Part shown: piece after piece, positions 1 through 64,000 of the stretch | How the letters are laid out: the number at the start of each line of letters is the position of its first letter | Numbering within the stretch: the first letter of the stretch is position 1 | Sequence record: NC_004928.1 | Length of the DNA stretch: 64,000 nucleotides | Direction: 5' to 3' (one strand) | From: Escherichia phage RB69 | Program-made: the position numbers and the translations under genes | The notes under the pieces: generated by a model | Told to the model about the DNA's origin: nothing | Seen by the model: the letters and a program-made list of their open reading frames with translations, nothing else | The model's database searches: none

Positions 1-1350
1 AGGACGTTCAGCAACAGCGTTAATATAATCATGCAATGGAGCTACTTTAAACGTTCCTGCTATTGTTTCTGGGCTAATATTCACTTGGCGAATAATACTT
101 GGATATAGAGATGTAAGGTCGAAACTCATTACATATTTGTATCGATTTGGAATAGGTTCCTTAACAAAAGCGCCGGGATAAGGTTGAACCGGGTGAGAAC
201 GACCTTGTGGAATCACCTTGTTCTGCTCTTTAAGGCTATTAAAAATAATAGCATCCCATGTTTTAATTGGGCTAAACACAGATTGAATCTGTATCTTAGC
301 ATAATAACCCATGTCCAAACTCAAGTTGATGAACTGACGCTTAGCATCAATTTGCAATACACGATACACGTCGATAATGTTATAAGAAATATATCGTTGG
401 TGATTGCTTTCACGAAGCTTAGAAATAGGGCCGTCATATTTCAGTTTACCAACGTTCAATTCAAATTCTGAAATGTAATCCAGAGAATACGACGGTTGAT
501 TGGTAAAAGAGAATTTTTTGTAAAGGTCAATGTAATCAAGAACAGAGATACCGAACAATGTAATGATTTCACGAGAACCATACATGTTTTCGATAACTTT
601 AACACGAGTTTTACGATGTGGTGATAAACGTTTCGCAGTTGATTCGCCAAAAATATTCTTGATTCGGTTATACACGTACGGAATATCAAATGACTCAACG
701 TTCCATCCAGTCAAAATGACAGGAGTTTTCTGTTGCCAGAAGTTGAGATATTCCATCAACAATTCTTTTTCGTTATCGAACGGCATATAAATGATTTTAT
801 CAATAATTTCAGATGGAACTTCATCACCACCTTGTTCTTGAAGCTTAGCAGCGATTTCAATAGACCATTCTTCTACATTACCATATGGAGAATTCAATAG
901 ATCAAATACGTAGAACCTGTCGTCAATTGAGTCATAATGGGTGATAGCATCAATCGGATGTTTTGCTTGTGACGGCTCAGGGAACCCATCCGGAGATGTT
1001 ACTTCGATGTCGAAGTTAGCCACACGAATTTTTGTATGGTCGTATTTGATTTCATAGTTATAAGTGTCAGACAAATACGCCAATTTGAAATCGTCCATGC
1101 CAAGTGCTTCAAGTCCGATATCTTCCATGCGTTTAATCCATTGGGAGGCATCACGCATATTAGCGAACAACTTACGAGTACACGGTTTACCGTAGATATC
1201 GAAATATTTCGTAGCCTGACTTTCTGGACAATGAGCAAACAGTGATGGTTTATATTCTACTTCACGAGTACGTTCACGGCCATTAGAATCGATGTAACGT
1301 TCAAAAATTGAATCACCAATCTGTTCAACCGTTAAGTAAAATTCTTTCAT
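1..1350 (-). CDS. 43: DNA polymerase gp43, N-terminal portion (ORF continues beyond window start)
   Basis: Minus-strand ORF from ATG at 1350 with no stop before position 1; translation MKEFYLTVEQIGDSIFERYI matches T4/RB69 family-B polymerase N-terminus; SD AAAGGAAA upstream. Confidence 0.9.
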   Translation of the reverse strand, partial: MKEFYLTVEQIGDSIFERYIDSNGRERTREVEYKPSLFAHCPESQATKYFDIYGKPCTRKLFANMRDASQWIKRMEDIGLEALGMDDFKLAYLSDTYNYEIKYDHTKIRVANFDIEVTSPDGFPEPSQAKHPIDAITHYDSIDDRFYVFDLLNSPYGNVEEWSIEIAAKLQEQGGDEVPSEIIDKIIYMPFDNEKELLMEYLNFWQQKTPVILTGWNVESFDIPYVYNRIKNIFGESTAKRLSPHRKTRVKVIENMYGSREIITLFGISVLDYIDLYKKFSFTNQPSYSLDYISEFELNVGKLKYDGPISKLRESNHQRYISYNIIDVYRVLQIDAKRQFINLSLDMGYYAKIQIQSVFSPIKTWDAIIFNSLKEQNKVIPQGRSHPVQPYPGAFVKEPIPNRYKYVMSFDLTSLYPSIIRQVNISPETIAGTFKVAPLHDYINAVAERP

Positions 1351-1409
1351 TTAATTTCCTTTAGACGAGTTATTGTCTTTTGTTTGTTGATGAACTTATT
1401 ATACTCCAA

Positions 1410-1427
1410 ATGGGACCGAAGTCCCAT
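1410..1427 (-). promoter_or_regulatory. stem-loop between regA stop and gene 43 (AUGGGAC-UUCG-GUCCCAU); terminator or mRNA-stabilising hairpin
   Basis: Perfect inverted repeat with UUCG loop directly after regA stop; TATAAT-like box just downstream on minus strand. Confidence 0.35.
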
Positions 1428-1431
1428 TGCT

Positions 1432-1800
1432 TTAATTACCAATTGTATATTTTGCTTTCAAAGTCCAGTCATCTTTCTGTTTAAAAGAGATAACACGGAA
1501 GTTATTAGTCAGGCCAAACAGATCTTCACGAGCAGAGTCTTCAATAACAATCAATCCCCAGTCTTCAAGCAACTGAGCAATCGAATCACGTCGCTGATAG
1601 TCTTCACCATCAATATCAACCTGACGTCCGTCCATACGCAGCATTTCTTTAAAGTGGACGATGTAATATTTACCTTGCTTTTGGAGGATATGACAGGACT
1701 GATAAAGAACTTTATCCTTGTTATTAGCGATGCCCATACGGGTCAGAGTCTCTTTGACTTTCAGAAAATCTTCAGGGTTCTTCAATTTAATTTCAATCAT
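1432..1800 (-). CDS. regA: RegA translational repressor
   Basis: Track ORF 1432..1809; sequence MIEIKLKNPEDFLKVKETLTRMGIANNKDKVLYQSCHILQK near-identical to T4 RegA; start trimmed to internal ATG. Confidence 0.85.
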   Translation of the reverse strand: MIEIKLKNPEDFLKVKETLTRMGIANNKDKVLYQSCHILQKQGKYYIVHFKEMLRMDGRQVDIDGEDYQRRDSIAQLLEDWGLIVIEDSAREDLFGLTNNFRVISFKQKDDWTLKAKYTIGN

Positions 1801-1802
1801 TT

Positions 1803-2366
1803 TTACCATTCCAATGCTAATTTTTTAAATTGTTTTTGTTCTTTCACATTTTTTGTAACTTCTTTGAGAAACTCATCAGTGACCATGGCCTTCAGTTCTT
1901 TAAGGACTATTGGCAACTTGTTATTTTTTTCAAGGAGCCGTTTATACTCGGTGGCATCATTCATGTTGATTGTGTAATGTTTCATCAACAATTTGATAAC
2001 TAGTAACTCTGAAGTGTCTTCGACTAGTTTAGCCCATTTAGAGAATCGACGACCACGCGGAATTGCCGCCATCATATAGTTGAAGTGCGCTTCATCACTT
2101 AATTCAGAACCGACTAAGTTCATCATGTAAACGGCTGGCATACATTCTGGGAACTGGGATAATGAGTTCTCAACCATAAATTTTGAGTAGTCGACCTGAG
2201 CAATTGACATAGATTTCTTTTCATTAATAGCATTAATGATTTTAAAGAATTCATTCTCAGGTTTTTCTTTAAACATATCAGCACATTTTTGAATCGCATC
2301 AGCGTCATTAGACTTCCATGCAATTTGATGCTCGTTAAGTTGGACGTCATCATCAAATAAGTTCAT
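1803..2366 (-). CDS. 62: clamp loader small subunit gp62
   Basis: 187 aa, same length as T4 gp62 and collinear similarity; synteny regA-62-44-45. Confidence 0.85.
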
Positions 2367-2367
2367 A

Positions 2368-3330
2368 TTATTTCCAAGTCAGTTCGCAGGTCAGTTGAAG
2401 AAGCATATACATAACATGTAATTCAATATTACTTGCTAGTCCATGAAACTTATTATTTTCGCCTGCAATTTCGTAAAGCGAAATAATACTTTTACCAGGT
2501 GCAACTTGGTCATAACATTCTGAAACTAATTTATCGATGAACCATGAATAATCTGCAGCATATTTTGGAGCTAATGCACGAAGTTGTTTGATATCTTTGT
2601 TCTTCATTGCTTCGATAACATCAGAGACTGTGCCACGGTCATTAGTTACGATAGACAGAATACCTGCATCAAGAACACCTTTAGACGAGTACTGGTCTAA
2701 TTGGCCAATTGTACGACGAAAGTCCGGGAAGTTCTTTTTAACCAGAGCTGCAACAACTTTCATATCAGCGATTTCGATATTTTCATTCTTACAGATTTCA
2801 ACCATACGATGAATCATTTTCTTCATCATCGAGATTTTATCTTCTTCGGTTGGACGTCCGAATTCGATAACTCGACAACGACTACGTAACGGTTCAATAA
2901 TTCCATCGATGTTGTTAGCAGTAATAATAATAGAACAGTTACTAGAGAATTCTTCCATAAACGTACGAAGGTGACGTTGTGATTCGGCGAGGCCACTACG
3001 GTCAAATTCATCAATAACAATAACTTTCGGCTTGCCTTCCATTGAGACTGAACGAGCAAATGCAGTTAACGGACCGCGTACAAAATCAATTTTACAATCA
3101 GAACCGTTGACGAACATCATTTCAGCGTTGATATCGTTACATAATGCTTTTGCCACGGTTGTTTTACCGGTACCAGGAGATGGAGAGTGTAAAATAATAT
3201 GAGGAAGTTTTCCTTTAGATACTAAAGACTTGAATGTTTCATGGTCATACGCAGGCAGAATACATTCGTCAATGGAAGAAGGACGATATTTCTGTTCTAG
3301 AATGTGTTCTTTGGAATTGATAGTAATCAT
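2368..3330 (-). CDS. 44: clamp loader large subunit gp44 (AAA+ ATPase)
   Basis: 320 aa; Walker A SPGTGKTT; strong similarity to T4 gp44. Confidence 0.9.
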
Positions 3331-3405
3331 GTAATTTTCCTCATTATCATTAAACTGGAGGATTTCTCCTCCATAATCGTACTACATTAAACGTAAAGCT
3401 TTGAC

Positions 3406-4092
3406 TTAGAAGTCGTGGGTAGAATCGGCTTCCATCGCAATAACATAACTTACTTGAGAGCTTTCAAACTTAGCTGCAACTTTATCACCAGCTCCCCACA
3501 ACATTACTTTATAGTTACCTGGCTGAATTTTCATATTAGCCATATTGATTACGAAGTTAAAGTTGTTAGAACCATCATAATCGGTAAGAGTCAAAGAATA
3601 CTTAGGACGAGTTAGTCCGGAATCTTCAACTTTATTATAGCCATTGATAACAATTTTACCATCTTTATTTGTAATAGCAATTGTATCAATCTGAAGACCA
3701 CGTGAAACTCGAAGCAATTGTTGAAGGTCTTCGGCTTTAATTTCAGTAATCACAGAAGCCACTGGGAATTGAATTGGCTTATTAGGAAAAACAATGGTGC
3801 TCTTGTCAGCGGCAGGCCAATAAACTGTGGAACGTGTATCTGCAATTTTAATATTACCATCAGTGTGCATTGAAATTTCAGCATCGTCAGACACTAGACT
3901 CAAAATGCTTAAGAAGCTATTCAAATCATAAAGTGCTACGTCAAAATCAATTTCATCAGAGATATTTGCTTCCGCATAAGTGGTGCCATTAACTGCACGA
4001 GTCATAATAAATTTACCTTGACTCAGCAGAATGCCTGAGTTAATAGAGGCAAAGTTTTTCAGAATAGCGATAGTATCTTTAGACAGTTTCAT
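3406..4092 (-). CDS. 45: sliding clamp gp45
   Basis: MKLSKDTIAILKNFASINSG matches T4 gp45; start trimmed from track ORF 3406..4107. Confidence 0.9.
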   Translation of the reverse strand: MKLSKDTIAILKNFASINSGILLSQGKFIMTRAVNGTTYAEANISDEIDFDVALYDLNSFLSILSLVSDDAEISMHTDGNIKIADTRSTVYWPAADKSTIVFPNKPIQFPVASVITEIKAEDLQQLLRVSRGLQIDTIAITNKDGKIVINGYNKVEDSGLTRPKYSLTLTDYDGSNNFNFVINMANMKIQPGNYKVMLWGAGDKVAAKFESSQVSYVIAMEADSTHDF

Positions 4093-4134
4093 TTTATTTC
4101 CTTTCAAGACAATTCAAAGTTTATAACAAATTTA

Positions 4135-4551
4135 TTATGCAGCAACCATCTGCTTTTTAATAGCTTCAGGCAGTGATTCAATATATTCTGGAATTTTAGA
4201 AGCAACAATTTCGCCAGCTGCAATTAGTTGTTCGTCGGCATCAACACAATAGAAATCTTCTAGACGCTCAGAACCGTCTTTATCAAGAACGATTTTTCCG
4301 CCAGCTTCAATAGAATCTTTATAGTGCTTACGCATCAGATGAATCCACATATCAGATACATCGTTATCAATAAAACCATAAATCATAAAACGAGTTTCTT
4401 GTGGCAAAGATTGAAGTTTTTTAGCACTTGCGTCATCACAATGCAGGACCCATGCTTTACGAACACGATTATGGTTATGTGGGTTAGCGTCAGTACGGAT
4501 AGAAGTAACTTTCAGATCAGCAGCAGTGAAACCTTTAGCAGTAGTAAACAT
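4135..4551 (-). CDS. hypothetical protein at the rpbA position (possible RNA polymerase-binding protein)
   Basis: 138-aa ORF immediately upstream of gene 45 as rpbA is in T4; assignment by synteny only. Confidence 0.45.
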   Translation of the reverse strand: MFTTAKGFTAADLKVTSIRTDANPHNHNRVRKAWVLHCDDASAKKLQSLPQETRFMIYGFIDNDVSDMWIHLMRKHYKDSIEAGGKIVLDKDGSERLEDFYCVDADEQLIAAGEIVASKIPEYIESLPEAIKKQMVAA

Positions 4552-4563
4552 ATTATTTCTCTC

Positions 4564-4764
4564 TTATTCGTAGAAGTCGGTAACTGTCCATGCGGAATTG
4601 CGATTAGACATTATTTTATTATACTCATCTTTAAAAGCAGATTTGAGCATTTGTTCAGTAACAATATGTTCTTCACCTGAAAACGTATTGGTCAGAACAT
4701 ATTTTTTAATTTCAGGGACAACAAGAAGATGTTGACCGGTTGAATACTCCATGTTGTTCTCCAT
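4564..4764 (-). CDS. hypothetical protein (45.2 position)
   Basis: 66-aa ORF with upstream promoter cassette; synteny. Confidence 0.4.
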   Translation of the reverse strand: MENNMEYSTGQHLLVVPEIKKYVLTNTFSGEEHIVTEQMLKSAFKDEYNKIMSNRNSAWTVTDFYE

Positions 4765-4765
4765 T

Positions 4766-4806
4766 TAATTTGATGTGGTCATTATAACCACATCGTGTTA
4801 AAGCGT
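4766..4806 (-). promoter_or_regulatory. early-type promoter with embedded palindrome (GATGTGGT..TATAAT..CCACATC)
   Basis: -10 TATAAT (minus strand) flanked by 8-bp inverted repeat, about 25 nt upstream of ORF start. Confidence 0.4.
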
Positions 4807-6495
4807 TTATGAAACAGTCATTACAGTAAATCGTCCAACTTTGCTCATTTGAAGATGTTGTCCATAAGCTTGTGGGTCATGGTCTCTGTGACTAATTATA
4901 AACACGTTTGCATCGGTTAGAGAGTTAAGAATTGTTGAAATAGCTTTAATACCTTCAGAATCAGTCGCTGAATCCATGACTTCGTCCATAATTAATGTAT
5001 TGATTCTAACACCAGAGACCTTTTCGGCAATATCTCGCCATGTAAACAACAATGCGATATCGATACGTGCCTTTTCACCTTGACTAAATGAAGCATAACT
5101 AAACTCTTCACGGCCACGTGATTTTATAGATTCATTGAATTCTTCATCAATAGAAAACACGTAATCAGCTTCCATGATTTTAAGGTAATGGTTAATCTGC
5201 TTGTTGAACAGAGGCACATATTTTTTAATGATAGCACCTTTAATACCAGAATCTTTTAACATATCTGTGATAATACCACGATGGTATTTTTCAAGAACGA
5301 TATCCGATTTTGTTTTAATGATTTTATCAAGTTCTTTTTGAAGCAAAGCTATCTCATCGGCATGGTCGATAAATTCCGCCGAGGCTTGTTCTATTGCAGC
5401 TTTAACTTTCTTAGCTTTATCAATAGTGGCAATCATTGCTTGTTTCTTGGTACGAATATCAGATGCAAGGTCCTGTTTAGTCTTAACATTAGCTCTATAT
5501 TCGTCCACTAGGACACTCAGATTATCTCTGTGACAGGTAAGTTGCTCGAATGAGTGATTACATTCATGAAGCTTATCGGTAATCTTAGAGACAATAGGAT
5601 CACCCTGGTGCAACTGTGATGCACAAGTAGGACATGTACCACCATCATGATACATCTTAATAACTTTGTTATATGAGTCAATTTTAGATTTAATCAAGAA
5701 TGCTTCTTGTCCGATCTTGTTGAATGCCTCAGTAGGGTCTTCATCAAGAACGATATTAAGTAGTCGCTCATTAGCTTCTTCGATTTCTGCTTTTAATGAA
5801 CGAGCTTCTTTGGCTAGGTCGTCATACATATTCTGTAGACGCGCTACATTATCACCAGATAATTTCTTTTGACGTTCGATATTCTCATTATAAATCTTAA
5901 TTTGTTGGATAACACCATCTTTCTTGGCATCGAGAACTTGTCCCTGGGAATTAAGTTCTCGAACTTGAGACTTATTGATTTTATCCATTTCAGCGAGTGT
6001 GCCAACTTCTAAAAGGTCTTCGACAAGTTTTCTACGAGCAGGGGTGCTAAGAGCCATGAAAGGGGTATACCCTGCCGTCCCAAGCACAACGATTTGTTTA
6101 AAAGACGCGTATGACATTCCGATGCTACGTTCAAATTCTTCTTGGAAGTCACGACTGCTGGCAGATTCATCAAGACGAACACCGTCAACGGAGATTTCGA
6201 AAATATTGGGCTTTTGGCCACGTTTAATGAAGTATTTTTTATCATCGAATTCCATCCAAAGCTCAACTAAGAGCTCTTTCTTGTTCGTGCTATTAATGAT
6301 TTGTCCTTTCTTAACATCACGAAATGGTTTACCGAAAAGTCCGAAAGTAATGGCTTCTAACATCGTAGATTTACCACCGCCATTTTTACCAGTGATTAAT
6401 GTCTTTTGGACTTTATCTAATTGGATATCAATAGGATTCCCACCTACCGACATGATGTTTTGATAACGAACACGATTTAATTTAAATGATTTCAT
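4807..6495 (-). CDS. 46: recombination endonuclease subunit gp46 (Rad50/SbcC-like ATPase)
   Basis: 562 aa; Walker A GKNGGGKST; similarity to T4 gp46. Confidence 0.9.
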   Translation of the reverse strand: MKSFKLNRVRYQNIMSVGGNPIDIQLDKVQKTLITGKNGGGKSTMLEAITFGLFGKPFRDVKKGQIINSTNKKELLVELWMEFDDKKYFIKRGQKPNIFEISVDGVRLDESASSRDFQEEFERSIGMSYASFKQIVVLGTAGYTPFMALSTPARRKLVEDLLEVGTLAEMDKINKSQVRELNSQGQVLDAKKDGVIQQIKIYNENIERQKKLSGDNVARLQNMYDDLAKEARSLKAEIEEANERLLNIVLDEDPTEAFNKIGQEAFLIKSKIDSYNKVIKMYHDGGTCPTCASQLHQGDPIVSKITDKLHECNHSFEQLTCHRDNLSVLVDEYRANVKTKQDLASDIRTKKQAMIATIDKAKKVKAAIEQASAEFIDHADEIALLQKELDKIIKTKSDIVLEKYHRGIITDMLKDSGIKGAIIKKYVPLFNKQINHYLKIMEADYVFSIDEEFNESIKSRGREEFSYASFSQGEKARIDIALLFTWRDIAEKVSGVRINTLIMDEVMDSATDSEGIKAISTILNSLTDANVFIISHRDHDPQAYGQHLQMSKVGRFTVMTVS

Positions 6496-6740
6496 ATGTA
6501 TTCTCTTCGAATGAAGTCCTCTACATATTTTAACATGTCATCTCTATCAGCAAAATACTCGTCTAGTTCTGCATACATAACAACACCCGGTGCGTACTCA
6601 CAGGTAACATACATTGTTCCAAAGAAACGAGGAGTTGTCTCCTCGTAATTCTCAGTCCATTCAACGATACCAATATAACCGTCACCAATACTAAATTCAT
6701 GACGATGGATTTCATAATCAGTCTTCGTCATTATACGCAT
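6492..6740 (-). CDS. hypothetical protein
   Basis: 82-aa ORF between genes 47 and 46, overlapping stop/start with gene 46. Confidence 0.45.
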   Translation of the reverse strand: MRIMTKTDYEIHRHEFSIGDGYIGIVEWTENYEETTPRFFGTMYVTCEYAPGVVMYAELDEYFADRDDMLKYVEDFIRREYI

Positions 6741-6975
6741 CCTTGATACATGCTTCAGCCATTTTAAGAATAGAGCCAGGAGTATCGTTGTCCATTATAT
6801 TAAAGCTAAATTCAATAGCCCAGTCGGTGCAGACATGAACTGCTTTAACTTCATCGCCTTCAACGCGTAATGGCTCAATCCAATACTTGATAGTGTTCTC
6901 GAATCCATCATCATCTTTAACGTCCATTTCAACTTCAAGCCTGAGTCCAGCATTGTTAAATTCATCTAAAGTCAT
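6718..6975 (-). CDS. hypothetical protein
   Basis: 85-aa ORF between genes 47 and 46. Confidence 0.45.
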   Translation of the reverse strand: MTLDEFNNAGLRLEVEMDVKDDDGFENTIKYWIEPLRVEGDEVKAVHVCTDWAIEFSFNIMDNDTPGSILKMAEACIKDAYNDED

Positions 6976-7991
6976 TGTGTTGCCTCAATATAAAGTTCGT
7001 TGGAATATTTGACCAGCGCTTCTCTGTCTTCGTCTGAGATATCTGGAATCGCGTCAATATATTCTTTAATGATATCTTGAAGTGATTTAATCTCGATTTC
7101 CTGGTCGTCATCAGATTCAACACTGTTATCAACTTTAGAAACCATACGAAGAGAGTGAACTACTTTTTCAAGTTCAGATTCAAACTTAGTCAACTCTGAA
7201 TCAATTTCTGATACTATAACACGTACGGCTAGATTGGTATAATCAGAATAATTGATTTTGCCTTTAAACGGATAAGTGATTCGTCGATGCCATGTTGTTT
7301 CATTAGGAATAAATTCCATACGTTCAACATCAGTGTCAAATACCCAGAATCCGCGCGGGTCGTTCTCATCACCTGCAGTAAGAGTCCATGGTGTCCCAAT
7401 ATATTTGACGTTAGCAGCTTCAGAGATTGTGTGGAAGTGGCCGGACCAGACTTGTTTATAAGTCTTTAAGAAATCAGGTTCAAGCCCATGAGACTTCATC
7501 CCTTTATAGAAATAAAAGCCATTCAGTTCCCAATGACCAACACAATACGCGGCAGAAGAAGTCTTGATGTGCTCTAAGATTTCACCTGTATTTTCTTCAC
7601 ACATCCATGGAACGATATCAATCAGACATCCGTCAAAATCTACAGTAGTTGGATGCTCGTAAATAGTAAAGTTTTCAAATTGAGTTAACAATTCAGAAAC
7701 AGTGTTAGGTGTTATTGTATTCTTAAACGCCATGTCATGGTTTCCTATCGTGACATGAACGTGAATACCTGCTTTAGAAATCATATCAACGATTTCACGA
7801 TTGAATTCCATTGTACGATGTGTTATTGCTTTACGGACATCAAACCAATCGCCGTACTGAATCCAAGTTTTAATCCCGTGTTTCTTAGAGTATTCAATTG
7901 CTTGACGAATACCATCACGTTGAATATCTTGAACCCATGGGTCGTCTTGTTTGACTCCGATATGGAAGTCGCCTAAGTGCAAAATTTTCAT
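6972..7991 (-). CDS. 47: recombination endonuclease subunit gp47 (Mre11/SbcD-like phosphoesterase)
   Basis: 339 aa like T4 gp47; MKILHLGDFHIG calcineurin-like motif. Confidence 0.9.
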   Translation of the reverse strand: MKILHLGDFHIGVKQDDPWVQDIQRDGIRQAIEYSKKHGIKTWIQYGDWFDVRKAITHRTMEFNREIVDMISKAGIHVHVTIGNHDMAFKNTITPNTVSELLTQFENFTIYEHPTTVDFDGCLIDIVPWMCEENTGEILEHIKTSSAAYCVGHWELNGFYFYKGMKSHGLEPDFLKTYKQVWSGHFHTISEAANVKYIGTPWTLTAGDENDPRGFWVFDTDVERMEFIPNETTWHRRITYPFKGKINYSDYTNLAVRVIVSEIDSELTKFESELEKVVHSLRMVSKVDNSVESDDDQEIEIKSLQDIIKEYIDAIPDISDEDREALVKYSNELYIEATQ

Positions 7992-8025
7992 ATTATTTCC
8001 TCATTAGTTAATTCATTTTATCATC

Positions 8026-8051
8026 CGTTTATAAAGCAAAAAAGGAACTCC
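8026..8051 (-). terminator. rho-independent terminator (GGAACUC-UUCG-GAGUUCC followed by U-run on minus strand)
   Basis: 7-bp stem, tetraloop, T-run on transcribed strand, just upstream of gene 47. Confidence 0.55.
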
Positions 8052-8273
8052 GAAGAGTTCCTATCCACATAGTACACCGTACAGAGGCTCATTTGAACTT
8101 TTAAATCGAATGGGCTTGTATGTAATAGTTCCTTCGGCTTTAGCTTTATCATAAGACTCTTTAAAACGTCTCGTTCTTTCTGCTTTGCCTTTACGGATTT
8201 TATCGAAATTTTCAGAGGTCAGGTCGTTCGTCATGCATAATTATCTCTCAGAAAATACCTAAACCGATTTCTC

Positions 8274-8480
8274 TCATCGTTTCCACCATTTCTTAACTTG
8301 AAATGAATCAACCCACACGAGTTGTTTTGGGTCTGCCTTTACAATAGGCGGACAAATTTCTGTAATAGAACCGTCGTGATATTCCTTTTCAGAAATTTTA
8401 ACACAAAGAGGACCTCCCAATTTAAGGGTGAACCCTGCGTTCAGCTTCAGACGTTTAAACTTTGTTTGAACTAGCGCCAT
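8274..8480 (-). CDS. hypothetical protein
   Basis: Track ORF 8274..8495, start trimmed to internal ATG. Confidence 0.35.
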   Translation of the reverse strand: MALVQTKFKRLKLNAGFTLKLGGPLCVKISEKEYHDGSITEICPPIVKADPKQLVWVDSFQVKKWWKR

Positions 8481-8778
8481 TAATGATGTCCTCAATAGCT
8501 TGACGAGTAGTAACCCACTGGATTTTAATTAACTTGTCATTGTATGGTTGTCGTAGAATATCCCGAGATTTCTTAATAGCATATTCGTAAGCTTCGAAGT
8601 TGTTTTGAATTGCTGCTTCTTGAGCATGAGCATAAAGACGGTTTAGTTCAAAACGATTCTTTTTAAGAATCTTTTCGGATTTTTTACGTGCTTCAGCTTC
8701 ATTTTTCTTTTGGATTTCTTGTAGCATTTTAGCTACTGCATCTTCTGCTTCTTTATTTTCAATAATCTCGGTAGTCAT
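8455..8778 (-). CDS. hypothetical protein
   Basis: 107-aa ORF in the 55-47 interval. Confidence 0.45.
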   Translation of the reverse strand: MTTEIIENKEAEDAVAKMLQEIQKKNEAEARKKSEKILKKNRFELNRLYAHAQEAAIQNNFEAYEYAIKKSRDILRQPYNDKLIKIQWVTTRQAIEDIINGASSNKV

Positions 8779-8779
8779 A

Positions 8780-8989
8780 TTATCTCATTAAATTAAAATA
8801 AAAACGTCCATCCTCTTCAATACAGAACTCGTACTCAACTGGAGTCCCATTTATTGAAAATGACACGTCATGCGGGTTCAAAGGGTCGATGTCAAAATTA
8901 ATTTTAAATTCACGACCCAACAGTTTTACCAAATAAGGGATTGCTTCGTCAAAAGGTTCTTCTAAGTAGTTAGAGATGTCAATTGTCAT
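8780..8989 (-). CDS. hypothetical protein
   Basis: Track ORF 8780..9073 trimmed to ATG that abuts gene 55 stop. Confidence 0.35.
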
Positions 8990-9536
8990 CCTCATATAAA
9001 AAATCCAAACTAGGCGAATCGCTAACAACTTCCTTCTTTTCAGCCCCAGGAGCTTTATAAGCGGATTCTTCATAATGCGTCATTTTATCGTAGATGTCTT
9101 GAATAAACGTTTCATCTACCAACGCTACCATATCATCGTCATGACTGTCGTAGACATTATGAACGAAGTAACTATATTTCTTTGCAACTTCCTTACGTTC
9201 TTTTTTGATACGTTGGACAAAAGCATTAAAACAAGCTCGAGTTATGTATGCATGTGGGTTATTGTACTTAGTTTCGTCGAAATTATGAAGTCCCTTAATA
9301 GAGGCTTCAATCCCATCTGCAATCATCTCCTGCTTCCAAGACTGGGTATATCCTGAAAAGTTGAAACGTTTGGACAGGCCTTCGGCGATAAGCATAATTG
9401 CTAAACCGATGGTATCATTCTGACGAATAATTTTGTTTGGGTCTTTATTATTTAAGAGCTCCTTTTTCCACTCGATTATCCCGGCGAGAAGCTCTTTATT
9501 ATTCACATAGTTATTTTTAGGTTTTTGTTCAGTCAT
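8979..9536 (-). CDS. 55: late sigma factor gp55
   Basis: [17 protein letters not shown]...[34 protein letters not shown] near-identical to T4 gp55; track M is a TTG extension. Confidence 0.9.
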
Positions 9537-9555
9537 AAGTACCTCTTGGCTCAAT

Positions 9556-9600
9556 TCATAGGTCTATTATATCATAATATTTAGAGACCTATCTTAAAGC
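9556..9600 (-). promoter_or_regulatory. early-type promoter with inverted repeat (ATAGGTCT...AGACCTAT) upstream of gene 55
   Basis: TATAAT on minus strand between inverted-repeat arms. Confidence 0.4.
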
Positions 9601-9608
9601 ACGAGATA

Positions 9609-9878
9609 CTATCGGAGCAAACAATAAGCCCGAAACACTTTTTCCATTGAACGTTTGAACTCATTGATATCGATATAAAGCTCAGTAAGACCGGCATTAT
9701 AAAGAAAATCTAAAAAGTTCTCATGTGTTTCGTTATAGTCGCCTTCGTTTAATTGAGATACATGAGTTTCCCAAAAACCAACACCTTTAACGAATGGAAA
9801 ATACGTGACTTTCATGTATTCGTCAACATAAAATTCGCCCAGCTTTTCTTCAGTTATACTGATTCGAGTTAATTTCAT
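9609..9878 (-). CDS. hypothetical protein
   Basis: 89-aa ORF, overlapping stop/start with neighbour. Confidence 0.45.
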   Translation of the reverse strand: MKLTRISITEEKLGEFYVDEYMKVTYFPFVKGVGFWETHVSQLNEGDYNETHENFLDFLYNAGLTELYIDINEFKRSMEKVFRAYCLLR

Positions 9879-10102
9879 TCTATTTCCTTTGCTGCTTCAA
9901 GAGCAGCATCCAGCGAATCAAATTGGTCGACGAAATCAATATTCAACGCATCGTCAACCGTAGCATATAACCACCATTGTTTGAATTCATATTCTAGGAT
10001 AAATCCAGGCCCTTCAATCTGAGGAAGACCTAGGCTATTTGTACCAACTTCGTAACCAGCTAGACGCAGGTCATTAATCAAAGTTTCTGTTAATACGCTC
10101 AT
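9875..10102 (-). CDS. hypothetical protein
   Basis: 75-aa acidic ORF. Confidence 0.45.
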   Translation of the reverse strand: MSVLTETLINDLRLAGYEVGTNSLGLPQIEGPGFILEYEFKQWWLYATVDDALNIDFVDQFDSLDAALEAAKEIE

Positions 10103-10434
10103 TTTACCGCCTTAACAATTTTCAAGTCAGCGAATTTTTTCTTACGTTGATTTTTCATACTACGGATAGTCTTTTCAGAGATTTCATGTTTCTGATAAGC
10201 TTTAGATTCAACACCAAATGCAGCACCGTCAAATTCAGAAAGAATATATTGTACTCGAATTTCACGAATAGAATTACGTCCAATTTTCTGGTCCGTGTTT
10301 TTGCATGATTTCCATAAAGACGGAAATTCCCACGCGTCAAGAACTTGAGGAGTAACAATATTGCCAGATTCCAGAAGAGCAACAACTTTATCGAAAGCGA
10401 AAGAATTAACTACGCTTTTGATTTTAGTAGACAT
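10099..10434 (-). CDS. hypothetical protein
   Basis: Track ORF 10099..10482 trimmed to internal ATG (MSTKIKSV). Confidence 0.4.
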   Translation of the reverse strand: MSTKIKSVVNSFAFDKVVALLESGNIVTPQVLDAWEFPSLWKSCKNTDQKIGRNSIREIRVQYILSEFDGAAFGVESKAYQKHEISEKTIRSMKNQRKKKFADLKIVKAVK

Positions 10435-10460
10435 ATTATTTTCCTCGGTTATTTTATTAT

Positions 10461-10501
10461 CCAACGAGAGAATTATACTCATCTCTCGAGAGTTTGTATA
10501 C
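10461..10501 (-). promoter_or_regulatory. early-type promoter cassette (CCAACGAGAG-aattatactc-CTCTCGAGAG-TTTGTATAC)
   Basis: -10 TATAAT within inverted repeat; about 85 percent identical to cassette at 40014..40054. Confidence 0.45.
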
Positions 10502-10740
10502 TATTTTTGAAGCATGGAAAGTAAGTAATTTGTATCACGTGGAGTAATATCAACACCCATATCAAAGATGCCTTTATAGATTGGGTATTTGTTTTCGGTT
10601 GTATGGAAGCTGAAACTATTTCCATCACAACTAACAGTAATAGCATCTGTTAAAATGTCATACTCAATCCTAACAATTGAATCCCCAATTTTAACGTCGA
10701 GGTGTTTTTTGAATTTGATAAAATCTAATTCTTGGGCCAT
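10501..10740 (-). CDS. hypothetical protein
   Basis: 79-aa ORF preceded by palindrome promoter at 10760..10803. Confidence 0.45.
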   Translation of the reverse strand: MAQELDFIKFKKHLDVKIGDSIVRIEYDILTDAITVSCDGNSFSFHTTENKYPIYKGIFDMGVDITPRDTNYLLSMLQK

Positions 10741-11018
10741 GATATTTTCCTCATTTTAAGACGATAGGAAGATAATAACATGTCTTCCCTATCGTTGTAC
10801 ATTATTAACCGAACTTTTTTGGCGCCTTTCCAGCCTTCGTACATAACTGCACAAGTCAGTAGTACAGCGTGCTGGCATTCTTTGTATTTGTAAATCCAGA
10901 ACCAGCGTAAGAAGTCTTCATCCTCAACGCCGGTGGATTTCATATTGGCAAAGAATTCGGCACGTTCTTCACGAAGCTTTTGCGATAACATAGATTCAGG
11001 ATTCATTTTGTGTTCCAC
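10725..11018 (-). CDS. hypothetical protein
   Basis: 97-aa ORF. Confidence 0.4.
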   Translation of the reverse strand: MEHKMNPESMLSQKLREERAEFFANMKSTGVEDEDFLRWFWIYKYKECQHAVLLTCAVMYEGWKGAKKVRLIMYNDREDMLLSSYRLKMRKISWPKN

Positions 11019-11144
11019 ACCCCATTTTCATCGATGAACTTAATCCAGTCATTTACAGACCATTTAGTTGTATCACCCTTTGGATTAACATTTAAAGTAT
11101 ATAATCCCTGCTTAAAAAGCATTCGTTTGATATTCATAATTTCC

Positions 11145-11438
11145 TCAACTGTAACGATAACATTCGTTAGCTTTACGTTTGGCTTCAGTATGAGAAGTAT
11201 TATAATCATAATCTTCTTTACTGTAAACATCTTTTTTCAACTTACGAACTTCTTTGCGGAGTTGTCGATTCATTTCATTCTTGACTTCAGAATCAACGCC
11301 TTTCATACGTTTCCATTTATCTGAGCGGAAAATGTTTTCAACCATGTCTTTGTGGCTAACACCGTCAGGAGCTTTACGTTTACCAATGTAATAAAAATCT
11401 TTAGAAGACAAATCTTTACGACGATACGTTTTACCCAT
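11145..11438 (-). CDS. hypothetical basic protein
   Basis: Track ORF 11145..11489 trimmed to MGKTYRRKD; lysine/arginine-rich. Confidence 0.4.
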   Translation of the reverse strand: MGKTYRRKDLSSKDFYYIGKRKAPDGVSHKDMVENIFRSDKWKRMKGVDSEVKNEMNRQLRKEVRKLKKDVYSKEDYDYNTSHTEAKRKANECYRYS

Positions 11439-11445
11439 AAGTACC

Positions 11446-11694
11446 TCAGAGATTGATTTCAATGATACGTTTGATATACTGCACATCACTTACTGAAAGG
11501 TCTTTAAGACCAATTGATTCTAAACGTTGTGCAAATGTTAACATATGGGTGAAGTCCAATTGCGTTTTAGTCATTTGATAAGTGTGAATGCCATTAGCAA
11601 ATTCAACCTTCAAATCGTTAATGGTGACGAAAATCATTCGTTCATCATTCATGTTAAGAACTAGAACAACTTTCTTTGAGTCTAAACTAATCAT
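11446..11694 (-). CDS. hypothetical protein
   Basis: 82-aa ORF. Confidence 0.4.
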   Translation of the reverse strand: MISLDSKKVVLVLNMNDERMIFVTINDLKVEFANGIHTYQMTKTQLDFTHMLTFAQRLESIGLKDLSVSDVQYIKRIIEINL

Positions 11695-11876
11695 AGTTTA
11701 ATTTCCTTCGCAATTGAACAGAAGATGCCACGGTCACAAATCATTTCACCGATTCCAGGATACTTGATTGAGCGATACCAAACATCTAGAGTTGAAACTT
11801 TGGTTATTATAATAACATTGCCGTTAACGGAATAATACTGATCAACCTTAATTTCTTTATCTTCAATTGTCATTTT
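11691..11876 (-). CDS. hypothetical protein
   Basis: Track ORF 11691..12035 trimmed to MTIEDKEIK; the upstream extension contains a promoter-like element. Confidence 0.35.
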   Translation of the reverse strand, partial: KMTIEDKEIKVDQYYSVNGNVIIITKVSTLDVWYRSIKYPGIGEMICDRGIFCSIAKEIKL

Positions 11877-12088
11877 GTTTTCCTCTGTGGTAGATGATGC
11901 TAATCTTAACATATCTATCGAGGATGTAAACTGTTTTATGAAAATATTTTTGATTTGAGAGGGGCACAAGGAGATAGTGAAGTGAAGATTCCAATGGATT
12001 ATATTAGAAATGAGATAAAGAAGACCAGGCGGCACCTGGTCAATCTTCTATGATATCAGAGTCGTATCCTAATGAAATCAAGGACTTT

Positions 12089-12361
12089 TTAAACTCTGCA
12101 ATATCTTTGTTTCTTATCATTTAAAAATATGACAGGATAACGAATATTAAGTGAAGTGAATCCTGCACGTTTAGCAAGAGATACGATTAAAGGACGGTCA
12201 TATTCAATCTTACCATTATTAGTGAGGACTTTATAAAATGTATAAGGAGCATTGAGCTCCTTTAAAAGTTTTGTAACAGTATAACATCCTGGACAACGTC
12301 CAACTTCTTCAGGGATGCCATATATTTCAATCTTGTTCTTTAAGTTCGAGTTTTGTTCCAC
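12089..12361 (-). CDS. nrdH: glutaredoxin-like protein (NrdH position); start codon uncertain
   Basis: CPGC redox motif (IEIYGIPEEVGRCPGCY); track N-terminal extension overlaps upstream ORF; possible GTG start. Confidence 0.5.
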   Translation of the reverse strand: MEQNSNLKNKIEIYGIPEEVGRCPGCYTVTKLLKELNAPYTFYKVLTNNGKIEYDRPLIVSLAKRAGFTSLNIRYPVIFLNDKKQRYCRV

Positions 12362-12644
12362 GAGAAATAATTCCTTGGTAAGCCCAATAAGGAGGATTAA
12401 CAGAATCCTCACCAGAGTTTTCTTCAGGAAAATAAACCTGGATAACAAATCCAGATGCATCAAAGGTAAAATAAACCGTAGGCAGTTCACCTAACAATTC
12501 GGCACGAGCATTAATTTCTTCGAGATCCCGTTCACGTCCAGCCCAAAAACTAGGATTTAGATTACATTCGTAAAAATAATAGTCATTACCGAACATATCA
12601 AACCCCTTCCAACTCTCTACCACATACCGCTCAAAACTAATCAT
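12327..12644 (-). CDS. hypothetical protein
   Basis: 105-aa ORF with ATG start. Confidence 0.5.
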   Translation of the reverse strand: MISFERYVVESWKGFDMFGNDYYFYECNLNPSFWAGRERDLEEINARAELLGELPTVYFTFDASGFVIQVYFPEENSGEDSVNPPYWAYQGIISRGTKLELKEQD

Positions 12645-12646
12645 AA

Positions 12647-12862
12647 TTAAGCCTTTTTATCAAGAACAGAATTCAGTTTATTAGTAATTTTGTCCAAACG
12701 TTCATTGAATTCGCTGGAGGATAAACCCTTTTCCGGAGAAATTAAACTAATCACGAAAAATACACCAGTAAAAGGAATAAGAAAAATAGCTCCAACTGCC
12801 ATAAACAGAAAGAATGTTACAGTTGTAAGAAAATCAGCTAAACCTTTACGAAATTTATACAT
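12647..12862 (-). CDS. small membrane protein
   Basis: 71 aa with a long hydrophobic segment. Confidence 0.5.
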   Translation of the reverse strand: MYKFRKGLADFLTTVTFFLFMAVGAIFLIPFTGVFFVISLISPEKGLSSSEFNERLDKITNKLNSVLDKKA

Positions 12863-12976
12863 ATTTACCCTTAATTAATTAACCAAACATTGATAAGCAC
12901 TAAACTATATTGCGAATAAAATTCTGGGCCAAAATGAAAAATCATATCATTTATAGTGTCCATAATGTAATTCAAT

Positions 12977-13447
12977 TTAATCATGTTTCCACACCCCATC
13001 GGTATTTGACCAAAGTCGCTGATTATCTGATCCTCGCCATAGCTTTTTGGTCGGAAGATTTTTCTCATACTTCCCATCAATAATAACATCAACATATTTA
13101 AGCATTTCTAGTTGTTTAATATCTTCAAACTTGTATCCTGTCCACAACCAAATGCTTTTATTGGGATAAAGATTTTTTACTGTTTGAGCAATGCAATGAA
13201 TAACATCTCGATTGTCAGGATAGAGAGGGTCACCTCCGGTTATAGTCAATCCTTCTATATAATCGTTATTCAAACATTCAATTAATTGTTCTAGTGTTTC
13301 ACCAGTGAATGGAACACCATTTCTAGCATTCCATGTTGATTTATTATAACACCCTTCACATTTATGCAAACAACCTGTAACGAAAAGAACGACCCTACAA
13401 CCAGGGCCATTCACAAAATCGCAAGGATAAAATCTATCATAATTCAT
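12977..13447 (-). CDS. nrdG: anaerobic ribonucleotide reductase activating protein NrdG (radical SAM)
   Basis: 156 aa; CLHKCEGCYN cysteine cluster; near-identical to T4 NrdG. Confidence 0.9.
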   Translation of the reverse strand: MNYDRFYPCDFVNGPGCRVVLFVTGCLHKCEGCYNKSTWNARNGVPFTGETLEQLIECLNNDYIEGLTITGGDPLYPDNRDVIHCIAQTVKNLYPNKSIWLWTGYKFEDIKQLEMLKYVDVIIDGKYEKNLPTKKLWRGSDNQRLWSNTDGVWKHD

Positions 13448-15261
13448 TGGTGTTTAACCCTATGCATGATTTCTTTATTTTTACCGAGATTAAATCCGCG
13501 TTCGTTCGGATTTCCCAAATAACCGCATGTTCTTCTTATGGTGTTCATCTTTTTAGGATCAGTTTCTCCACAAATAGAACAAACAAATCCGGTTTCAGTA
13601 GGAGTCATTTCATGGGTACTTCCGCATGTAAAACATTTATCTACTGGCATATTAACACCAAAATAATCTAAATGTTGTGCAGCATAATCCCACACGGCCT
13701 CAAGACCTTTTAAGTTATTTTTCATATCAGGAAGTTCAACATAAGAAATGTGACCACCTGTCGCAATGAAATGATATGGCGCTTCACGAGAAATCTTTTC
13801 AAACGGAGTAATATTTTCTTCTACTGAAACATGGAAACTATTAGTGTACCAGCCTTTATCAGTAACATCCTTTACACTTCCATATTTTTCTGTATCAAGT
13901 TTACAGAAGCGATAACAAAGGTTTTCAGCAGGTGTAGAATACAAGCTAAAAGCAAACCCAGTTCTTTCAGTCCATTGTTTAAGAAGAGCATTCATTTTAG
14001 TTAAAATTTCTTGTCCAATATCACGACCGACAAGAATATTCAATTCGTGAATACCAATGTATCCTAGGGACACTGAACTTCTACCATTTTTAAATAACTC
14101 AATTATGTCATCATCAGGTTTAAGACGAACCCCGAATGCACCTTCTTGGTAAAGAATAGGAGCAACAGTAGCTTTAACTCCTTTTAAGGAACTAATTCTA
14201 CACATCAAAGCTTCAAAACACAGGTCCATTCGCTCATCGAACAATTCAGTAAATTTCTGTTCATTGAACTGTGTTCCAATATAAGAATCTAACGCAATAC
14301 GAGGAAGATTCAGTGTTACAACGCCAAGATTATTGCGTCCATCAAGAATTTCATTGCCAGTTGAATCTTTCCATATGCTCAAGAAACTACGGCAACCCAT
14401 TGGAGAAACAGGAACTGAAGAACCGGTAATAGCTTTATTATTCTTAACCGAAATAATGTCAGGATACATTCTTTTGCTTGCGCACTCTAACGCAAGTTGT
14501 TTAATATCATAGTTCGGATCATCTTTATAAAGATTAACACCTTCTTCAACAAACATAACAAGTTTAGGAAAAATAGGAGTTATTCCATCACGACCAAGAC
14601 CTTTAATGCGGTTTTTAAGAATTGCTTTCTGAATCATTCGTTCAGTCCAGTCAGTTCCCGTACCAAATGTAATTGTTACAAAAGGCGTTTGTCCGTTTGA
14701 ACTAAAGAGAGTATTTACTTCATATTCATAAGCTTGGAATGCATCGTATACGTCTTTTTCTGTTTTAGACTGGGCATAATTCAACGCATCAGCGATTTGC
14801 CATTTTTCTGCATCCTCAATATGTTTTGCATAGGTGCGTTTAACATAAGGAGAAAGTACTTTATCTACATTAGCAAAAGTCGTTCCGCCGTATTGATGGG
14901 AAGCAACCTGTGCAGTAATTTGTGCCATAATTGCAGTAGCAACGCCAATAGATTTAGGCGTTTCAATTTGAGCATTGCCTAATTTAAATCCATTCTCAAG
15001 CATCCCCTTTAAATCGACTAAACAGCAATTGGTAAACGGAAGAGCAGGAGAATAATCAATATCATGCATGTGAATGATTCCGCTTTCATGCGCATGCATA
15101 ATAAAAGACGGGACCATATTTTTGGCAATGTGCTTAGACACAATACCAGCCATAAGGTCCCGTTGAGTTGGAAAAACACGAGAATCTTTATTAGCATTCT
15201 CGTTCAAAAGATCTTTATTAGTTTTATAAATTAATCCTTCAATTTCTTTTTCAATTTTCAT
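13444..15261 (-). CDS. nrdD: anaerobic ribonucleoside-triphosphate reductase NrdD (glycyl radical enzyme)
   Basis: 605 aa; C-terminal glycyl radical motif RTCGYLG; uninterrupted ORF. Confidence 0.9.
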   Translation of the reverse strand: MKIEKEIEGLIYKTNKDLLNENANKDSRVFPTQRDLMAGIVSKHIAKNMVPSFIMHAHESGIIHMHDIDYSPALPFTNCCLVDLKGMLENGFKLGNAQIETPKSIGVATAIMAQITAQVASHQYGGTTFANVDKVLSPYVKRTYAKHIEDAEKWQIADALNYAQSKTEKDVYDAFQAYEYEVNTLFSSNGQTPFVTITFGTGTDWTERMIQKAILKNRIKGLGRDGITPIFPKLVMFVEEGVNLYKDDPNYDIKQLALECASKRMYPDIISVKNNKAITGSSVPVSPMGCRSFLSIWKDSTGNEILDGRNNLGVVTLNLPRIALDSYIGTQFNEQKFTELFDERMDLCFEALMCRISSLKGVKATVAPILYQEGAFGVRLKPDDDIIELFKNGRSSVSLGYIGIHELNILVGRDIGQEILTKMNALLKQWTERTGFAFSLYSTPAENLCYRFCKLDTEKYGSVKDVTDKGWYTNSFHVSVEENITPFEKISREAPYHFIATGGHISYVELPDMKNNLKGLEAVWDYAAQHLDYFGVNMPVDKCFTCGSTHEMTPTETGFVCSICGETDPKKMNTIRRTCGYLGNPNERGFNLGKNKEIMHRVKHQ

Positions 15262-15731
15262 TTTAAACTCTTTCTAAGCTGCTTTTTGAATGAAGCTATT
15301 AATTGTGTTTTAGTATCAGATTCATTATATTCAAATCCTCTTTGAAGCATCTCAGCCATCATTTCCTCTTTACCTAGTCTTGAGAACTCTTTAGTTTTGT
15401 CTGGAACAAAATTAGGATGGATATTATTATCAGAATAATCTTGTTTCAAATAAGCAAGAAGAGCTTCAAGCCATTCTAAGTAGTCAACGTTTTGTCCTTT
15501 CAAACCGGAACGGTTGAACTTATGCTTCATTTGACCTTCTGCTGCGTTGCACAGATTACAGAGTAATCCACGAACTCTACCGGCTTTTGGCCCGTTTAAT
15601 TCATGGTCGTGGTCAAGATGGTTACCTTGAACATCAGGGTCTAATTCACGGTGGCAAATAGGACACTTACCGTTCTGTGCATCATAAAATTTTTGTTTTT
15701 CTTCTTTATATTTTGCGCCTGATAATAACAT
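15258..15731 (-). CDS. 49: endonuclease VII (Holliday junction resolvase) gp49
   Basis: 157 aa; MLLSGAKYKEEKQKFYDAQNGKCPIC... near-identical to T4 gp49. Confidence 0.9.
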   Translation of the reverse strand: MLLSGAKYKEEKQKFYDAQNGKCPICHRELDPDVQGNHLDHDHELNGPKAGRVRGLLCNLCNAAEGQMKHKFNRSGLKGQNVDYLEWLEALLAYLKQDYSDNNIHPNFVPDKTKEFSRLGKEEMMAEMLQRGFEYNESDTKTQLIASFKKQLRKSLK

Positions 15732-15744
15732 GATAAACCCTTAC

Positions 15745-15790
15745 CTTAAATAGATAAGGGTATTTATAATTTAGTAAACGTTATAAAAGT
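15745..15790 (-). promoter_or_regulatory. promoter region upstream of gene 49 (late TATAAATA box plus early-like GTTTAC/TATAAA)
   Basis: forward TATTTATA at 15761..15768 gives TATAAATA on minus strand; GTTTAC 17 nt upstream. Confidence 0.4.
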
Positions 15791-15950
15791 CTCGATGAAA
15801 ACGTTTATATTGACGAATCATTTTCTTAGTAGGACGTGTTACTGAAATAATTGAAGTAGTCATAGTCGGATTGTTTGGAGCGCCAGTCATAACAAATTTC
15901 CAGGATTTTTGGCCATTTTTTCTTTCACCATAAAATAATTCAGTTTTCAT
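15771..15950 (-). CDS. small basic protein (59 aa), paralog of the disrupted copy at 16375..16546
   Basis: ATG with SD AAAGG; MKTELFYGERKNGQKSWKF...RPTKKMIRQYKRFHRDFYNVY; below the track length cutoff. Confidence 0.4.
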   Translation of the reverse strand: MKTELFYGERKNGQKSWKFVMTGAPNNPTMTTSIISVTRPTKKMIRQYKRFHRDFYNVY

Positions 15951-15959
15951 AATAAACCT

Positions 15960-16373
15960 TTAACTTAAACGTCTTTCTAAATATTCAATGTATTCCGCTG
16001 CGGCTTGCATCAGATTACCTTCATAACCGTCATTATTTTCTTGGGCGGCTAATTTAGCTAAAGCATAAGAAATACGTTCACCTTCGAATTCGCCAAGTCC
16101 ACCATCACAAACTACTTGGTCAATTTCTTCGAGTTCATCTATTGAATGGGATTCCCAGAAGCACCAAAGAGAAGTATCACGGTCATAGATGCAAAGTTTC
16201 TCACCTGTGTTCAACATCACTTCGATAATGCCATGGTCGCCATAACCATCTTCGGTAGTAGTACCAATTACCTTGATGATTGTTCCTTTCTTTAATTCAG
16301 GAAACTTGACTTGTAGTTCTTCATCTTCTTTAACAATCTTGAACCATTTACCGCGAGTTTCAGAAATATTCAT
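15960..16373 (-). CDS. hypothetical protein (pin position)
   Basis: Track ORF 15960..16511 trimmed to MNISETRGKW; the N-terminal extension is another gene in a different frame. Confidence 0.5.
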   Translation of the reverse strand: MNISETRGKWFKIVKEDEELQVKFPELKKGTIIKVIGTTTEDGYGDHGIIEVMLNTGEKLCIYDRDTSLWCFWESHSIDELEEIDQVVCDGGLGEFEGERISYALAKLAAQENNDGYEGNLMQAAAEYIEYLERRLS

Positions 16374-16374
16374 A

Positions 16375-16546
16375 TCAATATTCTCTATAAAAGTTACGAT
16401 GAGAACGTTTAGCTTTGCGAAGCTGACGTTTAGTAGGACGAACTGTAAATGGTTGTCCAGAGAAAAAATTCGGATCGGTTTTAATAAGCAAATACCAATC
16501 ATGTTTGCCATTTTTTTAATAAACGGTACAATAATTTAACTTGCAT
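16375..16546 (-). pseudogene. frameshifted paralog of the 15771..15950 small basic protein (A7 homopolymer)
   Basis: ATG at 16546 reads MQVKLLYRLLKKWQT-stop; a +1 shift at the A7 run restores NGKHDWYLL...RPTKRQLRKAKRSHRNFYREY, homologous to the intact copy. Confidence 0.35.
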
Positions 16547-17028
16547 AATAATCTCTTCCCATTTCCATATCAATTAATTCATTTATTGAAGGTTCATCAT
16601 AACATGGTTCTTCGTCGTTGTAAACCGTTTCGACGTCTGGCTCGACAGTCTCCCATCGAGCAGAATACCACGGTTTAACCCCGGAGTTTATTGAGCTCTT
16701 CATAATCAATCCAGGATTCTAGCCCTGACGGCAGGTCACATTCAATGTTCCACAGAAGCTCTTCAATGGCTTGCAGGCGATTATATTCTTCAACGGTAAT
16801 GGTAACCATTGGTGCAACCGGTTCTGCCTTTTTAACCATCATATCGTTCATCAGGACGTAAAGGTCATCACGAACGACAGTGTCCGTTCCAACCCCATGA
16901 TTTGGCTTCGTAAGCTAATGATGAAGGGAGCACATTTAAAACTTCAAAAATAGTTGGAGCATCAGGACCAAGTTCATTGGCACAAACTTCGTATACATCT
17001 TGGAAATCTTTAAGATTTAATGAATATG

Positions 17029-17292
17029 TCATTTAAAATATTCTCGCAGTTGGTCAAATCCACCAATGTGACTTCCGTCAGGAGCAAACACTTGAGGCAT
17101 AGTCAATCCGACTTGTGATTCACGTCCAAGCTTAACCAGAAGCTCAGCAATTTTCTCATCATCAAAAACACCTTTTTCTGGCATAACATTAATGAATTCG
17201 AACGGCTGTTTCTTAACAGTCAGCAATCGTTTCGCATTATCACAATAAATGCATTTATGAATAGTAGAGTCATACCCGTACACTTTAAACAT
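17029..17292 (-). CDS. nrdC: thioredoxin/glutaredoxin NrdC
   Basis: MFKVYGYDSTIHKCIYCDNAKRLL near-identical to T4 NrdC; start trimmed. Confidence 0.9.
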   Translation of the reverse strand: MFKVYGYDSTIHKCIYCDNAKRLLTVKKQPFEFINVMPEKGVFDDEKIAELLVKLGRESQVGLTMPQVFAPDGSHIGGFDQLREYFK

Positions 17293-17698
17293 TATTTTTC
17301 CTTTCATCGATTAAATATGCAATGCCAAATACAATACATGTAATAAAACCTGTGATACAGATAGAAACCAACAACACTGTACCAAAGAACCAAATCAAGT
17401 TATCTTTAGTAGTTTGTTTGATATCCATCTCACGAATTTCTATAGCTATCGTATCACCTTTATTCAGAAGCGTATAAAACGATGGTGATACACGCCTGTC
17501 AAAAACTCGTCCTTGCTCATCTTTATAGACTGCAATAAATTCTAATTTAGAATATTTTCCTGTAGATTGGCCTGAGATTAATTCCACTACCTCCACAGGA
17601 ATTACTTTAGTTTCCATGTAAGTATTCTGGCTGTTCCAAATGAATGGAATAATAGCAAAAACTAAAGCTGCGATAAAACAACGAAGGCTATATCTCAT
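17285..17698 (-). CDS. membrane protein
   Basis: 137 aa with N- and C-terminal hydrophobic helices. Confidence 0.5.
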   Translation of the reverse strand: MRYSLRCFIAALVFAIIPFIWNSQNTYMETKVIPVEVVELISGQSTGKYSKLEFIAVYKDEQGRVFDRRVSPSFYTLLNKGDTIAIEIREMDIKQTTKDNLIWFFGTVLLVSICITGFITCIVFGIAYLIDERKNNV

Positions 17699-18003
17699 TA
17701 TAATGTTCTCTCAAATTTGTGGAAGCATTTACGGCATTTCAATTTCAAGTTATCAGTGGTCCAGTTAACCAGTTGGACTTGGATAGTTCCACATTCCGGA
17801 TATGGATGGTTTGATGCCGATTTGGCAGCATTTTCACGTCGTTCAACCATTTTCATTATTTCGTTCCATGCTGGAGGAACGAACTCTTCTTCACCATGAA
17901 TTTTATCTCGCTGAACAAATTCAATCTTTGAACTATCGTCAATAAACTTAACCAAGCCATGATTAGTGCTCATATCAATATCCTCTAAAAGACGTAGTTT
18001 CAT
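17698..18003 (-). CDS. hypothetical protein with C-terminal Cys-rich region
   Basis: 101 aa; C..C..H / CRKC motif suggests a zinc-binding fold. Confidence 0.45.
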   Translation of the reverse strand: MKLRLLEDIDMSTNHGLVKFIDDSSKIEFVQRDKIHGEEEFVPPAWNEIMKMVERRENAAKSASNHPYPECGTIQVQLVNWTTDNLKLKCRKCFHKFERTL

Positions 18004-18947
18004 TATAACACCTCAATGGCATTTCGTAAACCATCCGCTTTCGCATTCAGAGCTTTTAACGATTTAGTTTGTTCTGCAATCTGGGCTTCGACTTCTTTCA
18101 GACGAGATTTGAGATATTCGCGTTCTTCTCTTAAGTTATCAACCTTTTCTGCTTTAGGTTCTTTAATAGGCTTAAACACATTAGGGTTCTTCAGTTTAAT
18201 TTTAATTCGAGAACTGAATAACATTGAACCGTTATCTTCGGTTTCACTGTGCATTTCTACCACGTCCATGATTCTTAACATCATGCGAAGTTTATAAGAC
18301 AGCGAACGAACGGTTTTATTGTGCTTCTTAATTTCTTCAGCTTTCATGGTGCCGAGATTACGTGAGTAATAATAAGGAACCTGAATATCAATTGATAATG
18401 ATGCGGTACCATTACCGGTTGGTTTGAACACTGCAGTAACCCAATCTTTAACATGAACTTTATTTGTACGATCATCGCCGCCAGTGAATAATTTACAAGA
18501 ATGTTTAAAAAGCATATTCACTTGGTTATTGAATTCACAAGCAAATTTATCAGCAAATTTAGTTTCAGGAATGGTAGAGAACCAATCAGCTAAATGAGTC
18601 TTTTTAACATCATTAACAATAGTGAATTCAACCAAATCGGTTTTAGATGTCACAGATTTAATAAAGCTCGGCTTCATAAAGTTTTTGATGTTATCACGAG
18701 CTACAGTAGAAGATAATAAACGAGAACGTTTGAACCATTGAAGCAGTGTCCCTAATGAATGAGAATACGCATTCTGAGTATCTTTACAGATATGATTTTC
18801 TTGGCCCGTGTATGTACCAAAATCGCGAAGAATACCACTTACTACATCTCGGTGTGGAACATCAAATCCTAGTGCACCAACAGCGCGCTGGGCATGAACG
18901 TTAGCGATAAGACCGGCAAAGTATTCAATGTAATGTGAACGTGTCAT
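18003..18947 (-). CDS. hypothetical protein (314 aa) with C-terminal coiled coil
   Basis: Long ORF driven by promoter cassette at 18976..19006. Confidence 0.55.
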   Translation of the reverse strand: MTRSHYIEYFAGLIANVHAQRAVGALGFDVPHRDVVSGILRDFGTYTGQENHICKDTQNAYSHSLGTLLQWFKRSRLLSSTVARDNIKNFMKPSFIKSVTSKTDLVEFTIVNDVKKTHLADWFSTIPETKFADKFACEFNNQVNMLFKHSCKLFTGGDDRTNKVHVKDWVTAVFKPTGNGTASLSIDIQVPYYYSRNLGTMKAEEIKKHNKTVRSLSYKLRMMLRIMDVVEMHSETEDNGSMLFSSRIKIKLKNPNVFKPIKEPKAEKVDNLREEREYLKSRLKEVEAQIAEQTKSLKALNAKADGLRNAIEVL

Positions 18948-18975
18948 AATGTTTTCCTCTCGTTAAGATAGAAAG

Positions 18976-19006
18976 ATTATACTCCAACCATCCTTGGTTG
19001 TAAACT
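18976..19006 (-). promoter_or_regulatory. early promoter cassette (TATAAT; CCAACCA-tcc-TTGGTTG palindrome; GTTTACA -35)
   Basis: minus strand reads GTTTACAACCAAGGATGGTTGGAGTATAAT. Confidence 0.5.
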
Positions 19007-19069
19007 GTTTTTATGATTTTAATGCATTCATTGCGTTAAAAAGTTTAGAATACTGCAACTGGAGATTCG

Positions 19070-19972
19070 TTACAACACTTTGAGCATCACGGAGCTTAGC
19101 TTGTGCCTTGTCCAGTTCAACAGACAGTTGGTCCACGGGGGCTTTGATTTGGTTGTAATGGTAATCTTCGGCCGGAAGAAGGCATTAGAACATTTAGTTT
19201 TACTGCCGACAGTTTGCACACATTTGGCAACCTTTAACATACCAGGTTGTGCCGGAGCTGGAGAATATGCACCTAAGACTTCGGCATTACCAACTGGTGT
19301 TGCAGTAATTGACGCTTCGAACGTTGCATTTTCCTTTTTAAGATTTTGATAGTATTCAGAGTCTTTGTGCCACCATGGCGCAGGAACCTTTTTACCAATA
19401 GATACACGAGCCTGGATAGCAATATGACCCTTATTCTTGATGGGGTCGATAATATTAAGCTCACGAGAATAAATTGCTTTAATCTGGTGGATATTATCAC
19501 CTAACACTTCCAACGCTTGGTGGAATACACGAGCAACGTTATCATTCTTAGGTTTATACGTAAGAGTGAACTCATTCTCACTGATAACCATGATTTCCAA
19601 CTTATCGTAAGTATATTTCAAATGTTTCATGTTAATTGCTTGAGGACGAATACGAGAAGCAATGGCCAACAGATTGTTAAGGTTATTTCTGAACTGTTTA
19701 GCAAAATATTGTCCGTAGCCGCCGATACAAAAATTACGAAGTTTCTGTTTGGCTAATAAACGGCTGAACTCACCATTTTTAATGAACTCTTTAACGGGTG
19801 TGTTAGTAACGCATTCAAATTGAGTAAACTTACGAGAATTAATCCCATAATATGAACAGATTTCCTCAATCTCTTCAGGAGTCTTTACAGGCATACGGAT
19901 AGGATTAGGTCCTGGAGTATATGCGTTCGAGGTAAATTCTTTGATAAGTTCTCTACGTGTAATAGAAGCCAT
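19070..19972 (-). CDS. hypothetical protein (300 aa)
   Basis: Long ORF with its own promoter cassette. Confidence 0.55.
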   Translation of the reverse strand: MASITRRELIKEFTSNAYTPGPNPIRMPVKTPEEIEEICSYYGINSRKFTQFECVTNTPVKEFIKNGEFSRLLAKQKLRNFCIGGYGQYFAKQFRNNLNNLLAIASRIRPQAINMKHLKYTYDKLEIMVISENEFTLTYKPKNDNVARVFHQALEVLGDNIHQIKAIYSRELNIIDPIKNKGHIAIQARVSIGKKVPAPWWHKDSEYYQNLKKENATFEASITATPVGNAEVLGAYSPAPAQPGMLKVAKCVQTVGSKTKCSNAFFRPKITITTKSKPPWTNCLLNWTRHKLSSVMLKVL

Positions 19973-19998
19973 TTTATATTCCTCATGTTGAAAAATTT

Positions 19999-20029
19999 AT
20001 TATACTCCAACCATCCTTGGTTGTACATC
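19999..20029 (-). promoter_or_regulatory. early promoter cassette, near-identical to 18976..19006
   Basis: same CCAACCATCCTTGGTTG palindrome and TATAAT. Confidence 0.5.
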
Positions 20030-21023
20030 ATTCCTTAAGAAGTTTTACTACTTGAATAAGATTAGCTCGTTCTGTTTTATTTTTACCGTTTAAGCCTGCT
20101 AATCGTGAGATTTCATCGTCAGTCTGTTGAATAGTTACATTAAGTTCGTTAATCAAAGCTTCAAAGTATTTGATTTGCTCAGCATGTTTTGATTCAAATT
20201 TCTGAACCGGAATAACGTCTTGGTTTAGTTCGTCAATAAGGTCTTTAAGAGCATCTTCTTGGTTGATATCATATTCAACTTCTTTTATTTCTTCAACGAG
20301 CTCGTCTTTATATCTAACGTCTTTTAGTCCTGGTGCTGGTCCTGAAATCTCTTCTTTAAGAGTACAAACATACCCAATACGGTATCCAATGCCGTCTCGC
20401 TTGATATCAACTTCGTCGATAAATCCACAATGTTTAAGACCAGAGCCGATTAGGTTAAAATATCCTTGACGTCGTCCTTCAAACGTTACACGAACTACTA
20501 AGACGGTTTTGCCACCGACCTTTTGAAGCTCACATTTATAAAAGTCAGTTGAACCTGAATAACGTGGATGAGTTTTAAAGTTCATCTGACGATCTAGGCC
20601 CATTTGTAAACGTGCTGATACGGCCAGAAAACGTGTTTGGTTCTCGTTAAGATGAGCAACAATCTGTTTCAAAGGCATTTTACCCTGTTCACGTCCGAAC
20701 AAATCAGTACGTCCTAGATTACGCAGGATGTTGTTAGAGTTAATCATCGACAGAACGTTAAGTTTATTCAGCGCGCTGAAGATTCCATCAGCCATTGATT
20801 TTCCATAACCTTTACACGCTTTAATAAGTGCTCGCGGCAGATTAGTATAGATTTCAGACGGCATATGAAAATCAAATTTACTAGTCAGTAATTGATGAAC
20901 TTGGATAGCAATTTGCTCATAATTAAGTGCTCTGCGATCGTTATGGTCTTTAAACCACACTTTAATCTGTGAAGCACATAAACCGTTAATTTCATGTTTT
21001 ACCGCATCAGATGTAATGCTCAT
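20028..21023 (-). CDS. hypothetical protein (331 aa) with C-terminal coiled coil
   Basis: Long ORF; promoter-like element upstream at 21059..21085. Confidence 0.55.
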   Translation of the reverse strand: MSITSDAVKHEINGLCASQIKVWFKDHNDRRALNYEQIAIQVHQLLTSKFDFHMPSEIYTNLPRALIKACKGYGKSMADGIFSALNKLNVLSMINSNNILRNLGRTDLFGREQGKMPLKQIVAHLNENQTRFLAVSARLQMGLDRQMNFKTHPRYSGSTDFYKCELQKVGGKTVLVVRVTFEGRRQGYFNLIGSGLKHCGFIDEVDIKRDGIGYRIGYVCTLKEEISGPAPGLKDVRYKDELVEEIKEVEYDINQEDALKDLIDELNQDVIPVQKFESKHAEQIKYFEALINELNVTIQQTDDEISRLAGLNGKNKTERANLIQVVKLLKE

Positions 21024-21085
21024 AACTATTTCCTCAGATTGAATTGGAACTCAAAACCATTATAACCCGTCCTTGGGTAAAGCGT

Positions 21086-21613
21086 TTATGCGTGAACCGT
21101 CTTTAAACGTTCTTCAAATTTCCGAAGAGTACTAATACGTTCTGCTTTCTGTTTTGTATAGTTTGCAATACGTTCTGAAGTGAGAGCGTATCGTTCGTTT
21201 ACTGTTTCTTTCATGAAGTCAGGGATTTCACGAGAATCTCCAATTTCATCAAACTTATCGAGTACTGCCTGGTCTTCAGCAATTAAATTTTCGTACATCT
21301 CGATATCTTTCTTAATAAACTCGATATCTTCCTGGGTTACTTTGGATAAACGAGATGCTTTATCCTTTTTGTGCTGTTCGTTAGTTTCACGAGACCAGAA
21401 TAATGTACGTTTTTTGTTAGTGTTTTTGTAGACTTCCACAATTCCAACTGAATCGATGATAACAATCCAATTCCAGCGAGATTTGAAAATCTGACCTCCG
21501 TCCACGGTAATCTCGTTACCATAAGCAACGTCATTAAAGAACTTGCTTTGTGCTTCAGATTTAAATTTACCGTCGTTATAATTTACCAGGTTGAAAATAT
21601 CTTTAGCGTTCAT
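21086..21613 (-). CDS. hypothetical protein
   Basis: 175-aa ORF preceded by promoter cassette at 21632..21670. Confidence 0.5.
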   Translation of the reverse strand: MNAKDIFNLVNYNDGKFKSEAQSKFFNDVAYGNEITVDGGQIFKSRWNWIVIIDSVGIVEVYKNTNKKRTLFWSRETNEQHKKDKASRLSKVTQEDIEFIKKDIEMYENLIAEDQAVLDKFDEIGDSREIPDFMKETVNERYALTSERIANYTKQKAERISTLRKFEERLKTVHA

Positions 21614-21631
21614 GTTTTACCTCCAGTAGTT

Positions 21632-21670
21632 GATAGGTCTATAATAACATAACCATAGACCTTGTAAACA
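21632..21670 (-). promoter_or_regulatory. early promoter cassette (TAGGTCTA..TAGACCT palindrome, GTTTACA)
   Basis: minus strand GTTTACAAGGTCTATGGTTATGTTATTATAGACCTATCAA. Confidence 0.5.
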
Positions 21671-21671
21671 A

Positions 21672-21947
21672 CTAAAAGAAACTTTTTTCGGTATTTTTTC
21701 CACTGAACCAAACTGACTTCGGGATTTTTTGTAATTTTTCAGATTTAAGTTTCTCTTCCTGTTCTTTCTTATATACACCCTTGTCGTACTGGAGCATCTC
21801 TAGGGCATTCTTTTGCAAACGATCTAAGGTAATTAAGGCTTTAGTTTTTCCTTTCAAGGAAGAGTCTTGGCGAACCTCCTCGCTATATTGTTCTGTTGCA
21901 CTAATCATACGATGGGCATATAATTCACGACGGGCTTGGATATTCAT
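21672..21947 (-). CDS. hypothetical protein
   Basis: 91-aa ORF. Confidence 0.45.
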   Translation of the reverse strand: MNIQARRELYAHRMISATEQYSEEVRQDSSLKGKTKALITLDRLQKNALEMLQYDKGVYKKEQEEKLKSEKLQKIPKSVWFSGKNTEKSFF

Positions 21948-21997
21948 AATTTCCTCATTTCAGTAAAGTAACTTCCGAGATTTCCTCCCAACCATCT

Positions 21998-22948
21998 TTA
22001 TCCAGTTGAAATAAAATCTGCTACATAAAGAGCCGTACGTAATGATACATTGCGAAGACGAGATACGTTAGCCTTCATCCAGGACAATGCTTTGTACGTT
22101 TCTGCATCCGTCAGGCCACGTTTCTGCATCATGTCAGTAGATAATATTACATCTTCAACTCTGACCATAATCTCTTCATTAGAGTGTACTCCAAGGTCCA
22201 AATACACTGAACGAGATACTAAAGCTTGAAGGTGTGGAGCAAGTTTCGAACCGCGTTCTAACTCTTTATCGATATCAACGTTTGTAATGAAAACGATAGT
22301 ACCTTCAAACTCAAATTCTTTATCGATACCCTTATCATCAAGATAAGATGATGCAGTGCTCCAGCAAACTTTGCGTTTATCACCAGTATCTAATGCGGCT
22401 TTAAGAAGGTTCAAGATATCCATATCTGAGAATACGTCAACGTCGTCGATTAAGAGAACACTGTCTGCATCACGGTTGAGCCAAAGTTGTTCGTAAAGGC
22501 CAATACCAGAGATTTTGCCATTAATGCTTTTGTATTTGATGAAACCATTATCATTAGCATTATTAAGCGCTTTATCCAGAGAATACGTCTTACCAATACC
22601 TGCTGCACCTGAAATAATGAGTGAACGAATTTTGCCATCAATAATGCCATTCGTCATCATGTTCATTACTTTAAAGCGTTTGTTGATACGAGTTTTCATA
22701 TCTTCAGCGCTTTCAACAACTGCAACTGGTGATGTCTCAACTCCTTCCATTACGATGTCTGATTTGAAGACCCATACTCCACGTTCAGAACCATCAATCA
22801 TACCGAAAATTTTACCGTCACCTAAGTGGGAACATTCAGGATTAAGCTTTGCCGGGAACCATGTCTTTGTGGCAACATAAGAACCAGAGATTTCGTTATT
22901 ACGATAGATACCTTTTTTGATTTGAACGTTGAACATTTTATTCTCCAA
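21998..22948 (-). CDS. AAA-type P-loop ATPase
   Basis: Walker A GAAGIGKT, Walker B LLIDDVDVF, sensor-like FITN; 316 aa. Confidence 0.6.
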   Translation of the reverse strand: MENKMFNVQIKKGIYRNNEISGSYVATKTWFPAKLNPECSHLGDGKIFGMIDGSERGVWVFKSDIVMEGVETSPVAVVESAEDMKTRINKRFKVMNMMTNGIIDGKIRSLIISGAAGIGKTYSLDKALNNANDNGFIKYKSINGKISGIGLYEQLWLNRDADSVLLIDDVDVFSDMDILNLLKAALDTGDKRKVCWSTASSYLDDKGIDKEFEFEGTIVFITNVDIDKELERGSKLAPHLQALVSRSVYLDLGVHSNEEIMVRVEDVILSTDMMQKRGLTDAETYKALSWMKANVSRLRNVSLRTALYVADFISTG

Positions 22949-23006
22949 ATTTACTCATTTCGTTTCGATAGGTCTATAATAACATGTTTAAAGCAAAAGT
23001 AAACAA

Positions 23007-23225
23007 TTATTTGCGACGAGATTTTTTGGTAAGAGGTTGAAAGAACACTGCTTTACCAGCAGGAGTCAAAGTGACTCGTAATGCATTACCGATTCCCAAG
23101 GATGCTTTAACCAGACCTTTAGATTTCAGTTCACCGAATGCTTGACGTTGGTCTGCATCACGAGTGTTAACCATAAGACCTTTATCACCAGCTTCACGAA
23201 TCATTTCTAACATTTTGGTTTTCAT
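23007..23225 (-). CDS. hypothetical protein
   Basis: Track ORF 23007..23282 trimmed to MKTKMLEMI with SD AAGAGGAG. Confidence 0.45.
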   Translation of the reverse strand: MKTKMLEMIREAGDKGLMVNTRDADQRQAFGELKSKGLVKASLGIGNALRVTLTPAGKAVFFQPLTKKSRRK

Positions 23226-23244
23226 TTTGTTCTCCTCTTGTTTT

Positions 23245-23282
23245 GATAGGTCTATAATAACATATCCTAAAAGCATGTACAC
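23245..23282 (-). promoter_or_regulatory. early promoter cassette (GATAGGTCTATAATAACAT)
   Basis: shares the GATAGGTCTATAAT core with 22967..23005 and 21632..21670. Confidence 0.45.
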
Positions 23283-23290
23283 TACTTTTT

Positions 23291-23327
23291 AAAAATATTT
23301 TGACCCCCTAAAGGGCCCGAAGGCCCT
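23291..23327 (-). terminator. putative terminator hairpin (GGGCC-UUCG-GGCCC)
   Basis: GC stem with tetraloop directly downstream of ORF 23330..24319; weak U-tract. Confidence 0.4.
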
Positions 23328-23329
23328 TA

Positions 23330-24319
23330 TCATTTATAGTACGAATTGTGGTTTTCTAAGTAGACTTGTTCAAGGAAGTCGTCCCAGAAACTCATATCTA
23401 CTTTTTGCTGCATACCGTTCTTAGCAGCTTGTTCTGCCGCATGTTCAACTTGGTCAACGATATCTTCTAAGAATTCCTGTACGGTTTTAAACGTATGTTT
23501 ACCAAGCTTAACATCGAGAATAAATGGAGCATCCTGAAGCGGGTAAACCAGGTCGCCGGTTTTGTAAATTTCTAAGAGCTGAAGTCCACCACGGCATGCA
23601 TGACTCAATGCTTTCCAGTCAATACCTTCGTTAGCTTCTGCCTTACGAGCACGTTCACCATAGTTCTCTTCCAGTTTAACCAGGATGGCATTGAACTCTT
23701 TATTGGTTAACGTATCTTGGAATTTACGGTCTAACAGATTATAGAATGTTTGCTTACCTGTTTTCTCGTTTTCAGTTTCAACCCACGAAGCAAATTCACC
23801 TACAGGCAGAACATTCTTCATATGTGATAAACGAATTACTGCACCATTATCAAAGTATTGTCCCCATTCATTAGAACGTTTAAGGGCTTGACGAAGAACA
23901 GCCAGTCGAGAACCCTTGACACCGTATTTAGAAGCTTGCTTACGGACATACCCTAAATAAGATTTCATGTTAGTGGTATAGAAACGAGACCTGTTATCTT
24001 GAATATACTTCCATACATCAGGCAAATCAGATTTAACTACTAGACTTTGTGGAGTGTGAAGCATATCTAATGCGACGGTTTCACCATCTGCAGCTAGTTT
24101 AAAGAAATATTTGAGACTATACAGCTCATGGTCCACGTCGTCTTTTGTGTTCTTAGAAGCAGTGTTATTCGTGTTCTTGCTCATGTGTTCTTTAACGTTA
24201 CCGGTCAAGATATCACGAGCATGAGGGACATAAATTTCTTTAAAATCAACGTCAGATTCAGGAGTAGACGTTCCATAAAGGTGGCTACCAAAGTAGCCTT
24301 TCATAATTGTTTTCATCAT
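23330..24319 (-). CDS. Pol-beta-superfamily nucleotidyltransferase-like protein
   Basis: N-terminal hG[GS]x(8-10)[DE]h[DE]h signature (YFGSHLYGTSTPESDVDF) followed by about 290 aa largely helical; function unassigned. Confidence 0.5.
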   Translation of the reverse strand: MMKTIMKGYFGSHLYGTSTPESDVDFKEIYVPHARDILTGNVKEHMSKNTNNTASKNTKDDVDHELYSLKYFFKLAADGETVALDMLHTPQSLVVKSDLPDVWKYIQDNRSRFYTTNMKSYLGYVRKQASKYGVKGSRLAVLRQALKRSNEWGQYFDNGAVIRLSHMKNVLPVGEFASWVETENEKTGKQTFYNLLDRKFQDTLTNKEFNAILVKLEENYGERARKAEANEGIDWKALSHACRGGLQLLEIYKTGDLVYPLQDAPFILDVKLGKHTFKTVQEFLEDIVDQVEHAAEQAAKNGMQQKVDMSFWDDFLEQVYLENHNSYYK

Positions 24320-24789
24320 TTAGCCTTATATTCAAGAGTAGGACAGACTTTTTCTTTACGAGCTTTAAGGTATTCACCTATTAATGATTTCTTACGTTCA
24401 ATAGGCTCAAGTCCATTTTTAATTCGTTCTTGGTTTTGTGCAATGAGCTCAATTTCTTTATAATATTTTCTGTCGTTATATTTGTCTAACAACCAAGACG
24501 GACCAATTACCAACCCGGTAGAAATAAAAGCCATGACTGCTACAATTAAAACGCCTACACCAATTGAGGCTGGAACTAATGTCCATAGACTGCTAAAAAC
24601 AAAGAATTTAGTTAAAATTTCATGGCCAATGATTGTGACTGCTGCTAAAATCGCAAATCCAATAATCGAAACAGCCAATACCGGGAGAAATGTTTTCCAA
24701 AAATAAGAACACAACGTTTTCGGGCGATTCCATGTACTATTGAATGCGGCATAAATTTTATAGTGCCAAGAGTTTTCATTGATAATCAT
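24316..24789 (-). CDS. membrane protein with two hydrophobic helices
   Basis: 157 aa; two about 22-residue hydrophobic segments then charged tail; ATGA overlap with downstream nucleotidyltransferase gene. Confidence 0.55.
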   Translation of the reverse strand: MIINENSWHYKIYAAFNSTWNRPKTLCSYFWKTFLPVLAVSIIGFAILAAVTIIGHEILTKFFVFSSLWTLVPASIGVGVLIVAVMAFISTGLVIGPSWLLDKYNDRKYYKEIELIAQNQERIKNGLEPIERKKSLIGEYLKARKEKVCPTLEYKAK

Positions 24790-24798
24790 AATAATTCC

Positions 24799-25341
24799 TT
24801 ATTTCAAAGTCGGGATAATAGAATCAAGATAAGCTTTAAGAGCAACTGCTTCATCTTTGTCTAATGTAATGATATGTTGACGAAGGTCATCAATTTGGCG
24901 AATAACTACGACATCACCGTCTTCATAAGAAGGATTAACGCCTAAGACTGTTGTATAGTCAGGGCGGTCCTGATTTGTAATAAAAGCATTACGGCATTTA
25001 GCCCATTGAAGTTTGGCTTTTTTGACTGTTTCAGATTCCATGAATTCTTTCACCTTAGTGACGAATGTTTTCCAATTATTAATAGAAAAACATTCGTCTT
25101 CAGTTTCGATATTAACCCCACTATAAAGTCCGTGATAAAAACGAACTTGAAGGTCTTCGTCAATGTTAATTACAGATGCATGGCCTGGTGGATTGAGTTT
25201 CAAAATCTTGTCCAGTTCCATAGGAAGAATAGTAACAGCATCATCTTCTTGTGTCAGAACGTAAGCATAACCACGTTTTTCGATACATAAATCGCCAAAC
25301 AACTCGGTTGTTTCAATTACAGTTTTCATATTATTCACCAA
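24799..25341 (-). CDS. hypothetical protein
   Basis: 180-aa ORF, first gene of the three-gene module. Confidence 0.5.
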   Translation of the reverse strand: MVNNMKTVIETTELFGDLCIEKRGYAYVLTQEDDAVTILPMELDKILKLNPPGHASVINIDEDLQVRFYHGLYSGVNIETEDECFSINNWKTFVTKVKEFMESETVKKAKLQWAKCRNAFITNQDRPDYTTVLGVNPSYEDGDVVVIRQIDDLRQHIITLDKDEAVALKAYLDSIIPTLK

Positions 25342-25636
25342 TTAAAGTTTCAACAAAATTCACCAAATCATTCAGACAAGCATCAACCTGATTTTCATAA
25401 AAGTCTTCGTTATCATTTACTGCATGATAAGCTACATCATTCAAATCTGATTCGGCCTCACGTAAGTGAGGGATAAGTTCCATCAATTTATTAGCTTGTT
25501 CACGGGTCATTTTACCATACTCGCTTCAATAAGATTAATTACACCATTTACCATGTTATACGTAAACATCGGATAATTGTATTGTACTATAACATAAGCG
25601 ATAAGCAAAAGTTTCATTTTGTTCTCCATTTGTTTT

Positions 25637-25676
25637 GATAGGACTACTATAACATAGTCCTACCAAGATGTAAACT
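25637..25676 (-). promoter_or_regulatory. early promoter cassette, canonical copy (GTTTACA-n6-TAGGACTA-tgttatag-TAGTCCTA)
   Basis: 8-bp perfect inverted repeat flanking the -10 region; GTTTACA -35. Confidence 0.5.
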
Positions 25677-25908
25677 ACCGATTGTGTTTTAAATGTTGAT
25701 AAAGTTCTTCAACTTGTTTAGGGTCCAAAACAATTAAGTCATTTTCTTGGCGAAGATAATTCCATCCCTTATCCCCAGGGCCATTTTTACAAAACATCAC
25801 CGTCGTCATATCATCATCAGCGCTTTCAGGTAAAAGTTTAAGTACACCGTCTTCAGATTTTCCAGTATAATCGTAAAGCATAATGTCCTCACATAATCTC
25901 GTTAACAT
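25675..25908 (-). CDS. hypothetical protein
   Basis: 77-aa ORF. Confidence 0.45.
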   Translation of the reverse strand: MLTRLCEDIMLYDYTGKSEDGVLKLLPESADDDMTTVMFCKNGPGDKGWNYLRQENDLIVLDPKQVEELYQHLKHNR

Positions 25909-26068
25909 ACATTTGCAATTCGGTGTGGGCGTCGGCCATCTTTTTCATAGCTCTGTTAATGTCGATGTCTCCATCTTCGCAACCATGAGCATTTTCCCAA
26001 TCGGATACAGAATTAGCATACTCTTCAATCAAAAACATCAACTTAGAAATCTTTTCTTTACGTGTCAT
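25889..26068 (-). CDS. hypothetical protein
   Basis: Track ORF 25889..26137 trimmed to MTRKEKISKL with SD GAGGAG. Confidence 0.4.
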   Translation of the reverse strand: MTRKEKISKLMFLIEEYANSVSDWENAHGCEDGDIDINRAMKKMADAHTELQMYVNEIM

Positions 26069-26134
26069 AACGTTCTCCTCTAGTAAGTAAGGACTACTAT
26101 AACACAACCTGAGGAGAAGTAAACTGATAGATGC

Positions 26135-26163
26135 CAAAAAGCCCCAACCTTTCGGAAGGGGCT
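26135..26163 (-). terminator. rho-independent terminator (GCCCC..GAAA..GGGGC then U5)
   Basis: hairpin plus T-run on minus strand downstream of rI; identical 28-nt element at 42081..42108. Confidence 0.55.
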
Positions 26164-26169
26164 AGTAAA

Positions 26170-26472
26170 TTAGATAGATGTAGGCTCTAATTTTATTTTC
26201 ATGAACTCAGCAAATTTTCTGGCAGTTTTTATGCCTTGTTCATGACATTCAAATGCATCATCACAGGGGCTATTTTTGTAATGCTTTGCCATATACTTAT
26301 AAAATTTTTCAGAATTCTCAACATTTTGAATTTCGAACAAAGTATATACGTTTTTAATCCCTGATTCCATAAAGTTATCAAAGTACGGGTCAACATATGC
26401 AGTGCCAACAATAGGAGTCGTTGCTGCAAAAAACCCCAGCATCGCCACAATGGCTATCGCTCTTAAGGCCAT
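26170..26472 (-). CDS. rI: lysis inhibition regulator rI
   Basis: MALRAIAIVAMLGFFAATTPIVGTAYVDPYFDNFMESGI resembles T4 rI (signal-anchor then periplasmic domain); located next to tk. Confidence 0.8.
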   Translation of the reverse strand: MALRAIAIVAMLGFFAATTPIVGTAYVDPYFDNFMESGIKNVYTLFEIQNVENSEKFYKYMAKHYKNSPCDDAFECHEQGIKTARKFAEFMKIKLEPTSI

Positions 26473-26484
26473 ATAGGCCTCCTG

Positions 26485-26697
26485 TTAATTTTGGCCAGTA
26501 TTTATTTTTCGCCTTTGGACGGCCTTAACATCTGCGAGGTATTTTTCCAGCTTACGCTTACGAGTATAATCTGCTTTAGAACCAGTTTGACGGATATCCT
26601 CATTTAAATGAGAAATAGAATGTCCTAATTCTCTTCGGATTTCATCCAATTGGGTTACAGTAAGATTACGAAGTTGTCTTTCGTTTAATTGCTGCAT
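26485..26697 (-). CDS. hypothetical protein
   Basis: 70-aa ORF between tk and rI. Confidence 0.45.
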
Positions 26698-26724
26698 ATA
26701 TACCTCTTGGTTAGATATTAGTAT

Positions 26725-27306
26725 TTATAACAACCCTGTCAAATCGTTCCAATGCTTCCGGCATAATGACACGTATCTATCGGTATCACCAATTTCAATT
26801 TGACTGCCATCTGTAATTGGAAGTCCGTCTTCCGTGACTCTAGCTACCATTGTGGCCTTTTTACCGCAATGACAGACACCTTTAAGTTCAACAAGCTTAT
26901 CGGCAATAGCCATTAATGCTTGAGAACCTTCAAATAGATTACCTTTAAAATCTGTTCGTAGTCCGTATGCCATTACCGGCACATTGTATACGTCAACAAT
27001 ACGACTAAGTTGATACACCTTTTCAGTAGTTAAGAACTGAGCTTCGTCAACAAATACACAGTGAATATCCTTTTGTGCTGCAGCCCATTTATAGAATTCA
27101 AAGATATCCATGTCTTTTGTAATTATATTGGCGTCCTGACGAATACCAATACGAGAGACTATTTCACCTTTTGAATCGCGAGTATCAATAGCCGGTTTAA
27201 GAACTAATACACCCATGCCACGTTCTTTATAGTTATGTGCGGCAGTAAGTAATGAAGCAGACTTACCAGCGTTCATAGCGGCATATGTAAAAATTAAACT
27301 AGCCAT
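26725..27306 (-). CDS. tk: thymidine kinase
   Basis: MASLIFTYAAMNAGKSASLL...VFVDEAQF near-identical to T4 Tk. Confidence 0.9.
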   Translation of the reverse strand: MASLIFTYAAMNAGKSASLLTAAHNYKERGMGVLVLKPAIDTRDSKGEIVSRIGIRQDANIITKDMDIFEFYKWAAAQKDIHCVFVDEAQFLTTEKVYQLSRIVDVYNVPVMAYGLRTDFKGNLFEGSQALMAIADKLVELKGVCHCGKKATMVARVTEDGLPITDGSQIEIGDTDRYVSLCRKHWNDLTGLL

Positions 27307-27315
27307 AAGAGTCCC

Positions 27316-27498
27316 TTATAGTGAATTCACGTAGTCAATGAGTTCTTGTTCTTTCCTGTCAAATGATTCCATCAATGCGTGATATTCTTCATCTGTTAAA
27401 GGAGCATATTCATCGTACGCATTGGTGGCTGCTTGTTCATCCAATAGGTCATGGATAAGTTCGAACAGTTTAGCTTTCTCTTCTTTAGTTAATTTCAT
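27316..27498 (-). CDS. hypothetical protein
   Basis: 60-aa acidic ORF. Confidence 0.4.
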   Translation of the reverse strand: MKLTKEEKAKLFELIHDLLDEQAATNAYDEYAPLTDEEYHALMESFDRKEQELIDYVNSL

Positions 27499-27989
27499 TT
27501 AGGTTCCCAATCAACAATCACAATTTCTAGTTTAGTGGAATACGTATCTAAAATCTCTTCGATGACATCCCAGTTTCCGCCACCGATACCTGCACCAATT
27601 CTTGGCATATAAATTACAGGCTTTGTTATCTTATTCTTTCCGAATTCATTTAATTCTATTATACAATTCATTAAAGCAGAGTACTCAAAATTAGGTCCCG
27701 GCTCAAACTGCGTATAAAGATTAAAGCAATAAGCTTTATGGGTCTTAAAATATTTTTCATAAACCGAATAAGTCCCGAGTTTAGACTCGTCTCCAAATTC
27801 GGTTTGAAGTTTATCGGCTTCCAGAATTTTTGGATAAGCCTTTGCTAATTGTCCTGCCACACCACCGCCCATTGTATGAAAACAATTACATCCATGAGCA
27901 ATATTATTACCTTTAGAAAACAGGGCGACAATATCGCCCTTGATATAGTTTTTAATCACTTGCTGCAAGTCCTCTAGTATAAGAGTCAA
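27495..27989 (-). CDS. macro-domain-like protein (putative ADP-ribose binding/hydrolase)
   Basis: GDIV...HGCNC...GGGVAG and IGAGIGGG motifs typical of macro domains; 164 aa. Confidence 0.5.
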   Translation of the reverse strand: MTLILEDLQQVIKNYIKGDIVALFSKGNNIAHGCNCFHTMGGGVAGQLAKAYPKILEADKLQTEFGDESKLGTYSVYEKYFKTHKAYCFNLYTQFEPGPNFEYSALMNCIIELNEFGKNKITKPVIYMPRIGAGIGGGNWDVIEEILDTYSTKLEIVIVDWEPK

Positions 27990-28299
27990 CTAGACGGTCC
28001 ACCATAGAATTGCATGCTGCCTTATCTTTAGGTTCCGCCACCGAGCATTCTAATATTTGCCATTTTTTATAGTATCTTTTAATTAAGGTAGACGCCTTGA
28101 ACCTACTAGACGCCCCATCTTTTTCTCCGTCTTTATACGCATATAACAATTTTTGTGAAAAATCTACTTTACACTCTTGACTTTTACCGCAATAATCAGA
28201 CGCCGTTCTGTTTGTATACTCCGTTACATCAGTATATGTAGTATTAGCAAGAGCGTTAAATGAAACCAAGCCAACTATTAAAGCCAACATTTTGGTCAT
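27952..28299 (-). CDS. secreted protein (vs position)
   Basis: 115 aa with N-terminal signal peptide; same length as T4 Vs but identity not verified. Confidence 0.4.
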   Translation of the reverse strand: MTKMLALIVGLVSFNALANTTYTDVTEYTNRTASDYCGKSQECKVDFSQKLLYAYKDGEKDGASSRFKASTLIKRYYKKWQILECSVAEPKDKAACNSMVDRLVDSYTRGLAASD

Positions 28300-28838
28300 T
28301 CTTTTATTTCCAGTAGTTTATTTGATTTAAGGTAATTAGCCTTTTCTAGGACTTCAGAAGCATATTTACTTCCAGCACTTGTCTTCCATCCCGCATTATA
28401 TGAGGATATAGCTTTTCTTATATCCCCGTTATGTATATTTAACCAATAAGAAAATTCGATATAAGCCCATCTGGCTGAATTAGACCGCTTAGATAGCATT
28501 TTCTTAATTTGGGCGTCAGTCATATTATAACCAAGCTGGTTAATTCTTGCCCTCATTGTCGGTAGATAATTTTGGAACATTCCATACGCATGGTGACCTT
28601 TCTTATCTTTAAGATTAATACCGGCAGATGATTCCTGCCATAGTATTGCGGCCATTATGTATCCAAGTCCTTTCTTATGCATATTTTCATGCGTTTTAAA
28701 TTTTCCGTCCTTAGAAAACTGTTCCCCAAACTGATAAGCATAATTCAAGTTATCGAGTTGGACATTACTAAAAGTATGCTCGGAGCTATGTGCTGATAAC
28801 GAAAGAGCAAATAGACCAGCGAGTAGTGCTTTTCTCAT
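28296..28838 (-). CDS. secreted lytic-transglycosylase-like protein
   Basis: Signal peptide MRKALLAGLFALSLSA then AILWQESS motif resembling the SLT catalytic Glu-Ser region. Confidence 0.4.
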   Translation of the reverse strand: MRKALLAGLFALSLSAHSSEHTFSNVQLDNLNYAYQFGEQFSKDGKFKTHENMHKKGLGYIMAAILWQESSAGINLKDKKGHHAYGMFQNYLPTMRARINQLGYNMTDAQIKKMLSKRSNSARWAYIEFSYWLNIHNGDIRKAISSYNAGWKTSAGSKYASEVLEKANYLKSNKLLEIKE

Positions 28839-28846
28839 GTTTACCT

Positions 28847-29305
28847 CTAGATTTTAATCACTGCTTTAGAAGCTTTTCCTGGTAGTCGTTTACTGTTAAT
28901 AATAGCCATTCTGCATTGAAGAGTCTTCATTTTGAATGCTGGATTTTCGCGACAAACTGTAAGTCCTAACCAAAGATTTCCATCAGTTATTTCTAAACGG
29001 CCCGGGCGATATTCGACACCTTCGACAAAATCTTCATCAACATCTGGACGTGCCGGCATTGATAAAAATTCTGCAACTTCTTTAACATGATTTTTTACTT
29101 TATGAAATAATTCAAAAACGTAATTCTCATCTATTTCTCTCTGGATGGCACGATCTAAGAGATGTTGAGAATACTTGATATGAAAGCCTGGTAGTCCAAG
29201 AGACTTTGCAGCATCTTTTATACTGGCATTTATTTTGCGGAACTCCGTTTCAAAGATTCGACGGAGTTTATTACGGCGGATAAAAACGTCTGAATTGATA
29301 GTCAT
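28847..29305 (-). CDS. regB: endoribonuclease RegB
   Basis: MTINSDVFIRRNKLRR... resembles T4 RegB; start trimmed to ATG with SD AGAGGAGA. Confidence 0.75.
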   Translation of the reverse strand: MTINSDVFIRRNKLRRIFETEFRKINASIKDAAKSLGLPGFHIKYSQHLLDRAIQREIDENYVFELFHKVKNHVKEVAEFLSMPARPDVDEDFVEGVEYRPGRLEITDGNLWLGLTVCRENPAFKMKTLQCRMAIINSKRLPGKASKAVIKI

Positions 29306-29323
29306 TTTGATTTCTCCTCTAGT

Positions 29324-29363
29324 TGACAGGTCTATAGTAACACAACTAGAGGAGAAGTAAACT
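29324..29363 (-). promoter_or_regulatory. early promoter cassette upstream of regB
   Basis: GTTTAC ... TATAGA/GACAGGTCTATAG element. Confidence 0.45.
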
Positions 29364-29583
29364 ACTTTATTGATAAAATGAGAGTTAAGGCCCAAGATTC
29401 TTTAGATACTATATTGGCGAAGTGCCTCATCTCTTCGATTTGGCGACGACGCTGGTCAGCATAGTCTTCTTCGCCTTCTTCCTTACAATCTTCAAGGTCT
29501 TCTTCAAGATACTTTAAGTATTCACTACAAATTTTGTTGACCTTTTCCTGGAAGTCCAACAACCCAGTAATAGTAGAAGCCAT
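29362..29583 (-). CDS. hypothetical protein
   Basis: 73-aa ORF. Confidence 0.4.
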   Translation of the reverse strand: MASTITGLLDFQEKVNKICSEYLKYLEEDLEDCKEEGEEDYADQRRRQIEEMRHFANIVSKESWALTLILSIK

Positions 29584-29849
29584 TAGTATTTTTCCTCAGG
29601 TCGAAATACTGCACGACATGCCCACATGCTGGCTTCTTTTAGATGTTGCTTAGCATACTTAAGAGCCTGCACTGCATCCATATCTTCTTTGGTTTGTTGC
29701 TCTGTTTCATTTTCTTTCAAGATATATGCTTCTTCAATCAGAGCATCAAACATCAATCCAAGACGGACTTCTGCATCTTTAATAGCGTTCACTTTACCGA
29801 TTTTATCATCGGTATGCGGCTTGTAGCCTTTGATGTCTTCAATCGACAT
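29583..29849 (-). CDS. hypothetical protein
   Basis: Track ORF 29583..30017 trimmed to MSIEDIKGY. Confidence 0.4.
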   Translation of the reverse strand: MSIEDIKGYKPHTDDKIGKVNAIKDAEVRLGLMFDALIEEAYILKENETEQQTKEDMDAVQALKYAKQHLKEASMWACRAVFRPEEKY

Positions 29850-30063
29850 AAGGAATTTCCTCATCGGTGGCAAGGTCATATTCGACCAATTGGATAGGCT
29901 CGTTAATACCATATCCACGTACAGTGATATCGGTTGTCGGATATTTTCCAGTAATATCACCCATTCTAAATGCTTCAGTGAATGATTGCTCGCCTGAGCA
30001 ACTAAACCAGGCGGCAAAACATTTTAAAACATCTTCAGACCCTTCTATAATCAATTTAGCCAT
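29839..30063 (-). CDS. hypothetical protein
   Basis: 74-aa acidic ORF. Confidence 0.4.
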   Translation of the reverse strand: MAKLIIEGSEDVLKCFAAWFSCSGEQSFTEAFRMGDITGKYPTTDITVRGYGINEPIQLVEYDLATDEEIPYVD

Positions 30064-30425
30064 TATAGACTCTCAGTAAAGGTACGAGCGATAACGTCGC
30101 GCTGCTGTTCCGGAGTCAGAGAGTTAAAGCGAACTGCATAACCGGATACACGGATGGTCAGCTGCGGATATTTTTCCGGATGCTTAACTGCATCTTCCAG
30201 AGTTTCGCGACGCAGAATGTTAACGTTCAGGTGTTGACCACCTTCAATTTTAACTTTAGGTTGATGTTCAATTTCAATTTCACGGGCATTCAAACCGTAG
30301 AAAATTTCCGGGTCTACAATAGAGTCTTCTTTAAAAGTCTTAGAGACAATAATCCGGGCTTGAGTACCGTCTTCAAAATAAATAGTGCCTTTATGTGCAC
30401 CTTCAAGAATTTGATATGCTTTCAT
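30063..30425 (-). CDS. grcA: GrcA/YfiD-like autonomous glycyl radical cofactor
   Basis: C-terminal about 60 aa ([60 protein letters not shown]) match enterobacterial GrcA as recalled; glycyl radical motif RVSGY. Confidence 0.8.
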
Positions 30426-30431
30426 ATAACC

Positions 30432-30740
30432 TCAATTAGAAAATAAATTTATCCAAGTTTTTTCTTTAATCAAAAATGGGTCGGAATTAAACGCCATTAA
30501 ACTTTGAGTGATTAATCCCTTAAATGGCCCATCAATAAATTCCATTTTGAAATGCGGAATACTAGTCATCAACCGTGCATTAGGAGCAGTACAAAGAACC
30601 TGCTGCCCTGCGAACGGACCTTTAGTCAAACGGTATCGTTTAGGTTTAAAATGGTAAATCTCGTAATTTTCTACAAGAGCCCTTTTATTGCATACTGGGC
30701 TGTTATAACAATATTCAAAAACTTCAATAGTGGTCATCAT
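30432..30740 (-). CDS. hypothetical protein
   Basis: Track ORF 30432..30803 trimmed to internal ATG. Confidence 0.4.
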   Translation of the reverse strand: MMTTIEVFEYCYNSPVCNKRALVENYEIYHFKPKRYRLTKGPFAGQQVLCTAPNARLMTSIPHFKMEFIDGPFKGLITQSLMAFNSDPFLIKEKTWINLFSN

Positions 30741-31312
30741 TGCATTCCAATCACAAAAAATTGAGGACGAGCAATACCGCCGATGCAATATTTGCTTTTG
30801 CAACAGTGTTGGACTGTTTTAATATGTATGTCGTAAATCTTATCCATATCAGGAGCTTTAATAGGCTCGTCAATTATATACAGAATACGAGAAAGCGTTA
30901 ATCCACGGAATTTAGAACCTTCATTGCCAATAAAACTACGAACAGAATCAGTAAATAAACGGAATCGAATATCGTCGCTAGAATAACGAGAAAATTCTTT
31001 TTCAATGTTGCCAGCAGAAATTTTAGCATAAGCTGAAGTATTAGAAAGAACAATAACTGTTCCACCATCATACAGCCAATTAGCAGCAAAGTTAGTCACA
31101 GCAATTGATTTACCTGATTGTCGGCCGCCGTCTAAACGAAGTGTACAGTACTGCTTGAGTACGTCTTCAAATGGTGGGACATAACCGTTCTTACAAATTT
31201 CTTCTACTCTAGCATCAGAATGGTGTGTAAAAGCATTCATCAGGGATAGATAAGGTCCAGTTAAAAATGTTCTCATATTATTTCTCTTAAGGTTTTGGCC
31301 ATTCCGTGGCAC
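30737..31312 (-). CDS. small P-loop NTPase-like protein
   Basis: Walker A-like GGRQSGKS and Walker B-like ILYIIDEP. Confidence 0.4.
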   Translation of the reverse strand: MPRNGQNLKRNNMRTFLTGPYLSLMNAFTHHSDARVEEICKNGYVPPFEDVLKQYCTLRLDGGRQSGKSIAVTNFAANWLYDGGTVIVLSNTSAYAKISAGNIEKEFSRYSSDDIRFRLFTDSVRSFIGNEGSKFRGLTLSRILYIIDEPIKAPDMDKIYDIHIKTVQHCCKSKYCIGGIARPQFFVIGMQ

Positions 31313-31448
31313 ATGTTAGGTCCTTAGACTCGCTATGTAAACCCATTACCGCATTGCGCTCGACCTTATTACAGGTTGGAAAAGGTACATCACTCAGAGG
31401 ACTCGACGTTCATAAGGAGAGGTTGCGTTTCCCTTTATTAGGCAAGAA

Positions 31449-31778
31449 TTATACTCTAGGCTTTTGAGCTTGTTTGGTATTGGATTCCCATGCGGCTTTG
31501 GTAATTTTGTTAGCGGCATAACCAAAGGCATTAGATAGAACACCTTTAGAGTTGAATACATCCAATCCAATAAGTACACCGGCTGTGTTAAATTTAGGAG
31601 CAAAGTACGCATTAGTTTTAGAAAGAGCTTTTTTCAATTCAGGGTCTTGAACCAAGCCATCAAAAACGCCTTTACTATTTACTTTGTATGTTACTTTGGG
31701 ATTTTTACCTTCTTCGATAGCAGCTTTCTGTTCCGCAGATAATGTAACTGCAGCGATAAACTCCTGATATGTTTTCAT
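31449..31778 (-). CDS. internal-protein-like protein with capsid targeting sequence
   Basis: N-terminus MKTYQEFIAA matches the T4 internal protein leader (MKTYQEFIAE). Confidence 0.6.
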   Translation of the reverse strand: MKTYQEFIAAVTLSAEQKAAIEEGKNPKVTYKVNSKGVFDGLVQDPELKKALSKTNAYFAPKFNTAGVLIGLDVFNSKGVLSNAFGYAANKITKAAWESNTKQAQKPRV

Positions 31779-31846
31779 TTTGTTCCTATTGTTTTAATTT
31801 ATGTTATTCTTTAGGGAAGTTTTTAGAGTATGCATCATAAAGTTTA

Positions 31847-32119
31847 TTACCAATACGACGGAAGACTTTCAGCTGCAAAACGGTTTTCAGGGTTTTTAAT
31901 CATGATTTGCATCATGTAAGTTCCTGCATCCGAAAGAGCTTCTTCATAGTACCCATTAATTTCTTTAAGAGTCCTACGTTTACCGCCAGGACCGTCAACA
32001 GTAATTCTCCATTTACCTGTAGAAGTGCGGCTCGGTGGCTCAACTTGTTCAATCCAAATATAACCACCTTCAACGCGTTGGTTGGCGGATTCTGCAATAA
32101 ATTCTTTATACGTTTTCAT
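31847..32119 (-). CDS. internal-protein-like protein with capsid targeting sequence
   Basis: N-terminus MKTYKEFIAE. Confidence 0.6.
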   Translation of the reverse strand: MKTYKEFIAESANQRVEGGYIWIEQVEPPSRTSTGKWRITVDGPGGKRRTLKEINGYYEEALSDAGTYMMQIMIKNPENRFAAESLPSYW

Positions 32120-32138
32120 TTTTGTTTCCTTGTTTGTT

Positions 32139-32179
32139 TTGATAGAGTAATTATACCATATTAATACTTAAGCGTAAAC
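32139..32179 (-). promoter_or_regulatory. early promoter cassette (degenerate copy)
   Basis: GTTTAC ... TATAAT with GATAGAG core. Confidence 0.4.
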
Positions 32180-32182
32180 CGT

Positions 32183-32443
32183 TTAAGCTTGACCGCCAGA
32201 AATAATTCCGAAGTTGTTAAAATCGTATCCAATATCGTCAACATCTACTTTAGGACTTACTACAACATAAGCAATTTCACTACGTTTTGCATAGGTGTTG
32301 ATTTCTTTACCATCGCCACCTAAGAAAGAATACCCATTACGTTTTAATGAGCCAAAATCTTCCGCATCACCAATGAAAGCTTTAACTTTAAATTTAGGGT
32401 CTTTGGCATCTGCTTCAATGATAAATTCTTGATACATTTTCAT
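32183..32443 (-). CDS. internal-protein-like protein with capsid targeting sequence
   Basis: N-terminus MKMYQEFIIE. Confidence 0.55.
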   Translation of the reverse strand: MKMYQEFIIEADAKDPKFKVKAFIGDAEDFGSLKRNGYSFLGGDGKEINTYAKRSEIAYVVVSPKVDVDDIGYDFNNFGIISGGQA

Positions 32444-32449
32444 TTTTCC

Positions 32450-32863
32450 TTAGTAAATTGATTTACCATAGTATTTGTACCAAGTCGGACGTTGAGCAAT
32501 TTTTTCATCTAAGCGTGCTTGACTTATCGCAATGGACGCTTCGGACGGGACATAATTATTACGAAATTCGGCAGGGATGTCGGAAATATCCTGGACAGTC
32601 GTGTCCTTGATTTTGAAACCACGTTTCAAGCATTCAGCGATTAGTTCGATTTGACGTAAACGTAAAAATTCGAGTTTGTCGTAAAAGAATGTTACGTGAC
32701 CTGTGCCTAAGATAAATGTTGGAGAGATTTTAAAATCCTTTACACGTTTACCGTTTTGAACATGTTTACGGACTGCACCAAATACGCGTGGTAATTCACG
32801 ATACTCAGCCATAAGATGTTGGTCGGTCAGTTCAGAAACAAGTGTTAAATTGATACGAGTCAT
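32450..32863 (-). CDS. denV: endonuclease V (pyrimidine dimer DNA glycosylase) DenV
   Basis: [35 protein letters not shown] near-identical to T4 DenV; start trimmed. Confidence 0.9.
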
Positions 32864-32921
32864 AATTTCCTCCAAGTAGTTGATGAATGTATAGTATCAA
32901 AGTCCTTGGAGGAAGTAAACA

Positions 32922-33218
32922 CTATTTTTCTGAAGCGCCTGAAATATATTTTTCAAGACGTTGTTTCATTAGCGAGCCGTTCTTAGCGATTTCTTCCGGT
33001 TTATCGCACATACGCAACAAGGCTTCAAGCTTAACGATATCACTGGTGCGCTCAAATTTGCGAGTATCTATCTTGCTAGCAAGTTCAGAAATACGTGCTA
33101 ATAGACTTTCAGCTTCAACCAAAGCTGCACCTAGCTTCGTGGCAAATGTGTCAGTAGCTTCGTTAAGAGATAGATTCTGATAAAAATTCATGTATGTTTT
33201 CATATATACGCTTTCCAA
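32922..33218 (-). CDS. hypothetical protein
   Basis: 98-aa ORF between e and denV. Confidence 0.4.
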
Positions 33219-33688
33219 GTTCCTGTTTTAAATGTTGAGATTACGCGTTTCGCGCGATTAGGTGTCTGACGATACCATTTAGATTGGGCTAGATTTACTG
33301 CCGCTTCGTCCCAACGTTTCTGTTGAAGCATACGAAGAGAATTAGTAAAACCGGCGACGCCTGATACACCCATTTGGAAGACCATATTGACCAATGCACA
33401 CCGACGAACTGCATCTAAAGAATCATATACCGGTTTAAGTTTAGCATTACCCAAGATTCCGCGAACGGCTTTATCAACGTCTTCATTAAATAGCTTTTCA
33501 GCCTCATCAAGGGTAATTGTACCGTTGCATTTACGGCCGATCATTCTGTCAAGTTCAGCTTTAGCTACGGCTAAAGACGGGTTCTTTGTTACTAAATGGC
33601 CTATGCCAATCGTCCAAAAGCCTTCAGTGTCTTTGTATAAAGTCAGTCTAAGACCTTCGTCATTACGAAGCATTTCAAATATATTCAT
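33200..33688 (-). CDS. e: lysozyme (endolysin) gp e
   Basis: [32 protein letters not shown] near-identical to T4 lysozyme; start trimmed. Confidence 0.9.
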
Positions 33689-33722
33689 AATACCTCCCAC
33701 GTTTATAGGAGGTATTTATTAC

Positions 33723-34181
33723 TTATAGGAGGGTAGTGAGCACCTTATATAATGATTTGCCCATTACATATTCCCATTGAGAAGGTTTAATTAAAGCGAA
33801 TGCATCAAATTCAGGAATCTGTCGTCCGTCTGGGAATGTATGATAGGAATTACAAACACTGTTTCTGAATTGCTCGTGCTCTACAGGGATGGTATATAGG
33901 AACAGATGAATATTCTTATTGTCTGAGTAATGATGTTCACCTAGGTCTTTCAGGAAGGCAGGGTCATATTGTGTAAACCCAGTTTCTTCTTCGCATTCAC
34001 GAATAGCGGCTTCAATAGGAGATTCGCCAGGTTCGACACGGCCTTTAGGAATATCCCACCGATGAGCTAATGCACCTTTAGGACGAGAACCAGTTACACG
34101 CCCCATGAATAATTCTTTATCTTCGGTAAGGAAAATAATACCGGCTGATAGTTCTTTCACTTTATTTTTCTTACTCATCAT
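33723..34181 (-). CDS. nudE: Nudix hydrolase NudE
   Basis: Nudix box GRVEPGESPIEAAIRECEEETG; position after e as in T4. Confidence 0.8.
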   Translation of the reverse strand: MMSKKNKVKELSAGIIFLTEDKELFMGRVTGSRPKGALAHRWDIPKGRVEPGESPIEAAIRECEEETGFTQYDPAFLKDLGEHHYSDNKNIHLFLYTIPVEHEQFRNSVCNSYHTFPDGRQIPEFDAFALIKPSQWEYVMGKSLYKVLTTLL

Positions 34182-34422
34182 CTCGGTCCCATGATTTGGC
34201 CATTAATTCGGACATAAATTCTTCAATGCGCGTTTCTTTAGATGGACTTTCACTATTAGAGACCGCAAGTTTGTAATCTGCAATAGGACGGAACAAATCA
34301 AGGTCCATATCAAGGTCGTCTTTGATTTGTTCTTCAGGTACATCTGTATCATACGTATACAGATAACTATCAAGTGATTCTGATTTAACGTAAATTGCTA
34401 TACTCATCTCAAATTCCTGCAT
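34171..34422 (-). CDS. hypothetical protein
   Basis: 83-aa acidic ORF. Confidence 0.4.
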   Translation of the reverse strand: MQEFEMSIAIYVKSESLDSYLYTYDTDVPEEQIKDDLDMDLDLFRPIADYKLAVSNSESPSKETRIEEFMSELMAKSWDRDDE

Positions 34423-34901
34423 TCGGTAATAAAACGTTCAACTTCATTATTCTTGGCCTTTATCTTGTCTTTACGTTCCTGTAAACTACTTTTAACAAGA
34501 TTAATAATGATGCCTACAGTACCTCCACCAATAATACCACCAATAATACTTACAATAGTAGATGCTAATAAGATAGCGATAATATCTGGTACAGCAAAGG
34601 CACTTACTTTAGTACTAAAAAACCATACCGACGGTACAAATATAATCCATCCTGTTATCCATTGGCACTTATTGAAAAACTTTTCAAGCTCAGCTTGGGT
34701 TGTTCGTATTACTTCATCGATAGGTTGATATCCATTAATGTATCTGTTCACGATAATACCTGCTGGTTTGTCGATTTTAAATGCTTGACAATGGTGTTTC
34801 ACTAAGTAGGATGGACATCCTGTCCAATCTACTGAATAGTATGAAATACCTTCGTCGCCACCGTCCATGTTTGACCAGTGAATTTTCTGTATCATTACCA
34901 A
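34404..34901 (-). CDS. membrane protein with conserved C-terminal ERFITECR tail
   Basis: 165 aa; C-terminal hydrophobic helices; shares the C-terminal tail family (see findings). Confidence 0.5.
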   Translation of the reverse strand: MVMIQKIHWSNMDGGDEGISYYSVDWTGCPSYLVKHHCQAFKIDKPAGIIVNRYINGYQPIDEVIRTTQAELEKFFNKCQWITGWIIFVPSVWFFSTKVSAFAVPDIIAILLASTIVSIIGGIIGGGTVGIIINLVKSSLQERKDKIKAKNNEVERFITECRNLR

Positions 34902-35581
34902 CCTTCCATAGGGAATTCCAGATAAACTTGAGCGTTGACACGAATTTCATTGGTAATCTTTTTAACTCGGTCCGTATTACGAGATACACGTCCGAACCAA
35001 CGCCATCCATTACTAATTGCACGAGAACCAGTGTGCCATGTTTGCCAATCAAACTGAAGAAGAGTACGGTCTGGAGCTTCCCATTTCTCTAGTTCGCCTT
35101 TTTCGATTTTTTCGAGGACTTCTTTGTGCCACTGGCGATAGATAAGTTCGCCATCAGGAATCTGACTGAACTCTGCAGTTCCTGTTGCAAAATGAGTAGG
35201 ACACACATCAGCGTTAACAAGACCAAGAATATGTTCAGACAAATAGCGAGGATTGTCATAGTCAGGTGGTCCTGCAGTAATAAAGTGTTGACCAACCGGA
35301 ATATCTGGGCGTGGTACATCGTCATGGTGATAACCTGGGATAGCAGGATACCAACCAGGCATCAGCATGTGGACTCGTGAATCAAATACTACATCCGAGT
35401 CTTTCCAATCGTCAGGGAGATTTTGGATAAAGCTACGAGTAATTGGACCGCCGTTATCAAAAGCAAAATTCAAATCGCAATTAAAGAACATAGGCTCGTT
35501 TTTAATCTGGTCGTTTTTAATCGCATGAGCAAAACCACCTACTGCACGAGCTTGACTATTAAACACTTTAGAACTATTCAT
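34895..35581 (-). CDS. hypothetical protein, possible 2OG-Fe(II) oxygenase-like fold
   Basis: candidate HxD (YHHDD), distal His (WHTG) and RxS (RVS) arrangement; weak. Confidence 0.35.
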   Translation of the reverse strand: MNSSKVFNSQARAVGGFAHAIKNDQIKNEPMFFNCDLNFAFDNGGPITRSFIQNLPDDWKDSDVVFDSRVHMLMPGWYPAIPGYHHDDVPRPDIPVGQHFITAGPPDYDNPRYLSEHILGLVNADVCPTHFATGTAEFSQIPDGELIYRQWHKEVLEKIEKGELEKWEAPDRTLLQFDWQTWHTGSRAISNGWRWFGRVSRNTDRVKKITNEIRVNAQVYLEFPMEGW

Positions 35582-35582
35582 A

Positions 35583-35888
35583 TTATTTTCCTCGACATTC
35601 TTTAATGAAATTTTCTAGATTGGTAGATTCAATAGCTTTTTTACGAGCTTCTGCGTGTTCTTCTTCAGACAATTTACGTTTATAATTGACCCAGACATTA
35701 TGGTCGAAACTAGTCGTGGCATATAATAACAATGCTCCAACGAATAGCAAAAACGGCGATAAGAATACAAAACCAGGAACACCATCCATATCGTAAGCCT
35801 TTTGTAATACTGCAACAGAAAGGGCTGCGTAAAAAAGTGATGCAAATATTGTTAAAAGACCAATTCGGTTGGTTTCGCCTAATTTCAT
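35583..35888 (-). CDS. small membrane protein with C-terminal ENFIKECR tail
   Basis: 101 aa, two hydrophobic helices. Confidence 0.5.
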   Translation of the reverse strand: MKLGETNRIGLLTIFASLFYAALSVAVLQKAYDMDGVPGFVFLSPFLLFVGALLLYATTSFDHNVWVNYKRKLSEEEHAEARKKAIESTNLENFIKECRGK

Positions 35889-35907
35889 AATATTCTCCTC
35901 ATGTTTA

Positions 35908-35946
35908 ATAGGACTACTATAATATAGTCCTATAATTGTGTAAACA
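35908..35946 (-). promoter_or_regulatory. early promoter cassette, canonical copy (TAGGACTA/TAGTCCTA)
   Basis: GTTTACA -35, -10 within 8-bp inverted repeat. Confidence 0.5.
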
Positions 35947-35957
35947 GTTTTGCGAAA

Positions 35958-36914
35958 TTATTTGAAAGGTTTTACCATATGGAAATTTTGTTTGAAACGT
36001 TTGACGTAATCGTCATGTCCTAAACTTTGGTACATACTTACTACTTTGCTGTAGTTTTCCCAGGCATACTCACGGAACCAACCAGAGGTGATGCTTGTAC
36101 AGACTTTTTCCAATGCCATCATAAAACTGGCTTCAGGGTTAATTTTAAAGTCATTAGGAATTTGAGAACGTTCTAATGCTAGTACACATGATTCTTCGTA
36201 TACACCAGCCAATTTGACCATTTCTGGTAATGATTCGAACTTCTCGCGTGAGGTCATGACTTCAGAGCCGTCTTTCATATAAAATGTATACGCTGGACGG
36301 TCTGTTAGTGCAATGGCTTCATGAATAGTATCATGGTCATATGTATAGATGTCATCTTTAAAGAACGCACTTTTAGAAGTGTCAAGAACCGGGTGAGCAT
36401 AGTTCAAGGTTTCTTTCTGGCGTTTCAGCATAATTTCAGTAAGTTCATCGTTCAGTGTAACACCTTTACCACGAAGATACTGAATATGGTTCATAGTCTT
36501 TAAAAAGAATGGATTATTTTTCTTGAAACGATGAGACATCTTAATTGCAAGACATATCTCAGGAGTTGCCCAGTAAAACCCGTTCAAACGGTCTTTAGTC
36601 AAATTTTTCTTGGCGTATTTTAAAAGGTCATAAGAAGACGTGAAATCTTCAGGAGTGAGTTCACCGATTAATTCACGGACATTAGTGATTGCCGGAACAA
36701 TATATGCTTCAAAATGAGTTTCGCGTCCATTATGGAAGCATTTGAAAACTTGGACATCAGGGTTATCTTGGTGAACATATACACCCATCATTTGATTTTT
36801 GAATGCATTCCAAGAACATTGGTCCGCAATAAAGTCCCAATCGCTATTTTTGATAGCGCTAGAATCAATAAGACCGTGATAGTGAAGTGCACGAGAACCA
36901 ATAACCAACATCAT
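35958..36914 (-). CDS. hypothetical protein (318 aa); weak nucleotidyltransferase-like or HD-like motifs
   Basis: N-terminal GSRALHYHG...SDWDF and later DHD; assignment tentative. Confidence 0.45.
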   Translation of the reverse strand: MMLVIGSRALHYHGLIDSSAIKNSDWDFIADQCSWNAFKNQMMGVYVHQDNPDVQVFKCFHNGRETHFEAYIVPAITNVRELIGELTPEDFTSSYDLLKYAKKNLTKDRLNGFYWATPEICLAIKMSHRFKKNNPFFLKTMNHIQYLRGKGVTLNDELTEIMLKRQKETLNYAHPVLDTSKSAFFKDDIYTYDHDTIHEAIALTDRPAYTFYMKDGSEVMTSREKFESLPEMVKLAGVYEESCVLALERSQIPNDFKINPEASFMMALEKVCTSITSGWFREYAWENYSKVVSMYQSLGHDDYVKRFKQNFHMVKPFK

Positions 36915-36942
36915 AATATTTTCCTCTGATTAATTCATTAAC

Positions 36943-37194
36943 TTAAATTTCACGACATGCGATATCATATTCATCCCAGAGGTCATCGTGTGAAGCCTCT
37001 ACCAATGGAACGATTGTGCCGTTTATGTCTTCATTATAAGGGCAAATTGTACAGTGCGCATCTTCGAATCGGATGCCTTTGTGTTCAGATTTTTTATAAC
37101 GCATATCGAATATCTTTGCAAACTTTTCACGAGTAATGGTTTTAGCAACCACTTTGGTTCCGATACTTTCGTAATAAATCATTGTGGACTCCAT
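36943..37194 (-). CDS. hypothetical protein
   Basis: 83-aa ORF with CxxC..H motif. Confidence 0.45.
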   Translation of the reverse strand: MESTMIYYESIGTKVVAKTITREKFAKIFDMRYKKSEHKGIRFEDAHCTICPYNEDINGTIVPLVEASHDDLWDEYDIACREI

Positions 37195-37200
37195 TTAATT

Positions 37201-37240
37201 TGATAGGACTACTATAACATAGCCCTATCTTGTTGTAAAC
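37201..37240 (-). promoter_or_regulatory. early promoter cassette (canonical family)
   Basis: GTTTACA..TAGGGCTATGTTATAGTAGTCCTATCA. Confidence 0.5.
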
Positions 37241-37244
37241 TGTT

Positions 37245-37442
37245 TTAGCAAGAATAACTAGATGATACCCAGCCTTGAACAGTAATACTATTATTTGATA
37301 ACGAGATTGCGTCCTGGAGATTCAGACCTGCGTTATCTTCAATCCATAATGTAACTTCTTCGCGTTCTTCTGTTGCAATTTGGAACAGGTTTTCCAGAGC
37401 AGCTACTGCCGTACGTACAGCACAATCTAATTCGCGAGACAT
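37245..37442 (-). CDS. small protein, member of a tandem mosaic trio
   Basis: 65 aa; C-terminus GWVSSSYSC shared with 37452..37724. Confidence 0.45.
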   Translation of the reverse strand: MSRELDCAVRTAVAALENLFQIATEEREEVTLWIEDNAGLNLQDAISLSNNSITVQGWVSSSYSC

Positions 37443-37451
37443 ATTGTTTCC

Positions 37452-37724
37452 TTAGCAAGTGTGAGAAGATGCGACCCAACCACCAGTTTCGAGGCTCAGG
37501 TTGTAGTCGTATTGGTAAACGTCAGCCCATTCAGCATAGCCGTTTTTTGTACAACGTTCAAGATCGGCTTTAAGATGTCCGGGTGAATGATAGGTTCCAC
37601 CCATACCATAAGCTGGGTACAAGTCGAATGTTGTGTTTTGTTTATCAGCAATTTCTTTGGCAGCCTCAATAGCTGCATAGATTTTTGCTACAGCTTCAGT
37701 CAGTTCGGTTTGTTCTTTAGACAT
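37452..37724 (-). CDS. small protein, member of a tandem mosaic trio
   Basis: 90 aa; YGMGGTYHSPG motif shared with 37825..38040 and GWVASSHTC tail shared with 37245..37442. Confidence 0.45.
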   Translation of the reverse strand: MSKEQTELTEAVAKIYAAIEAAKEIADKQNTTFDLYPAYGMGGTYHSPGHLKADLERCTKNGYAEWADVYQYDYNLSLETGGWVASSHTC

Positions 37725-37824
37725 AATGATTCCTTAGCACAACGCAGGAGACGAAACCCAAGCACCTTCAGTAATAACGTAACCATTACCTTCACGCTTA
37801 ACATCGCCACCATTATTTTCAATT

Positions 37825-38040
37825 TCATTTTTCATACCACTGGGATACGATTTCACCCTTAGGATAATAAGTACGACCGCTACCATAATCACCTACAGAA
37901 AATGATACGGCATATTGGTCTGCGATCTTTGTTGCTTCTTCTTCGATACGTTCAGCTTGATTCAGAAGTTTATAAATTGCATCTGAAGCGGATTTGGCAT
38001 CATTAAATTCTGGTACTTTAATTTCGATAATCTTACTCAT
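37825..38040 (-). CDS. small protein, member of a tandem mosaic trio
   Basis: 71 aa; YGSGRTYYPKG motif. Confidence 0.45.
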   Translation of the reverse strand: MSKIIEIKVPEFNDAKSASDAIYKLLNQAERIEEEATKIADQYAVSFSVGDYGSGRTYYPKGEIVSQWYEK

Positions 38041-38396
38041 TTTCTACATTCCTTAATAAAGTTTTCTATTGTTTCATTTTCACGTTTAGCTAGGAGTTCA
38101 TTATAACTAATCATTTGAGAAGCGTAAACCTTTTTATTTTTCTTGTTATGGTTTATAAAATCGTAGTAAAAATAGACTACAGTACAAAATGATGCGATGG
38201 ATGCAAAGGCTTGGGTATACCGTAAGTCCTGCCATTGGTCTGTGAATCCGCCAGTGTTTCCTATAAATCCTAACACAACGCCGTCAATAAGAAATCCAAC
38301 TAATCCAAAGGCAAATCCCATGCCAATACTCATAATAAAAATTAGAATGTTCTCACCAAGAGAAGGCCATACGGTTAAGAGTTGAGGCTTTTGCAT
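38037..38396 (-). CDS. membrane protein with C-terminal ENFIKECRK tail
   Basis: 119 aa, glycine-rich TM helices. Confidence 0.5.
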   Translation of the reverse strand: MQKPQLLTVWPSLGENILIFIMSIGMGFAFGLVGFLIDGVVLGFIGNTGGFTDQWQDLRYTQAFASIASFCTVVYFYYDFINHNKKNKKVYASQMISYNELLAKRENETIENFIKECRK

Positions 38397-38770
38397 CTTA
38401 TTTCCTTAACGAATTCCATAGCTTCTTCATATTCATACTTTTTAACAGCTTCATCATACTGAGCTTGGGCTTTTGCGCACTGAACTTTCCACTCACGAAC
38501 TCGAGCTCTGTGATGACGGCCTTGGTGCCAATATCCTACCCAATTAATAGGCATTAATAAAAACGGTACAATAAGTGGTGCGACGAACATTAATGAAAAT
38601 GCTGCATCAGACGATATAACTTCACTAGAATCTAAAACAGCTCCTATAATCATAAAGATTAAAAATGCTAAAGCTAAAATAGGGCCAAATAGTACTTCAT
38701 TAGGAATTAATTTACGTTTGTATTCGTATGCCCAGGGCTTACTTGGCATGTATAGGGTTGGCTTTGACAT
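38375..38770 (-). CDS. membrane protein with C-terminal EFVKEIRCK tail
   Basis: Track ORF 38375..38800 trimmed to MSKPTLY. Confidence 0.45.
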   Translation of the reverse strand: MSKPTLYMPSKPWAYEYKRKLIPNEVLFGPILALAFLIFMIIGAVLDSSEVISSDAAFSLMFVAPLIVPFLLMPINWVGYWHQGRHHRARVREWKVQCAKAQAQYDEAVKKYEYEEAMEFVKEIRCKSLNS

Positions 38771-39362
38771 ATTCTCTACATTCCATAATAAATTGCTCAA
38801 GGATTAAATTGTTAGTGAAATTAGGACTAACAACCATAGTTTCATAAAGCGCATCAATAGCACTTAAAGCATCAACTCTTTTAAGCAAAGGCTTGCCTTC
38901 ATACATAGTTTCAGAATCGATGATTAACGTAAAGTAATATTTTTTATTATCGACTAGAACTTCTGTATCGATATAAAACATATTAGACCTCAGAAGCTTA
39001 TCTCTAAAACCATAATAATCTTCAGAGCGTTCGCTGATATATTCCCATTCAGTGTTTAAACAACAAACAGACCATGTAGGAGCAACGAAATCAGTGAATC
39101 TAATATCATGGTCTGCAACTAGTTTAGCAATAGCTCCGATATCATGAATCATAATACCTGGGGCTAATAAAGATTTTCTGCTATGGCTAGCCGTTTTCTC
39201 GGTGGTCTCATAAGAAGACGACCAGTACCATTTACGTCCGGTTGCAACATATCGTAATGAATCAACTAAAGACGTAGGTGGATTTACCTTATCTCGGAAC
39301 TCTTCAAACATTGAGTCAATATCATTATTTTGGTTTCGCATGTTAACTCCTTTATTATCCAA
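38739..39362 (-). CDS. hypothetical protein with C-terminal EQFIMECREY tail
   Basis: 207-aa ORF. Confidence 0.5.
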   Translation of the reverse strand: MDNKGVNMRNQNNDIDSMFEEFRDKVNPPTSLVDSLRYVATGRKWYWSSSYETTEKTASHSRKSLLAPGIMIHDIGAIAKLVADHDIRFTDFVAPTWSVCCLNTEWEYISERSEDYYGFRDKLLRSNMFYIDTEVLVDNKKYYFTLIIDSETMYEGKPLLKRVDALSAIDALYETMVVSPNFTNNLILEQFIMECREYVKANPIHAK

Positions 39363-39390
39363 AAGGAGGACCGGAGTCCTCCGTATTATT

Positions 39391-39999
39391 TTATTTCAAA
39401 GAGTTAATATATTCTTGTACATCAGCAGAAGTGGTTTCGACACCAGCTGGAGTGCCATTGAACGTTTCAACACGAGTCAGAGTGTCTTCGATATCAACCT
39501 TAGTCAGTGCAGCGATTTCAATTACATCATCGGCCGTAGAGATACCAAGGGCATTGGCTGCTCGAGTTTCACGAATGTATTCGAGTTTGATTGCCAGATT
39601 CTGACGAGCATCATCAAGTTCAACCACCTTACGAGCAATTTCAATTCGCATAGCGGCATACCCGTCAGCTTTTGTATTAAGTTGTTCGGCAGTTCGACGA
39701 TACAGAAGACCAAGCTTAGCATGCATGGTAACATCTTGTCCTTCAGCCAAGAGCTTACGAATTTCACGTTCCTTAGAAGCGGCTTGCTTGTTCTTTTCAT
39801 TAACAAGTTCGCGAATACGTTTTTCTTCATTAATAGATTTAACAGAAGCCGTTTTTAGTTCTTTGATTTGGGTAATCAACTTATCTGCAGCTGCGTTATA
39901 CTGTTCTTCGACAGTCAGATTTTTAGCCATAGCAGTACCCAGTTTAGTGCGGATGAATTCAACAAGTTTCTTCAGTGTGTTCATATTATTACCTTTCAA
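39391..39999 (-). CDS. coiled-coil protein, possibly PspA/IM30-like
   Basis: about 200 aa, predominantly helical heptad-rich sequence; similarity to PspA is impressionistic. Confidence 0.45.
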
Positions 40000-40013
40000 T
40001 TGGTGGTTTATTA

Positions 40014-40054
40014 TCCAACGAGAGCATTATACTCTGCTCTCAAGAGTTTGTAAA
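40014..40054 (-). promoter_or_regulatory. early promoter cassette, near-duplicate of 10461..10501
   Basis: CCAACGAGAGCATTATACTCTGCTCTCAAGAGTTTGTAAAT. Confidence 0.45.
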
Positions 40055-40282
40055 TTATTTTTTAATCAAATTGACATAAAACTTGGCGTCTTCGGGGTGC
40101 ATGCCTTCGCAGTATTCTTCAACCATGAACTTCTTAACAGCTTCATAAGGACCACTCAGATTAAGCTCAGTTGTCCAGAACTTGGAATCTTGGACTGAAT
40201 CGATACGAACTTCAGGGTGTCGGTTGCGAATAACTTCTTCGGTGTATTCATAATCAACGACATCAATACTAACTTTAGCCAT
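40055..40282 (-). CDS. hypothetical protein
   Basis: 75-aa ORF. Confidence 0.45.
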   Translation of the reverse strand: MAKVSIDVVDYEYTEEVIRNRHPEVRIDSVQDSKFWTTELNLSGPYEAVKKFMVEEYCEGMHPEDAKFYVNLIKK

Positions 40283-40300
40283 TTTGTATTCCTCGTGTTT

Positions 40301-40340
40301 TGATAGGACTACTATAACATAAACTTACTTAGATGTAAAT
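40301..40340 (-). promoter_or_regulatory. early promoter cassette (canonical family)
   Basis: TGATAGGACTACTATAACAT core. Confidence 0.45.
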
Positions 40341-40511
40341 TATTTCAACGTCACCTTTAGCTGCTTTATAACCTTCAGCCCAAGATACAACAGAGTTTTT
40401 ATCTGAGGATTCAAATTCAGGCATTGGACTTTCACCAATATTCACACAGTATGTTTCTTCATTTTCATCGAACCAAATAATTAAAGTAGTCATTTTGTTT
40501 ACTCCTCTGTA

Positions 40512-40553
40512 GTTGATAAGTCTATAGTATCACCATCCTTGGTGCTTGTACAT
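40512..40553 (-). promoter_or_regulatory. early promoter cassette (hybrid of the GATAAGTCTATAG and CCATCCTTGGT variants)
   Basis: ATGTACA -35, TATAGT -10-like. Confidence 0.4.
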
Positions 40554-40561
40554 CATTATTT

Positions 40562-40894
40562 TTAATTTTTCCAACTTAACAACTTGTAGTGTCCTTCATT
40601 CATACGTGGTTTATCCCAAGAAATACTAATATATGATTCACTGTCAATAGAAGTCGCCGGGTTTTTCTCTACCGTAAGACCTTCACTTTCCAGCCATTCA
40701 ATAGTATTTGCGCATAAATCAGAAGAACACCTAATCGGAAACCGGCAAGATTTTTCACCTTTAGCTGCAGCGTTATACATCTTTTCTAAAATACGCTTTT
40801 GCACGTTTTTAAAAATAGTTTCAGCAGATTCTTCAGATTTTTTATTCAGTTCAGTATAAAGACTCATAACATTCTTCTCATTAATAGGGCTCAT
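40562..40894 (-). CDS. hypothetical protein
   Basis: 110-aa ORF. Confidence 0.45.
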   Translation of the reverse strand: MSPINEKNVMSLYTELNKKSEESAETIFKNVQKRILEKMYNAAAKGEKSCRFPIRCSSDLCANTIEWLESEGLTVEKNPATSIDSESYISISWDKPRMNEGHYKLLSWKN

Positions 40895-40924
40895 AATATC
40901 TCAATCATAAGCCCATGTACGCGT

Positions 40925-41200
40925 TTATTTCATATTATCGAAATATTCTTCAGCGATTTCGACATTATTATGGTAAACTTTAGAAGACAGTTTAACATAA
41001 CCTTCAGCAGTGAACATGTTAATCACAACCTTTACAGTATACCACTGACCATCTTCATTACCCATTACTGCGTAAGTTTCAAACATCGGATGGTCAGGTC
41101 CAATAACTTTAATATCATTCACCGTACGACCGAAATCTTCTGGAACGCATTTCATAAAGAAGTTGAACAGTTCACCATAATTATCCATTTCATTCTCCAA
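40925..41200 (-). CDS. hypothetical protein
   Basis: 91-aa ORF. Confidence 0.45.
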   Translation of the reverse strand: MENEMDNYGELFNFFMKCVPEDFGRTVNDIKVIGPDHPMFETYAVMGNEDGQWYTVKVVINMFTAEGYVKLSSKVYHNNVEIAEEYFDNMK

Positions 41201-41390
41201 GTTTTTTCTGTATCGGTAGTTGATAGTTGTATAGTACCACGGAAGAACAGGGATGTAAACAGTTTTGTGAAAAAAATTTTTAAAAAGTTTTGTGGAATTC
41301 TAGGGCAGGGAGAGGAAATTAAAAGGTAGGATAATATATTATAAAGGGTATAAACTAAATGATGCCTAGAGAGGCCCGGAAAGGCCTAGA

Positions 41391-41420
41391 TACAAAAAAG
41401 CCCTATCATTTAGATAGGGA
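41391..41420 (-). terminator. rho-independent terminator (CCCUAUC..GAUAGGG then U6)
   Basis: hairpin followed by CTTTTTTGT on minus strand immediately after ORF ending at 41428. Confidence 0.55.
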
Positions 41421-41549
41421 TTTAAAATTATTTACCTAGTTTAGTTATTATAGCTTCGGCAGCAGCTTTTAGCTTAGATGCAGTGTTAATACGATTTTTA
41501 ATTTCGGTATACGCATCGCCAAGAACATCAAGGCTATCAGAATAAACAC

Positions 41550-41990
41550 TTACACTATTGCGTTCGCTATTTTGAATAGAACCTTTAGTTTTACGATCAA
41601 AATCAGTGTACACGTCTTGAAGACACGGGCTGCCTTCTTTGCATCATCCAATGCATCAAGAGCTTTATTCAAAGCATTGACATATTTTTTAGTGTCAAAC
41701 ATATTCTTAGAAATTTTAACAGGTGCACGTTCAGGAGTAGCTAAGGCGGATTTAGGAACCTGCGTGCCAGATGCCAGTTTCTTAGAAATTTTGAAAAACG
41801 CTTTATTGAAACTATTTTCTTGACTCATCGTAAAAGAACTAGTATCGATGTTATACATTTCAATAGCTTTAGCTTTCCACTTAAGAAAATCGCCACGGTC
41901 TTTTGGATCCAAGTGGAAGAATACTTTAGTAAGATCTGCTTCAGATGGTAATTTTGCTGCTTCGGTTAAAAATTCGGCATAGGTTTTCAT
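41550..41990 (-). CDS. internal-protein-like protein with capsid targeting sequence; 3' end uncertain
   Basis: N-terminus MKTYAEFLTEA; a second frame (41428..41613) stays open to the terminator. Confidence 0.5.
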   Translation of the reverse strand: MKTYAEFLTEAAKLPSEADLTKVFFHLDPKDRGDFLKWKAKAIEMYNIDTSSFTMSQENSFNKAFFKISKKLASGTQVPKSALATPERAPVKISKNMFDTKKYVNALNKALDALDDAKKAARVFKTCTLILIVKLKVLFKIANAIV

Positions 41991-42080
41991 TTAAAATCCT
42001 TGAAATAATTTATCGGTTGGTTATTAATTATTTATTACTTTGTTATTATCAGTAACAGCATTCTCTGAGTGATTCAAACT

Positions 42081-42108
42081 AAAAAGCCCCAACCTTTCGG
42101 AAGGGGCT
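42081..42108 (-). terminator. rho-independent terminator, identical copy of 26135..26163
   Basis: GCCCCTTCCGAAAGGTTGGGGC then T5 on minus strand. Confidence 0.55.
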
Positions 42109-42159
42109 AAGCCTCGCGGCAACCTTGTCGGGGTTCCACCTGCTAAGGCAAGTGTTTGT

Positions 42160-42262
42160 ACGAAACGCCGGGATTCGAACCCGGTTATTAAGCAGTTGAC
42201 GCTACTCAATATTTTTAAAAGGCCATATCTCGACCATATCCGAACGTTCCGTCAAAAACGCT
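42160..42262 (-). ncRNA. tRNA-like structured RNA (canonical T-arm CCGGG-UUCGAAU-CCCGG with paired acceptor-like stem)
   Basis: GGTTCGAATCC T-arm motif on minus strand; about 90 nt between acceptor-like strands; does not fold into a standard cloverleaf by eye. Confidence 0.3.
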
Positions 42263-42419
42263 ACTCGACTTACGGCAAAGATATTTCCTCGAATCGATAA
42301 TTCGGTGCGCCGTTTCTGCTGTGATGTAAGGGGATATTAACGAATCATAAAGATTTATTAAGACCAGTCCTTACTCAGGGAACATCAGTCCGACGACTTA
42401 CCGGTAGCGACCCGGCTTC

Positions 42420-42764
42420 TTATTTTGACATATTATCAATTTGCTCTCGACGCCGTCGCCATAGATTAATCGCTTCATTAACACATTCGGCGTTTGGTAT
42501 ATGACGGCAATAATATAATGATTCGCGTTTCTGGAACCGATGTTGCAATGGGATTTCGTTTAAAAGGTCTTTACGGTCAAAGTATTCAAAACTAGTTAAC
42601 CCGGAACGGTTTTTAAGAAACTTCCAATGTCCGAATTCATTTTGAAAATAAACATAATCAGCATGTTGATATAATGAATTAATTAACCTATCGGAAATAA
42701 CTGTTTCACGTTCGTTAAAATAAAATGTTAAATCATGAACTACTAAGTAAACATTGCCTTTCAT
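42420..42764 (-). CDS. hypothetical protein embedded between tRNA-like genes
   Basis: Track ORF 42420..42812 trimmed to MKGNVYLVV with SD GAGGAAAA; positionally analogous to segB in the T4 tRNA cluster but no endonuclease motif recognised. Confidence 0.45.
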   Translation of the reverse strand: MKGNVYLVVHDLTFYFNERETVISDRLINSLYQHADYVYFQNEFGHWKFLKNRSGLTSFEYFDRKDLLNEIPLQHRFQKRESLYYCRHIPNAECVNEAINLWRRRREQIDNMSK

Positions 42765-42782
42765 ATTTTCCTCACTTAAAGT

Positions 42783-42861
42783 TGGTCGAGACAGAAGGAT
42801 TCTAACCTTCAACCTACGGATTAGAAGTCCCCGTTGCTCTATACAATTGAGCTATGCCTCG
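42783..42861 (-). tRNA. tRNA-like gene, Arg(UCU)-like anticodon context with non-canonical loop
   Basis: 7-bp acceptor stem, D-stem GCUC/GAGC, T-arm GAAGG-UUAGAAU-CCUUC, encoded CCA; anticodon arm only folds with a 9-nt loop. Confidence 0.4.
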
Positions 42862-42867
42862 AATATA

Positions 42868-42941
42868 TGACCCAGACCAGATTCGAACTGGTAACCTTTC
42901 CCTTATGAGGGGACTGCTGCTAACCGTTGAGCTACAGGGCC
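42868..42941 (-). tRNA. tRNA-like gene, CAU anticodon context (Met/Ile), imperfect D-arm
   Basis: T-arm ACCAG-UUCGAAU-CUGGU, acceptor stem with one U-U mismatch, loop CUCAUAA. Confidence 0.35.
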
Positions 42942-43020
42942 TAAATAACTTTCTATTATGAAAGGCACTTTAGAGTACCTTTGGTAATAGAGGGTATGAA
43001 TTAATAATAACACATAATTC

Positions 43021-43536
43021 TTAAAGCAAATCAATCATTTTAACAGTTGGCAAAACGATTTCTTCTTCAATATAAGCAAATTCAACACATTCAACTACAC
43101 GCAAGAAATCATAATCATAATATTCAGAAGCATGACCAAGAATACCAATGAGACCTTCTGATACCAAATATCCATTCTCACGAAACAGGTCGAATACACA
43201 CGATTCGTCTTCTTCAGATTTATTACCAAGGTCGACTTCAATATCAAAGACCTTTTTAATGAATTCTGGATAAAGCTGGTCTGAGAACAGTCCTTCAACC
43301 AAGTATTCATAGATTAAAAGCGAGCAATCACTGAATGGTGTATTACCGCAATAACGTTCGGCTTTGGTGCTAGAATGACGGCTCTTAAATTTCTTCAAGA
43401 GATATTTAAACTGTTGGAGCTCATGCTCTTCCACTTCAAACAATGTTTTGGTTTTATAGTTGTCACCATCATTTTCATAGGTAGTGACATCAATTACGTA
43501 ACCCTTAGGAATTGTACTGCCTAAACAAATATTCAT
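43021..43536 (-). CDS. hypothetical protein
   Basis: 171-aa acidic ORF. Confidence 0.5.
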   Translation of the reverse strand: MNICLGSTIPKGYVIDVTTYENDGDNYKTKTLFEVEEHELQQFKYLLKKFKSRHSSTKAERYCGNTPFSDCSLLIYEYLVEGLFSDQLYPEFIKKVFDIEVDLGNKSEEDESCVFDLFRENGYLVSEGLIGILGHASEYYDYDFLRVVECVEFAYIEEEIVLPTVKMIDLL

Positions 43537-43540
43537 TTAC

Positions 43541-43831
43541 TCACCGTACCATATTAATGTAATTATATTCAATGCAACGTAATTTCAAAGGATTCTTGAA
43601 AATATCATATTCAAGAGGGCCTTTTTCTGTTTCAATAAAGAAATCAAAGTTAACTGTGTTAAATTTATCGTCTTCACAGAGTAATTTAACTTGCGAAGAC
43701 GAACGGTCGATATAAACCTTTTCAACCTCAAAGTTAGTCAGAATACCATAGTCATTAACTAGTGCTTTAGCTGCACGTTGGTCGCTTTCATATCCGTTCT
43801 CAATGGACGATACTTTAGCATAAAGAATCAT
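43541..43831 (-). CDS. hypothetical protein
   Basis: 96-aa ORF. Confidence 0.45.
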   Translation of the reverse strand: MILYAKVSSIENGYESDQRAAKALVNDYGILTNFEVEKVYIDRSSSQVKLLCEDDKFNTVNFDFFIETEKGPLEYDIFKNPLKLRCIEYNYINMVR

Positions 43832-44190
43832 GAATGTTCCACCACTTCAAAGGTATGAGCATCAACAATATGATACCAGTCAAAATTTTCTTCTGCGTTT
43901 TTATAAATTTCGCGAAGAGCTTCAACAGTTTTTCCTGTAGCAACAAGATCGTCAATACCGCCAAGAGGATAACAGTCGTAACCAGCAAACAGAAGGAAAT
44001 TAATAGTTTCTGTAGGTTCTGGATGCAGTGTACCATTGTCATCGACTACTTCAAAGAACATATAACCAGGCGATTTAGATTTAATCCAAGCCCATGCTTG
44101 AGCTGCTGAATCAAATGGTTTGCGTATCAAACGACAATCAGGGTCTTTAGAAGGATTTGCTTCAAAATCCGCATATACGTGATATTTCAT
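43828..44190 (-). CDS. hypothetical protein
   Basis: Track ORF 43828..44223 trimmed to MKYHVYADF. Confidence 0.45.
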   Translation of the reverse strand: MKYHVYADFEANPSKDPDCRLIRKPFDSAAQAWAWIKSKSPGYMFFEVVDDNGTLHPEPTETINFLLFAGYDCYPLGGIDDLVATGKTVEALREIYKNAEENFDWYHIVDAHTFEVVEHS

Positions 44191-44191
44191 T

Positions 44192-44398
44192 TTACTCACC
44201 TTTTGCAATTTTATCCATAACAATAGCGATTAAACCGATTAGAAATGCTACTACCAATGAGATAGAGTTTTCAGTTGTTGTCAGTAGTCCACAAATGAAT
44301 CCTACAAACATCGAAAAACTAAAAGCCATTGAAGCAATTACTACAGCAACATTACGAATCAGTTCAGCGCGTTTCATTTTATTTCTCCATTTACTCAT
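44192..44398 (-). CDS. small membrane protein
   Basis: 68 aa, two hydrophobic helices. Confidence 0.45.
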   Translation of the reverse strand: MSKWRNKMKRAELIRNVAVVIASMAFSFSMFVGFICGLLTTTENSISLVVAFLIGLIAIVMDKIAKGE

Positions 44399-44405
44399 TT
44401 TGTTT

Positions 44406-44445
44406 TGATAGGACTACTATAACATAGTCTTATCAGCATGTAAAC
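44406..44445 (-). promoter_or_regulatory. early promoter cassette (canonical family)
   Basis: GTTTACATGCTGATAAGACTATGTTATAGTAGTCCTATCA. Confidence 0.5.
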
Positions 44446-44448
44446 TAC

Positions 44449-44736
44449 TTACAGAAGAGTTTTTGCAATAATTTTAAGCTGAGCTACAGAAATATGCTTA
44501 GCTTTAAACAGTGCAGTCTCTTCAGCCGGAGAGATAACAATAGTAGCGCCATCTTTCTTAGCAGACCATCCATCCCCTAAGTAAACAGTACCTTTTACTT
44601 CTTCGCCGTCAACCAGACTAATCATTGGTTTACCCTCACGTCCTTTATTTGCTTTAATAACTTCGGAAGTAAGGGTTGCTTCGGTCAGAGTAGAAACGTT
44701 AGCAACAGGTGATATAAATTCTTTATAGGTTTTCAT
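44449..44736 (-). CDS. internal-protein-like protein with capsid targeting sequence
   Basis: MKTYKEFISP leader; start trimmed. Confidence 0.55.
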   Translation of the reverse strand: MKTYKEFISPVANVSTLTEATLTSEVIKANKGREGKPMISLVDGEEVKGTVYLGDGWSAKKDGATIVISPAEETALFKAKHISVAQLKIIAKTLL

Positions 44737-44758
44737 TTTAGGTTCCATTTTGTTGTTT

Positions 44759-44798
44759 TGATAGGACTACTATAACATAGTCCTATCGTGTTGTAAAA
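44759..44798 (-). promoter_or_regulatory. early promoter cassette (canonical family)
   Basis: TAGGACTA-tgttatag-TAGTCCTA with -35 TTTTACA. Confidence 0.5.
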
Positions 44799-45109
44799 TA
44801 TTTTATGCCTTTAGATGAAATAGTATTCTGGCGTTTGACCCCTGTTTGTGAAAAATCATGGTTATCAATTTGGTCAACTCGCATAACACCAAATGCAGAT
44901 TTAATTTTAGCCTTTGAACCTTTTTTGATACTAATTACCATATAAGTATCATTTTTCTTATATTCGAAATTTGTTACTTCAACGCCTTGATTAGAAATTG
45001 ACTTAATAATAGCATTAGCGTATTCATCATCTAACGGACCGTTAGTGTTAATAACAAAATTTTTATCTGCTTTAGTAGCTTCCGCGATGAATTCTTGATA
45101 GGTTTTCAT
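44783..45109 (-). CDS. internal-protein-like protein with capsid targeting sequence (ipI position)
   Basis: MKTYQEFIAEA leader; located directly before 57B as ipI is in T4. Confidence 0.55.
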   Translation of the reverse strand: MKTYQEFIAEATKADKNFVINTNGPLDDEYANAIIKSISNQGVEVTNFEYKKNDTYMVISIKKGSKAKIKSAFGVMRVDQIDNHDFSQTGVKRQNTISSKGIKYFTTR

Positions 45110-45133
45110 TTTATTTCCTTGAGGTTGTTTATT

Positions 45134-45173
45134 TGATAGGATGATAGTAACACACCATCATCCTTATGTAAAC
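45134..45173 (-). promoter_or_regulatory. early promoter cassette (AGGATGAT..ATCATCCT palindrome variant)
   Basis: GTTTACA ... TATCATCCTATCAAA. Confidence 0.45.
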
Positions 45174-45186
45174 TGTTTTGTGAAAA

Positions 45187-45872
<686 letters not shown>

Positions 45873-45876
45873 TTTA

Positions 45877-46611
45877 TTACCTTAAGATTTTTTCAATTTT
45901 AGAATAAAGCTCTTCTAACGAGCCGTCGTTTGTAATAACTAAGTCGCCTTCTTCAATAGGCAACCCAGCTTCTGTAATATGTTTATCAGTGGATTCCGTA
46001 CCAGAGCGAACCACATGAATAACTGTAGCACCCATCGCTCTAGCGGTTTCCATTTCATGGACTTGGCGTGTATCGGTCACAACGTAGTAATCGAAATCAC
46101 TTCCAATATAATCCATATAGTTTAATGCAAAAAGCTTAACCCAATACATACGGTCAAATAAATTAACGACAACATCCGTACCGAGGGCTTGCATAAGACG
46201 GCGGATTGACCATGTGTCGTTGATATTATTTATAGCTTCACGCAGGGCTTCATATGGTTTAATATCTAGATATGAATACCCACCTTCTAATGATGATAAT
46301 ATGTTAACACCATTAATTGGCAGGTATTGTCGTTGTAAATAAATTAGCGTTTCTTCCATTAATTCAATAACATCCAATTTATTGAGATTTAATGGTGTTT
46401 CACGGTCGTATCCAATGCCTTCAAAGTATTCATATTTCAACTCGGTGAATACATCAGGGTTTTCGGCATGTTTACGCTCCCAAGCTATTGCTAGAGCGTC
46501 TTTAATTGGATATGCTAATTGATATTTTATGGATTTAAAGTTTGAATTGATGTAATCAGCAGTAGTGTCTTTACCACTACGTTTGATGCCGCTTAAAAAG
46601 ATTAGCTCCAT
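45877..46611 (-). CDS. 1: deoxynucleoside monophosphate kinase gp1
   Basis: 244 aa; P-loop GIKRSGKDT at N-terminus; synteny 57A-1-3-2-4. Confidence 0.85.
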   Translation of the reverse strand: MELIFLSGIKRSGKDTTADYINSNFKSIKYQLAYPIKDALAIAWERKHAENPDVFTELKYEYFEGIGYDRETPLNLNKLDVIELMEETLIYLQRQYLPINGVNILSSLEGGYSYLDIKPYEALREAINNINDTWSIRRLMQALGTDVVVNLFDRMYWVKLFALNYMDYIGSDFDYYVVTDTRQVHEMETARAMGATVIHVVRSGTESTDKHITEAGLPIEEGDLVITNDGSLEELYSKIEKILR

Positions 46612-46665
46612 AGGTTTTTCCTCATATAATTTATGAACGATTATAACATATGGAGCTAGAAGCGA

Positions 46666-47250
46666 TTAGCGCAAGGAAGGGTGTCTAGAAATGGATTTAG
46701 ATTCGACCGCTTGACGCGGTTGTTGAGATACAATGACTTCACCATCCTTTTCTATCGTCATATACGCATAGTGAATAGTTGCTACGCACGTAACGGCAGG
46801 GTCGGAGTCTTCAGTGTAACTAAATTCAATTTCGCTCAAATCGGAAATCCATGGTTTATAGAAATTTGCCGTCAAAACCACTTCAGTCTTATTGTTGTTT
46901 AAAATGTGCAAAGTAACAAACTCAGGACCATCGGCATGGGCTGTATTATGACCAGTTATATAGTTATTAGTGCTGAGCATCCATTTATACATGTTCATCC
47001 AGGACGTCATGTCTTCATCAACTATAAATCGTACAATAAAAGGGTCATATTCAAATGTAGTGCCTGCACGCATTGCACGTCCTAACCCCATTGTGCCTGT
47101 CACAGTTTCAACAACAGGAATTCTCACACCTGGCAATGGTGCCGTTTGGGCATTGAGCACAAAACCTGAAGTTCGTGTACTATCTGGGATATCCACAACA
47201 AAGTTTGTTATATTTGTTTGGTTAAAAATCTGTCTCGTTGGACGAGTCAT
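46666..47250 (-). CDS. 3: tail completion / sheath stabiliser protein gp3
   Basis: Position between genes 1 and 2; start trimmed to MTRPTRQ; identity by synteny. Confidence 0.55.
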   Translation of the reverse strand: MTRPTRQIFNQTNITNFVVDIPDSTRTSGFVLNAQTAPLPGVRIPVVETVTGTMGLGRAMRAGTTFEYDPFIVRFIVDEDMTSWMNMYKWMLSTNNYITGHNTAHADGPEFVTLHILNNNKTEVVLTANFYKPWISDLSEIEFSYTEDSDPAVTCVATIHYAYMTIEKDGEVIVSQQPRQAVESKSISRHPSLR

Positions 47251-47352
47251 AAGCACCTCAAAAACGCTTTAATAAAAATGCAGTATAATGGTTTTAGGTC
47301 TCTTCCATTAATCTGGTTCAACAGAATATCAGAAGAACGGAAGAGAATAGAA

Positions 47353-48174
47353 TTAAGATTTCCAAACAGTATTCGCAGAGAAACGTTTTCCTTTTGACAT
47401 AAACTGCTGAGTAGGTAACATGATTATGTTAGCCCAGTCTTTAGGAGCTATTTCTGTTATTGTTCCTCTAATGTGGCCTGGCAAGTATGCTTTAATCATT
47501 TTGTCCGCACCTTGAAATCCTTTCACCTTGCTCCAGTCTATCTTCAACTTTGTGTTATTAGTAATAGTAGTTGTGCTAGCATATTGCTTCAGCAATTCTT
47601 CAAGAAACTGTTGTCGTGCTTTAGGTGGGATATAGTGCAAGTTTAACCCGTACATCAAATTATGTTTACCTAATCCTAAATAAATAATCAAAGGATATCG
47701 GTCCCAGTATGGCAGAGTATCTTTATGTTTAGCATCATACACGTAAGTATAAATTTTGCCTGGCGCAGGCTTGACTACTTTATGACCTTTTACACTTTTC
47801 TTAATTGTTTCAACAAACCACTTAGATGATTTGTTGTTTACTGCTGCGCCTTCATTTCTAATCTTTTCTCGTATTGAACTGCGAAACGAGTTTATCATCA
47901 GAAGTTGACGTTCTTGCTTATTGAGTTTATTTTTAGGTTTAGATTCAAGCGTTTCAATTTTCTGTGCAGTCTTAATAGATGATGCATATCTAGACATTGC
48001 AGATGTAAACGACGAGTATTTTATTCCTTTTGATTCTGCAAATGCTTTTGCAGTGATTCCTTTCTCTTTAGCTTTCTTGTATTCTAATCCTATCTCAATC
48101 CATTTTCTTTCATTCATAGACTGAGCAATCTTAGGGGCTTGTACGCCTTCAGATATAATTTGGAATATGCTCAT
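47353..48174 (-). CDS. 2: DNA end protector protein gp2
   Basis: 273 aa (T4 gp2 about 274 aa); position between genes 3 and 4. Confidence 0.6.
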
Positions 48175-48176
48175 AA

Positions 48177-48626
48177 TTACCCCTTGTATCCGAGTTTCCT
48201 AAGTCCGTCTTCGGTTAGAACTCGAAATTTTATATTTCTCTTTTCAGCAACAGCTGAGGCAGCTTTCCATTTGTCACAGTTCACAGACCACACGTAGATC
48301 TCATTCATATAACGTTTCTTTGCTGCGGTAGTAAGATTTGCAGGCTTAATAGGTGGTTGAGTTTCTTTCTTTGGTTTTATTTCTACAAAGAACTCTTGAC
48401 CTGATGCATCTTTCATCCATATATCCATAAAGTATCGACGTTTTTTACCTTCTGCGTTACAGAAATATGGAATTACTGCTGTTTCGCTGCCCCATGCAAT
48501 AATTTCTGGATTTTTATCTAACCATTCGAAAAAGAATTTTTCCCAGTTTGAACGATACGTTATTTTGGTATGGTCTCCACGGTATTTTTTTAAATTTTTT
48601 GGGACCCATTTACCAGAGTAGGCCAT
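48177..48626 (-). CDS. 4: head completion protein gp4
   Basis: Track ORF trimmed to MAYSGKW with SD GGAGGA; 149 aa (T4 gp4 about 150 aa). Confidence 0.65.
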
Positions 48627-48637
48627 GTTGTCCTCCT

Positions 48638-48645
48638 TATAAATA
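48638..48645 (+). promoter_or_regulatory. late promoter TATAAATA (plus strand) for gene 53
   Basis: exact T4 late-promoter octamer about 40 nt upstream of gene 53 start. Confidence 0.5.
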
Positions 48646-48652
48646 GTATTAT

Positions 48653-48660
48653 TATTTATA
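48653..48660 (-). promoter_or_regulatory. late promoter TATAAATA (minus strand) for gene 4
   Basis: forward TATTTATA; about 20 nt upstream of gene 4 SD. Confidence 0.5.
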
Positions 48661-48687
48661 CCAATTTCATATTGGAAGGAGACTATT

Positions 48688-49263
48688 TTGTTATTTACAT
48701 TCTTCGACCCAATAGGATATAGTGCTAAAACCATTAATAAGAATGCACCTACTATTCCTATGACAGACATATTTCGTAACTATAAAGAGTACTTTAAACG
48801 TGTTGCGACCAACTATAGATTACAAACTTATTATATTAAAGGTTCTCCGCGTCCTGAAGAACTAGCAAACATAATTTATGGCAACCCTCAATTATACTGG
48901 GTCCTTTTGATGTGTAATGATAACTATGATCCGTATTATGGTTGGATCACATCTCAGGAAGCAGCGTATCAAGCTTCTATTCAGAAATATGCAAATGCCG
49001 GCGGAGACCAAATTCTTTATCATATTAACGAAAAACGCGAGAAATTTTATAACTTAGTTTCATATCCAGATGAGCCATTAGTATGGTATGATAAAGGCGA
49101 CAAAGCTCGTAAGTATCCGCAATATAAAGGACCTTTAGCTGCAGTAGATACTTATGAAGCGGCTGTACTAGATAACGAAAAACTTCGTAAAATAAAAATT
49201 GTTGCAAAGGAAGATATAAACTCGTTTATCACTGATTTGATTCGTGAGATGGAGATTGCATAA
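48688..49263 (+). CDS. 53: baseplate wedge protein gp53 (TTG start)
   Basis: MLFTFFDPIGYSAKTINKNAPTIPMTDIFRNY matches T4 gp53; first codon is TTG preceded by SD GGAGA. Confidence 0.85.
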   Translation: MLFTFFDPIGYSAKTINKNAPTIPMTDIFRNYKEYFKRVATNYRLQTYYIKGSPRPEELANIIYGNPQLYWVLLMCNDNYDPYYGWITSQEAAYQASIQKYANAGGDQILYHINEKREKFYNLVSYPDEPLVWYDKGDKARKYPQYKGPLAAVDTYEAAVLDNEKLRKIKIVAKEDINSFITDLIREMEIA

Positions 49264-50996
49264 TGGAAATGATTAGTAGTAGCCTTAATTGGTTCGTTGG
49301 TGTTGTTGAAGACAGAATGGACCCATTGAAACAAGGGCGTGTTCGAGTACGAGTCGTAGGCCTGCATCCAGCACAGAGAGCACAAGGTGATGTACAAGGT
49401 ATTCCTACAGAAAAACTTCCATGGATGACTGTTATTCAACCTATTACATCTGCATCAATGTCGGGTATTGGTGGTTCTGTTACAGGCCCTGTTGAAGGAA
49501 CTCGAGTATATGGTCATTTCTTAGACAAATGGAAAACAAACGGTATTGTACTCGGTACATATGGTGGAATTGTACGCGAAAAGCCTAATAGACTCGAAGG
49601 TTTTTCCGACCCGACAGGTCAGTATCCGCGACGTTTAGGTAATGATACGAACGTATTAAACCAAGGTGGTGAAGCTGGCTATTATTCGAACTCTAACGTA
49701 ATTCAAGATAACAACTTAGATTATGGTATAAACCCAGATGATACAGATTTAGCAAATATTCCTGAAGATGATGACCCTAATTTTACAATAACAGAAATGT
49801 TACGTCGTGACGAAGGTCTTCGCGATAAAGTATATTGGGACCATCTAGGGTATCCTACAGTAGGTATTGGACACCTTATCGTAATGGAAAAGACCCGAGA
49901 CATGTCTCGAATTAATAAATTGTTATCCGATCAAGTAGGGCGTGAAGTAACAGGAAATCCCGGGACTATTACATTAGAAGAAGCAACAGCTCTATTTGAG
50001 AAGGACCTTGCTAAGATGCAGAAAGACATTCGTTCTAATTCTAAAGTAGGTCCTGTTTATGCTAAAATGAACAGGTCTCGCCAAATGGCATTAGAAAACA
50101 TGTGCTTCCAAATGGGCGTTGGCGGTGTAGCAAAATTCAATACTATGCTTAAAGCAATGGCCACAGGCGATTGGAAAACTGCATACAAATCTGGACGCGA
50201 TTCGTTATGGTTCCAACAGACTAAAGGGCGTGCTTCACGTGTAACAACAATTATTTTAACTGGTAACATGGAATCATATGGCGTTCCTGTTAAAACACCA
50301 CCTTCACCAGGAGTCGGTGCCGATTTAGTTACTAGAAATACCGATCCAGAAGACCCGGCTGGTCCTCCTGTTCCATTAGATTCACGTATCCTTTTTAAAG
50401 AACCGGAATCAAGTTATCGTGGTGAATACCCATATGTTCATGCTATGGAAACAGAAAGCGGTCATATCCAAGAGTTTGACGACACTCCAGGTAACGAACG
50501 TTATCGCTTAGTTCATCCAACAGGGTCATATGAGGAAGTTTCTCCGTCTGGTCGTCGCACTCGTAAAACTGTAGAAGACCTTTTTGACATCACTAATGGC
50601 GATGGGAATTTCCTGGTTTCTGGTGATAAACTTGTTAACGTTGGTGCTAACGAAATATATTATAACATGGCGGACCGCCTCCATCAAATAGATGGCAGCG
50701 ACACAATCTTTATTCGTGGCAACCAAGTTAAAACTGTTGAAGGTGATGGAACTCTTTACGTTAAGGGCAATATCAAAATAGTCGTTGACGGGAATGCAGA
50801 TATTCTTGTTAAAGGTGATGCTAAGTCTCAAGTTGAAGGGAATCATGACTATACTGTCAATGGTAATGTTAAATGGACTGTCAATGGTAATGTTGATATG
50901 ACTGTTGCTGGCAATTGGTCGGAGACAATGACTACAATGAGCTCAATAGCTTCAGGACAATATACTGTTGACGGATCTCGTATTGATATTGGGTAA
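49263..50996 (+). CDS. 5: baseplate hub and tail lysozyme gp5
   Basis: 577 aa; lysozyme domain (EGLRDKVYWDHLGYPTVGIGHL) and C-terminal VxGN beta-helix repeats. Confidence 0.9.
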   Translation: MEMISSSLNWFVGVVEDRMDPLKQGRVRVRVVGLHPAQRAQGDVQGIPTEKLPWMTVIQPITSASMSGIGGSVTGPVEGTRVYGHFLDKWKTNGIVLGTYGGIVREKPNRLEGFSDPTGQYPRRLGNDTNVLNQGGEAGYYSNSNVIQDNNLDYGINPDDTDLANIPEDDDPNFTITEMLRRDEGLRDKVYWDHLGYPTVGIGHLIVMEKTRDMSRINKLLSDQVGREVTGNPGTITLEEATALFEKDLAKMQKDIRSNSKVGPVYAKMNRSRQMALENMCFQMGVGGVAKFNTMLKAMATGDWKTAYKSGRDSLWFQQTKGRASRVTTIILTGNMESYGVPVKTPPSPGVGADLVTRNTDPEDPAGPPVPLDSRILFKEPESSYRGEYPYVHAMETESGHIQEFDDTPGNERYRLVHPTGSYEEVSPSGRRTRKTVEDLFDITNGDGNFLVSGDKLVNVGANEIYYNMADRLHQIDGSDTIFIRGNQVKTVEGDGTLYVKGNIKIVVDGNADILVKGDAKSQVEGNHDYTVNGNVKWTVNGNVDMTVAGNWSETMTTMSSIASGQYTVDGSRIDIG

Positions 50997-50999
50997 TAT

Positions 51000-51515
51000 A
51001 TGGCACAAATACTTCCTTTAAATACCGACTTAGGAGAAGACATGGAAGGGGCGTCTATTGACGTCCTTTTTACTCCACAGTTAGAAACTACCGAAACTTT
51101 GGTGTCAATAAATATAATAGATTATGAACCAACACAAGGCATTACAGTTGACGGTAATCACTTATATGGAACATATGAAAGCGTATTTAGCTTTTCTTCA
51201 GATGCATTGAAATATCGATTAAACGATGATTTTAAAACTGCATCTTCATGGGAAGATTTACCGCAAGACCAAAGCACTCAACTATATTTGTGGAGAGCTC
51301 CTCAGAACCTCCGTAAAGTATTTAGTTATACGGTTGAAATGATTTATAACTACCAAGAAGAAGGTTCATCAGGCGGCTCAAGAAGTGACTCTAGTACAGA
51401 ACCTCCGCCGGCTCCGGTACAAAAAACTCTTACTAAGGTTTATACAAAAACTATAGTAGGAAATTGGAGCAAATGGGCTCAACAATTACGAAACTATGTT
51501 TATGCGAGGCCATAA
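51000..51515 (+). CDS. hypothetical baseplate-region protein (5.1 position)
   Basis: 171-aa ORF between genes 5 and 5.4. Confidence 0.5.
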
Positions 51516-51517
51516 AA

Positions 51518-51811
51518 ATGTCTGGCTTAAGTTACGACCAGTGCGTTACAACAGGTCATGAAGCATGGCCTCCTACAATAATTAATGCTTCTCAATCTAA
51601 AGTATTCACCGGCGGTATTCCTGTTCTTGTAGCAGGAGACCAAATAACACCTCATACAGAAATTAAAAAACCGTACGAGACTCATGGAGGTGTTACTGAA
51701 CCTCGTACATCTAAAGTATATGTCACAGGTAAAAAGGCCGTTCAAATGGCTGACCCAATTTCATGCGGGGATACTGTTTCTCAGGCCTCGTCAAAAGTCT
51801 TTATAAAATAG
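51518..51811 (+). CDS. 5.4: PAAR-repeat spike tip protein gp5.4
   Basis: [41 protein letters not shown] matches T4 gp5.4; start trimmed. Confidence 0.75.
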
Positions 51812-51819
51812 GAATTAAA

Positions 51820-53790
51820 ATGGCAAACACTCCTGTAAATTATCAGTTAGTCAGAACGGCGAATGCTATTCCCGAAATTTTTATCGGGGGCACATTTGCC
51901 GAAATTAAAACAAATATAATAGAATGGCTCAATGGACAGAACGAATTTCTTGATTATGATTTTGAAGGTTCGCGTTTAAACGTATTGTGTGACCTTTTAG
52001 CATATAATACTCTTTATATCCAACAGTTCAGTAATAGTGCAGTGTATGAAAGCTTTATGCGTACTGCTAACTTGCGCAGTTCCGTTGTACAAGCGGCTCA
52101 GGATAATGGATATCTGCCTGCATCTAAATCAGCAGCACAAACAGAAATTATGCTCACATGTACGGATGCATTAAATAGAAACTATATCACTATTCCACGT
52201 GGTACTCGTTTCCTGGCGTATGCTAAAGGTACTTCTGTAAATCCATATAACTTTGTTTCCACCGAAGACGTCATTGTAGTTAAAGACAAAAATAATCAAT
52301 ATTTCCCACGTCTTAGGTTAGCTCAGGGACGTATTGTTCGTACTGAATTAACATTTGATAAATTAAAACCTATCATTATTCGTGATAAGAACATCGACCG
52401 TAATTTGGTTAAATTGTATGTTGACGGAGCAGAATGGATTAACTGGACTCGCAAATCGATGGTTCATGCTGGTTCTACTTCGACCATTTATTATATGCGA
52501 GAAACTGTTGACGGGAACACTGAATTTTATTTTGGTGAAGGTGAAATCTCTATTAGCACATCAGAAGGTGCTTTAACATCCAACTACATTGGTGGCCTTA
52601 AACCTGTCCAGGGTTCTAAAATCGTAATTGAATATATTTCTACTAATGGTGCTGAAGCAAATGGTGCAGTAGGATTCTCTTATGCTGATACATTAGCTAA
52701 TATCACAGTTATTGGAATTAATGAAAACCCAAGTAATAACCCTGACTTCGTTGGTGCGGATGGCGGTGGCGACCCTGAAGATATTGAACGTATCCGTGAA
52801 TTAGGTACAATTAAACGTGAAACTCAACAACGATGTGTGACTGCGACAGATTACGACACATTCGTCTCTGAACGATTTGGTTCTATTATTCAAGCGGTTC
52901 AGACATTTACGGATTCATCTAAGCCTGGGTACGCATTTATTGCTGCTAAACCTAAGTCTGGGTTATATTTGACTTCCGTCCAACGAGATGATATTAAAAA
53001 TTATCTTAATGAGTATAACTTAGGGACGATAACTCCTGTTGTTATTTCTCCTGATTATTTGTTTATTAAAATGAATATTCGCGTTACGTATGCATTGAAC
53101 AAATTACAAGAATCTGAACAATGGTTAGAAGGCCAAATTATTAATAAAATCGACCGGTATTATATTGAAGACGTGGAAATTTTTAACTCGTCATTCGCAA
53201 AATCTAAAATGCTAACGTATGTCGATGACGCAGATATTTCTATCATTGGTTCGTCTGCGACTATTCAAATGGTTCGCGAGGTACAGAACTTCTACAAAAC
53301 ACCTGAAACAGGTATTAAATACAATAACCAGATTAAAGATAGAACATTAGAATCTAACGTGTTTTCATTTGATAGTTTACGCGTTGACCCTGAAACGGAA
53401 GCTACTATTAAATATGACGTTCGCATTGTAGGTTCAGATAGAAATGACCGTGGCATTGGACAAGTTATCATTGGTCCGTTTGCAGATGGCGACGTTATAG
53501 AAAATGCTTATATTCAACCATATACTGGTGACGATTTTAATAAACTTCATGTTACGGACGGAAGAAACAAATATTACTCTATAGGTGAAGTAAATTATCC
53601 GGCTGATTCAATTTATTGGAATATAGCTAAAATTGATTTAACTTCTGATAGGTTTGAAGTTCAAACTATTGAACTCTATTCAGACCCAGCTGATGATGTT
53701 ATCTTTACTAAAGACGGGTCATTAATTGTATTTGAAAATGACTTACGTCCGCAATATTTAACCATAGATTTGGAGCCTATTTCACAATGA
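51820..53790 (+). CDS. 6: baseplate wedge protein gp6
   Basis: MANTPVNYQLVRTANAIPEIFIGGTFAEIK matches T4 gp6; track start is an upstream non-ATG extension. Confidence 0.9.
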   Translation: MANTPVNYQLVRTANAIPEIFIGGTFAEIKTNIIEWLNGQNEFLDYDFEGSRLNVLCDLLAYNTLYIQQFSNSAVYESFMRTANLRSSVVQAAQDNGYLPASKSAAQTEIMLTCTDALNRNYITIPRGTRFLAYAKGTSVNPYNFVSTEDVIVVKDKNNQYFPRLRLAQGRIVRTELTFDKLKPIIIRDKNIDRNLVKLYVDGAEWINWTRKSMVHAGSTSTIYYMRETVDGNTEFYFGEGEISISTSEGALTSNYIGGLKPVQGSKIVIEYISTNGAEANGAVGFSYADTLANITVIGINENPSNNPDFVGADGGGDPEDIERIRELGTIKRETQQRCVTATDYDTFVSERFGSIIQAVQTFTDSSKPGYAFIAAKPKSGLYLTSVQRDDIKNYLNEYNLGTITPVVISPDYLFIKMNIRVTYALNKLQESEQWLEGQIINKIDRYYIEDVEIFNSSFAKSKMLTYVDDADISIIGSSATIQMVREVQNFYKTPETGIKYNNQIKDRTLESNVFSFDSLRVDPETEATIKYDVRIVGSDRNDRGIGQVIIGPFADGDVIENAYIQPYTGDDFNKLHVTDGRNKYYSIGEVNYPADSIYWNIAKIDLTSDRFEVQTIELYSDPADDVIFTKDGSLIVFENDLRPQYLTIDLEPISQ

Positions 53791-56700
53791 CAGTAAAAGC
53801 GCCAGCAGTCACGAGTCTCAGATTATCTAAATTGTCCGCAAACCAAGTTCAAATTCGCTGGGATGAGGTTGGCGCTAATTTCTACTATTTTGTGGAAATA
53901 GCTGAGACCAAAACAGCTAATGGGGAAGCAATTCCCCGTAATAGCTATAGATGGACTAATTTAGGATATACCGCTGATAACAATTTCTTTGAGTCTGGTT
54001 TAAATTCATTAACAACATATATGATGCGTGTGGCTACAGCAGCGGAGGGATTTGAGCAGTCTGATTGGAGATACACCGAAGAGTTTGAAACATTTGAAAT
54101 AAACGCTTACACATTCCAACATATGATTGAAATGCAATTAGCTAACGAGTTTATTTCTGAAAAATTTACAAAAAATAATACAAACTACGTTGATTTTAAT
54201 AATGACACGATCATGGCAGCACTGATGAGCGAGTCGTTCCAATTTAGTCCTGCATACACCGATGTGTCATCGATTAGAAATTTTATAATTGGTGAAAATC
54301 AGTATCATGAAATCCAGGGGCATATCCAGGACGTATGTAAAGATATAAATCGAGTATATCTAATGGAATCTGAAGGAATTCTTTACCTTTTTGAAAGATT
54401 CCAACCTATTGTAAAAGTGTCTAATGATAAAGGCCAAACATGGAAAGCGGTTAAATTGCTTAATGACCGTGTAGGATATCCACTTTCACGAACTGTATAT
54501 TACCAATCAGAATATACGACGTATTTGCTCGGCTATGATAAGATTTTTTACGGGCGTAAATCATCCGATATTCGTTGGTCTGCTGATGATGTTCGTTTCA
54601 GTTCACAAGATGTAACATTTGCTAAAATCGGGGACCGATTAAATTTAGGTTTTGATGTAGAGATTTTCGGTACATACGCGTCATTACCAGGAAACGTATC
54701 ACGTATTGCAGAAGCTATTACTTGTAATGATGACTATGTTTATATTGCGGCCAGAGATAAAGTTCGCTTCGTTAAAACCAGTAACGCTCCTATTGATTCA
54801 GATCCATTATCTCCGACCTATTCCGAACGGTTGTTTGAACCTGAGACGTTTACAATAACAGGCAACCCTAAAGCAGTTTGTTATAAAATGGATTCTGTTG
54901 GTGGAAGAATATTCGCTCTTATTATTGGTGAAGTCGAAAACGTTAATGACGACCCAAGAACAAAGCCTATTTTAGATTCCGTTGATAAAGGTGTATACGT
55001 TTTAGACCATGACGCTGGAACATTTAAAAGGATATTTGGTAATACCGAAGAAGAACGCCGTCGTATAGAACCGGCTTTCACCAATATGTCTACTGATGGT
55101 GTTGAGCTTTATATCTCTTCTAGTAATTTTAAATTTTTAGAATCTGATATTGTTGACGACCCAGAAACGCAATCTAAGTATGGACTTTTAGGAGCAGTTA
55201 AGTATGAATATCCTAGAGAATGGCTCGCAGATAAACATTACCATATGATGATTTTCGCATCAAACGAAGAAAGTAATTGGGAAACTTTTTCACCAACTCC
55301 TATGCAGTATTATGCAGAACCTTTCTTTAGTTATTCTAGAAAATCAGGCACACGTTCTTGGATTAATAACTCTGATAGAGCGGTAGTGATTTATTCTGAT
55401 TTGCTTTACACAAAGGTAGTGGAAAGCCACCCTAGCACTTCACCTGATCGTAAAGTTCATGAATACTGGAATGATGGTGATTGTAAGATTGTTATGCCGA
55501 ATATAGAATTCACTGGATTTAAAAAATACGCATCTGGTATGTTGTTTTATAAATCATCAGGTGAAATAATTTCATATTACGATTTTAGTTATCGTGTTAG
55601 AGATAACGTTTCTATAATTTGGAAGCCCACTAACGTATTTTTGACCTCCTCATTACAAAACCAAGAAAAAGAAACTTCTTGGGTTCCTGTTGAAGAGACA
55701 GGTCTAGCTGACCCGGATTTACGCCCATTACTCACTACAATGATGCCAGAGTCTTATCTGTTGGATAATACAAACTTTGAAGCATTTTGTGAAGCGTACA
55801 TTCAATATCTTTCTGATGGATACGGGACTCATTATAATAACTTATTGAATTTGATTAAAAATAAATACCCACGAGAAGAACACGCATGGGAATATCTTTG
55901 GTCTGAAATTTATAAACGGAACATTTATTTGAATGCTGAGAAACGTGATTTAGTTTCTAGGTTCTTTGAGTCCAGAAGTTACGATTTTTATTCTACTAAA
56001 GGAACTGAAGCGTCGTATAAGTTTTTGTTTAAAGTTCTTTATAACGAAGACGTTGAAGTGGAAATTGAGTCATCTGCTGGAACAGAGTACGATATCATAA
56101 TTCAATCCGATTCTATAAGTGAAGATTTGGTTGGACAAACTATATACACTGCTACAGGTAGATGTAATGTTACATATTTAGAAAGAAGCTATTCTAAAGG
56201 TAAATTACAATGGACTGTGACTATTCATAACCTTTTAGGTAGGCTTTTAGTCGGTCAAGAAGTAAAAGCCGAAAGACTAGCAGATTTTGAAGGTGAAATA
56301 GTTCGCGGTATTAAAGGTAAAGAACTTGCCCAAAACACTATCGATTATTTTAATCGTGGTAGAGCTTATTACGTCATGAAAATAAAGTCAAATCTTCCGT
56401 CCTCTCGTTGGAAATCTGACGTACTACGTTTTGTACATCCGGTAGGATTTGGATTTATTGCAATAACCTTATTAACAATGTTTATTAATACAGGATTAAC
56501 GCTTAAACATGTTGAAACTATTATTAATAAATATAAAAATTATAAGTGGGATTCCGGACTGCCTACGGAATATGCAGACCGCGTCGCTCGTTTAGACCCT
56601 CAAGGTAATGTAGAATTCAATCCTGCTACAGGTGAAGTAATTTATGATGCCGGTCCTTATGCTGGTATCGAATACCCTTTACCTGCAAATTATAACGAAG

Positions 56701-56885
56701 AAAATGATAACTCTATTTTCCAAGGACAATTACCGTCCGAACGACGCAAGCCAATGAGCCCATTATTTGATGCATCAGGTACAACGTTCTCTAGATTTAG
56801 AGAGCTTGTTAATGAAAGATTGTTAGATAACGTGGGAAATCCTAGAGACCCGATTAATCCACCACAGGTTAAATTAGATGAATGA
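53787..56885 (+). CDS. 7: baseplate wedge protein gp7
   Basis: 1032 aa, same length as T4 gp7; synteny. Confidence 0.9.
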   Translation: MTVKAPAVTSLRLSKLSANQVQIRWDEVGANFYYFVEIAETKTANGEAIPRNSYRWTNLGYTADNNFFESGLNSLTTYMMRVATAAEGFEQSDWRYTEEFETFEINAYTFQHMIEMQLANEFISEKFTKNNTNYVDFNNDTIMAALMSESFQFSPAYTDVSSIRNFIIGENQYHEIQGHIQDVCKDINRVYLMESEGILYLFERFQPIVKVSNDKGQTWKAVKLLNDRVGYPLSRTVYYQSEYTTYLLGYDKIFYGRKSSDIRWSADDVRFSSQDVTFAKIGDRLNLGFDVEIFGTYASLPGNVSRIAEAITCNDDYVYIAARDKVRFVKTSNAPIDSDPLSPTYSERLFEPETFTITGNPKAVCYKMDSVGGRIFALIIGEVENVNDDPRTKPILDSVDKGVYVLDHDAGTFKRIFGNTEEERRRIEPAFTNMSTDGVELYISSSNFKFLESDIVDDPETQSKYGLLGAVKYEYPREWLADKHYHMMIFASNEESNWETFSPTPMQYYAEPFFSYSRKSGTRSWINNSDRAVVIYSDLLYTKVVESHPSTSPDRKVHEYWNDGDCKIVMPNIEFTGFKKYASGMLFYKSSGEIISYYDFSYRVRDNVSIIWKPTNVFLTSSLQNQEKETSWVPVEETGLADPDLRPLLTTMMPESYLLDNTNFEAFCEAYIQYLSDGYGTHYNNLLNLIKNKYPREEHAWEYLWSEIYKRNIYLNAEKRDLVSRFFESRSYDFYSTKGTEASYKFLFKVLYNEDVEVEIESSAGTEYDIIIQSDSISEDLVGQTIYTATGRCNVTYLERSYSKGKLQWTVTIHNLLGRLLVGQEVKAERLADFEGEIVRGIKGKELAQNTIDYFNRGRAYYVMKIKSNLPSSRWKSDVLRFVHPVGFGFIAITLLTMFINTGLTLKHVETIINKYKNYKWDSGLPTEYADRVARLDPQGNVEFNPATGEVIYDAGPYAGIEYPLPANYNEENDNSIFQGQLPSERRKPMSPLFDASGTTFSRFRELVNERLLDNVGNPRDPINPPQVKLDE

Positions 56886-57882
56886 TTCAAGTGTTGTCTA
56901 TCGTTCGATAGTTACTTCAAAATTTAGAACTGAAAAAATGTTGAATTTCTACAATTCAATAGGTGATGGTGATAATAAAAACACCATCTTTATAACGTTT
57001 GGTCGGTCTGAACCATGGGCTGCTAATGAAAATGAGGTGGGCTTCGCCCCACCGTATCCAACAGACTCGGTTTTAGGTGTAACAGATATGTGGACTAACA
57101 TGATGGGTTTAGTTAAAGTTATCCCATCTATGTTAGACTCGGTTATTCCTAGACGTGACTGGGGAGATATTCGTTATCCGGACCCTTATACATTCAAAAT
57201 AAATGATATAGTCGTATGTAATACAGCCCCATATAATGCCACTGAAGTCGGAGCTGGATGGTTAGTATACCGTTGCGTAGATGTTCCTGATGTTGGGATG
57301 TGTTCTATTGAGTCTCTCGACAACAAAGAAGAATGTCTTAAATTAGGCGGTAAATGGACTCCATCTGTTAGGTCTTTAACCCCTCCTGAAGGCCGTGGAG
57401 ATGCTGAAGGGATTATCGAAGTTGGTGATGGATATATATGGGAGTATCTTTATGAGATTCCACCTGATGTGTCTATAAACCGATGTACTAATGAATATAT
57501 AGTCGTTCCATGGCCGGAAGAAGTTAAAGAAGACCCTGCTCGTTGGGGATATGAAAACAATCTAACCTGGCAACAAGATGATTTTGGCCTTGTGTATAGA
57601 GTTAAAGCAAACATAATTCGTTTTAAAGCCTATTTAGACTCAGTTTATTTCCCTAATGCAGCACTGCCTGGTAATAAAGGATTTAGACAAATTTCTATTA
57701 TCACAAACCCCTTGGAAGCTAAACTCCGTCCTAATGACCCTAATATAAAGGCTGAAAAGGATTATTATGACCCCAGAGATTTACAGCGTCATTCTGGTGA
57801 AATGATTTATATGGAAAACCGTCCACCTATTATTATGGCAATGGACCAAACCGAAGAGATCAATATTTTGTTTATGTTCTAA
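56878..57882 (+). CDS. 8: baseplate wedge protein gp8
   Basis: 334 aa; MNDSSVVYRSIVTSKFRTEKMLNFYNSIG near-identical to T4 gp8. Confidence 0.9.
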   Translation: MNDSSVVYRSIVTSKFRTEKMLNFYNSIGDGDNKNTIFITFGRSEPWAANENEVGFAPPYPTDSVLGVTDMWTNMMGLVKVIPSMLDSVIPRRDWGDIRYPDPYTFKINDIVVCNTAPYNATEVGAGWLVYRCVDVPDVGMCSIESLDNKEECLKLGGKWTPSVRSLTPPEGRGDAEGIIEVGDGYIWEYLYEIPPDVSINRCTNEYIVVPWPEEVKEDPARWGYENNLTWQQDDFGLVYRVKANIIRFKAYLDSVYFPNAALPGNKGFRQISIITNPLEAKLRPNDPNIKAEKDYYDPRDLQRHSGEMIYMENRPPIIMAMDQTEEINILFMF

Positions 57883-57911
57883 TTTAGGGAGACTTCGGTC
57901 TCCCTTTCGTG

Positions 57912-57919
57912 TATAAATA
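57912..57919 (+). promoter_or_regulatory. late promoter TATAAATA upstream of gene 9
   Basis: exact octamer 26 nt upstream of ATG. Confidence 0.5.
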
Positions 57920-57944
57920 GTATAAACTATTAAGGATTAGCCAC

Positions 57945-58808
57945 ATGTATATTCAAACTCCAAAACAATTGATTGACGTTGGCGAAATTGGTAACGCTTC
58001 TACAGGCGATATCCTTTTTGACGGCGGTGTTAAAATAAACAATGATATAAATGCTATTTACAATGCGTTTGGTGACCAACGAAAAATGGCAACTGCTAAT
58101 GGGACAGGACCAAATGGACAAATAATCCATGCCACTGGATACTACCAAAAAGGAGGCCCTACTGATTATTTCACCCCTGTTCCAGTAGGAAGTAGACACG
58201 ACATAGATGCTTCTACCGGTGGTGTTATTGTTACTGTTGCTAGAGGTGAACTCGGCGATTCCGTGGAATTTATAAATTCAAACGGGTCAATTTCGGTAAA
58301 CAACCCATTAAGTATCCAAGCATTAGATTCTATTAAAGGTGTTGCAGGTAATTTAGTTATAACCACACCTTATACTAAAGTTACTCTTCGTTGTATTTCT
58401 TCTGGTGCAGGTGGTTCAATATGGGATTATTCTACAGAAAGTATGTTTAGTCATACCGAAATTCCTGTAGACGGGACATGGAATATTATTTCAGACTATG
58501 TCAATATTCCTCTATTTTATAAAACTGAATATAATGCTGCTAAACTTTTGGTTACATGCCAATCTGCCAACGGCAGAAAAATTAAATCATGCGAAATAAA
58601 TATTCTAATAGATACAATTAATTCAAGAGTTATTTCAACCGAATACGCAGTGATGCGCGTTGGTAATGATAACGAAGAAGATGAAATTGCGAATATTAGT
58701 TTTTCGATAATTAACAATTTTGCCACTATGACAGTTTCTTCACATATAAATGGTCTTCGAGTGGCAGCTAAAGTTATTTCAACTCAGAAAATTAGGGTCG
58801 CTCAATAA
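57945..58808 (+). CDS. 9: baseplate wedge / long tail fiber socket protein gp9
   Basis: 287 aa; synteny and similarity to T4 gp9. Confidence 0.9.
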   Translation: MYIQTPKQLIDVGEIGNASTGDILFDGGVKINNDINAIYNAFGDQRKMATANGTGPNGQIIHATGYYQKGGPTDYFTPVPVGSRHDIDASTGGVIVTVARGELGDSVEFINSNGSISVNNPLSIQALDSIKGVAGNLVITTPYTKVTLRCISSGAGGSIWDYSTESMFSHTEIPVDGTWNIISDYVNIPLFYKTEYNAAKLLVTCQSANGRKIKSCEINILIDTINSRVISTEYAVMRVGNDNEEDEIANISFSIINNFATMTVSSHINGLRVAAKVISTQKIRVAQ

Positions 58809-60622
58809 TGAAACAAAATATTAAAATTGGGAACGTCGTTGATGACGGACAAGGCGATTACCTTCGTCGTGGTGGTGCAAAAATTAATGAAAACTTTGAT
58901 GAGTTGTATTATGAATTAGGCGATGGCGAAGTTCCATATTCCGCTGGTGCCTGGAAAACATACCATTCTTCAGATGGACTTAATTTAGCTGCTGAATGGG
59001 GTAAATCATACGCAATTGATACTTCAACAGGGCGTGTTTCTATAAATTTACCTAAAGGAACAGTGGAAGATTATAATAAAGTAATTAGAGCCCGTGATGT
59101 ATTCGCCACATGGAATATTAACCCTGTAACATTAATTGCTGCCAGTGGTGATACTATTAAAGGTTCTTCTAGCCCAGTAGAAATCAATGTGCAGTTTTCA
59201 GACTTAGAATTAGTTTACTGTTCTCCTGGGCGCTGGGAATACGTTAAAAATAAACAAATAGACAAAATTACTAGTTCTGATATTAGTAGTGTAGCTCGTA
59301 AAGAATTTTTAGTCGAAGTTCAAGGTCAAACTGATTTTCTTGATGTATTTGGGTCTGTTTCTTATAATGTGAATAATATCCGTGTAAAACATCGTGGTAA
59401 CGAATTATACTACGGTGATGCGTTCAGTGACAATAGTGACTTTGGTTCTCCAGGAGCTAATCCTGGAGAAATCGTTGCATTAGATGGTAAAAACATCCGT
59501 TTAAGACAACCATGTAATATTGGCGACACCGTACAAATTGAAACCTTTTTGGATGGGATTACACAATTACGCAGTTCTTATTCTCGCCGCCAAATACGTA
59601 TTTTAGATTCGAAATTAACAACCCGTCCTTCCTTAGAAGGAAGTGTATATGTCGCTGATTTGTCAACTTTGAAATCTATTCCTTTTTCGGCATTTGGAGT
59701 TAATCCTTCAGAACCGGTCAATACTAATTCTTTAGAAGTTCGTTTTAATGGTATTCTTCAAGAATTAGCCGGTACTGTTGGTTTACCTATGTTCAGATGT
59801 GAAGGTGCTGATGCAGAAACTTCTACCGAGTGTTCAGCTTTAGGTGGGACTTGGGTTACATCTAACACCGATTATTCTATTGAATATGATGATAACGATG
59901 CAACTATTGCACGTGCTTTAGTCTTTGACCGTAAGTTTGAAGACCAAGACATTATTGATATTACATGGTTTAATAACGATTTAGGCGCTTTATTAAGTAT
60001 CGATGACATTTTAGATACAACTGATGAAAGGTATGTCGCACAAGGTGCAACCGTAAATGTGACCGGCGATGTGGCTTTGACCGATTTCAATAATATCGGA
60101 TGGCCTAATGTAGAATCTGTTCCGGCATATAGCAGGGAATTCTCATCTATTGCAAATATTTTTAACACTATTTACCCTGTCGGTACTATTTACGAAAATG
60201 CAGTGAACCCTAATAACCCAGCCACGTATTTAGGATTTGGTTCTTGGAAATTATGGGGACAAGGAAAAGTATTAGTTGGATGGAACGACGATATTAGCGA
60301 TCCTAATTTTGCATTAAATAATAACGACCTTGATTCTAGCGGGAATCCTACACATACCGCCGGTGGAACAGTCGGAACAACGTCTAACACACTAACTAAT
60401 TCTGATTTACCTCCTACTCAAACTGACGAGAAAGTTCTTATTTCCGATGAGAACGGTACAATTATTATTGGTGGTTGTCAATACGACCCTGATGCAGAAG
60501 GTCCTATATACACCAAATACCGTGAAGGCCACGCCACAACGAATAGTACACACGTACCGCCTCAAGCCGTAAATAATATTCAACCGTCAATTACCGTATA
60601 CCGTTGGGTAAGGATTGCATAA
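58808..60622 (+). CDS. 10: baseplate wedge protein gp10
   Basis: 604 aa; synteny. Confidence 0.9.
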
Positions 60623-61281
60623 TGACCATACTTAATACTAAAGCGGGAGTAATATCCCGCGAAGCAGATTTTTTAGGATTTAGAAAAAATCCTACTCAAA
60701 TTGATATTTTAAACAACCAAGGCGTAGGTTCTGTAACCATTTCTCAATTGGCAAAAGGATTCTACGATGATAACGTAGAATCTGCAATAAACGATGTTCA
60801 TAATATTGCTAGAGCAGATGTAGGAACAGTTACAATTAACACCTCAGGTGTATCTCCTGAAGGAACTTCACAGGTAGATTATTGGTCCTTTAGTGGAAGT
60901 GTAACTGACCCTAGTTTGCCCGATGGAAGCCCTGTTATTGTAAAAGTTTACGGGCTTCCTGTTAATGCTACTGTAGGTATGACAGCCGACGAATTTGTTG
61001 TACAATTACGTACTACTCTCCGGAATGCGATTTCCGACCAATTGGCTATTGCAGAGTATAAAGATGACCCTACTGTTGGGACTAAATTACAAATAACATA
61101 TTTAGATAACCAAAGACACGTACTCCCAACGTATTCCTCTTATGGTATCACGGTTTCTCAAGAAATAGTGTCTCAGGCTAAGTCCGGGTACGGCACTTGG
61201 AATTTACTAGGTGCGCAAACCATTACTCTTGACAGCCATACTTCACCTACAACCTTTTATTATTTTGTGAGAACCGCATGA
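60622..61281 (+). CDS. 11: baseplate wedge protein gp11 (short tail fiber attachment)
   Basis: [21 protein letters not shown] matches T4 gp11; ATG overlaps gene 10 stop. Confidence 0.9.
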
Positions 61282-62828
61282 GTAACAATACATATCAACA
61301 CGTTTCGAACGAATCAGTATATGTTGAATTTGACCCTACCGGGTCAAATTTTGATAGTTCAATAACCAATGTCCAGGCAGCCTTAGCCTCAATTAGCGCA
61401 TATGGTGTTAAAGGTGTTCCGGACGCAAGCGAAGCAGAAAAAGGTGTAATTCAATTAGCGACAGAACAAGAAGTTCTTGATGGATTTAATAGTACTAAAG
61501 CCGTTACACCCGCCACATTAAATGCAAGACTTCAGTATCCGAACGCGTCAGAAACACAGTACGGCGTAACTAAATATGCAACACAAGAGGAGGCCATTGC
61601 TGGCACTTTAGACACTGTTTCTATTACTCCGCTTAAATTAAACCAAACTATTGATAACACGTTCTCTACTCGTTATTCAACAGAAACAACTAACGGTGTT
61701 ATTAAAATTGCAACTCAAACCGCTGCACTTGCCGGGTCTGATGACACCACAGCAATGACTCCGCTTAAAACGCAGCAATTAGCAATAAAATTAATTTCTC
61801 AAATAGCTCCTAATAACGACCCGGCTTCAGAATCTATTACCGGTGTTGTGCGTTTAGCTACTGTGGCTCAAACACGTCAAGGAACTCTTCGCGAAGGATA
61901 TGCAATTTCCCCGTATACCTTTATGAATTCTGTTGCAACACAAGAATATAAAGGTGTTATACGTCTAGGAACACAAGCGGAAATTAATAGTAATTTGGGA
62001 GATGTTGCTGTAACAGGTGAAACGCTAAATGGTAGAGGAGCTACAGGTTCTATGCGTGGAGTCGTAAAATTAACGACGCAGGCCGGTGTTGCACCCGAAG
62101 GCGATAGCTCTGGAGCATTAGCATGGAACGCAGATGTAATTAATACACGCGGTGGGCAAACTATTAATGGTTCTTTAAATTTAGATCACCTCACAGCAAA
62201 TGGAATTTGGTCGCGTGGTGGAATGTGGAAAAACGGTGACCAGCCAGTTGCAACAGAGAGATATGCATCTGAACGTGTTCCTGTTGGAACAATTCAAATG
62301 TTCGCAGGTGATAGCGCTCCTCCAGGTTGGGTTTTATGTCATGGTGGGACCATTTCTGGAGACCAATTTCCGGACTATCGAAATGTGGTTGGAACAAGAT
62401 TTGGCGGTGATTGGAATAATCCTGGAATTCCGGATATGCGCGGCCTTTTTGTTAGAGGAGCTGGTACTGGCAGTCATATTTTAAATAATCGTGGCCAAGA
62501 CGGATATGGAAAGGATAGATTAGGTGTAGGATGTGACGGCATGCATGTTGGTGGTGTCCAAGCACAACAAATGTCATATCATAAACATGCCGGTGGATGG
62601 GGCGAATTTCAACGTCATGAGGCACCGTTCGGAGCATCCGTATATCAAGGTTATTTGGGTACTAGAAAATACTCTGATTGGGATAACGCATCATATTTCA
62701 CAAATGACGGCTTCGAATTAGGTGGTCACCGCGACGCAACAGGCACTCTTAACCGTGAAGGACTTATCGGATATGAGACTCGTCCATGGAATATATCTTT
62801 AAATTATATTATTAAAGTCCATTACTAA
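61278..62828 (+). CDS. 12: short tail fiber protein gp12
   Basis: 516 aa; synteny and similarity to T4 gp12. Confidence 0.9.
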
Positions 62829-62837
62829 GGGTAAAAA

Positions 62838-64000
62838 ATGATCGAATTAAAAAGTCTACCATATGTTGATGGCCCTCCTGACGAGGGTCAAAAACGTTTA
62901 AACTGGATTAAAAATTCAGAAGAAATAACTGGCGCTGATACGTTATACGGTTCTGAAGGAGTAATGAACCGTCCAATAACAGAAGTTCAACGAAATGTAG
63001 AAACAATTAACGATAACGTTAAGACTATCGCAGAATCTTTAGATACCGCTAATGCTGATATTGTCACAATTAAAAGTATCTTGGATGTTTCTGGTGACGT
63101 GGATGCTTTAGCACAAATTGGACATAACACTGATGATATTGAAGTATTAAAACACACTGTAAATTCACACGGTGTTGATATTTTAAACACTGAAGAAAAA
63201 CTAGATGATACTATTGCTAATATCGGAGTAGTTAATCCAGAAACAGATTCGGTGTATCGTACGGTGCGTAACGACCTTCTTTGGATTAAAACCGAATTAG
63301 GGCAATATACTGGACAAGATATTAACGGTGTCCCAACCGAAGGTAATGAAAGCACCGGGATGAAACGACGTATTATTACTAACAGTTCAGTGTTGGTTGA
63401 CCAAGGCGTTCGTTTAACCGAGTTAGAAAATAAATTTGCCGATTCTGATGTTGGGGCTCTGACAACCGAAGTTGAAAACCTCCGTCAAGAAATAGGTCCT
63501 AGACCATCGTTAACAGTACCGGTTTACACTCGTTTATCCGGTATTGATTCATCCATTTCTATCCAAACTAGAGATATTGCGGCATTAAAAGATTTTGTTG
63601 GATATCCTAATTCAACCGCTATTAAAACTCAAGTCGAGGCCAATCGTCTTTCTATATCAACAATAAATTCAGACATTAACTCGCCTGGCGGTATTAAACC
63701 ACGTTTGACAACGTTAGAAACTACTATAGGCTCTCCAGATTTACCAACTACTCTTCAGGGTAAGATCAAATTAAATACCGATTCCATTTCAGGTATTAAC
63801 ACAGTTTTAGGTGTTGATTCTTCTAGTGGTTTACGTTTTAACGTAGCATGGCTTAATCAGGTGGTTGGCGTTGATTCAAATGGTGGACAACCTGAACCGG
63901 CTGGTTCACTTTTATATAGGACTCGTATTCTTGAAACTGGTGTTACTGACCTAGGCAATAACATTCAAAACGTTCAAACCGAATTGGGAACTAATTCGTC
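62838..64000 (+). CDS. wac: fibritin (whisker) Wac, N-terminal portion (ORF runs off window end)
   Basis: ATG at 62838; MIELKSLPYVDGPPDEGQKRLNWIKN resembles T4 Wac N-terminus; open to position 64000. Confidence 0.85.
   Translation, partial: MIELKSLPYVDGPPDEGQKRLNWIKNSEEITGADTLYGSEGVMNRPITEVQRNVETINDNVKTIAESLDTANADIVTIKSILDVSGDVDALAQIGHNTDDIEVLKHTVNSHGVDILNTEEKLDDTIANIGVVNPETDSVYRTVRNDLLWIKTELGQYTGQDINGVPTEGNESTGMKRRIITNSSVLVDQGVRLTELENKFADSDVGALTTEVENLRQEIGPRPSLTVPVYTRLSGIDSSISIQTRDIAALKDFVGYPNSTAIKTQVEANRLSISTINSDINSPGGIKPRLTTLETTIGSPDLPTTLQGKIKLNTDSISGINTVLGVDSSSGLRFNVAWLNQVVGVDSNGGQPEPAGSLLYRTRILETGVTDLGNNIQNVQTELGTNS

Follow-up and report, generated by a model that had tools for sequence, protein, structure and literature searches.

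A C-terminal tail on otherwise dissimilar early proteins of RB69 and other T4-like phages has the features of a conserved protein motif

In T4, as in bacteria generally, a ribosome-binding (SD) sequence that lies within the upstream reading frame, together with stop and start codons that overlap as ATGA or TAATG, constitutes ordinary translational coupling. The internal proteins of T4 carry a capsid targeting sequence (CTS), MKTYQEFIAE, that is cleaved by the prohead protease after I-x-E. Mobile regulatory cassettes termed PeSLs (promoter-early stem-loops) occur in the hyperplastic regions of T4-type genomes (Arbiol et al. 2010, PMC2839356; Comeau et al. 2014, PMC4122927), and, in the Psp system, the cytoplasmic C-terminal domain of PspC binds PspA (PMC5596341). 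Here, we compare with these systems a short C-terminal tail that recurs on early proteins of the Escherichia phage RB69.

We analyzed one 64-kb stretch of RB69 DNA (64,000 nucleotides of NC_004928.1; hereafter, the window). In its six-frame translation, E-x-F-I-x-E-C-R occurs exactly four times, and the strict pattern E.F[IV].EC[RK] gave four matches, all on the minus strand and 1-11 residues from a stop codon, while 200 shuffles gave none; the pattern F[IV]x[ED]C[RK] had no match in the remaining ~105 kb of the ~169-kb genome, as read from the near-identical phage mogra. A preliminary description of this DNA had listed five genes with similar tails, all of which are present on the minus strand (Table 1), and the DNA that it quoted, TTTATTAAGGAATGTAGAAAATGA, is correct for positions 38037-38060. 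Four of its five copies are strict, but the fifth, FVKEIRCK in e.4, is degenerate, with the Cys displaced by one position, and the tails that were said to end the genes lie near the C-terminus of the window proteins and not at the very end. The carriers are early genes of a T4-like (Mosigvirus) phage, namely the Mosigvirus counterparts of T4 e.5, e.4, e.3, and full-length e.2, plus a 101-aa protein. Calling them a family of small membrane proteins suits the four with predicted transmembrane (TM) segments; it does not extend to all five, since the e.5 homolog has no predicted TM segment and is a soluble protein, and the bodies are not detectably related.

Table 1. Tail-bearing genes, tail motifs, and neighboring features in the window
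Feature	Position	Strand	Description
Full-length e.2 homolog, 163 aa	34404..34895 (34901 alternative)	-	phrog_2203, mogra annotation; ends VERFITECRNLR, stop
e.2 tail motif E-R-F-I-T-E-C-R	34416..34439	-	
101-aa protein	35583..35888	-	2 predicted TM; ends LENFIKECRGK, stop
101-aa tail motif E-N-F-I-K-E-C-R	35592..35615	-	GAA AAT TTC ATT AAA GAA TGT CGA
e.3 homolog, 119 aa	38037..38396	-	membrane protein; phrog_2330; ends IENFIKECRK, stop
e.3 tail motif E-N-F-I-K-E-C-R	38043..38066	-	
e.4 homolog, 131 aa	38375..38770	-	phrog_2604; 2 predicted TM; ends MEFVKEIRCKSLNS, stop
e.4 degenerate tail F-V-K-E-I-R	38396..38413	-	
e.5 homolog, 200 aa	38739..39341 (39362 alternative)	-	no predicted TM; ends LEQFIMECREYVKANPIHAK, stop
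e.5 tail motif E-Q-F-I-M-E-C-R	38775..38798	-	
Terminator-like hairpin	39365..39382	-	GGAGGACTCCGGTCCTCC + TTTT; between e.6 and e.5
e.6 homolog, 197 aa	39391..39984	-	conserved neighbor, context only

The e.5 homolog, encoded immediately downstream of e.6, belongs to phrog_2607, shares 47% identity with T4 e.5, and is annotated as a 200-aa CDS in mogra; upon aligning its orthologs from eight phages, the F, C, and R of the tail were found to make up three of the five invariant non-Met columns, and its AF2 model (pLDDT 38.7) was unusable. The e.3 homolog is 35-40% identical to Tequatrovirus e.3. The e.2 homolog consists of an N-terminal soluble domain, two predicted TM segments, and the tail, the T4 reference e.2 being a frameshifted, truncated version of this full-length protein. 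The 101-aa gene, first gene after a PeSL-like early promoter, encodes a protein assigned to phrog_9798. Outside the tail, the carriers are not detectably related at the sequence level. BLASTP between the paralogs, and between window e.5 and DK-13 e.5, aligned essentially the tail only (one paralog pair gave an additional 9-residue match that was non-significant, E = 0.63), and hhalign of the e.2-like against the e.3-like group, with tails removed, found no profile-profile similarity (probability 4.5%). Whole-protein similarity thus does not unite the carriers into a single homologous family, bar weak PHROG cross-matches in which the C-terminal half of phrog_2203 is hit by the 101-aa protein, two Karamvirus proteins, and one Marfavirus protein. 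These cross-matches would fit a relic of common descent, in which the C-terminal helix of one ancestral protein persists as its slowest-evolving structural element, kept for instance for folding or membrane insertion and with no shared partner. The membrane carriers have a layout in common that points the same way: two TM segments are followed by a basic stretch and then the tail, and four of the five window carriers have one or two predicted TM segments. However, e.5 and several carriers from other genera have no predicted TM segment, and neither the e.5-type proteins (180-306 aa) nor the soluble carriers of 95-131 aa show similarity to the membrane proteins outside the tail; together with the low score of the tail-less profiles, and given that an independent role of the peptide would more readily account for its presence on several bodies, this makes common descent an unlikely explanation.

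The tail was found well beyond the window. The preliminary description had proposed searching other T4-type genomes, and, in a survey of 12 genera for [FWY]-[IVLM]-x-x-C-[RK] within 40 aa of the C-terminus, the core motif was present in 35 of the 144 ORFs between e.6 and nudE but in only one of the 493 ORFs that lie elsewhere (p = 2e-23 by Fisher's test, for phages that are not phylogenetically independent), with between zero and five tail-bearing genes per locus. Anchored alignment of 33 unique tails revealed F (31) or W (2) at position 0, I (27), V (5), or L (1) at +1, R (29) or K (4) at +5, and a hydrophobic residue at -3 in 94% of tails, whereas +2 and +3 were variable, with E at +3 in only 15 of the 33; the C at +4 is invariant because the search pattern contains it. 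Written out from these alignments, the motif core is hydrophobic(-3)-[E/N](-2)-x-[F/W](0)-[I/V](+1)-x-x-C(+4)-[R/K](+5). The suggested comparison of synonymous and nonsynonymous change likewise favored the protein: Phe is encoded by TTT (18) and TTC (12), Cys by TGT (20) and TGC (12), Arg by all six codons, and the two ENFIKECR copies in the window (e.3 and the 101-aa protein) differ, synonymously, at four of eight codons. As the conserved positions use all synonymous codons, selection acts on the amino acids. The tail is retained in orthologs at ~30% identity, and the hydrophobic -3, F, I/V, C, and R/K are kept across genera even between proteins without detectable similarity. Hence, the idea of a genuine protein motif, conserved across many phage genera, is strongly supported by the sequence comparisons. 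No single residue seems absolutely required, because Muldoonvirus WSPA has Ala in place of the tail Cys in its e.5-type proteins, and two large Aeromonas-type phages have Ile where the Arg would be; the e.4-type tails lack this Cys as well.

A second option raised in the preliminary description was a nucleotide-level junction cassette, i.e., repeated DNA that supplies the SD and start context for coupling, with the peptide as a by-product. At almost all junctions, the stop codon indeed overlaps or directly adjoins the next start (as ATGA at 14 of 35), an SD-like match lies 4-12 nt upstream of the start at 31 of 35 (several being only weak 3-nt matches), and all window junctions show such contact, with an SD inside or adjoining the tail codons. 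Within e.4, the K-E codons AAGGAA (38402-38407) double as the SD of e.3; the e.3 ATG (38396..38394) extends over the R and C codons of the tail and gives rise to its Cys. The e.3 tail contains the SD of the following gene, AAGGA (38050-38054), whose ATG (38040..38038) overlaps the e.3 stop as ATGA. At e.2, the SD AGGAA (34414-34418) comprises the R codon and the next two bases (C-R codons TGC AGG AA), and the likely ATG of the next gene (34407..34405) overlaps the stop and fits a 237-nt downstream CDS in mogra. For these three genes, then, the tail DNA does hold the next gene's SD as had been claimed, but at the 101-aa gene the SD (GAGGAAAA, 35586-35593; CGA GGA AAA) lies past the motif, and e.5 shows just a weak match, a GGA situated 11 nt before the e.4 ATG (38770..38768), which is itself 5 nt past the R codon of the tail. 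Repetition at the DNA level is also visible: over 22 nt, the tail-coding DNAs of window e.3 and e.5 share 91% identity. Between two Mosigviruses, RB69 and O157 typing phage 3, the last 22 codons of e.2 show no synonymous change, an observation that would allow for some additional constraint on the nucleotides, imposed by the overlapping initiation region.

An SD-like hexamer (AAGGAA, GAGGAA, AAAGGA, AAAGGG, or AAAGAG) occupied the two middle codons in all 11 tails with a stop within one codon, compared to 2 of 23 otherwise. Because the SD fills these codons only when the stop is near, we read "K-E" as an SD footprint and F-I..C-R as the protein motif; judged from the sequences, the ribosome-binding site of the next gene, where it overlaps the tail, shapes the two middle residues and no others. 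Even in the window, only e.3 and e.4 have the SD inside K-E, and the AAA GAA that spells K-E in the 101-aa copy does not form an SD. Across genera, variation in the tail is greatest at the codons that bear the SD. Relative to the F codon, the SD occurs at four offsets (+6/7, +15/16, +18 to +30, or +69 nt and beyond), and in four tails no downstream start is close by (SD 69-80 nt off, or no start found). Overlapping junctions elsewhere in the same genome go without the motif (1 of 493 ORFs). These data refute the idea that a nucleotide cassette underlies the conservation, and the pure cassette, contradicted as it already is, appears almost untenable. The compromise that both DNA and protein are at work survives in part: the middle codons spell an SD when the stop follows within one codon, but F, I, C, and R are protein-driven. 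The same junctions could alternatively house a nascent-peptide signal, where the tail inside the ribosome slows termination and promotes renewed initiation at the overlapping start. In many membrane carriers, 0-3 residues separate the motif from the stop, and starts overlap these stops, yet this distance spans 0-25 residues across all carriers, several carriers have no overlapping downstream gene, and the tail is not known to resemble any arrest peptide; such a signal is highly improbable.

Gene content at the locus varies, and the tail and its junction might serve as a short homology for gene-precise insertion, deletion, and shuffling, a coding analog of the PeSL cassettes of hyperplastic regions that persists since the cassettes carrying it spread. 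One clear case exists: Dhakavirus IME341 lacks e.4, and its e.5/e.3 junction combines, as an exact hybrid, the two similar junctions found on either side of e.4 in DK-13; the crossover falls within ~17 nt of SD-spacer-ATG microhomology. The varying number of tail-bearing genes per locus, a 60-aa database protein that joins the e.3 tail region to the e.4 tail, and the PeSL-mediated shuffling documented in T4-type hyperplastic regions (PMC2839356) are in line with this. But the homology at this indel lies downstream of the core, from SD to ATG and outside F-I-x-x-C-R, the 60-aa chimera is possibly an assembly artefact, and the tail copies should be poor recombination substrates because they differ at many synonymous sites within one genome. 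Furthermore, the cross-genus conservation of the amino acids needs protein-level selection. We consider a recombination linker improbable. For the deletion of e.3 seen in L004 and its relatives, the endpoints bear no relation to the tails.

What the protein motif does can be approached from its composition and position. Tail 9-mers have a mean hydrophobic moment of 0.59, compared to 0.30 +/- 0.16 for the other 9-mers of the same proteins, and the loops between TM segments contain 0-1 K/R residues, compared to 9-11 in the C-terminal segments. Since a K/R-rich segment after the second TM helix precedes it, the tail of the membrane carriers is predicted to be cytoplasmic. What the sequences show is the motif, its enrichment, its conservation as amino acids, the SD footprint, and the absence of homology elsewhere in the carriers; we infer its helical form, topology, and binding function, and our best guess is that it acts as a cytoplasmic amphipathic docking or oligomerization helix. 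We think it rather probable that the tail is a selected protein motif of this kind, whose middle residues are set by the SD of the next gene. It would form a two-turn amphipathic helix near the C-terminus of otherwise unrelated products of the variable early region between e.6 and nudE: the soluble e.5-type protein, always encoded after e.6, and small lineage-specific proteins of the inner membrane with two TM segments (e.2, e.3, the 101-aa protein, and e.4 with its degenerate tail). The genes are packed end to start, and therefore the ribosome-binding site of the next gene falls in or beside the tail codons; the SD code would fix only two middle residues (K-E, E-E, or K-G) when the stop follows at once, leaving F, I, C, and R to the requirements of the protein. 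As a common docking or oligomerization peptide on co-expressed proteins, the tail would let the carriers bind each other, or one common partner, at the inner face of the membrane.

A candidate for such a partner is the product of e.6. The gene after e.6 is tail-bearing in 11 of 12 genera (Cys->Ala in Muldoonvirus) and in 35 of 39 IMG/VR loci. A single-sequence AF2 model of e.6 (pLDDT 75.8) is a long helical hairpin, for which the top 10 Foldseek hits were all Vipp1/PspA (E 4e-4 to 1.7e-2), while e.6 had no Pfam PF04012 match, no PDB profile match, and an hhalign probability of 0.5%. A link between the tail helix and the adjacent, conserved, putatively Vipp1/PspA-like e.6 is possible but weakly supported, by gene linkage. 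That the tail is a portable address peptide, tethering phage membrane proteins and soluble e.5 to e.6, is a long shot. If true, it would amount to a previously unrecognized phage-encoded Psp-like module that manages inner-membrane integrity in T4-type infection, with the lineage-specific membrane carriers as interchangeable anchors or sensors.

Compared with the described systems, the window junctions resemble ordinary translational coupling in their stop-start contact and in the SD in or near the tail, but coupling is genome-wide whereas the tail peptide is confined to this cluster, and coupling accounts for two middle residues only. As with PeSLs, the tail is a short repeat at gene boundaries of a variable, non-essential early region, where similar junctions lie at both ends of at least one gene-precise indel; three PeSL-like copies (35885-35950, 37180-37245, and 40280-40345) even lie in the tail-gene region itself. 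PeSLs, however, are non-coding promoter/terminator elements conserved as DNA, whereas the tail is coding and conserved as amino acids: the ENFIKECR copies differ at half of their codons, the RNAs of the five junctions form no stable structure relative to shuffles (z from -0.97 to +1.85), and the PeSL-like repeats are located elsewhere than the tails. The CTS, which four genes in the window carry, resembles the tail in containing an F-I-x-E string and in being a short peptide that recurs on many small, unrelated, rapidly evolving proteins, these being encoded in neighboring variable loci. The tail is nonetheless not a T4 CTS, which is N-terminal and has no C-R, while the tail is C-terminal, defined by C-R, variable at the E of +3 (15 of 33), and carried by membrane proteins; in the tail-gene region, early-type promoter matches are present and a search for the late promoter motif found none. 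With PspB/C and PspA, there is no sequence similarity, and, unlike PspC, the carriers are two-TM hairpins or soluble proteins with putative partner binding. Yet, as for PspC, small inner-membrane proteins would present a cytoplasmic C-terminal helix, and their genes adjoin e.6, modeled as a PspA/Vipp1-like helical hairpin. Finally, as with the docking peptides shared by unrelated proteins, the same tail is found on several bodies.

A repeated C-terminal tail marks the minus-strand cluster of small genes bounded by the lysozyme/nudE genes and the tRNA cluster, in a region that shares 97% identity with the genomes of Escherichia phage mogra and other Mosigvirus (RB69-like, T4-type) members. When the 64-kb window was translated in six frames, E-x-F-[IV]-x-E-C-[RK] matched at exactly four places, all on the minus strand and with the stop 1-11 residues further on, and a fifth, looser copy reads FVKEIRCK. 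The strict pattern matched in 0 of 200 window shuffles, and F[IV]x[ED]C[RK] was absent from every frame of the ~105 kb of mogra outside the window. The repeated tail of the preliminary description is hence real and more widespread than was seen there, occurring in several unrelated accessory proteins across T4-like phages. Between 33600 and 40400 no late promoter motif was found, and early-type promoters lie upstream of e.6, an 83-aa gene and the 101-aa gene, three of the promoters inside repeats resembling promoter-early stem-loop cassettes (PeSLs); the cluster from e.6 to e.2 is therefore probably expressed early or middle. The PeSL-like element, 66 nt long, consists of an early promoter (TTTACA-17-TATAGT) and a stem-loop (ATAGGACTA...TAGTCCTAT); its three copies flank the 83-aa/318-aa gene pair, and one stands upstream of the gene preceding e.6. 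Two soluble proteins, of 228 aa (ending ...VYLEFPMEGW) and 318 aa (with DUF7277 and DUF7275), are conserved amid the tail carriers in all enterobacterial genera examined.

Positions of the genes and elements discussed, in the window unless another record is named
Feature	Position	Strand	Basis or remark
Gene preceding e.6	40055..40282		
e.6	39391..39984	-	T4 comparison
e.5	38739..39341	-	T4 comparison
e.4	38375..38770	-	T4 comparison
e.3	38037..38396	-	T4 comparison
101-aa protein	35583..35888	-	T4 comparison; T4 lacks it
e.2, full-length form	34404..34895	-	T4 comparison
318-aa protein	35958..36914	-	
228-aa protein	34895..35581	-	
PeSL-like element	35885-35950, 37180-37245, 40280-40345		
W-V-S-S-S-x-x-C-stop family	37245..38040	-	
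Its first copy, apparently split	37825..38040 + 37734..37892		
Same family, other phage contigs	L005 6351-7593; L007 6351-7372; L011 8567-10139		
Capsid targeting variant	45080-45109	-	MKTYQEFIAE
Capsid targeting variant	41961-41990	-	MKTYAEFLTE
Capsid targeting variant	32414-32443	-	MKMYQEFIIE
Capsid targeting variant	32090-32119	-	MKTYKEFIAE
e.3 pseudogene, Mosigvirus contig	L004 6976-7090		
e.2, T4 (NC_000866)	L002 3492-3961		102 aa
e.2, Tequatrovirus PYps32T	L019 1501-1989		162 aa
e.2, O157 typing phage 3	L018 1507-1998		

We found the tail to be conserved as a protein motif, one of the options that had been left open beside a nucleotide cassette. The codon-level comparison turned out opposite to a synonymous identity limited to the Shine-Dalgarno sequence (SD) without amino-acid constraint: ENFIKECR, which the window encodes twice, is spelled with different codons at 4 of its 8 positions (AAT/AAC, TTC/TTT, AAA/AAG, CGA/AGA). 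Upon aligning 33 unique tails at the aromatic residue (position 0), we observed hydrophobic side chains at -3 in 94% of them, either E or N at -2, F (31) or W (2) at 0, I (27), V (5) or L (1) at +1, variable residues at +2 and +3, and R (29) or K (4) at +5, the invariance of C at +4 being by construction, as it was built into the search pattern. All synonymous codons occur at the conserved residues (TTT 18, TTC 12; TGT 20, TGC 12), with AGA, AGG, CGT, CGC, CGA and CGG all in use for arginine. Such free synonymous codon use fits amino-acid selection, and the conservation pattern is the one expected under it.

The tail DNA had also been claimed to hold both the SD and the ATG of the gene downstream. 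For e.3, the DNA quoted and the SD and ATG downstream were correct; in the other genes the SD is placed elsewhere, namely within the C-R codons in e.2 (TGC AGG AA), after the motif in the 101-aa gene (CGA GGA AAA), and in the K-E codons in e.4, where the e.3 ATG spans the R-C codons, while the e.5 match is only weak (GGA, 11 nt before the ATG). Measured from the F codon, 13 genes have the SD at +6/+7 nt, within the two middle codons, and 6 have it at +15/+16, within the C-R codons; it lies at +18 to +30 nt in another 6 and at +69 nt or beyond in 4. Where the stop follows the motif by at most one codon, the middle codons spell an SD in 11/11 cases (as AAG GAA, GAG GAA, AAA GGA, AAA GGG or AAA GAG), compared to 2/23 with the stop further off, counts that include orthologs and represent fewer independent events, from roughly seven lineages. 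With the stop further off, the middle residues are diverse (NY, NL, KH, MQ, NS, RM, SK, DY, HS and others). Dual coding is therefore real but limited, and the "both" option holds in part: the SD sets the x-x dipeptide, and the other tail residues are set at the protein level. Folding of the five junction RNAs gave no unusual secondary structure. The tail thus provides a clean natural example of dual coding, in which the shares of the ribosome-binding site (two residues) and of the protein (four to five) can be read from comparative data.

Similar junctions can, like PeSLs, mediate gene-precise gain or loss (PeSLs: PMC2839356), as follows from a hybrid junction in Dhakavirus IME341. This phage lacks e.4. 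On the left, its e.5/e.3 junction reads as the DK-13 e.5/e.4 junction save for three single-base differences; on the right, it reads as the DK-13 e.4/e.3 junction. The crossover falls within ~17 nt of SD-spacer-ATG microhomology just past the core motif. Because the tail copies differ at many synonymous sites, we argue that recombination is a side effect and not the reason for the motif's existence. Separately, e.3 is a pseudogene in some Mosigviruses (contig L004 and phages p000v, LF82-35, moskry and PTE-Eco05), where a ~250-nt out-of-frame deletion removed the TM region and left the last 90 nt, so that the tail codons survive along with the next gene's SD and ATG. A link of this deletion to the tail repeats was rejected, its endpoints in L004 and relatives lying outside them. 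A 60-aa protein from a Logan assembly (P0038), an internally deleted e.3 (to ...RENETIE) fused to the e.4 tail region (AVKKYEYEEAMEFVKEIRCKSLN), stems from a rearrangement between tail regions, unless it is an artefact of assembly.

When the proposed motif search in other T4-type genomes was run on 12 phages, the core motif, required within 40 residues of the C-terminus, turned up in 35 of the 144 ORFs that separate e.6 from nudE and in 1 of the 493 ORFs elsewhere (Fisher p = 2e-23). Tails are kept in T4 (KEFVIDCRKIK), IME341 (LETFIKECKS), Gaprivervirus DK-13 (LNSFIEECRK) and Yersinia phage P8 (NRFIAECREYAK) despite only ~30-40% overall identity. In the same interval, [FW]-[IV]-x-x-C-[RK] endings occur in 3-5 genes each in Marfavirus, Moonvirus, Winklervirus and Karamvirus, and in one e.5-type gene each in Biquartavirus and Pseudotevenvirus, examples of the distant-genus tails being FIKHCR, FIKYCR, WIKGCRK, FINLCR, FIMQCR, FINSCR, FVKMCR, FIKGCRK, FINYCR, FIRMCR, FINNCR, FISKCR, FVDYCR and FIHSCK. 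A profile of the five window tails retrieved two close relatives only from 1.84 billion representatives, a scale at which the motif alone is too short for searching, and e.3 and e.5 homolog searches returned near-identical proteins only. The tail is a conserved C-terminal peptide of T4-like phages, hydrophobic-[E/N]-x-[F/W]-[I/V]-x-x-C-[R/K], overlapping the initiation region of the next gene and apparently undescribed before.

The carriers had been called a family of small membrane proteins, a label that fits only in part, no membrane segment being predicted for e.5. In BLASTP, the window paralogs, and window e.5 against the DK-13 e.5-position protein, align essentially only in the tail; in one pair a further 9 residues matched without significance (E = 0.63). 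Aligned together, the e.5-position proteins of eight phages showed weak body conservation, with tail F, C and R making up three of the five invariant non-Met columns. PHROG scans spread the carriers over at least a dozen families (2203, 9798, 2330, 2604, 2607, 13418, 8788, 10543, 20096, 29231, 23997, 16360), with a few weak cross-hits that tie several two-TM carriers to phrog_2203, in its C-terminal half, and tail-less e.2-like and e.3-like profiles were unrelated (hhalign probability 4.5%). The tail is therefore a module carried by proteins whose remaining parts either share no ancestry or can no longer be recognised as related. Searches with the five proteins and with e.6 gave no significant match in Pfam, NCBIfam, PADLOC or PDB sequences, and among the library families none was found to cover the tail; Mosigvirus e.5 homologs bear the precomputed label PF26876.1.

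Other repeated peptides occur nearby. From e.3 to the DUF7275 gene runs a second, separate family of paralogs, small acidic proteins of 50-100 aa that are encoded in tandem and all end in W-V-S-S-S-x-x-C (in the window GAWVSSPALC, GGWVASSHTC and QGWVSSSYSC before the stop); 2-5 copies are found per examined genus having the region and none in T4, and the first window copy, apparently split, is a single 101-aa ORF in L004. Four small minus-strand genes, internal-protein-like and flanking the tail cluster on either side, each start with a variant form of the T4 capsid targeting sequence. We considered and rejected the resemblance of this sequence to the tail; it has F-I-x-E in common with the tail and not C-R. 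Long e.2 evolves rapidly within Mosigvirus: of its differences from O157 typing phage 3, 24 are nonsynonymous and 17 synonymous, and they cluster in the N-terminal and TM parts, with none in the last 22 codons. Relative to PYps32T e.2 (ending NNFITECRKLK), T4 reference e.2 is shortened by two compensating frameshifts ~75 nt apart, and the original frame of the "intergenic" DNA before nudE still codes for ...NLNNFITECRK. The annotated T4 nudE start ATG lies inside the tail E-C-R codons; translation more likely begins at the second ATG (MKTLSAG), which the SD GCAGGAAA precedes.

In the reading that we favour, the tail would be a helix common to these proteins that serves docking or oligomerisation in the cytoplasm; our confidence is moderate as to the nature of the motif and low as to the partner. 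The conserved hydrophobic positions -3, 0, +1 and +4 have i, i+3, i+4, i+7 spacing, and the helical hydrophobic moment averages 0.59 for tail 9-mers, versus 0.30 +/- 0.16 for 9-mers from elsewhere in these proteins. As the membrane carriers have 0-1 K/R in the inter-TM loop and 9-11 between the last TM helix and the tail, the positive-inside rule suggests a cytoplasmic tail. The gene directly after e.6, itself present in about 1100 phage records, has the core motif in 11 of 12 genera examined and at 35 of 39 IMG/VR loci, the exceptions being Muldoonvirus WSPA (tail Cys to Ala) and, in IMG/VR, two truncated genes and two with F-[IV]-N-Y-C-I. Thus, the e.6/e.5-tail pair is the conserved core, and membrane carriers are lineage-specific additions, 0-4 per genome.

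T4 e.2-e.8 have been without assigned function since genome sequencing, and our literature searches found no paper on T4 e.3/e.4/e.5/e.6 and no relevant one on a phage-encoded PspA or ESCRT-III relative. The tail offers a concrete handle: with one peptide common to at least a dozen PHROG families, from Escherichia to Aeromonas phages, single-peptide mutation or pull-down would probe a block of "dark" phage genes together. The AF2 model of e.5 (21-sequence alignment; pLDDT 38.7) was unfit for fold search. The single-sequence model of e.6 (pLDDT 75.8, >90 at residues 30-130) is a long helical hairpin with short helices after it, for which the ten best Foldseek matches in the PDB were all Vipp1/PspA (E 4e-4 to 1.7e-2), followed by ESCRT-III CHMP1B; e.6 profile searches were negative against the PDB and against E. 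coli PspA. The bacterial Psp system offers a parallel, for there PspA is bound by the cytoplasmic C-terminal domain of PspC, a small membrane protein (PMC5596341). Together with the likeness of the e.6 model, this makes it attractive to suppose that the tails may have a docking role; the e.6 link, if true, would point to a phage-encoded membrane-maintenance system.

Follow-up and report, generated by a model that had tools for sequence, protein, structure and literature searches.

The nearest structural counterpart of one of the two enzymes described here is found in MenAT1 of Mycobacterium tuberculosis (PDB 8an4, 8an5), in which the 68-aa antitoxin MenA1, encoded upstream of the toxin, blocks the active site of the nucleotidyltransferase MenT1 (PMC10435456). 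In the MNT/HEPN type VII toxin–antitoxin system, the minimal Pol-beta nucleotidyltransferase MntA covalently adenylylates its small partner HepT (PMC7641770). The nucleotidyltransferases of phage RNA repair are likewise well known (PMC7824862). For the second enzyme, the relevant systems are the NARP1 (Adps and Namat) and NARP2 (NadV and NadM-Nudix) operons. RyDEP of phage DyoEdafos sets a precedent: this accessory gene sits within a NARP1 operon, is functionally coupled, and encodes an enzyme that feeds the pathway (PMC13232231). Finally, the DNA of Mosigvirus contains arabinosylated 5-hydroxycytosine (PMC13326640).

The window analysed here, a stretch of 64,000 nucleotides from an RB69-like (Mosigvirus) phage, carries ORF1 and ORF2 as real, conserved genes in accessory DNA bounded by nudE and homologs of the e.3/e.4 membrane-protein genes. 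Both reading frames lie on the minus strand, with ATG starts, exactly where the first-pass annotation had put them, and each of the motifs it had named is at its place. The features are as follows.

37734..38040, minus strand: small partner protein copy 1; a one-base frameshift breaks it into 37825..38040 and 37734..37892; ends ...AWVSSPALC
37452..37724, minus strand: small partner protein copy 2, 90 aa, phrog_899; ends ...GGWVASSHTC
37245..37442, minus strand: small partner protein copy 3, 65 aa, phrog_4882; ends ...GWVSSSYSC; matched by the C-terminal motif only, not by the family HMM
37211..37239, minus strand: early-type promoter-like site with TG extension, TTTACA-17-TATAGT, preceding the 83-aa ORF and ORF2; consensus match only
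36943..37194, minus strand: 83-aa ORF with Cys and His residues, phrog_3723, lying between ORF2 and the small-protein genes
35958..36914, minus strand: ORF2, 318 aa, Pol-beta-type nucleotidyltransferase (assigned by modelled fold) fused to DUF7275; phrog_2141; RB69ORF134c homolog
36600..36914, minus strand: ORF2 N-terminal nucleotidyltransferase domain, roughly aa 1-105, matched by Pfam DUF7277 over aa 2-101; G6-S7, D25-x-D27 and E69 are invariant
36834-36899, minus strand: ORF2 motif G6-S7...S24-D25-W26-D27
36321-36338, minus strand: ORF2 motif D193-H194-D195...H198
36000..36557, minus strand: ORF2 C-terminal helical domain DUF7275, aa 120-305
35916..35944, minus strand: early-type promoter-like site, TTTACA-17-TATAGT, upstream of a 101-aa membrane ORF and ORF1; consensus match only
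34895..35581, minus strand: ORF1, 228 aa, orphan-family protein of predicted Fe(II)/2-oxoglutarate oxygenase fold; phrog_1843; no Pfam family
34988..35329, minus strand: ORF1 stretch with the invariant predicted active-site residues, from conservation and strand positions in the model
35321-35329, minus strand: ORF1 H85 and D87, in the motif H85-H-D87
35033-35035, minus strand: ORF1 H183, invariant
35000-35002, minus strand: ORF1 R194, invariant
34988-34990, minus strand: ORF1 R198, invariant; H183, R194 and R198-V-S200 together span nt 34982-35035
33723..34181, minus strand: nudE (Nudix hydrolase), two genes downstream of ORF1

The earlier placement of the pair between membrane-protein genes agrees with the flanking ORFs, 34404..34901 and 35583..35888, which are both hydrophobic; the former matches a PHROG annotated as a membrane protein and the latter matches the same PHROG weakly. 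Both genes, in which the first reading had recognised no T4 core gene, are missing from the T4-numbered genes of an annotated Mosigvirus that is closely related. The 83-aa ORF was seen only in T-even relatives and is not a core part of the ORF2 module. A promoter and terminator scan returned total counts no higher than those of shuffled sequence, so that the best sites are suggestive only by where they lie and on which strand. No late-promoter motif was found near the ORF1 and ORF2 genes, and both are probably expressed early.

The preferred reading, to which we give slightly better than even confidence, is one of two functionally separate accessory genes: a small orphan 2-oxoglutarate oxygenase (ORF1) and a Pol-beta nucleotidyltransferase module with small proteins (ORF2). 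The idea that the two form a single functional unit was rejected, as outside the T-even relatives both occur within 10 kb in only one lineage. Searches of PDB chains with ORF1, ORF2 and the small proteins, using single sequences and profiles, gave nothing meaningful, NCBIfam and PADLOC searches gave no usable matches, and the literature on either family, on their DUF, PHROG or RB69 ORF names or on such linkages yielded no biochemical data.

ORF2 is solidly assigned by its predicted fold as a Pol-beta-type nucleotidyltransferase. The model (pLDDT 93) contains the alpha-beta-alpha-beta-alpha-beta core of this superfamily, and its N-terminal domain structurally resembles MenT, ANT(2'') and LnuA, with MenT1 as the best match. 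The Pol-beta motif hG[GS]...Dh[DE]h and the third carboxylate are present as G6, S7, D25, D27 and E69, although the spacer of 17 residues between GS and DxD is longer than the classical 9-13. All five residues are invariant among 55 ORF2 relatives, as are H194, D195 and H198, while D193 is conserved in at least 90%; the S24 of the SDWD stretch is not invariant. GS...DxD is retained in 103 of the 105 ORF2 homologs of the loci compared. Conservation across relatives means that these short motifs, like those of ORF1, are not a product of chance. By analogy with this superfamily, D25, D27 and E69 would hold two Mg2+ ions while G6-S7 contacts the NTP, and the enzyme would transfer NMP to a hydroxyl acceptor.

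Conservation within ORF2 is highest in DUF7275, with invariant K125, H128, H174, H194-D195, H198, E240-E241, C243, E248-R249 and C272. No structural match was found for this helical domain, and it is therefore not an HD domain; the HD helical fold with its H...HD...D metal site is absent. The first-pass annotation had left a choice between a nucleotidyltransferase and an HD-type fold on the strength of the DHD motif, and only the former survives. DUF7275 may instead supply partner or substrate binding. Clustering at 90% identity divides the family into more than 2,000 clusters, and it occurs in 732 phage records; with only 5 MAG loci among 185,579 species genomes, it is essentially restricted to phages.

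ORF2 homologs have small neighbours. In 94 of 105 loci, small genes stand just upstream of the ORF2 homolog, one to three in number and at the extreme six; in all 94 they are upstream, share its strand and lie at most 1.6 kb away. No small-protein gene was found in loci truly devoid of an ORF2 homolog, and the link was reproduced out of sample in four loci (L005, L174, L175 and L176). This pairing is newly reported here. The small proteins end in W-x-x-S-S-x-x-C; their mean identity is 19%, and no column is invariant apart from W, S and the terminal C of this tail. Eleven of the 105 loci lack a small-protein HMM match; four of these (L132, L133, L159 and L161) contain an ORF with the motif alone, though its position and strand do not always follow the usual pattern. 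In the window, a promoter-like site stands between the small genes and ORF2, and the frameshifted copy 1 corresponds to one intact ORF in the ATK47 ortholog (L004:8005-8307). A large-database profile search with the small proteins returned 'hypothetical protein' entries only. Linkage leaves these proteins as candidate substrates, inhibitors or co-factors of ORF2, which may work as a module with the one to three encoded just upstream of it. The W-x-x-S-S-x-x-C tail would most likely enter ORF2, either as an acceptor, through serine nucleotidylylation, or as a pseudo-substrate regulator resembling MenA1.

A comparison of ORF2 with MenAT1 shows both likeness and divergence. ORF2 shares the Pol-beta GS...DxD active site of MenT1, which is the best structural match of its N-terminal half, and both enzymes have a small gene immediately upstream on the same strand. 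ORF2 and its small proteins could thus be a MenAT1-like toxin–antitoxin or host shut-off pair, in which nucleotides are added to the 3' CCA ends of host tRNA, aminoacylation is blocked and the small proteins are tail-inserting inhibitors that time or restrain the activity. The size, position and active-site blocking of MenA1, the structural match, the gene order common to all loci with a detected small gene and the apparent early timing of the genes all speak for such a pair. The invariant K125 and R129 on the helix after the core may correspond to motif III. The small cognate gene expected upstream in MenT/AbiEii systems is present at the same 94 of 105 loci, but the partners are unrelated to MenA1 and AbiEi. 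Furthermore, ORF2 has no match to MenT/AbiEii DUF1814 (PF08843) at E <= 1 and no equivalent of the DUF1814-specific motif IV was found, while its very conserved helical domain of about 170 aa is absent from MenT. The partners of ORF2, one to six tandem, fast-diverging paralogs that share only their invariant tail, resemble a set of substrates more than an antitoxin. The ORF2 family also belongs to lytic phages and not to bacterial chromosomes, and is absent from cellular genomes, the usual home of toxin–antitoxin systems. On balance, we consider a MenAT1-like pair unlikely, though a serious contender.

The MntA-HepT system provides the model for a tail that acts as acceptor. In contrast to HepT, the partners of ORF2 have neither a HEPN domain nor an Rx4-6H motif, and the candidate acceptor is a serine of the C-terminal tail where HepT uses a tyrosine.

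ANT(2'')-Ia and LnuA (PDB 4xje, 4wh5) are among the top structural matches of ORF2, which could accordingly be read as an NTase for small molecules or nucleotide signals, or as one for RNA repair of the RlaP or CCA-adding kind, with the small genes as syntenic passengers. ORF2 and RlaP (PF10127) are both phage-encoded Pol-beta nucleotidyltransferases, RlaP being predicted to act in conflict-related RNA repair, and the established place of such enzymes in phages counts for the repair version, as does one jumbo-phage lineage in which an ORF2 homolog lies near PNK-like, ligase-like and metallophosphoesterase genes. Membership of RlaP was rejected, however, as ORF2 gave no hit to PF10127 at E <= 1 and the local gene map of the window places no RNA ligase beside it. 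The antibiotic-modifying enzymes are proteins of 160-180 aa, whereas ORF2 adds DUF7275 and obligate small-protein neighbours, and passive synteny is a poor explanation for a near-obligate linkage whose orientation stays fixed in phages that differ widely. This reading is improbable.

ORF1 presents a different case. Its AlphaFold2 model (pLDDT 95.2, pTM 0.91) has a double-stranded beta-helix (jelly-roll) core, and 59 of the 60 best structural matches are Fe(II)/2-oxoglutarate oxygenases, led by small-molecule enzymes of the PhyH/AsqJ type. The assignment of the predicted fold to this superfamily is solid and bears out the compatibility suggested from the motif alone. Among 85 relatives at 31-89% identity, G83, H85, D87, H183, R194 and R198 are the only invariant columns, and H85, D87 and H183, which make up the HxD...H facial-triad motif for iron, are also kept in the phage G, Toniann and X20 homologs at 28-30% identity. 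S200, the serine of the proposed R-x-S, is not invariant. R194, eleven residues after the histidine, and R198 lie on strand 192-201, the next after strand 182-185 that carries H183; by position in the model, they are the predicted basic residues for binding the C5 carboxylate of 2-oxoglutarate. This placement comes from strand positions rather than residue-level superposition. H85, D87 and H183 would thus bind iron and R194 would bind the C5 carboxylate, and ORF1 may hydroxylate its substrate or oxidatively cleave a group from it. R198 and other conserved arginines suggest that the substrate is anionic.

Despite this fold, ORF1 is set apart from the PhyH/AsqJ/EasH-type and prolyl-4-hydroxylase-type oxygenases (PDB 6k0e, 4nao, 2a1x, 5c5t). 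It has no detectable sequence similarity to the Pfam 2-oxoglutarate families, is very small at 228 aa, carries its HxD on a long structured loop (aa 74-115), possesses a second invariant arginine in R198 and belongs to a phage-borne family of 626 representatives at 50% clustering. A Pfam search with ORF1 gave no hits at E <= 1, including PhyH (PF05721), 2OG-FeII_Oxy and AlkB-type families, an NCBIfam search gave no match, and PhyH was touched by only one of the 85 relatives (E = 0.068). The name 'phytanoyl-CoA dioxygenase', which databases attach now and then, therefore describes no more than the fold. Longer family members were considered as fusions and dismissed, as the ten proteins of 253-444 aa contain no Pfam domain, and two metagenomic contexts of distant relatives held unannotated small genes only.

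The gene neighbourhood of ORF1 homologs points to NAD+. A homolog adjoins NAD+ salvage genes in at least nine diverged phage lineages, and the commonest neighbour in loci outside the T-even phages is a NAMPT-family gene, often overlapping. The two genes share a 4-nt stop/start overlap in four loci (L043, L054, L076 and L083), and 77 bp separate them in Pseudoalteromonas phage H101. The NAMPT neighbours are accompanied by either Prs-like or NadM-Nudix genes, and ORF1 homologs are embedded within or directly after both NARP1-type and NARP2-type operons, the identity of each neighbour as Namat or NadV being judged from its partner gene only. Bacillus phage G has, in this order, genes for an NrtR-type Nudix protein, the ORF1 homolog, isochorismatase/PncA, NaPRT, KptA and NadD. 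These lineages are well diverged, with ORF1 homologs 25-71% identical to one another and their NAMPT partners 26-48%. RyDEP lies likewise in a NARP operon, but ORF1 is an oxygenase-fold protein and not a glycosidase. No mention of the ORF1 family was found in the NARP literature, nor of a link between an oxygenase and NadV. In the window, nudE lies two genes from ORF1, which speaks for an NAD link.

The association has its limits. A NAMPT-family gene lies within 1 kb in 7 of 57 ORF1 loci and 0 of 48 control loci (p = 0.015), a modest statistic from loci that are not fully independent. Within 10 kb, such a gene is equally frequent near ORF2 homologs (8 of 48 loci), so part of the ORF1 signal reflects accessory-gene islands; the wider distance was discarded as non-specific evidence, and only close adjacency differs. 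At most ORF1 loci, no gene in the vicinity is annotated as an NAD gene, and NAMPT, Prs and NadM are all missing from the phage of the window, so ORF1 does not need NARP genes to work. It is possible, though less likely than not, that ORF1 is an NAD-unrelated oxygenase of proteins or nucleic acids, for example a translation-factor prolyl or arginyl hydroxylase or an AlkB-like demethylase, and that its proximity to NAD genes reflects shared accessory hot spots. This is difficult to reconcile with the stop/start overlaps in four lineages and with homologs inside both operon types and the phage G NrtR/PncA/NaPRT cluster, and the best structural matches being small-molecule enzymes argues against a macromolecular substrate. 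The neighbourhood makes NAD+/ADP-ribose-centred metabolism or counter-defence the most likely setting of the ORF1 substrate.

A bolder form of the two-gene reading is speculative, and we think it rather unlikely as a whole. ORF2 and its tail-tagged small proteins would constitute an undescribed, phage-restricted protein-tagging system, in which ORF2 nucleotidylylates, or is gated by, the W-x-x-S-S-x-x-C C-terminus of a diversifying set of small effectors. The ORF1 family would separately be an oxidative enzyme of the NAD+/ADP-ribose conflict, acting alongside NARP operons, Nudix and Macro enzymes to destroy an immune signal derived from ADP-ribose or to remove ADP-ribosyl adducts by AlkB-like oxidative cleavage.

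The first-pass annotation had proposed nucleic acid or nucleotide modification for both ORFs. Taken as DNA hypermodification, the proposal would have the two help to make arabinosylated 5-hydroxycytosine, a pathway that in principle needs an oxidation step and a sugar-nucleotide step. In RB69, however, hydroxylation is performed by a ThyA homolog (gp48) and UDP-arabinose is synthesised by gp52:53, a MurU-type sugar nucleotidyltransferase. The published arabinosylation gene set consists of RB69p003, p028, p045-055 and p159, with homologs of neither ORF1 nor ORF2 among them; ORF2 corresponds to RB69ORF134c (NP_861824), p134 by accession offset, and the absence of ORF1 is deduced from its position next to p134. 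Both families are also common in phages of Aeromonas, Mycobacterium, Gordonia, Pseudomonas, Acinetobacter and Vibrio. The published gene set largely refutes a role in hypermodification, which we regard as very improbable.

ORF1 and ORF2 come from large families of phage 'hypothetical proteins', and a superfamily with an intact predicted active site turns them into proteins that can be assayed. If neither linkage holds, they would be an ordinary pair of accessory enzymes. The near-obligate pairing of ORF2 with small proteins points to a dedicated enzyme-partner system found almost only in phages, and the recurrence of ORF1 homologs in operons that rebuild NAD+ points to an accessory activity, so far unrecognised, in the arms race over NAD+-depletion defence.

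Around ORF1 and ORF2, Mosigvirus (RB69-like) coliphages, JM10, mogra and APCEc01 among them, share 96-98% identity with the window; the minus strand carries every gene discussed. In the annotated relative ATK47 the genes of the same stretch are named as RB69-specific ORFs, not after T4 genes (the ORF2 counterpart is RB69ORF134c). Compared with T4, then, the stretch is accessory; the first-pass annotation recognized neither ORF as a T4 core gene. In transcription order the genes are:

minus, e.4- and e.3-like membrane proteins
38040 to 37245, minus, three small ORFs
37194 to 36943, minus, 83-aa ORF
36914 to 35958, minus, ORF2
minus, 101-aa membrane ORF
35581 to 34895, minus, ORF1
minus, 165-aa membrane ORF, then 83-aa ORF
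minus, nudE, lysozyme e, denV

Sigma-70/T4-early-like promoter matches are no more numerous in total than in shuffled sequence; the best ones in the region are all intergenic and on the minus strand. Those ahead of the two genes are:

37239-37211, minus, promoter-like match ahead of the 83-aa ORF and ORF2
35944-35916, minus, promoter-like match ahead of the 101-aa ORF and ORF1

No late-promoter motif is found near the ORF1/ORF2 genes. Its absence, together with the positions of the promoter-like matches, makes it likely, as a prediction, that expression is early or middle and begins at separate sites.

The 83-aa ORF between the small proteins and ORF2 (36943-37194, minus; phrog_3723) carries the Cys/His residues HCTICP...SHDD...IAC and, in the neighbour clustering, is found in T-even-like loci only. 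Five mostly hydrophobic ORFs, all minus (34404-34901, 35583-35888, 38037-38396, 38375-38800 and 38739-39362), are T4 e.3/e.4/e.5-like (phrog_2203 and relatives), and one lies on each side of ORF1. At or near their ends they have a common C-terminal motif, E-x-F-[IV]-x-E-[CI]-R (tails ...ERFITECRNLR, ...ENFIKECRGK, ...ENFIKECRK, ...EFVKEIRCKSLNS and ...EQFIMECREYVK...), and they look like a family of paralogs whose cytoplasmic tail is conserved. In transcription order, adjoining tRNA-Arg(TCT) and tRNA-Met(CAT) genes (42783-42941, minus) precede ORF2 by ~6 kb.

The first-pass annotation had read ORF1 as compatible with a 2OG-Fe(II) oxygenase and ORF2 with a nucleotidyltransferase (NTase) or HD-type fold, and both ORFs are found where it placed them, with every motif it named. 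An HxD...H...RxS or GS...DxD arrangement in one sequence says little, so conservation was tested. The ORF1 family comprises 626 representatives at 50% clustering in an exhaustive search. In an alignment of 85 of these, 31-89% identical to the window protein, the only invariant columns are G83, H85, D87, H183, R194 and R198; the same six residues are kept in more distant homologs, at 28-30% identity, from Gordonia phage Toniann, Bacillus phage G and Serratia phage X20. In the model, strand 182-185 carries H183, and the strand after it (192-201) carries both R194 and R198. The spacing of R194, distal His + 11, agrees with that of PhyH, and its putative role in binding 2-oxoglutarate is assigned by position and by general features of the superfamily rather than by residue-level superposition. 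Fold and active-site residues uphold the oxygenase reading. ORF1 matches PHROG 1843 alone, with nothing in Pfam, NCBIfam or PADLOC, and sequence and profile searches of PDB chains found nothing. A Pfam scan of all 85 members gave a single weak PhyH match (E = 0.068) and nothing else relevant. ORF1 is thus a superfamily member by fold and active site, but lies outside every curated sequence family.

ORF2 has the Pfam domains DUF7277 (aa 2-101) and DUF7275 (aa 120-305) and a confident AlphaFold2 model (pLDDT 93, pTM 0.87). Its 55 aligned relatives, with identity down to ~46%, keep G6, S7, D25, D27 and E69 in the N-terminal part, along with C-terminal residues that include K125, H128, H174, H194, D195, H198, E240, E241, C243, E248, R249 and C272. 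The NTase motif, GS...DxD, is retained by 103 of 105 homologs, and the nucleotidyltransferase reading stands; the HD fold does not. ORF2 has no sequence match to DUF1814 (MenT/AbiEii) or PF10127 (RlaP). A metagenomic protein of 308 aa (P0174) has DUF1190 (PF06693) in place of the N-terminal NTase domain, which shows that DUF7275 can pair with another N-terminal module. With one genome searched for each of 185,579 bacterial/archaeal species, only five loci were found, all in metagenome bins, so the ORF2 family is essentially phage-only. In a jumbo-phage lineage of mostly 355-370 kb contigs (L128, L139, L144, L151, L159 and related loci), a calcineurin-like metallophosphoesterase lies 1-4 kb from the ORF2 homolog, and a P-loop + HAD protein resembling polynucleotide kinase-phosphatase and a ligase-like KxDG-motif protein, both identified by eye, lie near it; this neighbourhood looks like RNA or DNA end repair.

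The DNA of RB69-type phages contains arabinosylated 5-hydroxycytosine (PMC13326640). In the published pathway a ThyA homolog hydroxylates, and a MurU-type sugar NTase and a kinase make UDP-arabinose (PMC13326640); its genes are p003, p028, p045-055 and p159. Homologs of ORF1 and ORF2 fall outside this set, and the proposed role in DNA modification was rejected. The initial observation is confirmed, then, and its interpretation partly supported. The fold-level result is ordinary, foreshadowed by the sporadic database labels 'phytanoyl-CoA dioxygenase' and 'nucleotidyltransferase'. New with respect to the searched literature are the module that ORF2 forms with small proteins and the location of ORF1 homologs within operons that rebuild NAD+; substrates and biological roles are inferred.

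Both families are common in Aeromonas and Gordonia phages, that of ORF1 also in Mycobacterium phages and that of ORF2 also in Acinetobacter, Pseudomonas, Vibrio and Streptomyces phages. Their co-occurrence in T-even relatives is shared descent. Outside these relatives, homologs of both lie within 10 kb in one lineage only, and they should therefore be treated as two separate findings.

For ORF1, 80 viral loci were fetched, genes called and neighbours clustered. The commonest neighbour is a NAMPT-family protein (PF04095), found in 9 of the 57 loci that are not T-even-like, at gaps of 0, 0, 0, 0, 77, 428, 939, 1679 and 2972 bp, where 0 denotes a 4-nt stop/start overlap. Its partner gene is either Prs-like (the NARP1 arrangement, Adps + Namat) or a NadM-Nudix fusion (the NARP2 arrangement), names taken from the NARP papers; none of those consulted mentions an oxygenase. 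The lineages are well separated (ORF1 homologs 25-71% mutually identical, NAMPT proteins 26-48%), and window ORF1 is 63-71% identical to four of the NAMPT-adjacent homologs. Pseudoalteromonas phage H101 has a Prs-like and a NAMPT-family gene with the ORF1 homolog 77 bp on. In Bacillus phage G the gene order is NrtR-type Nudix regulator, ORF1 homolog, isochorismatase/nicotinamidase-type gene, NaPRT, KptA and a NadD-like gene. RtcB lies a few genes from the homolog in mycobacteriophage PegLeg and Gordonia phage Toniann.

ORF2 homologs served as a control. NAMPT lies within 10 kb of them in 8 of 48 loci, equally frequent as for ORF1, so proximity at this range is a property of accessory-gene islands. 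Within 1 kb, 7 of 57 ORF1 loci have NAMPT and none of the 48 ORF2 loci does (p = 0.015); at a limit of 100 bp the counts are five and none (p = 0.06). The ORF1-specific signal is close adjacency only. The window has no NAMPT, Prs or NadM gene, only nudE, two genes from ORF1, and the following:

27501-27959, minus, Tk.4-type Macro-domain gene (PF01661 in homologs)

There is precedent in RyDEP, an accessory gene inserted in a NARP1 operon and functionally coupled to it (PMC13232231). Given the control, the gene content of the window and this precedent, the NAD+/ADP-ribose connection of ORF1 is rated as a genuine but moderately strong lead that falls short of a conclusion.

The Tk.4-type Macro family also adjoins a NAMPT-family gene or ORF2 homolog in the non-T-even loci L083, L161 and L070. 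L083, a NARP2-type locus, has a Macro-domain gene (8030-8509) ahead of its NAMPT-family gene and, directly after its ORF1 homolog, a 326-aa protein (10655-11635) that matches the Pol-beta palm weakly (PF14792, E = 4e-4, not reaching the Pfam cut-off). Near the window end, 62943-63152 gave a weak tblastn match to a NadM-Nudix query (E = 6.6e-4, 31% over 80 aa) and is possibly a second Nudix-type gene.

The association of ORF2 is with small proteins. Three small window ORFs upstream of it end ...WVSSSYSC, ...WVASSHTC and ...WVSSPALC, and this tail-tagged family is the commonest neighbour across the 80 ORF2-homolog loci analysed. Of 105 loci carrying an ORF2 homolog, 94 have one or more matches to the small-protein HMM, in all 94 upstream on the same strand (median distance 627 bp, maximum 1622 bp); the copies are in tandem, usually one to three of them and at most six. 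Four of the 11 apparent exceptions (L132, L133, L159, L161) have a motif-only ORF, which in three of the four is on the opposite strand and downstream. Of the 67 loci scored as devoid of an ORF2 homolog, only L005 gives a match, and it does carry a homolog, one overlooked by the clustering. Outside the loci used for HMM building, L005, L174, L175 and L176 have small genes and only L173 has none.

The family (PHROG 899/4882) has no Pfam family, PDB relative or name in any source searched. Mean column identity among 44 diverse members is 19%, and only the W, one S and terminal C of the C-terminal W-x-x-S-S-x-x-C are invariant; beyond these, an N-terminal helix is semi-conserved and a YG-x-G-x-TYYP stretch is present. 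The first window copy (37734-38040, minus) has SSP in place of SSS in its tail and is split into overlapping ORFs, 37825..38040 and 37734..37892, apparently by one extra T in ...CAGTGG[T]ATGAAAAATGAA.... Its ATK47 ortholog (L004:8005-8307) is one intact ORF, and the split means either that this paralog is decaying or that the sequence contains an error.

An invariant tail on fast-diverging tandem proteins tied to one enzyme is as expected of a recognition or modification tag. Known pairs of an NTase and a small partner provide two models: HepT is adenylylated by the NTase MntA (PMC7641770), and in MenAT1 the NTase has its active site blocked by a 68-aa protein whose gene lies upstream (PMC10435456). 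Both an acceptor or tag and an antitoxin fit the data. The expansion of small-gene paralogs and the fact that cellular genomes lack the family favour the reading in which the tail would serve ORF2 as acceptor or tag.

Follow-up and report, generated by a model that had tools for sequence, protein, structure and literature searches.

Tandem genes for Cys-terminated small proteins and their putative enzyme-like partner in the accessory region of a T4-like phage

Three small genes, referred to here as A, B and C, lie in tandem within the window, the whole 64,000-nt stretch of DNA that was analysed (Table 1). All of the neighbouring genes in this part of the window are on the minus strand, as is the trio itself, and the trio region is 97-99% identical to that of the Mosigvirus phages, the RB69 group of T4-like phages. 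By its setting, the trio is an ordinary set of hypothetical genes in the variable accessory region of a T4-like phage. The first-pass annotation had reported ORFs of 65, 90 and 71 aa, and these were placed correctly and carry the motifs quoted for them. The 71-aa ORF, which is the 5' part of gene A, encodes an N-terminal helix and a YGSGRTYYP hairpin motif and is a member of phrog_899 (E = 2.3e-17). The genes are tightly packed: the start of gene A overlaps the stop codon of the upstream e.3-like gene (ATGA), and the A-B and B-C spacers are 9 nt each, with the identical junction TGC-TAA-GGAA-n5-ATG.

Table 1. Features of the trio locus and its surroundings, in window coordinates
Feature	Position	Strand	Remarks
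Gene A, 5' part	37825..38040	-	71-aa ORF, identical to RB69ORF139c (P0017)
Extra base in gene A	37836..37836	-	T on the coding strand, A on the + strand
Gene A, 3' remainder in the +1 frame	37734..37835	-	Inside a 52-aa ORF (37734..37892); encodes ...EIENNGGDVKREGNGYVITEGAWVSSPALC
Gene B	37452..37724	-	90 aa, intact typical family member; YGMGGTYHSP and tail GGWVASSHTC (codons 37455..37478)
Gene C	37245..37442	-	65 aa, phrog_4882; tail QGWVSSSYSC (codons 37248..37271)
83-aa gene	36943..37194	-	phrog_3723; sits between C and the partner gene
Partner gene	35958..36914	-	318 aa, RB69ORF134c-like; DUF7277 (residues 2-101) and DUF7275 (residues 120-305)
e.3-like membrane protein gene	38037..38396	-	119 aa, directly upstream of A; context, not a conserved part of the module
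Promoter-like site	38100..38128	-	TTTACG-17-TATAAT; inside e.3, upstream of the trio
Promoter-like site	37211..37239	-	TTTACA-17-TATAGT with TG extension; just after C

Several features of the surrounding genes can be recorded here. A second paralogous set lies near the trio and consists of e.3-like, ORF133c-like, e.2-like and possibly e.4-like small membrane proteins (38037..38396, 35583..35888, 34404..34901 and 38375..38800, all minus strand) that share the tail E-x-F-I-x-E-C-R. Their C-termini read ...ENFIKECRK, ...ENFIKECRGK, ...ERFITECRNLR and ...EFVKEIRCKSLNS, and similar tails are found in ORFs of another locus (L027). The e.3-like membrane protein is labelled 'sulfurtransferase' in the record of phage vB_Eco_F31 (L002 2637-2996), a label that finds no Pfam or PHROGs support in the window copy and is probably an annotation artefact. 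Conservation of the 83-aa phrog_3723 protein, which has H-C-T-I-C and, late in its sequence, C-R-E-I, is confined to T4-like phages. The second gene downstream from the partner is a 228-aa ORF (34895..35581, minus strand; ...PGYHHDDVPRP...) that is conserved in 17 T4-like loci.

In the case of gene A, the reading frame is interrupted. About 137 related phages have the upstream gene as one uninterrupted ORF of 101 aa with GAWVSSSALC at its end, and in the alignment the CAGTGG-ATGAAA of these relatives becomes CAGTGGTATGAAA here, with one extra T at window position 37836. The extra T shifts the Cys tail to the +1 frame, where the 52-aa ORF ends in ...GAWVSSPALC, and a stop codon made by the frameshift ends A early, at 71 aa. 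For 137 of the 139 Mosigvirus records, the aligned span is 359 nt for a query of 360 nt; the two records of other span length, TH58 and DCP548, were checked directly. The extra base is absent from SA79RD and F31, which align over the whole gene, and from TH58 and DCP548, which align over its 3' part, and by these alignments the 1-nt insertion is private to this genome. A megablast query of 49 nt, with the insertion at its centre, matched no record, as would fit a private insertion, but word-size and low-complexity limits make this a weak result.

The substitutions on either side of the insertion differ in kind. Upstream, two synonymous changes distinguish the gene from those of SA79RD and F31, whereas the two changes downstream, D to N and S to P, are non-synonymous, private, and absent from SA79RD, F31, TH58 and DCP548. 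The S to P change falls at position -3 relative to the terminal Cys, where 180 of 181 family members have Ser. This pattern looks like the decay of an untranslated tail, and thus the break in gene A is probably real rather than an error in the record.

The source record, which we take to be the RB69 reference record and an older sequence, may contain a sequencing error at 37836 in place of a true frameshift. Either such an error or a bypass of the break by programmed +1 frameshifting at ...GAA AAA UGA A... would mean that all three proteins are made, and a +1 slip at the AAA before the stop would indeed restore ...WYEK-EIENN...GAWVSSPALC after an out-of-frame stretch of only 3 codons. This reading is very unlikely, given that the insertion is absent in about 137 relatives with a plain 101-aa ORF, that the site has no known +1 signal or stimulator, and that the loss of the near-invariant Ser, together with the D to N change downstream and the synonymous changes upstream, resembles decay. 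As a candidate for a programmed +1 frameshift gene, A was rejected because the site is not conserved and the relatives have one uninterrupted ORF. Under the preferred reading, gene A would be inactivated in this genome by a private insertion, with the near-invariant Ser lost from its untranslated 3' part, and would represent a real or incipient pseudogene; B and C are intact. In annotation, RB69ORF139c and the 52-aa ORF that follows it are best joined into a single gene marked as frameshifted.

A or B is also truncated or frameshifted in other genomes and assemblies (P0011, P0012 and P0021). For instance, phage vB_Eco_mar005P1 has a shortened B of 75 aa, in a cluster of 10 member sequences. 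Genes of the A and B type are either often broken or often mis-sequenced.

The first-pass annotation had interpreted the trio as a mosaic, in which the middle gene shares one motif with the upstream gene and its tail with the downstream gene, as a result of recombination between paralogues. The observation behind this interpretation is real but incomplete. Motif sharing goes beyond chance, with pairwise BLASTP E-values of 2e-4 to 3e-4 for A (101 aa) and B, B and C, and A and C, and a family profile run against 1.8 billion proteins retrieves the 71-aa fragment at E = 3.9e-18 and the B type at E = 4.9e-21. The YG.G.TY motif is shared by A and B as described. The upstream gene, described as sharing this motif only, also encodes the tail, in the +1 frame (37734..37835); the tail is thus carried by all three genes, and an independent repeat search locates the 30-mer that codes for it at 37245, 37452 and 37734. 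The suggestion that the three genes are paralogues appears to hold. Once the frameshift is repaired, A carries both YG.G.TY and the tail in the same way as B, and the mosaic appearance vanishes.

Recombination is the part of the earlier interpretation that is wrong. That B is a mosaic of the genes on either side, put together through recent recombination or gene conversion, might be argued from the YG.G.TY that it has in common with the 71-aa ORF, from the tail that it has in common with C, and from the fact that C matches the family only in its tail at the profile level. Such an origin is exceedingly improbable in view of the intact A of relatives, which has both motifs, and of the full-length orthologues of its own type that each gene has in other T4-like genera (34-62% identity for A, 50-56% for B and 36-63% for C), compared with a between-type identity of about 28% or one confined to the tail. 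The DNA identity of the shared motifs is no higher than 63-76%, a long identical tract of the kind expected from gene conversion is lacking, and tandem arrays of two to five diverged copies are the norm across unrelated phages. The occurrence of own-type orthologues in other genera places the triplication before the origin of those genera. As judged from these sequence comparisons, A, B and C are an old triplication whose copies have been kept separately, and not the outcome of recent recombination.

The family to which the trio belongs is large. An exhaustive profile search recovered 570 clusters (at 50% identity) with E <= 1e-3, 60 of them with E <= 1e-10; the family clusters are 67-143 aa long, and the match almost always reaches the last residue. 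The consensus consists of a helix ending in ...EAExIADExG, the hairpin xFxF..YGMGGTYYP, an acidic variable linker and then G-x-W-x-S-S-S-x-x-C, and the tail motif can be written W-x-[S/A/P]-S-S-x-x-Cys-COOH. Tails terminating in Cys had been singled out as unusual, and they prove to be the hallmark of the family: 183 of the 198 members fetched end in Cys, and 180 of 198 have W..SS..C at the end. Of 181 members, 105 have no Cys other than the terminal one, and the median pI is 4.5. A search for relatives had been proposed in the earlier note; by tblastn with intact A, the family is present in 394 phage records, all of them annotated as hypothetical, with hosts that include Escherichia, Aeromonas, Enterobacter, Klebsiella, Serratia, Yersinia, Erwinia (a jumbo phage) and Acinetobacter.

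Genes A and B belong to phrog_899 (E = 2e-17 and 6e-19), with family-profile E-values of 4e-18 and 5e-21. Gene C falls in phrog_4882 (E = 1e-36) and has the N-terminal helix without the YG.G.TY hairpin. When the C-type profile is aligned with the family profile, only the last 14 residues match (hhalign probability 92%, E = 8e-7), and the C-type ORF of a Mosigvirus locus (L010) is missed by the family HMM. The helix of C aligns plausibly with that of the family, which is suggestive and does not by itself prove common descent of the whole protein. More generally, bodies of 60-180 aa that otherwise show no relationship bear the tail, which is what a role of the tail as the functional handle would predict. 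Searches with A, B, C and typical members found nothing in Pfam or NCBIfam and only noise in the PDB by sequence or profile, and the PADLOC models of anti-phage defence and anti-defence gave noise-level matches only (E >= 0.01).

An AlphaFold2 model of B, built from 137 sequences, has a pLDDT of 95.9. It consists of a helix (residues 3-29), a hairpin of two strands (32-35 and 43-46) with YGMGG in the loop, a second helix (48-60), a strand at 81-85 (GGWVA) and a final turn at 86-89 (SSHT), followed by Cys90. Judging from helix geometry, the final turn would present both Ser residues (-4 and -3) and the Cys on a common face. A and B share the full predicted body, in which a long N-terminal helix packs against a sheet of three strands and the hairpin (YG-M/S-G-G/R-T-Y-Y-P) is rich in glycine.

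The first sign of a partner was a protein of about 300 aa with DUF7277 and DUF7275 domains, encoded just downstream of two distant family members, one in a 60-kb soil phage and the other in a 371-kb jumbo contig. The same arrangement is found in the window, where C ends at 37245 and a DUF7277-DUF7275 gene starts at 36914 on the same strand. To either side of this pairing, separate samples of loci were assembled. On the partner side, the sample comprised 80 viral loci encoding proteins 37-97% identical to the window protein, from T4-like phages, contigs of 30-100 kb and contigs of 300-390 kb. A family ORF is detected by HMM in 72 of these at E <= 0.01 (69 at E <= 0.001), always on the strand of the partner and, with one exception, upstream of it; 26 loci have one copy, 33 have two and 13 have three. 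Five of the eight loci that lack an HMM match have divergent upstream ORFs with the same tail, and one has no upstream sequence, so that a tail-bearing ORF is present in 77 of 79 testable loci. Among the loci with divergent ORFs, five tandem copies ending in FW[VI]PSSM[ES]C precede the partner in a 368-kb jumbo contig (L080, 4099-5645), in another locus the tail is found on proteins of 150-180 aa (L086), and a type of about 74-81 aa ending in W..SSC (L031) recurs in 28 T4-like loci.

The sample on the small-protein side was drawn with a degenerate DNA pattern for YGMGGTY, which yielded 73 loci, 43 of them true family loci. A DUF7275 ORF lies downstream on the same strand in all 33 family loci with enough downstream sequence; the other 10 have at most 815 nt of it. 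The gaps between small protein and DUF7275 range from -1519 to +1366 nt, with 32 of 33 between -217 and +1366. Beside the 30 chance matches to the YGMGGTY pattern, no DUF7275 ORF was found. No third gene family is common to most of the loci, the next most frequent being present in at most 25 and reflecting only lineage-specific synteny. The 83-aa phrog_3723 protein that intervenes in the window does not end in Cys and, outside T4-like phages, does not accompany the conserved pair. A search of 185,579 species genomes finds the partner only on 5 metagenome-assembled contigs, which are probably phage. The module is phage-restricted and two-part: one to five genes with the tail lie immediately upstream of a DUF7277-DUF7275 gene and are read in the same direction.

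In some T4-like genera, the array ahead of DUF7275 runs to five consecutive paralogues that terminate in Cys (L011-L013 and L018, at about 3850-5330), and these arrays include a type of about 74 aa that has DWLNSSCYGE internally and IWxPSSC at its C-terminus. A gene for a calcineurin-like metallophosphoesterase (PF00149) is found just downstream of the DUF7275 gene in jumbo-phage loci, 13 of the 80 in all (L008 7647-8426, L040 7198-7977 and 11 others). Genes for RNA ligase, PNK and DNA ligase are also found near the module in two unrelated contexts.

Linkage of this kind bears on the possibility that the small proteins act alone, as host-takeover or anti-defence binders or as nucleotide-signal sponges that use the YGMGGT loop, and that their association with DUF7275 reflects shared regulation or co-inheritance. 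The proteins are small, acidic and probably expressed early, and are encoded in a variable accessory region; T4 is absent among the matches listed, 60 of the 394 records found by tblastn with intact A, and the truncated variants of other genomes (P0011, P0012 and P0021) suggest that the genes are dispensable in the laboratory. Even so, independent action is distinctly unlikely. Linkage at 33 of 33 and 77 of 79 loci, in fixed order and on a fixed strand, is hard to explain without functional coupling in phages that share no other local genes, and the C type and many divergent members have kept the tail in the absence of the glycine-rich loop.

The 318-aa partner protein matches DUF7275 (E = 4.8e-79) and DUF7277 (E = 1.4e-27) in Pfam and belongs to phrog_2141. 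In an alignment of 38 diverse sequences, the N-terminal domain has invariant G6, S7, A9, D25 and D27 and a near-invariant E69; further invariant residues include K125, H128, K139, T140, R165, Y172, H174, P175, H194, D195 and H198, followed by E240, E241, E248, R249, K270, C272, S274, S277, G278, R281 and E282. This pattern, with its density of His, Asp, Glu, Cys and Arg in the C-terminal domain, is enzyme-like. The N-terminus has the arrangement hhhGS, 17 residues, DxD and then a strand with E, and the pattern hhhGS-x(17)-DxD...E is typical of Pol-beta-type nucleotidyltransferases. By this short motif, the N-terminal domain may be called nucleotidyltransferase-like. Profile searches of the PDB with the whole partner and with the N-terminal domain alone returned noise only, Pfam scans of the 38 members gave no nucleotidyltransferase match, and two aminoglycoside nucleotidyltransferases, AadA and kanamycin nucleotidyltransferase, were not matched by the partner profile in hhalign. 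Structure prediction from the single sequence was unusable (pLDDT 37).

The expression signals at the locus are suggestive of early or middle transcription. At the position equivalent to the promoter-like site upstream of the trio, the SA79RD record has an annotated T4 middle promoter, and a terminator is also called by that annotation in the stretch around the second promoter-like site, just after C. Consensus matches to promoters and terminators in the region are no more numerous than expected from shuffled sequence. The second promoter-like site and the terminator of the relative raise the possibility that the trio is transcribed apart from the partner gene, each in an early or middle unit of its own, and with the 83-aa gene also in between, co-transcription of C and the partner is not assured. 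Given the promoter-like sites and the annotated middle promoter of the relative, expression of the module is probably pre-replicative, that is, early or middle.

How the two halves of the module might work together can be put as follows. The trio comprises three ancient tandem paralogues of a phage-restricted family of small acidic proteins, and this family is the small-protein half of the two-part module. The small proteins would be partners, most likely substrates or carrier or scaffold proteins, of the enzyme-like DUF7277-DUF7275 protein, and their Ser-Ser-x-x-Cys-COOH end would be the site that the partner recognises and probably modifies. The diverged copies would represent alternative substrates or scaffolds rather than redundant genes, and the module would act before replication. 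Candidate chemistries are nucleotidylation of Ser, C-terminal activation, and a cross-link of Cys to Ser or Trp, the first two being the leading guesses on account of the GS...DxD...E pattern in the N-terminal domain of the partner. We consider this explanation as a whole, in which A is broken here and the small proteins act through their tails as partners of an enzyme-like protein, to be the best available and on balance probable.

A narrower proposal is put forward more tentatively, and may well be mistaken. Here, the W-x-x-S-S-x-x-Cys-COOH proteins would be dedicated substrates or scaffolds, on whose C-terminal Ser or Cys the partner installs an undescribed modification; examples are nucleotidylation of the Ser, a cross-link between Ser or Trp and Cys, and a chemistry of the terminal Cys. 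If true, the pair would represent a new class of phage-encoded protein-modification module that functions early in infection by T4-like and jumbo phages. It is unlikely, by comparison, that the small acidic proteins are antitoxin-like inhibitors or regulators that bind the downstream DUF7277-DUF7275 enzyme and undergo no covalent chemistry at the tail.

The proteins of the module are already catalogued. Direct HMM membership identifies A and B with phrog_899, C with phrog_4882 and the partner with phrog_2141/DUF7277 and DUF7275, PHROG and Pfam families that are listed without a function and whose members are 'hypothetical' in hundreds of phage records. The literature searched describes neither the invariant Cys tail nor the obligate pairing, and makes no mention of these DUFs, PHROGs or ORF names. 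As it stands, the module is an experimental lead with a putative function. In hundreds of phage lineages, on contigs as small as 30 kb and in jumbo phages as large as 390 kb, one to five genes for small proteins that end in an invariant W..SS..Cys stand directly ahead of the gene for one highly conserved enzyme-like protein, and two uncharacterised families (two DUF domains and three PHROGs) become testable as a result, with the possibility of a new protein chemistry or of a host-takeover or anti-defence mechanism. By any of the searches used, neither half of the module appears to have a detectable relative among characterised systems, which does not in itself demonstrate a new mechanism.

Three kinds of known system nonetheless offer points of comparison. 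In RiPP-style clusters, including those for lanthipeptides, small genes likewise lie beside a conserved enzyme-like gene, here as one to five tandem copies, and the invariant Ser at -3 and -4 and the terminal Cys recall lanthionine and AviCys systems; a Ser at -3 to a C-terminal Cys is the spacing used for lanthionine or AviCys rings. Unlike RiPP precursors, the small proteins are 60-180 aa long, have a predicted fold (pLDDT 96) and are conserved in the 'core' rather than in a leader. A lanthipeptide or AviCys precursor was rejected as an identity for them, as the Pfam domains of the neighbouring genes include no LanB, LanC, LanM, LanD, YcaO or radical-SAM protein, B is predicted to be globular, and only the Ser-Cys spacing is alike. 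The second comparison is with pairs of a nucleotidyltransferase and a small protein, namely GlnD-PII, MntA-HepT, MenA-MenT and AbiE. The module differs from these in being found only in phages, in its partner giving no nucleotidyltransferase match by sequence or profile, and in its small proteins having no PII, HEPN or antitoxin fold, but is similar in the nucleotidyltransferase-type pattern of the partner, encoded beside small proteins with invariant Ser, Thr and Tyr. The third comparison is with ubiquitin-like or sulfur-carrier proteins (ThiS, MoaD, CysO) and with the C-terminal scaffold peptides of TglA-type 'pearlin' pathways. The small proteins lack a beta-grasp fold and a Gly-Gly end, and the partner is neither E1-like nor LanB-like by any search. 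With these systems, however, the module shares a small protein whose extreme C-terminus is the proposed functional group and an enzyme-like partner, in which the invariant Cys (C272) is a further likeness to carrier-protein and activating-enzyme systems.

Follow-up and report, generated by a model that had tools for sequence, protein, structure and literature searches.

Gene content of the e.6 locus

The window analyzed here, a stretch of 64,000 nucleotides of Escherichia phage RB69 (NC_004928.1), comes from a T4-like phage of the genus Mosigvirus. Located on its minus strand are four genes, e.6, e.5, e.4 and e.3, whose order is common to RB69 and T4. In both phages the tRNA cluster and nudE/e flank the locus, and e.6 precedes e.5-e.4-e.3. 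The genes and signals of the locus are listed below in the direction of transcription.

40026..40054, minus strand: predicted sigma-70-type early promoter of e.6 (TTTACA, 17 nt, TATAAT)
39391..39984, minus strand: e.6 ortholog, 197 aa, PHROG 1203, member of a phage-specific PspA/IM30-like family
39365..39382, minus strand: intrinsic terminator-like stem-loop (GGAGGAC-TCCG-GTCCTCC, then TTTT)
38739..39341, minus strand: e.5 homolog, 200 aa, soluble, PHROG 2607
38375..38770, minus strand: e.4 homolog, 131-aa membrane protein with two TM segments, PHROG 2604
38037..38396, minus strand: e.3 homolog, 119-aa small membrane protein, PHROG 2330

An earlier note on this DNA, made from the letters alone, had described an open reading frame at 39391..39999. 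This frame exists, on the minus strand, and it was accepted as a real gene because it matched PHROG 1203 with an E value of 5e-87 and because 1108 of 50,697 phage records contained a match to it. The ATG at 39984, which gives a protein of 197 aa, is the more likely start codon than the TTG at 39999, since all homologs begin at the position equivalent to this ATG (M-N/S-T/I-L-K-K). By sequence comparison, the RB69 frame is orthologous to T4 gene e.6 (NP_049742), with 88% identity over all 197 residues; identity to RB51 e.6 was also 88%. The two loci share e.5-e.4-e.3 downstream of e.6 and differ in two respects. In RB69 additional small genes, about 3.5 kb in all, lie between e.3 and nudE, and e.6 is preceded by a Frd.3-like gene where T4 has e.7.

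Plus-strand open reading frames that overlap e.6 had no PHROG match and were treated as spurious. An Rfam scan identified two tRNAs and nothing else. In some records e.4 and e.6 bear the labels 'Sulfurtransferase' or 'host specificity protein'; neither rhodanese nor any other Pfam match backs these labels, and they were regarded as annotation noise.

The predicted e.6 promoter matched at 11 of 12 positions and was the best promoter match within the 34.5-43 kb interval. The predicted terminator begins 9 nt past the e.6 stop codon, between e.6 and e.5. For the T4-like phage UFV13, too, a terminator is listed behind e.6 (PMC5931544), and the supplement to PMC9697503 classes the T4 e.6 RNA as early. 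With a sigma-70-type promoter and a terminator of its own, e.6 has the appearance of an early unit complete in itself.

Relationship of e.6 to PspA and Vipp1

The earlier note had likened this gene product to PspA/IM30. In bacteria, PspA/Vipp1 proteins serve membrane repair. When RB69 e.6 alone was compared with Pfam, no PF04012 match was obtained at E<=1, and scans of e.6, e.5, e.4 and e.3 against Pfam, NCBIfam and PADLOC returned sub-threshold coiled-coil noise and no defense-system match. Two family profiles were used, one comprising 40 members of the e.6 family (profile A2) and one comprising the close relatives of RB69 e.6 (profile A1). Vipp1 and PspA made up the eight best matches of profile A2 among PDB sequences (E 3.2e-5 to 1.1e-3), and the alignments were collinear, pairing residues 1-146 with residues 1-147. 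E. coli PspA (4whe) was matched weakly, with an E value of 1.1. Two distant phage members of the family, P0063 (39.0 bits) and P0057 (35.1 bits), exceeded the gathering score of 33.9 for PF04012 (PspA_IM30), and both matched profile A1 over their full length (E 6e-17 and 3e-20, respectively). Alignment of profile A2 to Vipp1 residues 1-152 with hhalign gave a probability of 91.7%, an E value of 7.9e-7 and a score of 44.6, at about 21% identity between the e.6 family and Vipp1.

The AF2 model of e.6 is nearly all helix and forms a long hairpin, with helices at residues 2-22, 25-80, 86-145, 166-174 and 186-196. The layout consists of an amphipathic helix a0, followed by a hairpin of a1 and a2/3 and by short C-terminal helices, and the first three helices presumably resemble a0, a1 and a2/3 of PspA in their boundaries. 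Helix a0 has a hydrophobic moment (muH) of 0.43 and a net charge of +4; as 7% of shuffled sequences reached the same muH, its amphipathicity is only moderately unusual. In a Foldseek search of the PDB with the e.6 model, nine of the top 11 matches were entries titled Vipp1, and the other two were chains of 6zvr, a joint Vipp1/PspA entry. Archaeal CdvB2 was also among the top matches.

The PspA matches might instead reflect helical composition alone, with e.6 being a generic coiled-coil hairpin, for example of an adaptor, structural or scaffold type, that is evolutionarily unrelated to PspA. We consider this very unlikely. Reversed Vipp1 scored 13.8 against profile A2 and 100 shuffled versions scored 11.6±1.9, far from the native score; the PspA/Vipp1 alignments are collinear from residue 1, all eight of the best PDB sequence matches come from one family, and P0063 and P0057 lie above a curated Pfam cut-off. 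The region around e.6 is early and accessory rather than part of a structural module, which argues against this explanation as well.

These results indicated that the PspA/IM30 resemblance of the 197-aa e.6 protein is a real, remote homology. The likeness proposed in the earlier note is borne out by family profile, Pfam and hhalign comparisons; the Foldseek matches are in keeping with it, and a published HHpred result for PHROG 1203 agrees with it (PMC9409062). The note had named the lack of any PspA/ESCRT-III profile hit as the finding that would speak against its proposal; the remote homology held up, and Vipp1/PspA profile matches were obtained.

The resemblance to bacterial PspA and to cyanobacterial and plastid Vipp1 (PF04012) extends over a0-a3 (residues 1-146), with an amphipathic helix followed by a hairpin of roughly 55+60 residues. 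In size, e.6 is similar to PspA, although with 197 aa it is shorter than both E. coli PspA (222 aa) and Vipp1 (267-277 aa). Profile alignments to PspA/Vipp1 end at about residue 146-151, so that they leave uncovered the C-terminal third of e.6 (about residues 150-197). This region has its own conserved motif and could not be aligned to a4/a5; the two helices modeled in it, which lie beyond the reach of the profile alignments, were of low to moderate pLDDT.

Distribution of the e.6 family

A search of 1.84 billion proteins with profile A1 returned 45 relatives, mostly of about 200 aa together with some fragments, and no cellular PspA, which is why the link between e.6 and PspA is described as remote. 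Contigs were retrieved for six family members, and each of the six lay on a phage contig or on one without cellular marker genes. Among the relatives found and the contigs retrieved, the family is encoded by phages only, which distinguishes it from PspA and Vipp1. It is conserved in many large virulent myophages, and the e.6-bearing phages in the match list infect E. coli, Klebsiella, Yersinia and Aeromonas. Within the ESCRT-III superfamily, the e.6 family appears to form a divergent branch of the PspA/Vipp1 (IM30) proteins that is confined to phages. Its gene neighborhood is not conserved outside the Tevenvirinae: the neighbors of e.6 differ in more distant phages, and phage Margaery and two metagenomic T4-like contigs (L006 and L008) carry e.6 with other neighbors in the 4-6 kb of flanking DNA retrieved to its left and right.

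Comparison with the psp operon

The earlier note had seen in this locus an echo of the pspA-pspB-pspC layout, with small membrane proteins encoded downstream of the PspA-like gene. E. coli pspABCDE and the RB69 locus do have in common a PspA-like gene with two small inner-membrane proteins encoded no more than 1.5 kb beyond it. The description of small membrane proteins fits e.4 and e.3 and fails for the adjoining e.5, which encodes a soluble protein of 200 aa.

The e.5 protein contains no hydrophobic segment and is 47% identical to T4 e.5; its C-terminus includes ...EQFIMECREYVK.... Homolog searches with e.5 yielded a shallow alignment, and the AF2 model was poor (pLDDT 57.9). The best Foldseek match of this model, a small alarmone synthetase, was not significant (E 0.04, probability 0.13), and the e.5 profile had no match in the PDB. 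The e.4 protein is 55% identical to T4 e.4 and has a C-terminal tail containing ...EFVKEIRCK..., which is probably cytoplasmic because its residues are basic. The e.3 protein is 35% identical to T4 e.3, and its C-terminal tail ends in ...ENFIKECRK. A hydropathy scan of e.3 identified one TM segment (residues 15-48) at the threshold used, and a second hydrophobic stretch is likely by eye.

No match of e.5, e.4 or e.3 to PspB (PF06667) or PspC (PF04024) was found in Pfam at E<=1. The operon analogy fails because a terminator follows e.6, the next gene encodes the soluble e.5, e.4 and e.3 are unlike PspB and PspC, and the neighbors are not kept beyond the Tevenvirinae. Neither adjacent PspB/PspC-type partners nor a PspF/sigma-54 regulator was found at the locus. 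Bacterial PspA has pspF, pspB and pspC partners and sigma-54 control, in contrast to e.6, which has a predicted early sigma-70-type promoter instead. The e.5, e.4 and e.3 genes are neighbors within the T4 'e.2-e.8' accessory region, not equivalents of PspB or PspC.

Proposed role of e.6

The explanation we favor, and regard as probable, is that RB69 e.6, as the ortholog of T4 e.6, belongs to a divergent phage clade of PspA/Vipp1 proteins, is expressed as an early unit and would act on the membrane and the proton-motive force (PMF). Its likely role would be early maintenance of the membrane and of the PMF, and it may possibly act against abortive-infection defenses. The earlier note had suggested a membrane-stress or lysis-timing module; for e.6 alone, such a putative function is reasonable.

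Under this explanation, e.6 would be made soon after infection, and its N-terminal helix, basic and amphipathic, would attach it to the inner membrane on the cytoplasmic side. The protein would then polymerize through the a1/a2-3 hairpin, as do PspA and Vipp1, and the polymer would limit proton leakage. In this way e.6 could provide the infected cell with a Psp-like effector during the period in which T4-type host shut-off blocks induction of the sigma-54-dependent psp operon. The expected benefits would be a sustained energy supply and protection from premature holin triggering on PMF collapse, with resistance to membrane-depolarizing abortive-infection systems or to superinfection damage as a further one.

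E. coli, Klebsiella, Yersinia and Aeromonas carry Psp systems, so that the hosts of e.6-bearing phages are Psp-bearing bacteria, and a0-a3 of E. coli PspA, to which the PspA-homologous part of e.6 corresponds, holds the PspF-binding and membrane-binding determinants. The e.6 protein might accordingly mimic PspA and target the host Psp machinery instead of the membrane, binding PspF or PspB/PspC or co-polymerizing with host PspA, and thereby silencing or poisoning the host response. This alternative is unlikely. A specific PspF interface in e.6 is doubtful because identity to Vipp1 is so low and the match to 4whe so weak; at the 'EDP' junction, moreover, RB69 e.6 has Val in place of Pro. T4-type phages shut off host transcription, and repression of psp by e.6 would therefore be largely redundant.

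It is still less likely that e.6 remodels the inner membrane for a phage purpose, such as assembly or replication sites or vesicles, rather than repairing it. The ESCRT-III superfamily includes active membrane remodelers, PspA and Vipp1 are able to tubulate or engulf lipid, and the conservation of the family in large virulent myophages would suit such a role. Against it, no partner ATPase or other remodeling factor was recognized near e.6 in the loci examined, and e.6 appears dispensable in the laboratory: the CRISPRi-ART table in the supplement to PMC11879866 lists the T4 e.6 knock-down as 'Not Fit', which we read as no measurable fitness effect under laboratory conditions. This reading weighs against the favored explanation as well. 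The same supplement annotates T4 e.6 as 'unknown function'. The literature found on T4 e.6 function consisted of its expression class, the terminator listing and this 'Not Fit' call.

The favored membrane/PMF role has a published precedent. Gendre et al. 2022 (PMC9409062) identified PHROG 1203 as a PspA homolog with HHpred and put forward an anti-Abi hypothesis for it, and the idea is therefore not new. Their protein, Gp_125 of Kuttervirus SeF3a, shares with e.6 the PHROG assignment, the homology inference and the hypothesis; it comes from another phage genus, and the portion of that report concerned with it contains no link to T4 e.6 and no experiment. In the PSP/ESCRT-III literature consulted, phage-encoded PspA is not discussed, and viral lineages are shown in one figure without comment. 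Added here are an explicit connection to T4 e.6, controls that address coiled-coil bias, and evidence that the pspABC analogy does not hold. Should e.6 function as PspA does, the best-studied lytic phage would encode its own ESCRT-III-type membrane guardian. This would explain how the membrane stays energized until programmed lysis despite the shut-off of host stress responses, and it would add a counter-measure against membrane-depolarizing abortive-infection defenses. The function of e.6 is directly testable through T4 genetics.

C-terminal tail motif of the neighboring genes

The tails of e.4 and e.3 belong to a motif, F-I/V-x-E-C-R, that recurs in e.3, e.4, e.5 and e.2-like genes. It is also present in Erwinia phage IT22 and in an unrelated 288-aa gene directly after e.6 in Aeromonas phage Aes012. 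Such recurrence, together with the order e.6-e.5-e.4-e.3 kept between RB69 and T4 and with tails that appear cytoplasmic from their basic residues, could be read as the mark of one Psp-like module, in which the membrane proteins sense or recruit e.6, perhaps via these tails. Extended to T4-like phages in general, the same thought yields a minimal 'phage shock' system: e.6 would be an ESCRT-III-like polymer, the tails of the e.2-like, e.3, e.4 and e.5 proteins would provide a shared cytoplasmic docking helix that recruits it, and the system would protect the PMF from Abi pores, from superinfection and from holins that fire too early. We consider the single module quite improbable and the minimal system a comparably long shot. 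The terminator separates e.6 from e.5, and the neighboring proteins have no PspB/PspC similarity. In Margaery, L006 and L008, where e.6 has other neighbors, no strict tail motif was found in these 4-6 kb flanks. Conservation of the tails also has an alternative reason, since the region that encodes the motif also contains the Shine-Dalgarno sequence and the spacer for the overlapping gene that comes next.

Identity and distribution of e.6

In the window, the region around e.6 carries all its real genes on the minus strand; it is bounded by tRNA-Arg/tRNA-Met (42783-42941) and nudE/e and is the counterpart of the T4 'e.2-e.8' accessory region. A 4-kb stretch around e.6 was 96-98% identical to Mosigvirus phages, e.g. 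Escherichia phage ChristianSchoenbein and Shigella phage JK42. The open reading frame claimed at 39391..39999 (minus strand) in the earlier note is present and is a real gene, its product matching PHROG 1203 with E 5e-87. Since every homolog begins with M-(N/S/A)-(T/I)-L-K-K, the start is more likely ATG 39984, which is preceded by a GAAAGG Shine-Dalgarno sequence and yields 197 aa, than TTG 39999. The gene has been known since T4 genome sequencing; T4 e.6 (69312-69905, 197 aa) and the RB51 gene annotated e.6 are each 88% identical to the window protein. By tblastn, e.6 was found in 1108 of 50,697 phage records, with hosts that include Escherichia, Klebsiella, Shigella, Aeromonas, Enterobacter, Yersinia, Citrobacter, Erwinia and others.

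Remote homology of e.6 to PspA and Vipp1

The resemblance to PspA/IM30 proposed earlier for this protein of about 200 aa was confirmed as remote homology, supported by five independent lines of evidence. The window protein alone had no PspA_IM30 match at E<=1 in a Pfam scan, and a profile of its close relatives (A1), searched against 1.84 billion proteins, recovered only 45 relatives, mostly of about 200 aa with some fragments; cellular PspA was not among them, which makes the link a remote one. The match to PspA/Vipp1 appeared at the level of the family. When a profile of 40 diverse family members (A2) was searched against all PDB sequences, the best eight matches were Vipp1/PspA (E 3.2e-5 to 1.1e-3), with collinear alignments of residues 1-146 to 1-147; E. 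coli PspA (4whe) scored E 1.1, and the narrower A1 gave the same Vipp1/PspA matches at E 1.2-2.6, which is not significant. Secondly, two distant phage members, P0063 (39.0 bits) and P0057 (35.1 bits), exceeded the gathering score of 33.9 for PF04012 (PspA_IM30), their residues 6-146 aligning to model positions 2-143. Both also matched A1 over their full length (E 6e-17 and 3e-20, respectively), which links the window protein transitively to PspA_IM30.

Direct alignment of A2 with Synechocystis Vipp1 residues 1-152 (hhalign) gave a probability of 91.7%, E 7.9e-7 and a score of 44.6, at about 21% identity. The reversed control scored 13.8 and 100 shuffles scored 11.6±1.9 (maximum 16.5); coiled-coil composition does not account for the match. 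It is very unlikely that e.6 is a coiled coil unrelated to PspA. The AF2 model of the window protein (pLDDT 76.8) has helices at 2-22, 25-80, 86-145, 166-174 and 186-196, and its best 11 Foldseek matches in PDB were Vipp1 or archaeal CdvB2 (E 5.6e-4 to 0.08), the Vipp1 matches being nine entries with Vipp1 in the title and two chains of 6zvr, a joint Vipp1/PspA entry. Finally, Gendre et al. (2022, PMC9409062) reported in silico, by HHpred against pdb70, that PHROG 1203 (Gp_125 of Kuttervirus SeF3a, from another phage family) is homologous to PspA. Of three PSP/ESCRT-III papers, two are silent on phage-encoded members and the other shows viral lineages in one figure without comment.

Distant members also carry PspA-like N-termini (e.g. 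MSIFQRLKSIF...SVSPKERF, compared with MGLFDRLGRVV...AEDPEKV in Vipp1). In the window protein, helix a0 is amphipathic, with muH 0.43 (Vipp1, 0.57; reached by 7% of shuffles) and a net charge of +4. In contrast to cellular PspA, the last 50 residues of the e.6 family form a conserved pattern of their own (LGI..DV...VDVD..L..V.TF.G...T..D...YL.SLK) that lies outside the PspA alignments, and unlike cellular Psp systems, e.6 has no pspF, pspB or pspC nearby. That e.6 is a mimic aimed at PspF/PspBC or host PspA is unlikely. The family appears to be confined to phages: five of the six family contigs examined carried phage markers (uvsX, gene 41 helicase, DNA ligase, thymidylate synthase, Phage_g100), and the sixth had zero recognisable domains.

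Genes downstream of e.6

Genes following e.6
38739-39341, minus strand: e.5, 200 aa, no hydrophobic segments, 47% identity to T4 homolog
38375-38770, minus strand: e.4, 131 aa, two TM segments, 55% identity to T4 homolog
38037-38396, minus strand: e.3, 119 aa, one hydrophobic segment by scan and a second likely by eye, 35% identity to T4 homolog

The downstream genes had been described as encoding small membrane proteins, which holds for e.4 and e.3 but not for e.5. For e.5, the AF2 model was poor (pLDDT 57.9) and neither fold nor sequence match was significant. The Pfam scan gave no PspB or PspC match for e.5, e.4 or e.3, and PADLOC and NCBIfam scans of the three gave zero matches of value. 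T4 keeps the order e.6-e.5-e.4-e.3, and Erwinia phage IT22 has an e.5-like gene after e.6 (PHROG 2607, E 3.8e-4). Elsewhere the neighbours differ: e.6 lies in the nrdD-nrdG region of Aeromonas phage Aes012 and Citrobacter phage Margaery, and three metagenomic T4-like contigs have uvsX and gene 41 helicase upstream, with DNA ligase following e.6 in both contigs long enough. Because PspB/PspC matches are lacking and synteny among phages is limited, the suggested echo of a pspA-pspB-pspC layout is unsupported as a conserved module, and a true e.6-e.5-e.4-e.3 module is quite unlikely.

Expression and possible role of e.6

Elements flanking e.6
40055-40282, minus strand: Frd.3-like gene, 75 aa, PF05798 (E 1.3e-38), directly upstream of e.6
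40054-40026, minus strand: sigma-70-type promoter (TTTACA, 17 nt, TATAAT; 11/12 positions), best within 34.5-43 kb, just upstream of e.6
39382-39365, minus strand: GC-rich stem-loop followed by TTTT, just past the e.6 stop codon

With its own promoter upstream and a stem-loop/TTTT downstream, e.6 looks like a self-contained early unit. T4 e.6 has been classed as early by RNA and middle by protein (PMC9697503 supplement), and the T4-like phage UFV13 has a terminator listed past this gene (PMC5931544). CRISPRi-ART assigned T4 e.6 to PHROG 1203 with its function labelled unknown, still so in 2025, and scored its knock-down, like those of e.2-e.8, as 'Not Fit' (PMC11879866 supplement), which we read as the absence of a measurable fitness effect.

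T4-type phages shut off host transcription, so an infected cell would be unable to induce its sigma-54-dependent Psp response. In the most probable mechanism, e.6, produced early in infection, would attach to the inner membrane via a0, polymerise in the PspA/Vipp1 manner and curb proton leakage in that setting. Active membrane remodelling by e.6 is very unlikely. Curbing leakage would be expected to sustain the energy supply, to keep holin from triggering prematurely on PMF collapse, and to make the cell resistant to Abi systems that depolarise the membrane or to damage from superinfection; for PHROG 1203, an anti-Abi function was put forward as a hypothesis in PMC9409062. Homology and early-unit anatomy are observed, and the rest of this mechanism is inferred; e.6 is a moderately interesting and readily testable lead.

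The sequence TTGGATAATAAA brackets e.6 on the minus strand, just upstream of the start (40000-40020) and just past the terminator (39350-39365). In the accessory regions of T4-type phages, genes are shuffled by promoter/stem-loop cassettes, to which the pair may be related. The Frd.3-like gene has no frd gene close by, and its slot is occupied by e.7 in T4.

Shared C-terminal tails and other neighbouring genes

The genes that lie between e.6 and nudE, though dissimilar in other respects, share the C-terminal peptide F-(I/V)-x-(E/D)-C-R.

Genes with the shared tail
34404-34895, minus strand: tail gene
35583-35888, minus strand: tail gene
38037-38396, minus strand: e.3
38739-39341, minus strand: e.5
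38375-38770, minus strand: e.4, variant tail (EFVKEIRCK)

The tails read ERFITECRNLR, ENFIKECRGK, ENFIKECRK and EQFIMECREYVK, and account for four of the eight six-frame occurrences of the motif in the window. It also occurs in T4 e.3/e.4/e.5, in IT22 genes after e.6, and in an unrelated gene of 288 aa that follows e.6 in Aes012. Copies differ by synonymous codons, a sign that the peptide is under selection; the next gene overlaps, and its Shine-Dalgarno sequence and spacer also lie in this stretch. The tail could serve for docking or reflect a constraint on the gene junction.

In T4, an unannotated 53-codon open frame lies between e.2 and nudE (locus L002 973-1134, minus strand, about 67472-67633) and ends in NFITECRKLK, the tail of the window's 163-aa e.2-like protein (PHROG 2203). 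The match of T4 e.2 to the e.2-like protein is confined to the N-terminal part of the latter (residues 1-53 at 30% identity; profile positions 1-103 of 166), and T4 e.2 may be a truncated or split form of a longer gene.

In the window, a single extra T near 37836 (GTGGTATGAAAA versus GTGG-ATGAAAA) splits a 101-aa gene (37734-38040, minus strand), intact in JK42, into two ORFs of 71 and 52 aa; the gene either is a pseudogene or carries a sequencing error or, possibly, a frameshift site. Three adjacent small ORFs on the minus strand (37245-37442, 37452-37724 and 37734-37892) have similar C-terminal ends (GWVSSSYSC, GGWVASSHTC and GAWVSSPALC) and look like a small paralogous family; PHROG 899 was matched by ORF 37452-37724 and by ORF 37825-38040, which is the N-terminal piece of the split gene.

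Gene without a counterpart in the T4 e region
35958-36914, minus strand: DUF7277+DUF7275 protein, 318 aa

A homolog of this protein with 48% identity is encoded in Aes012 (locus L003 1508-2401), 1.6 kb upstream of e.6.
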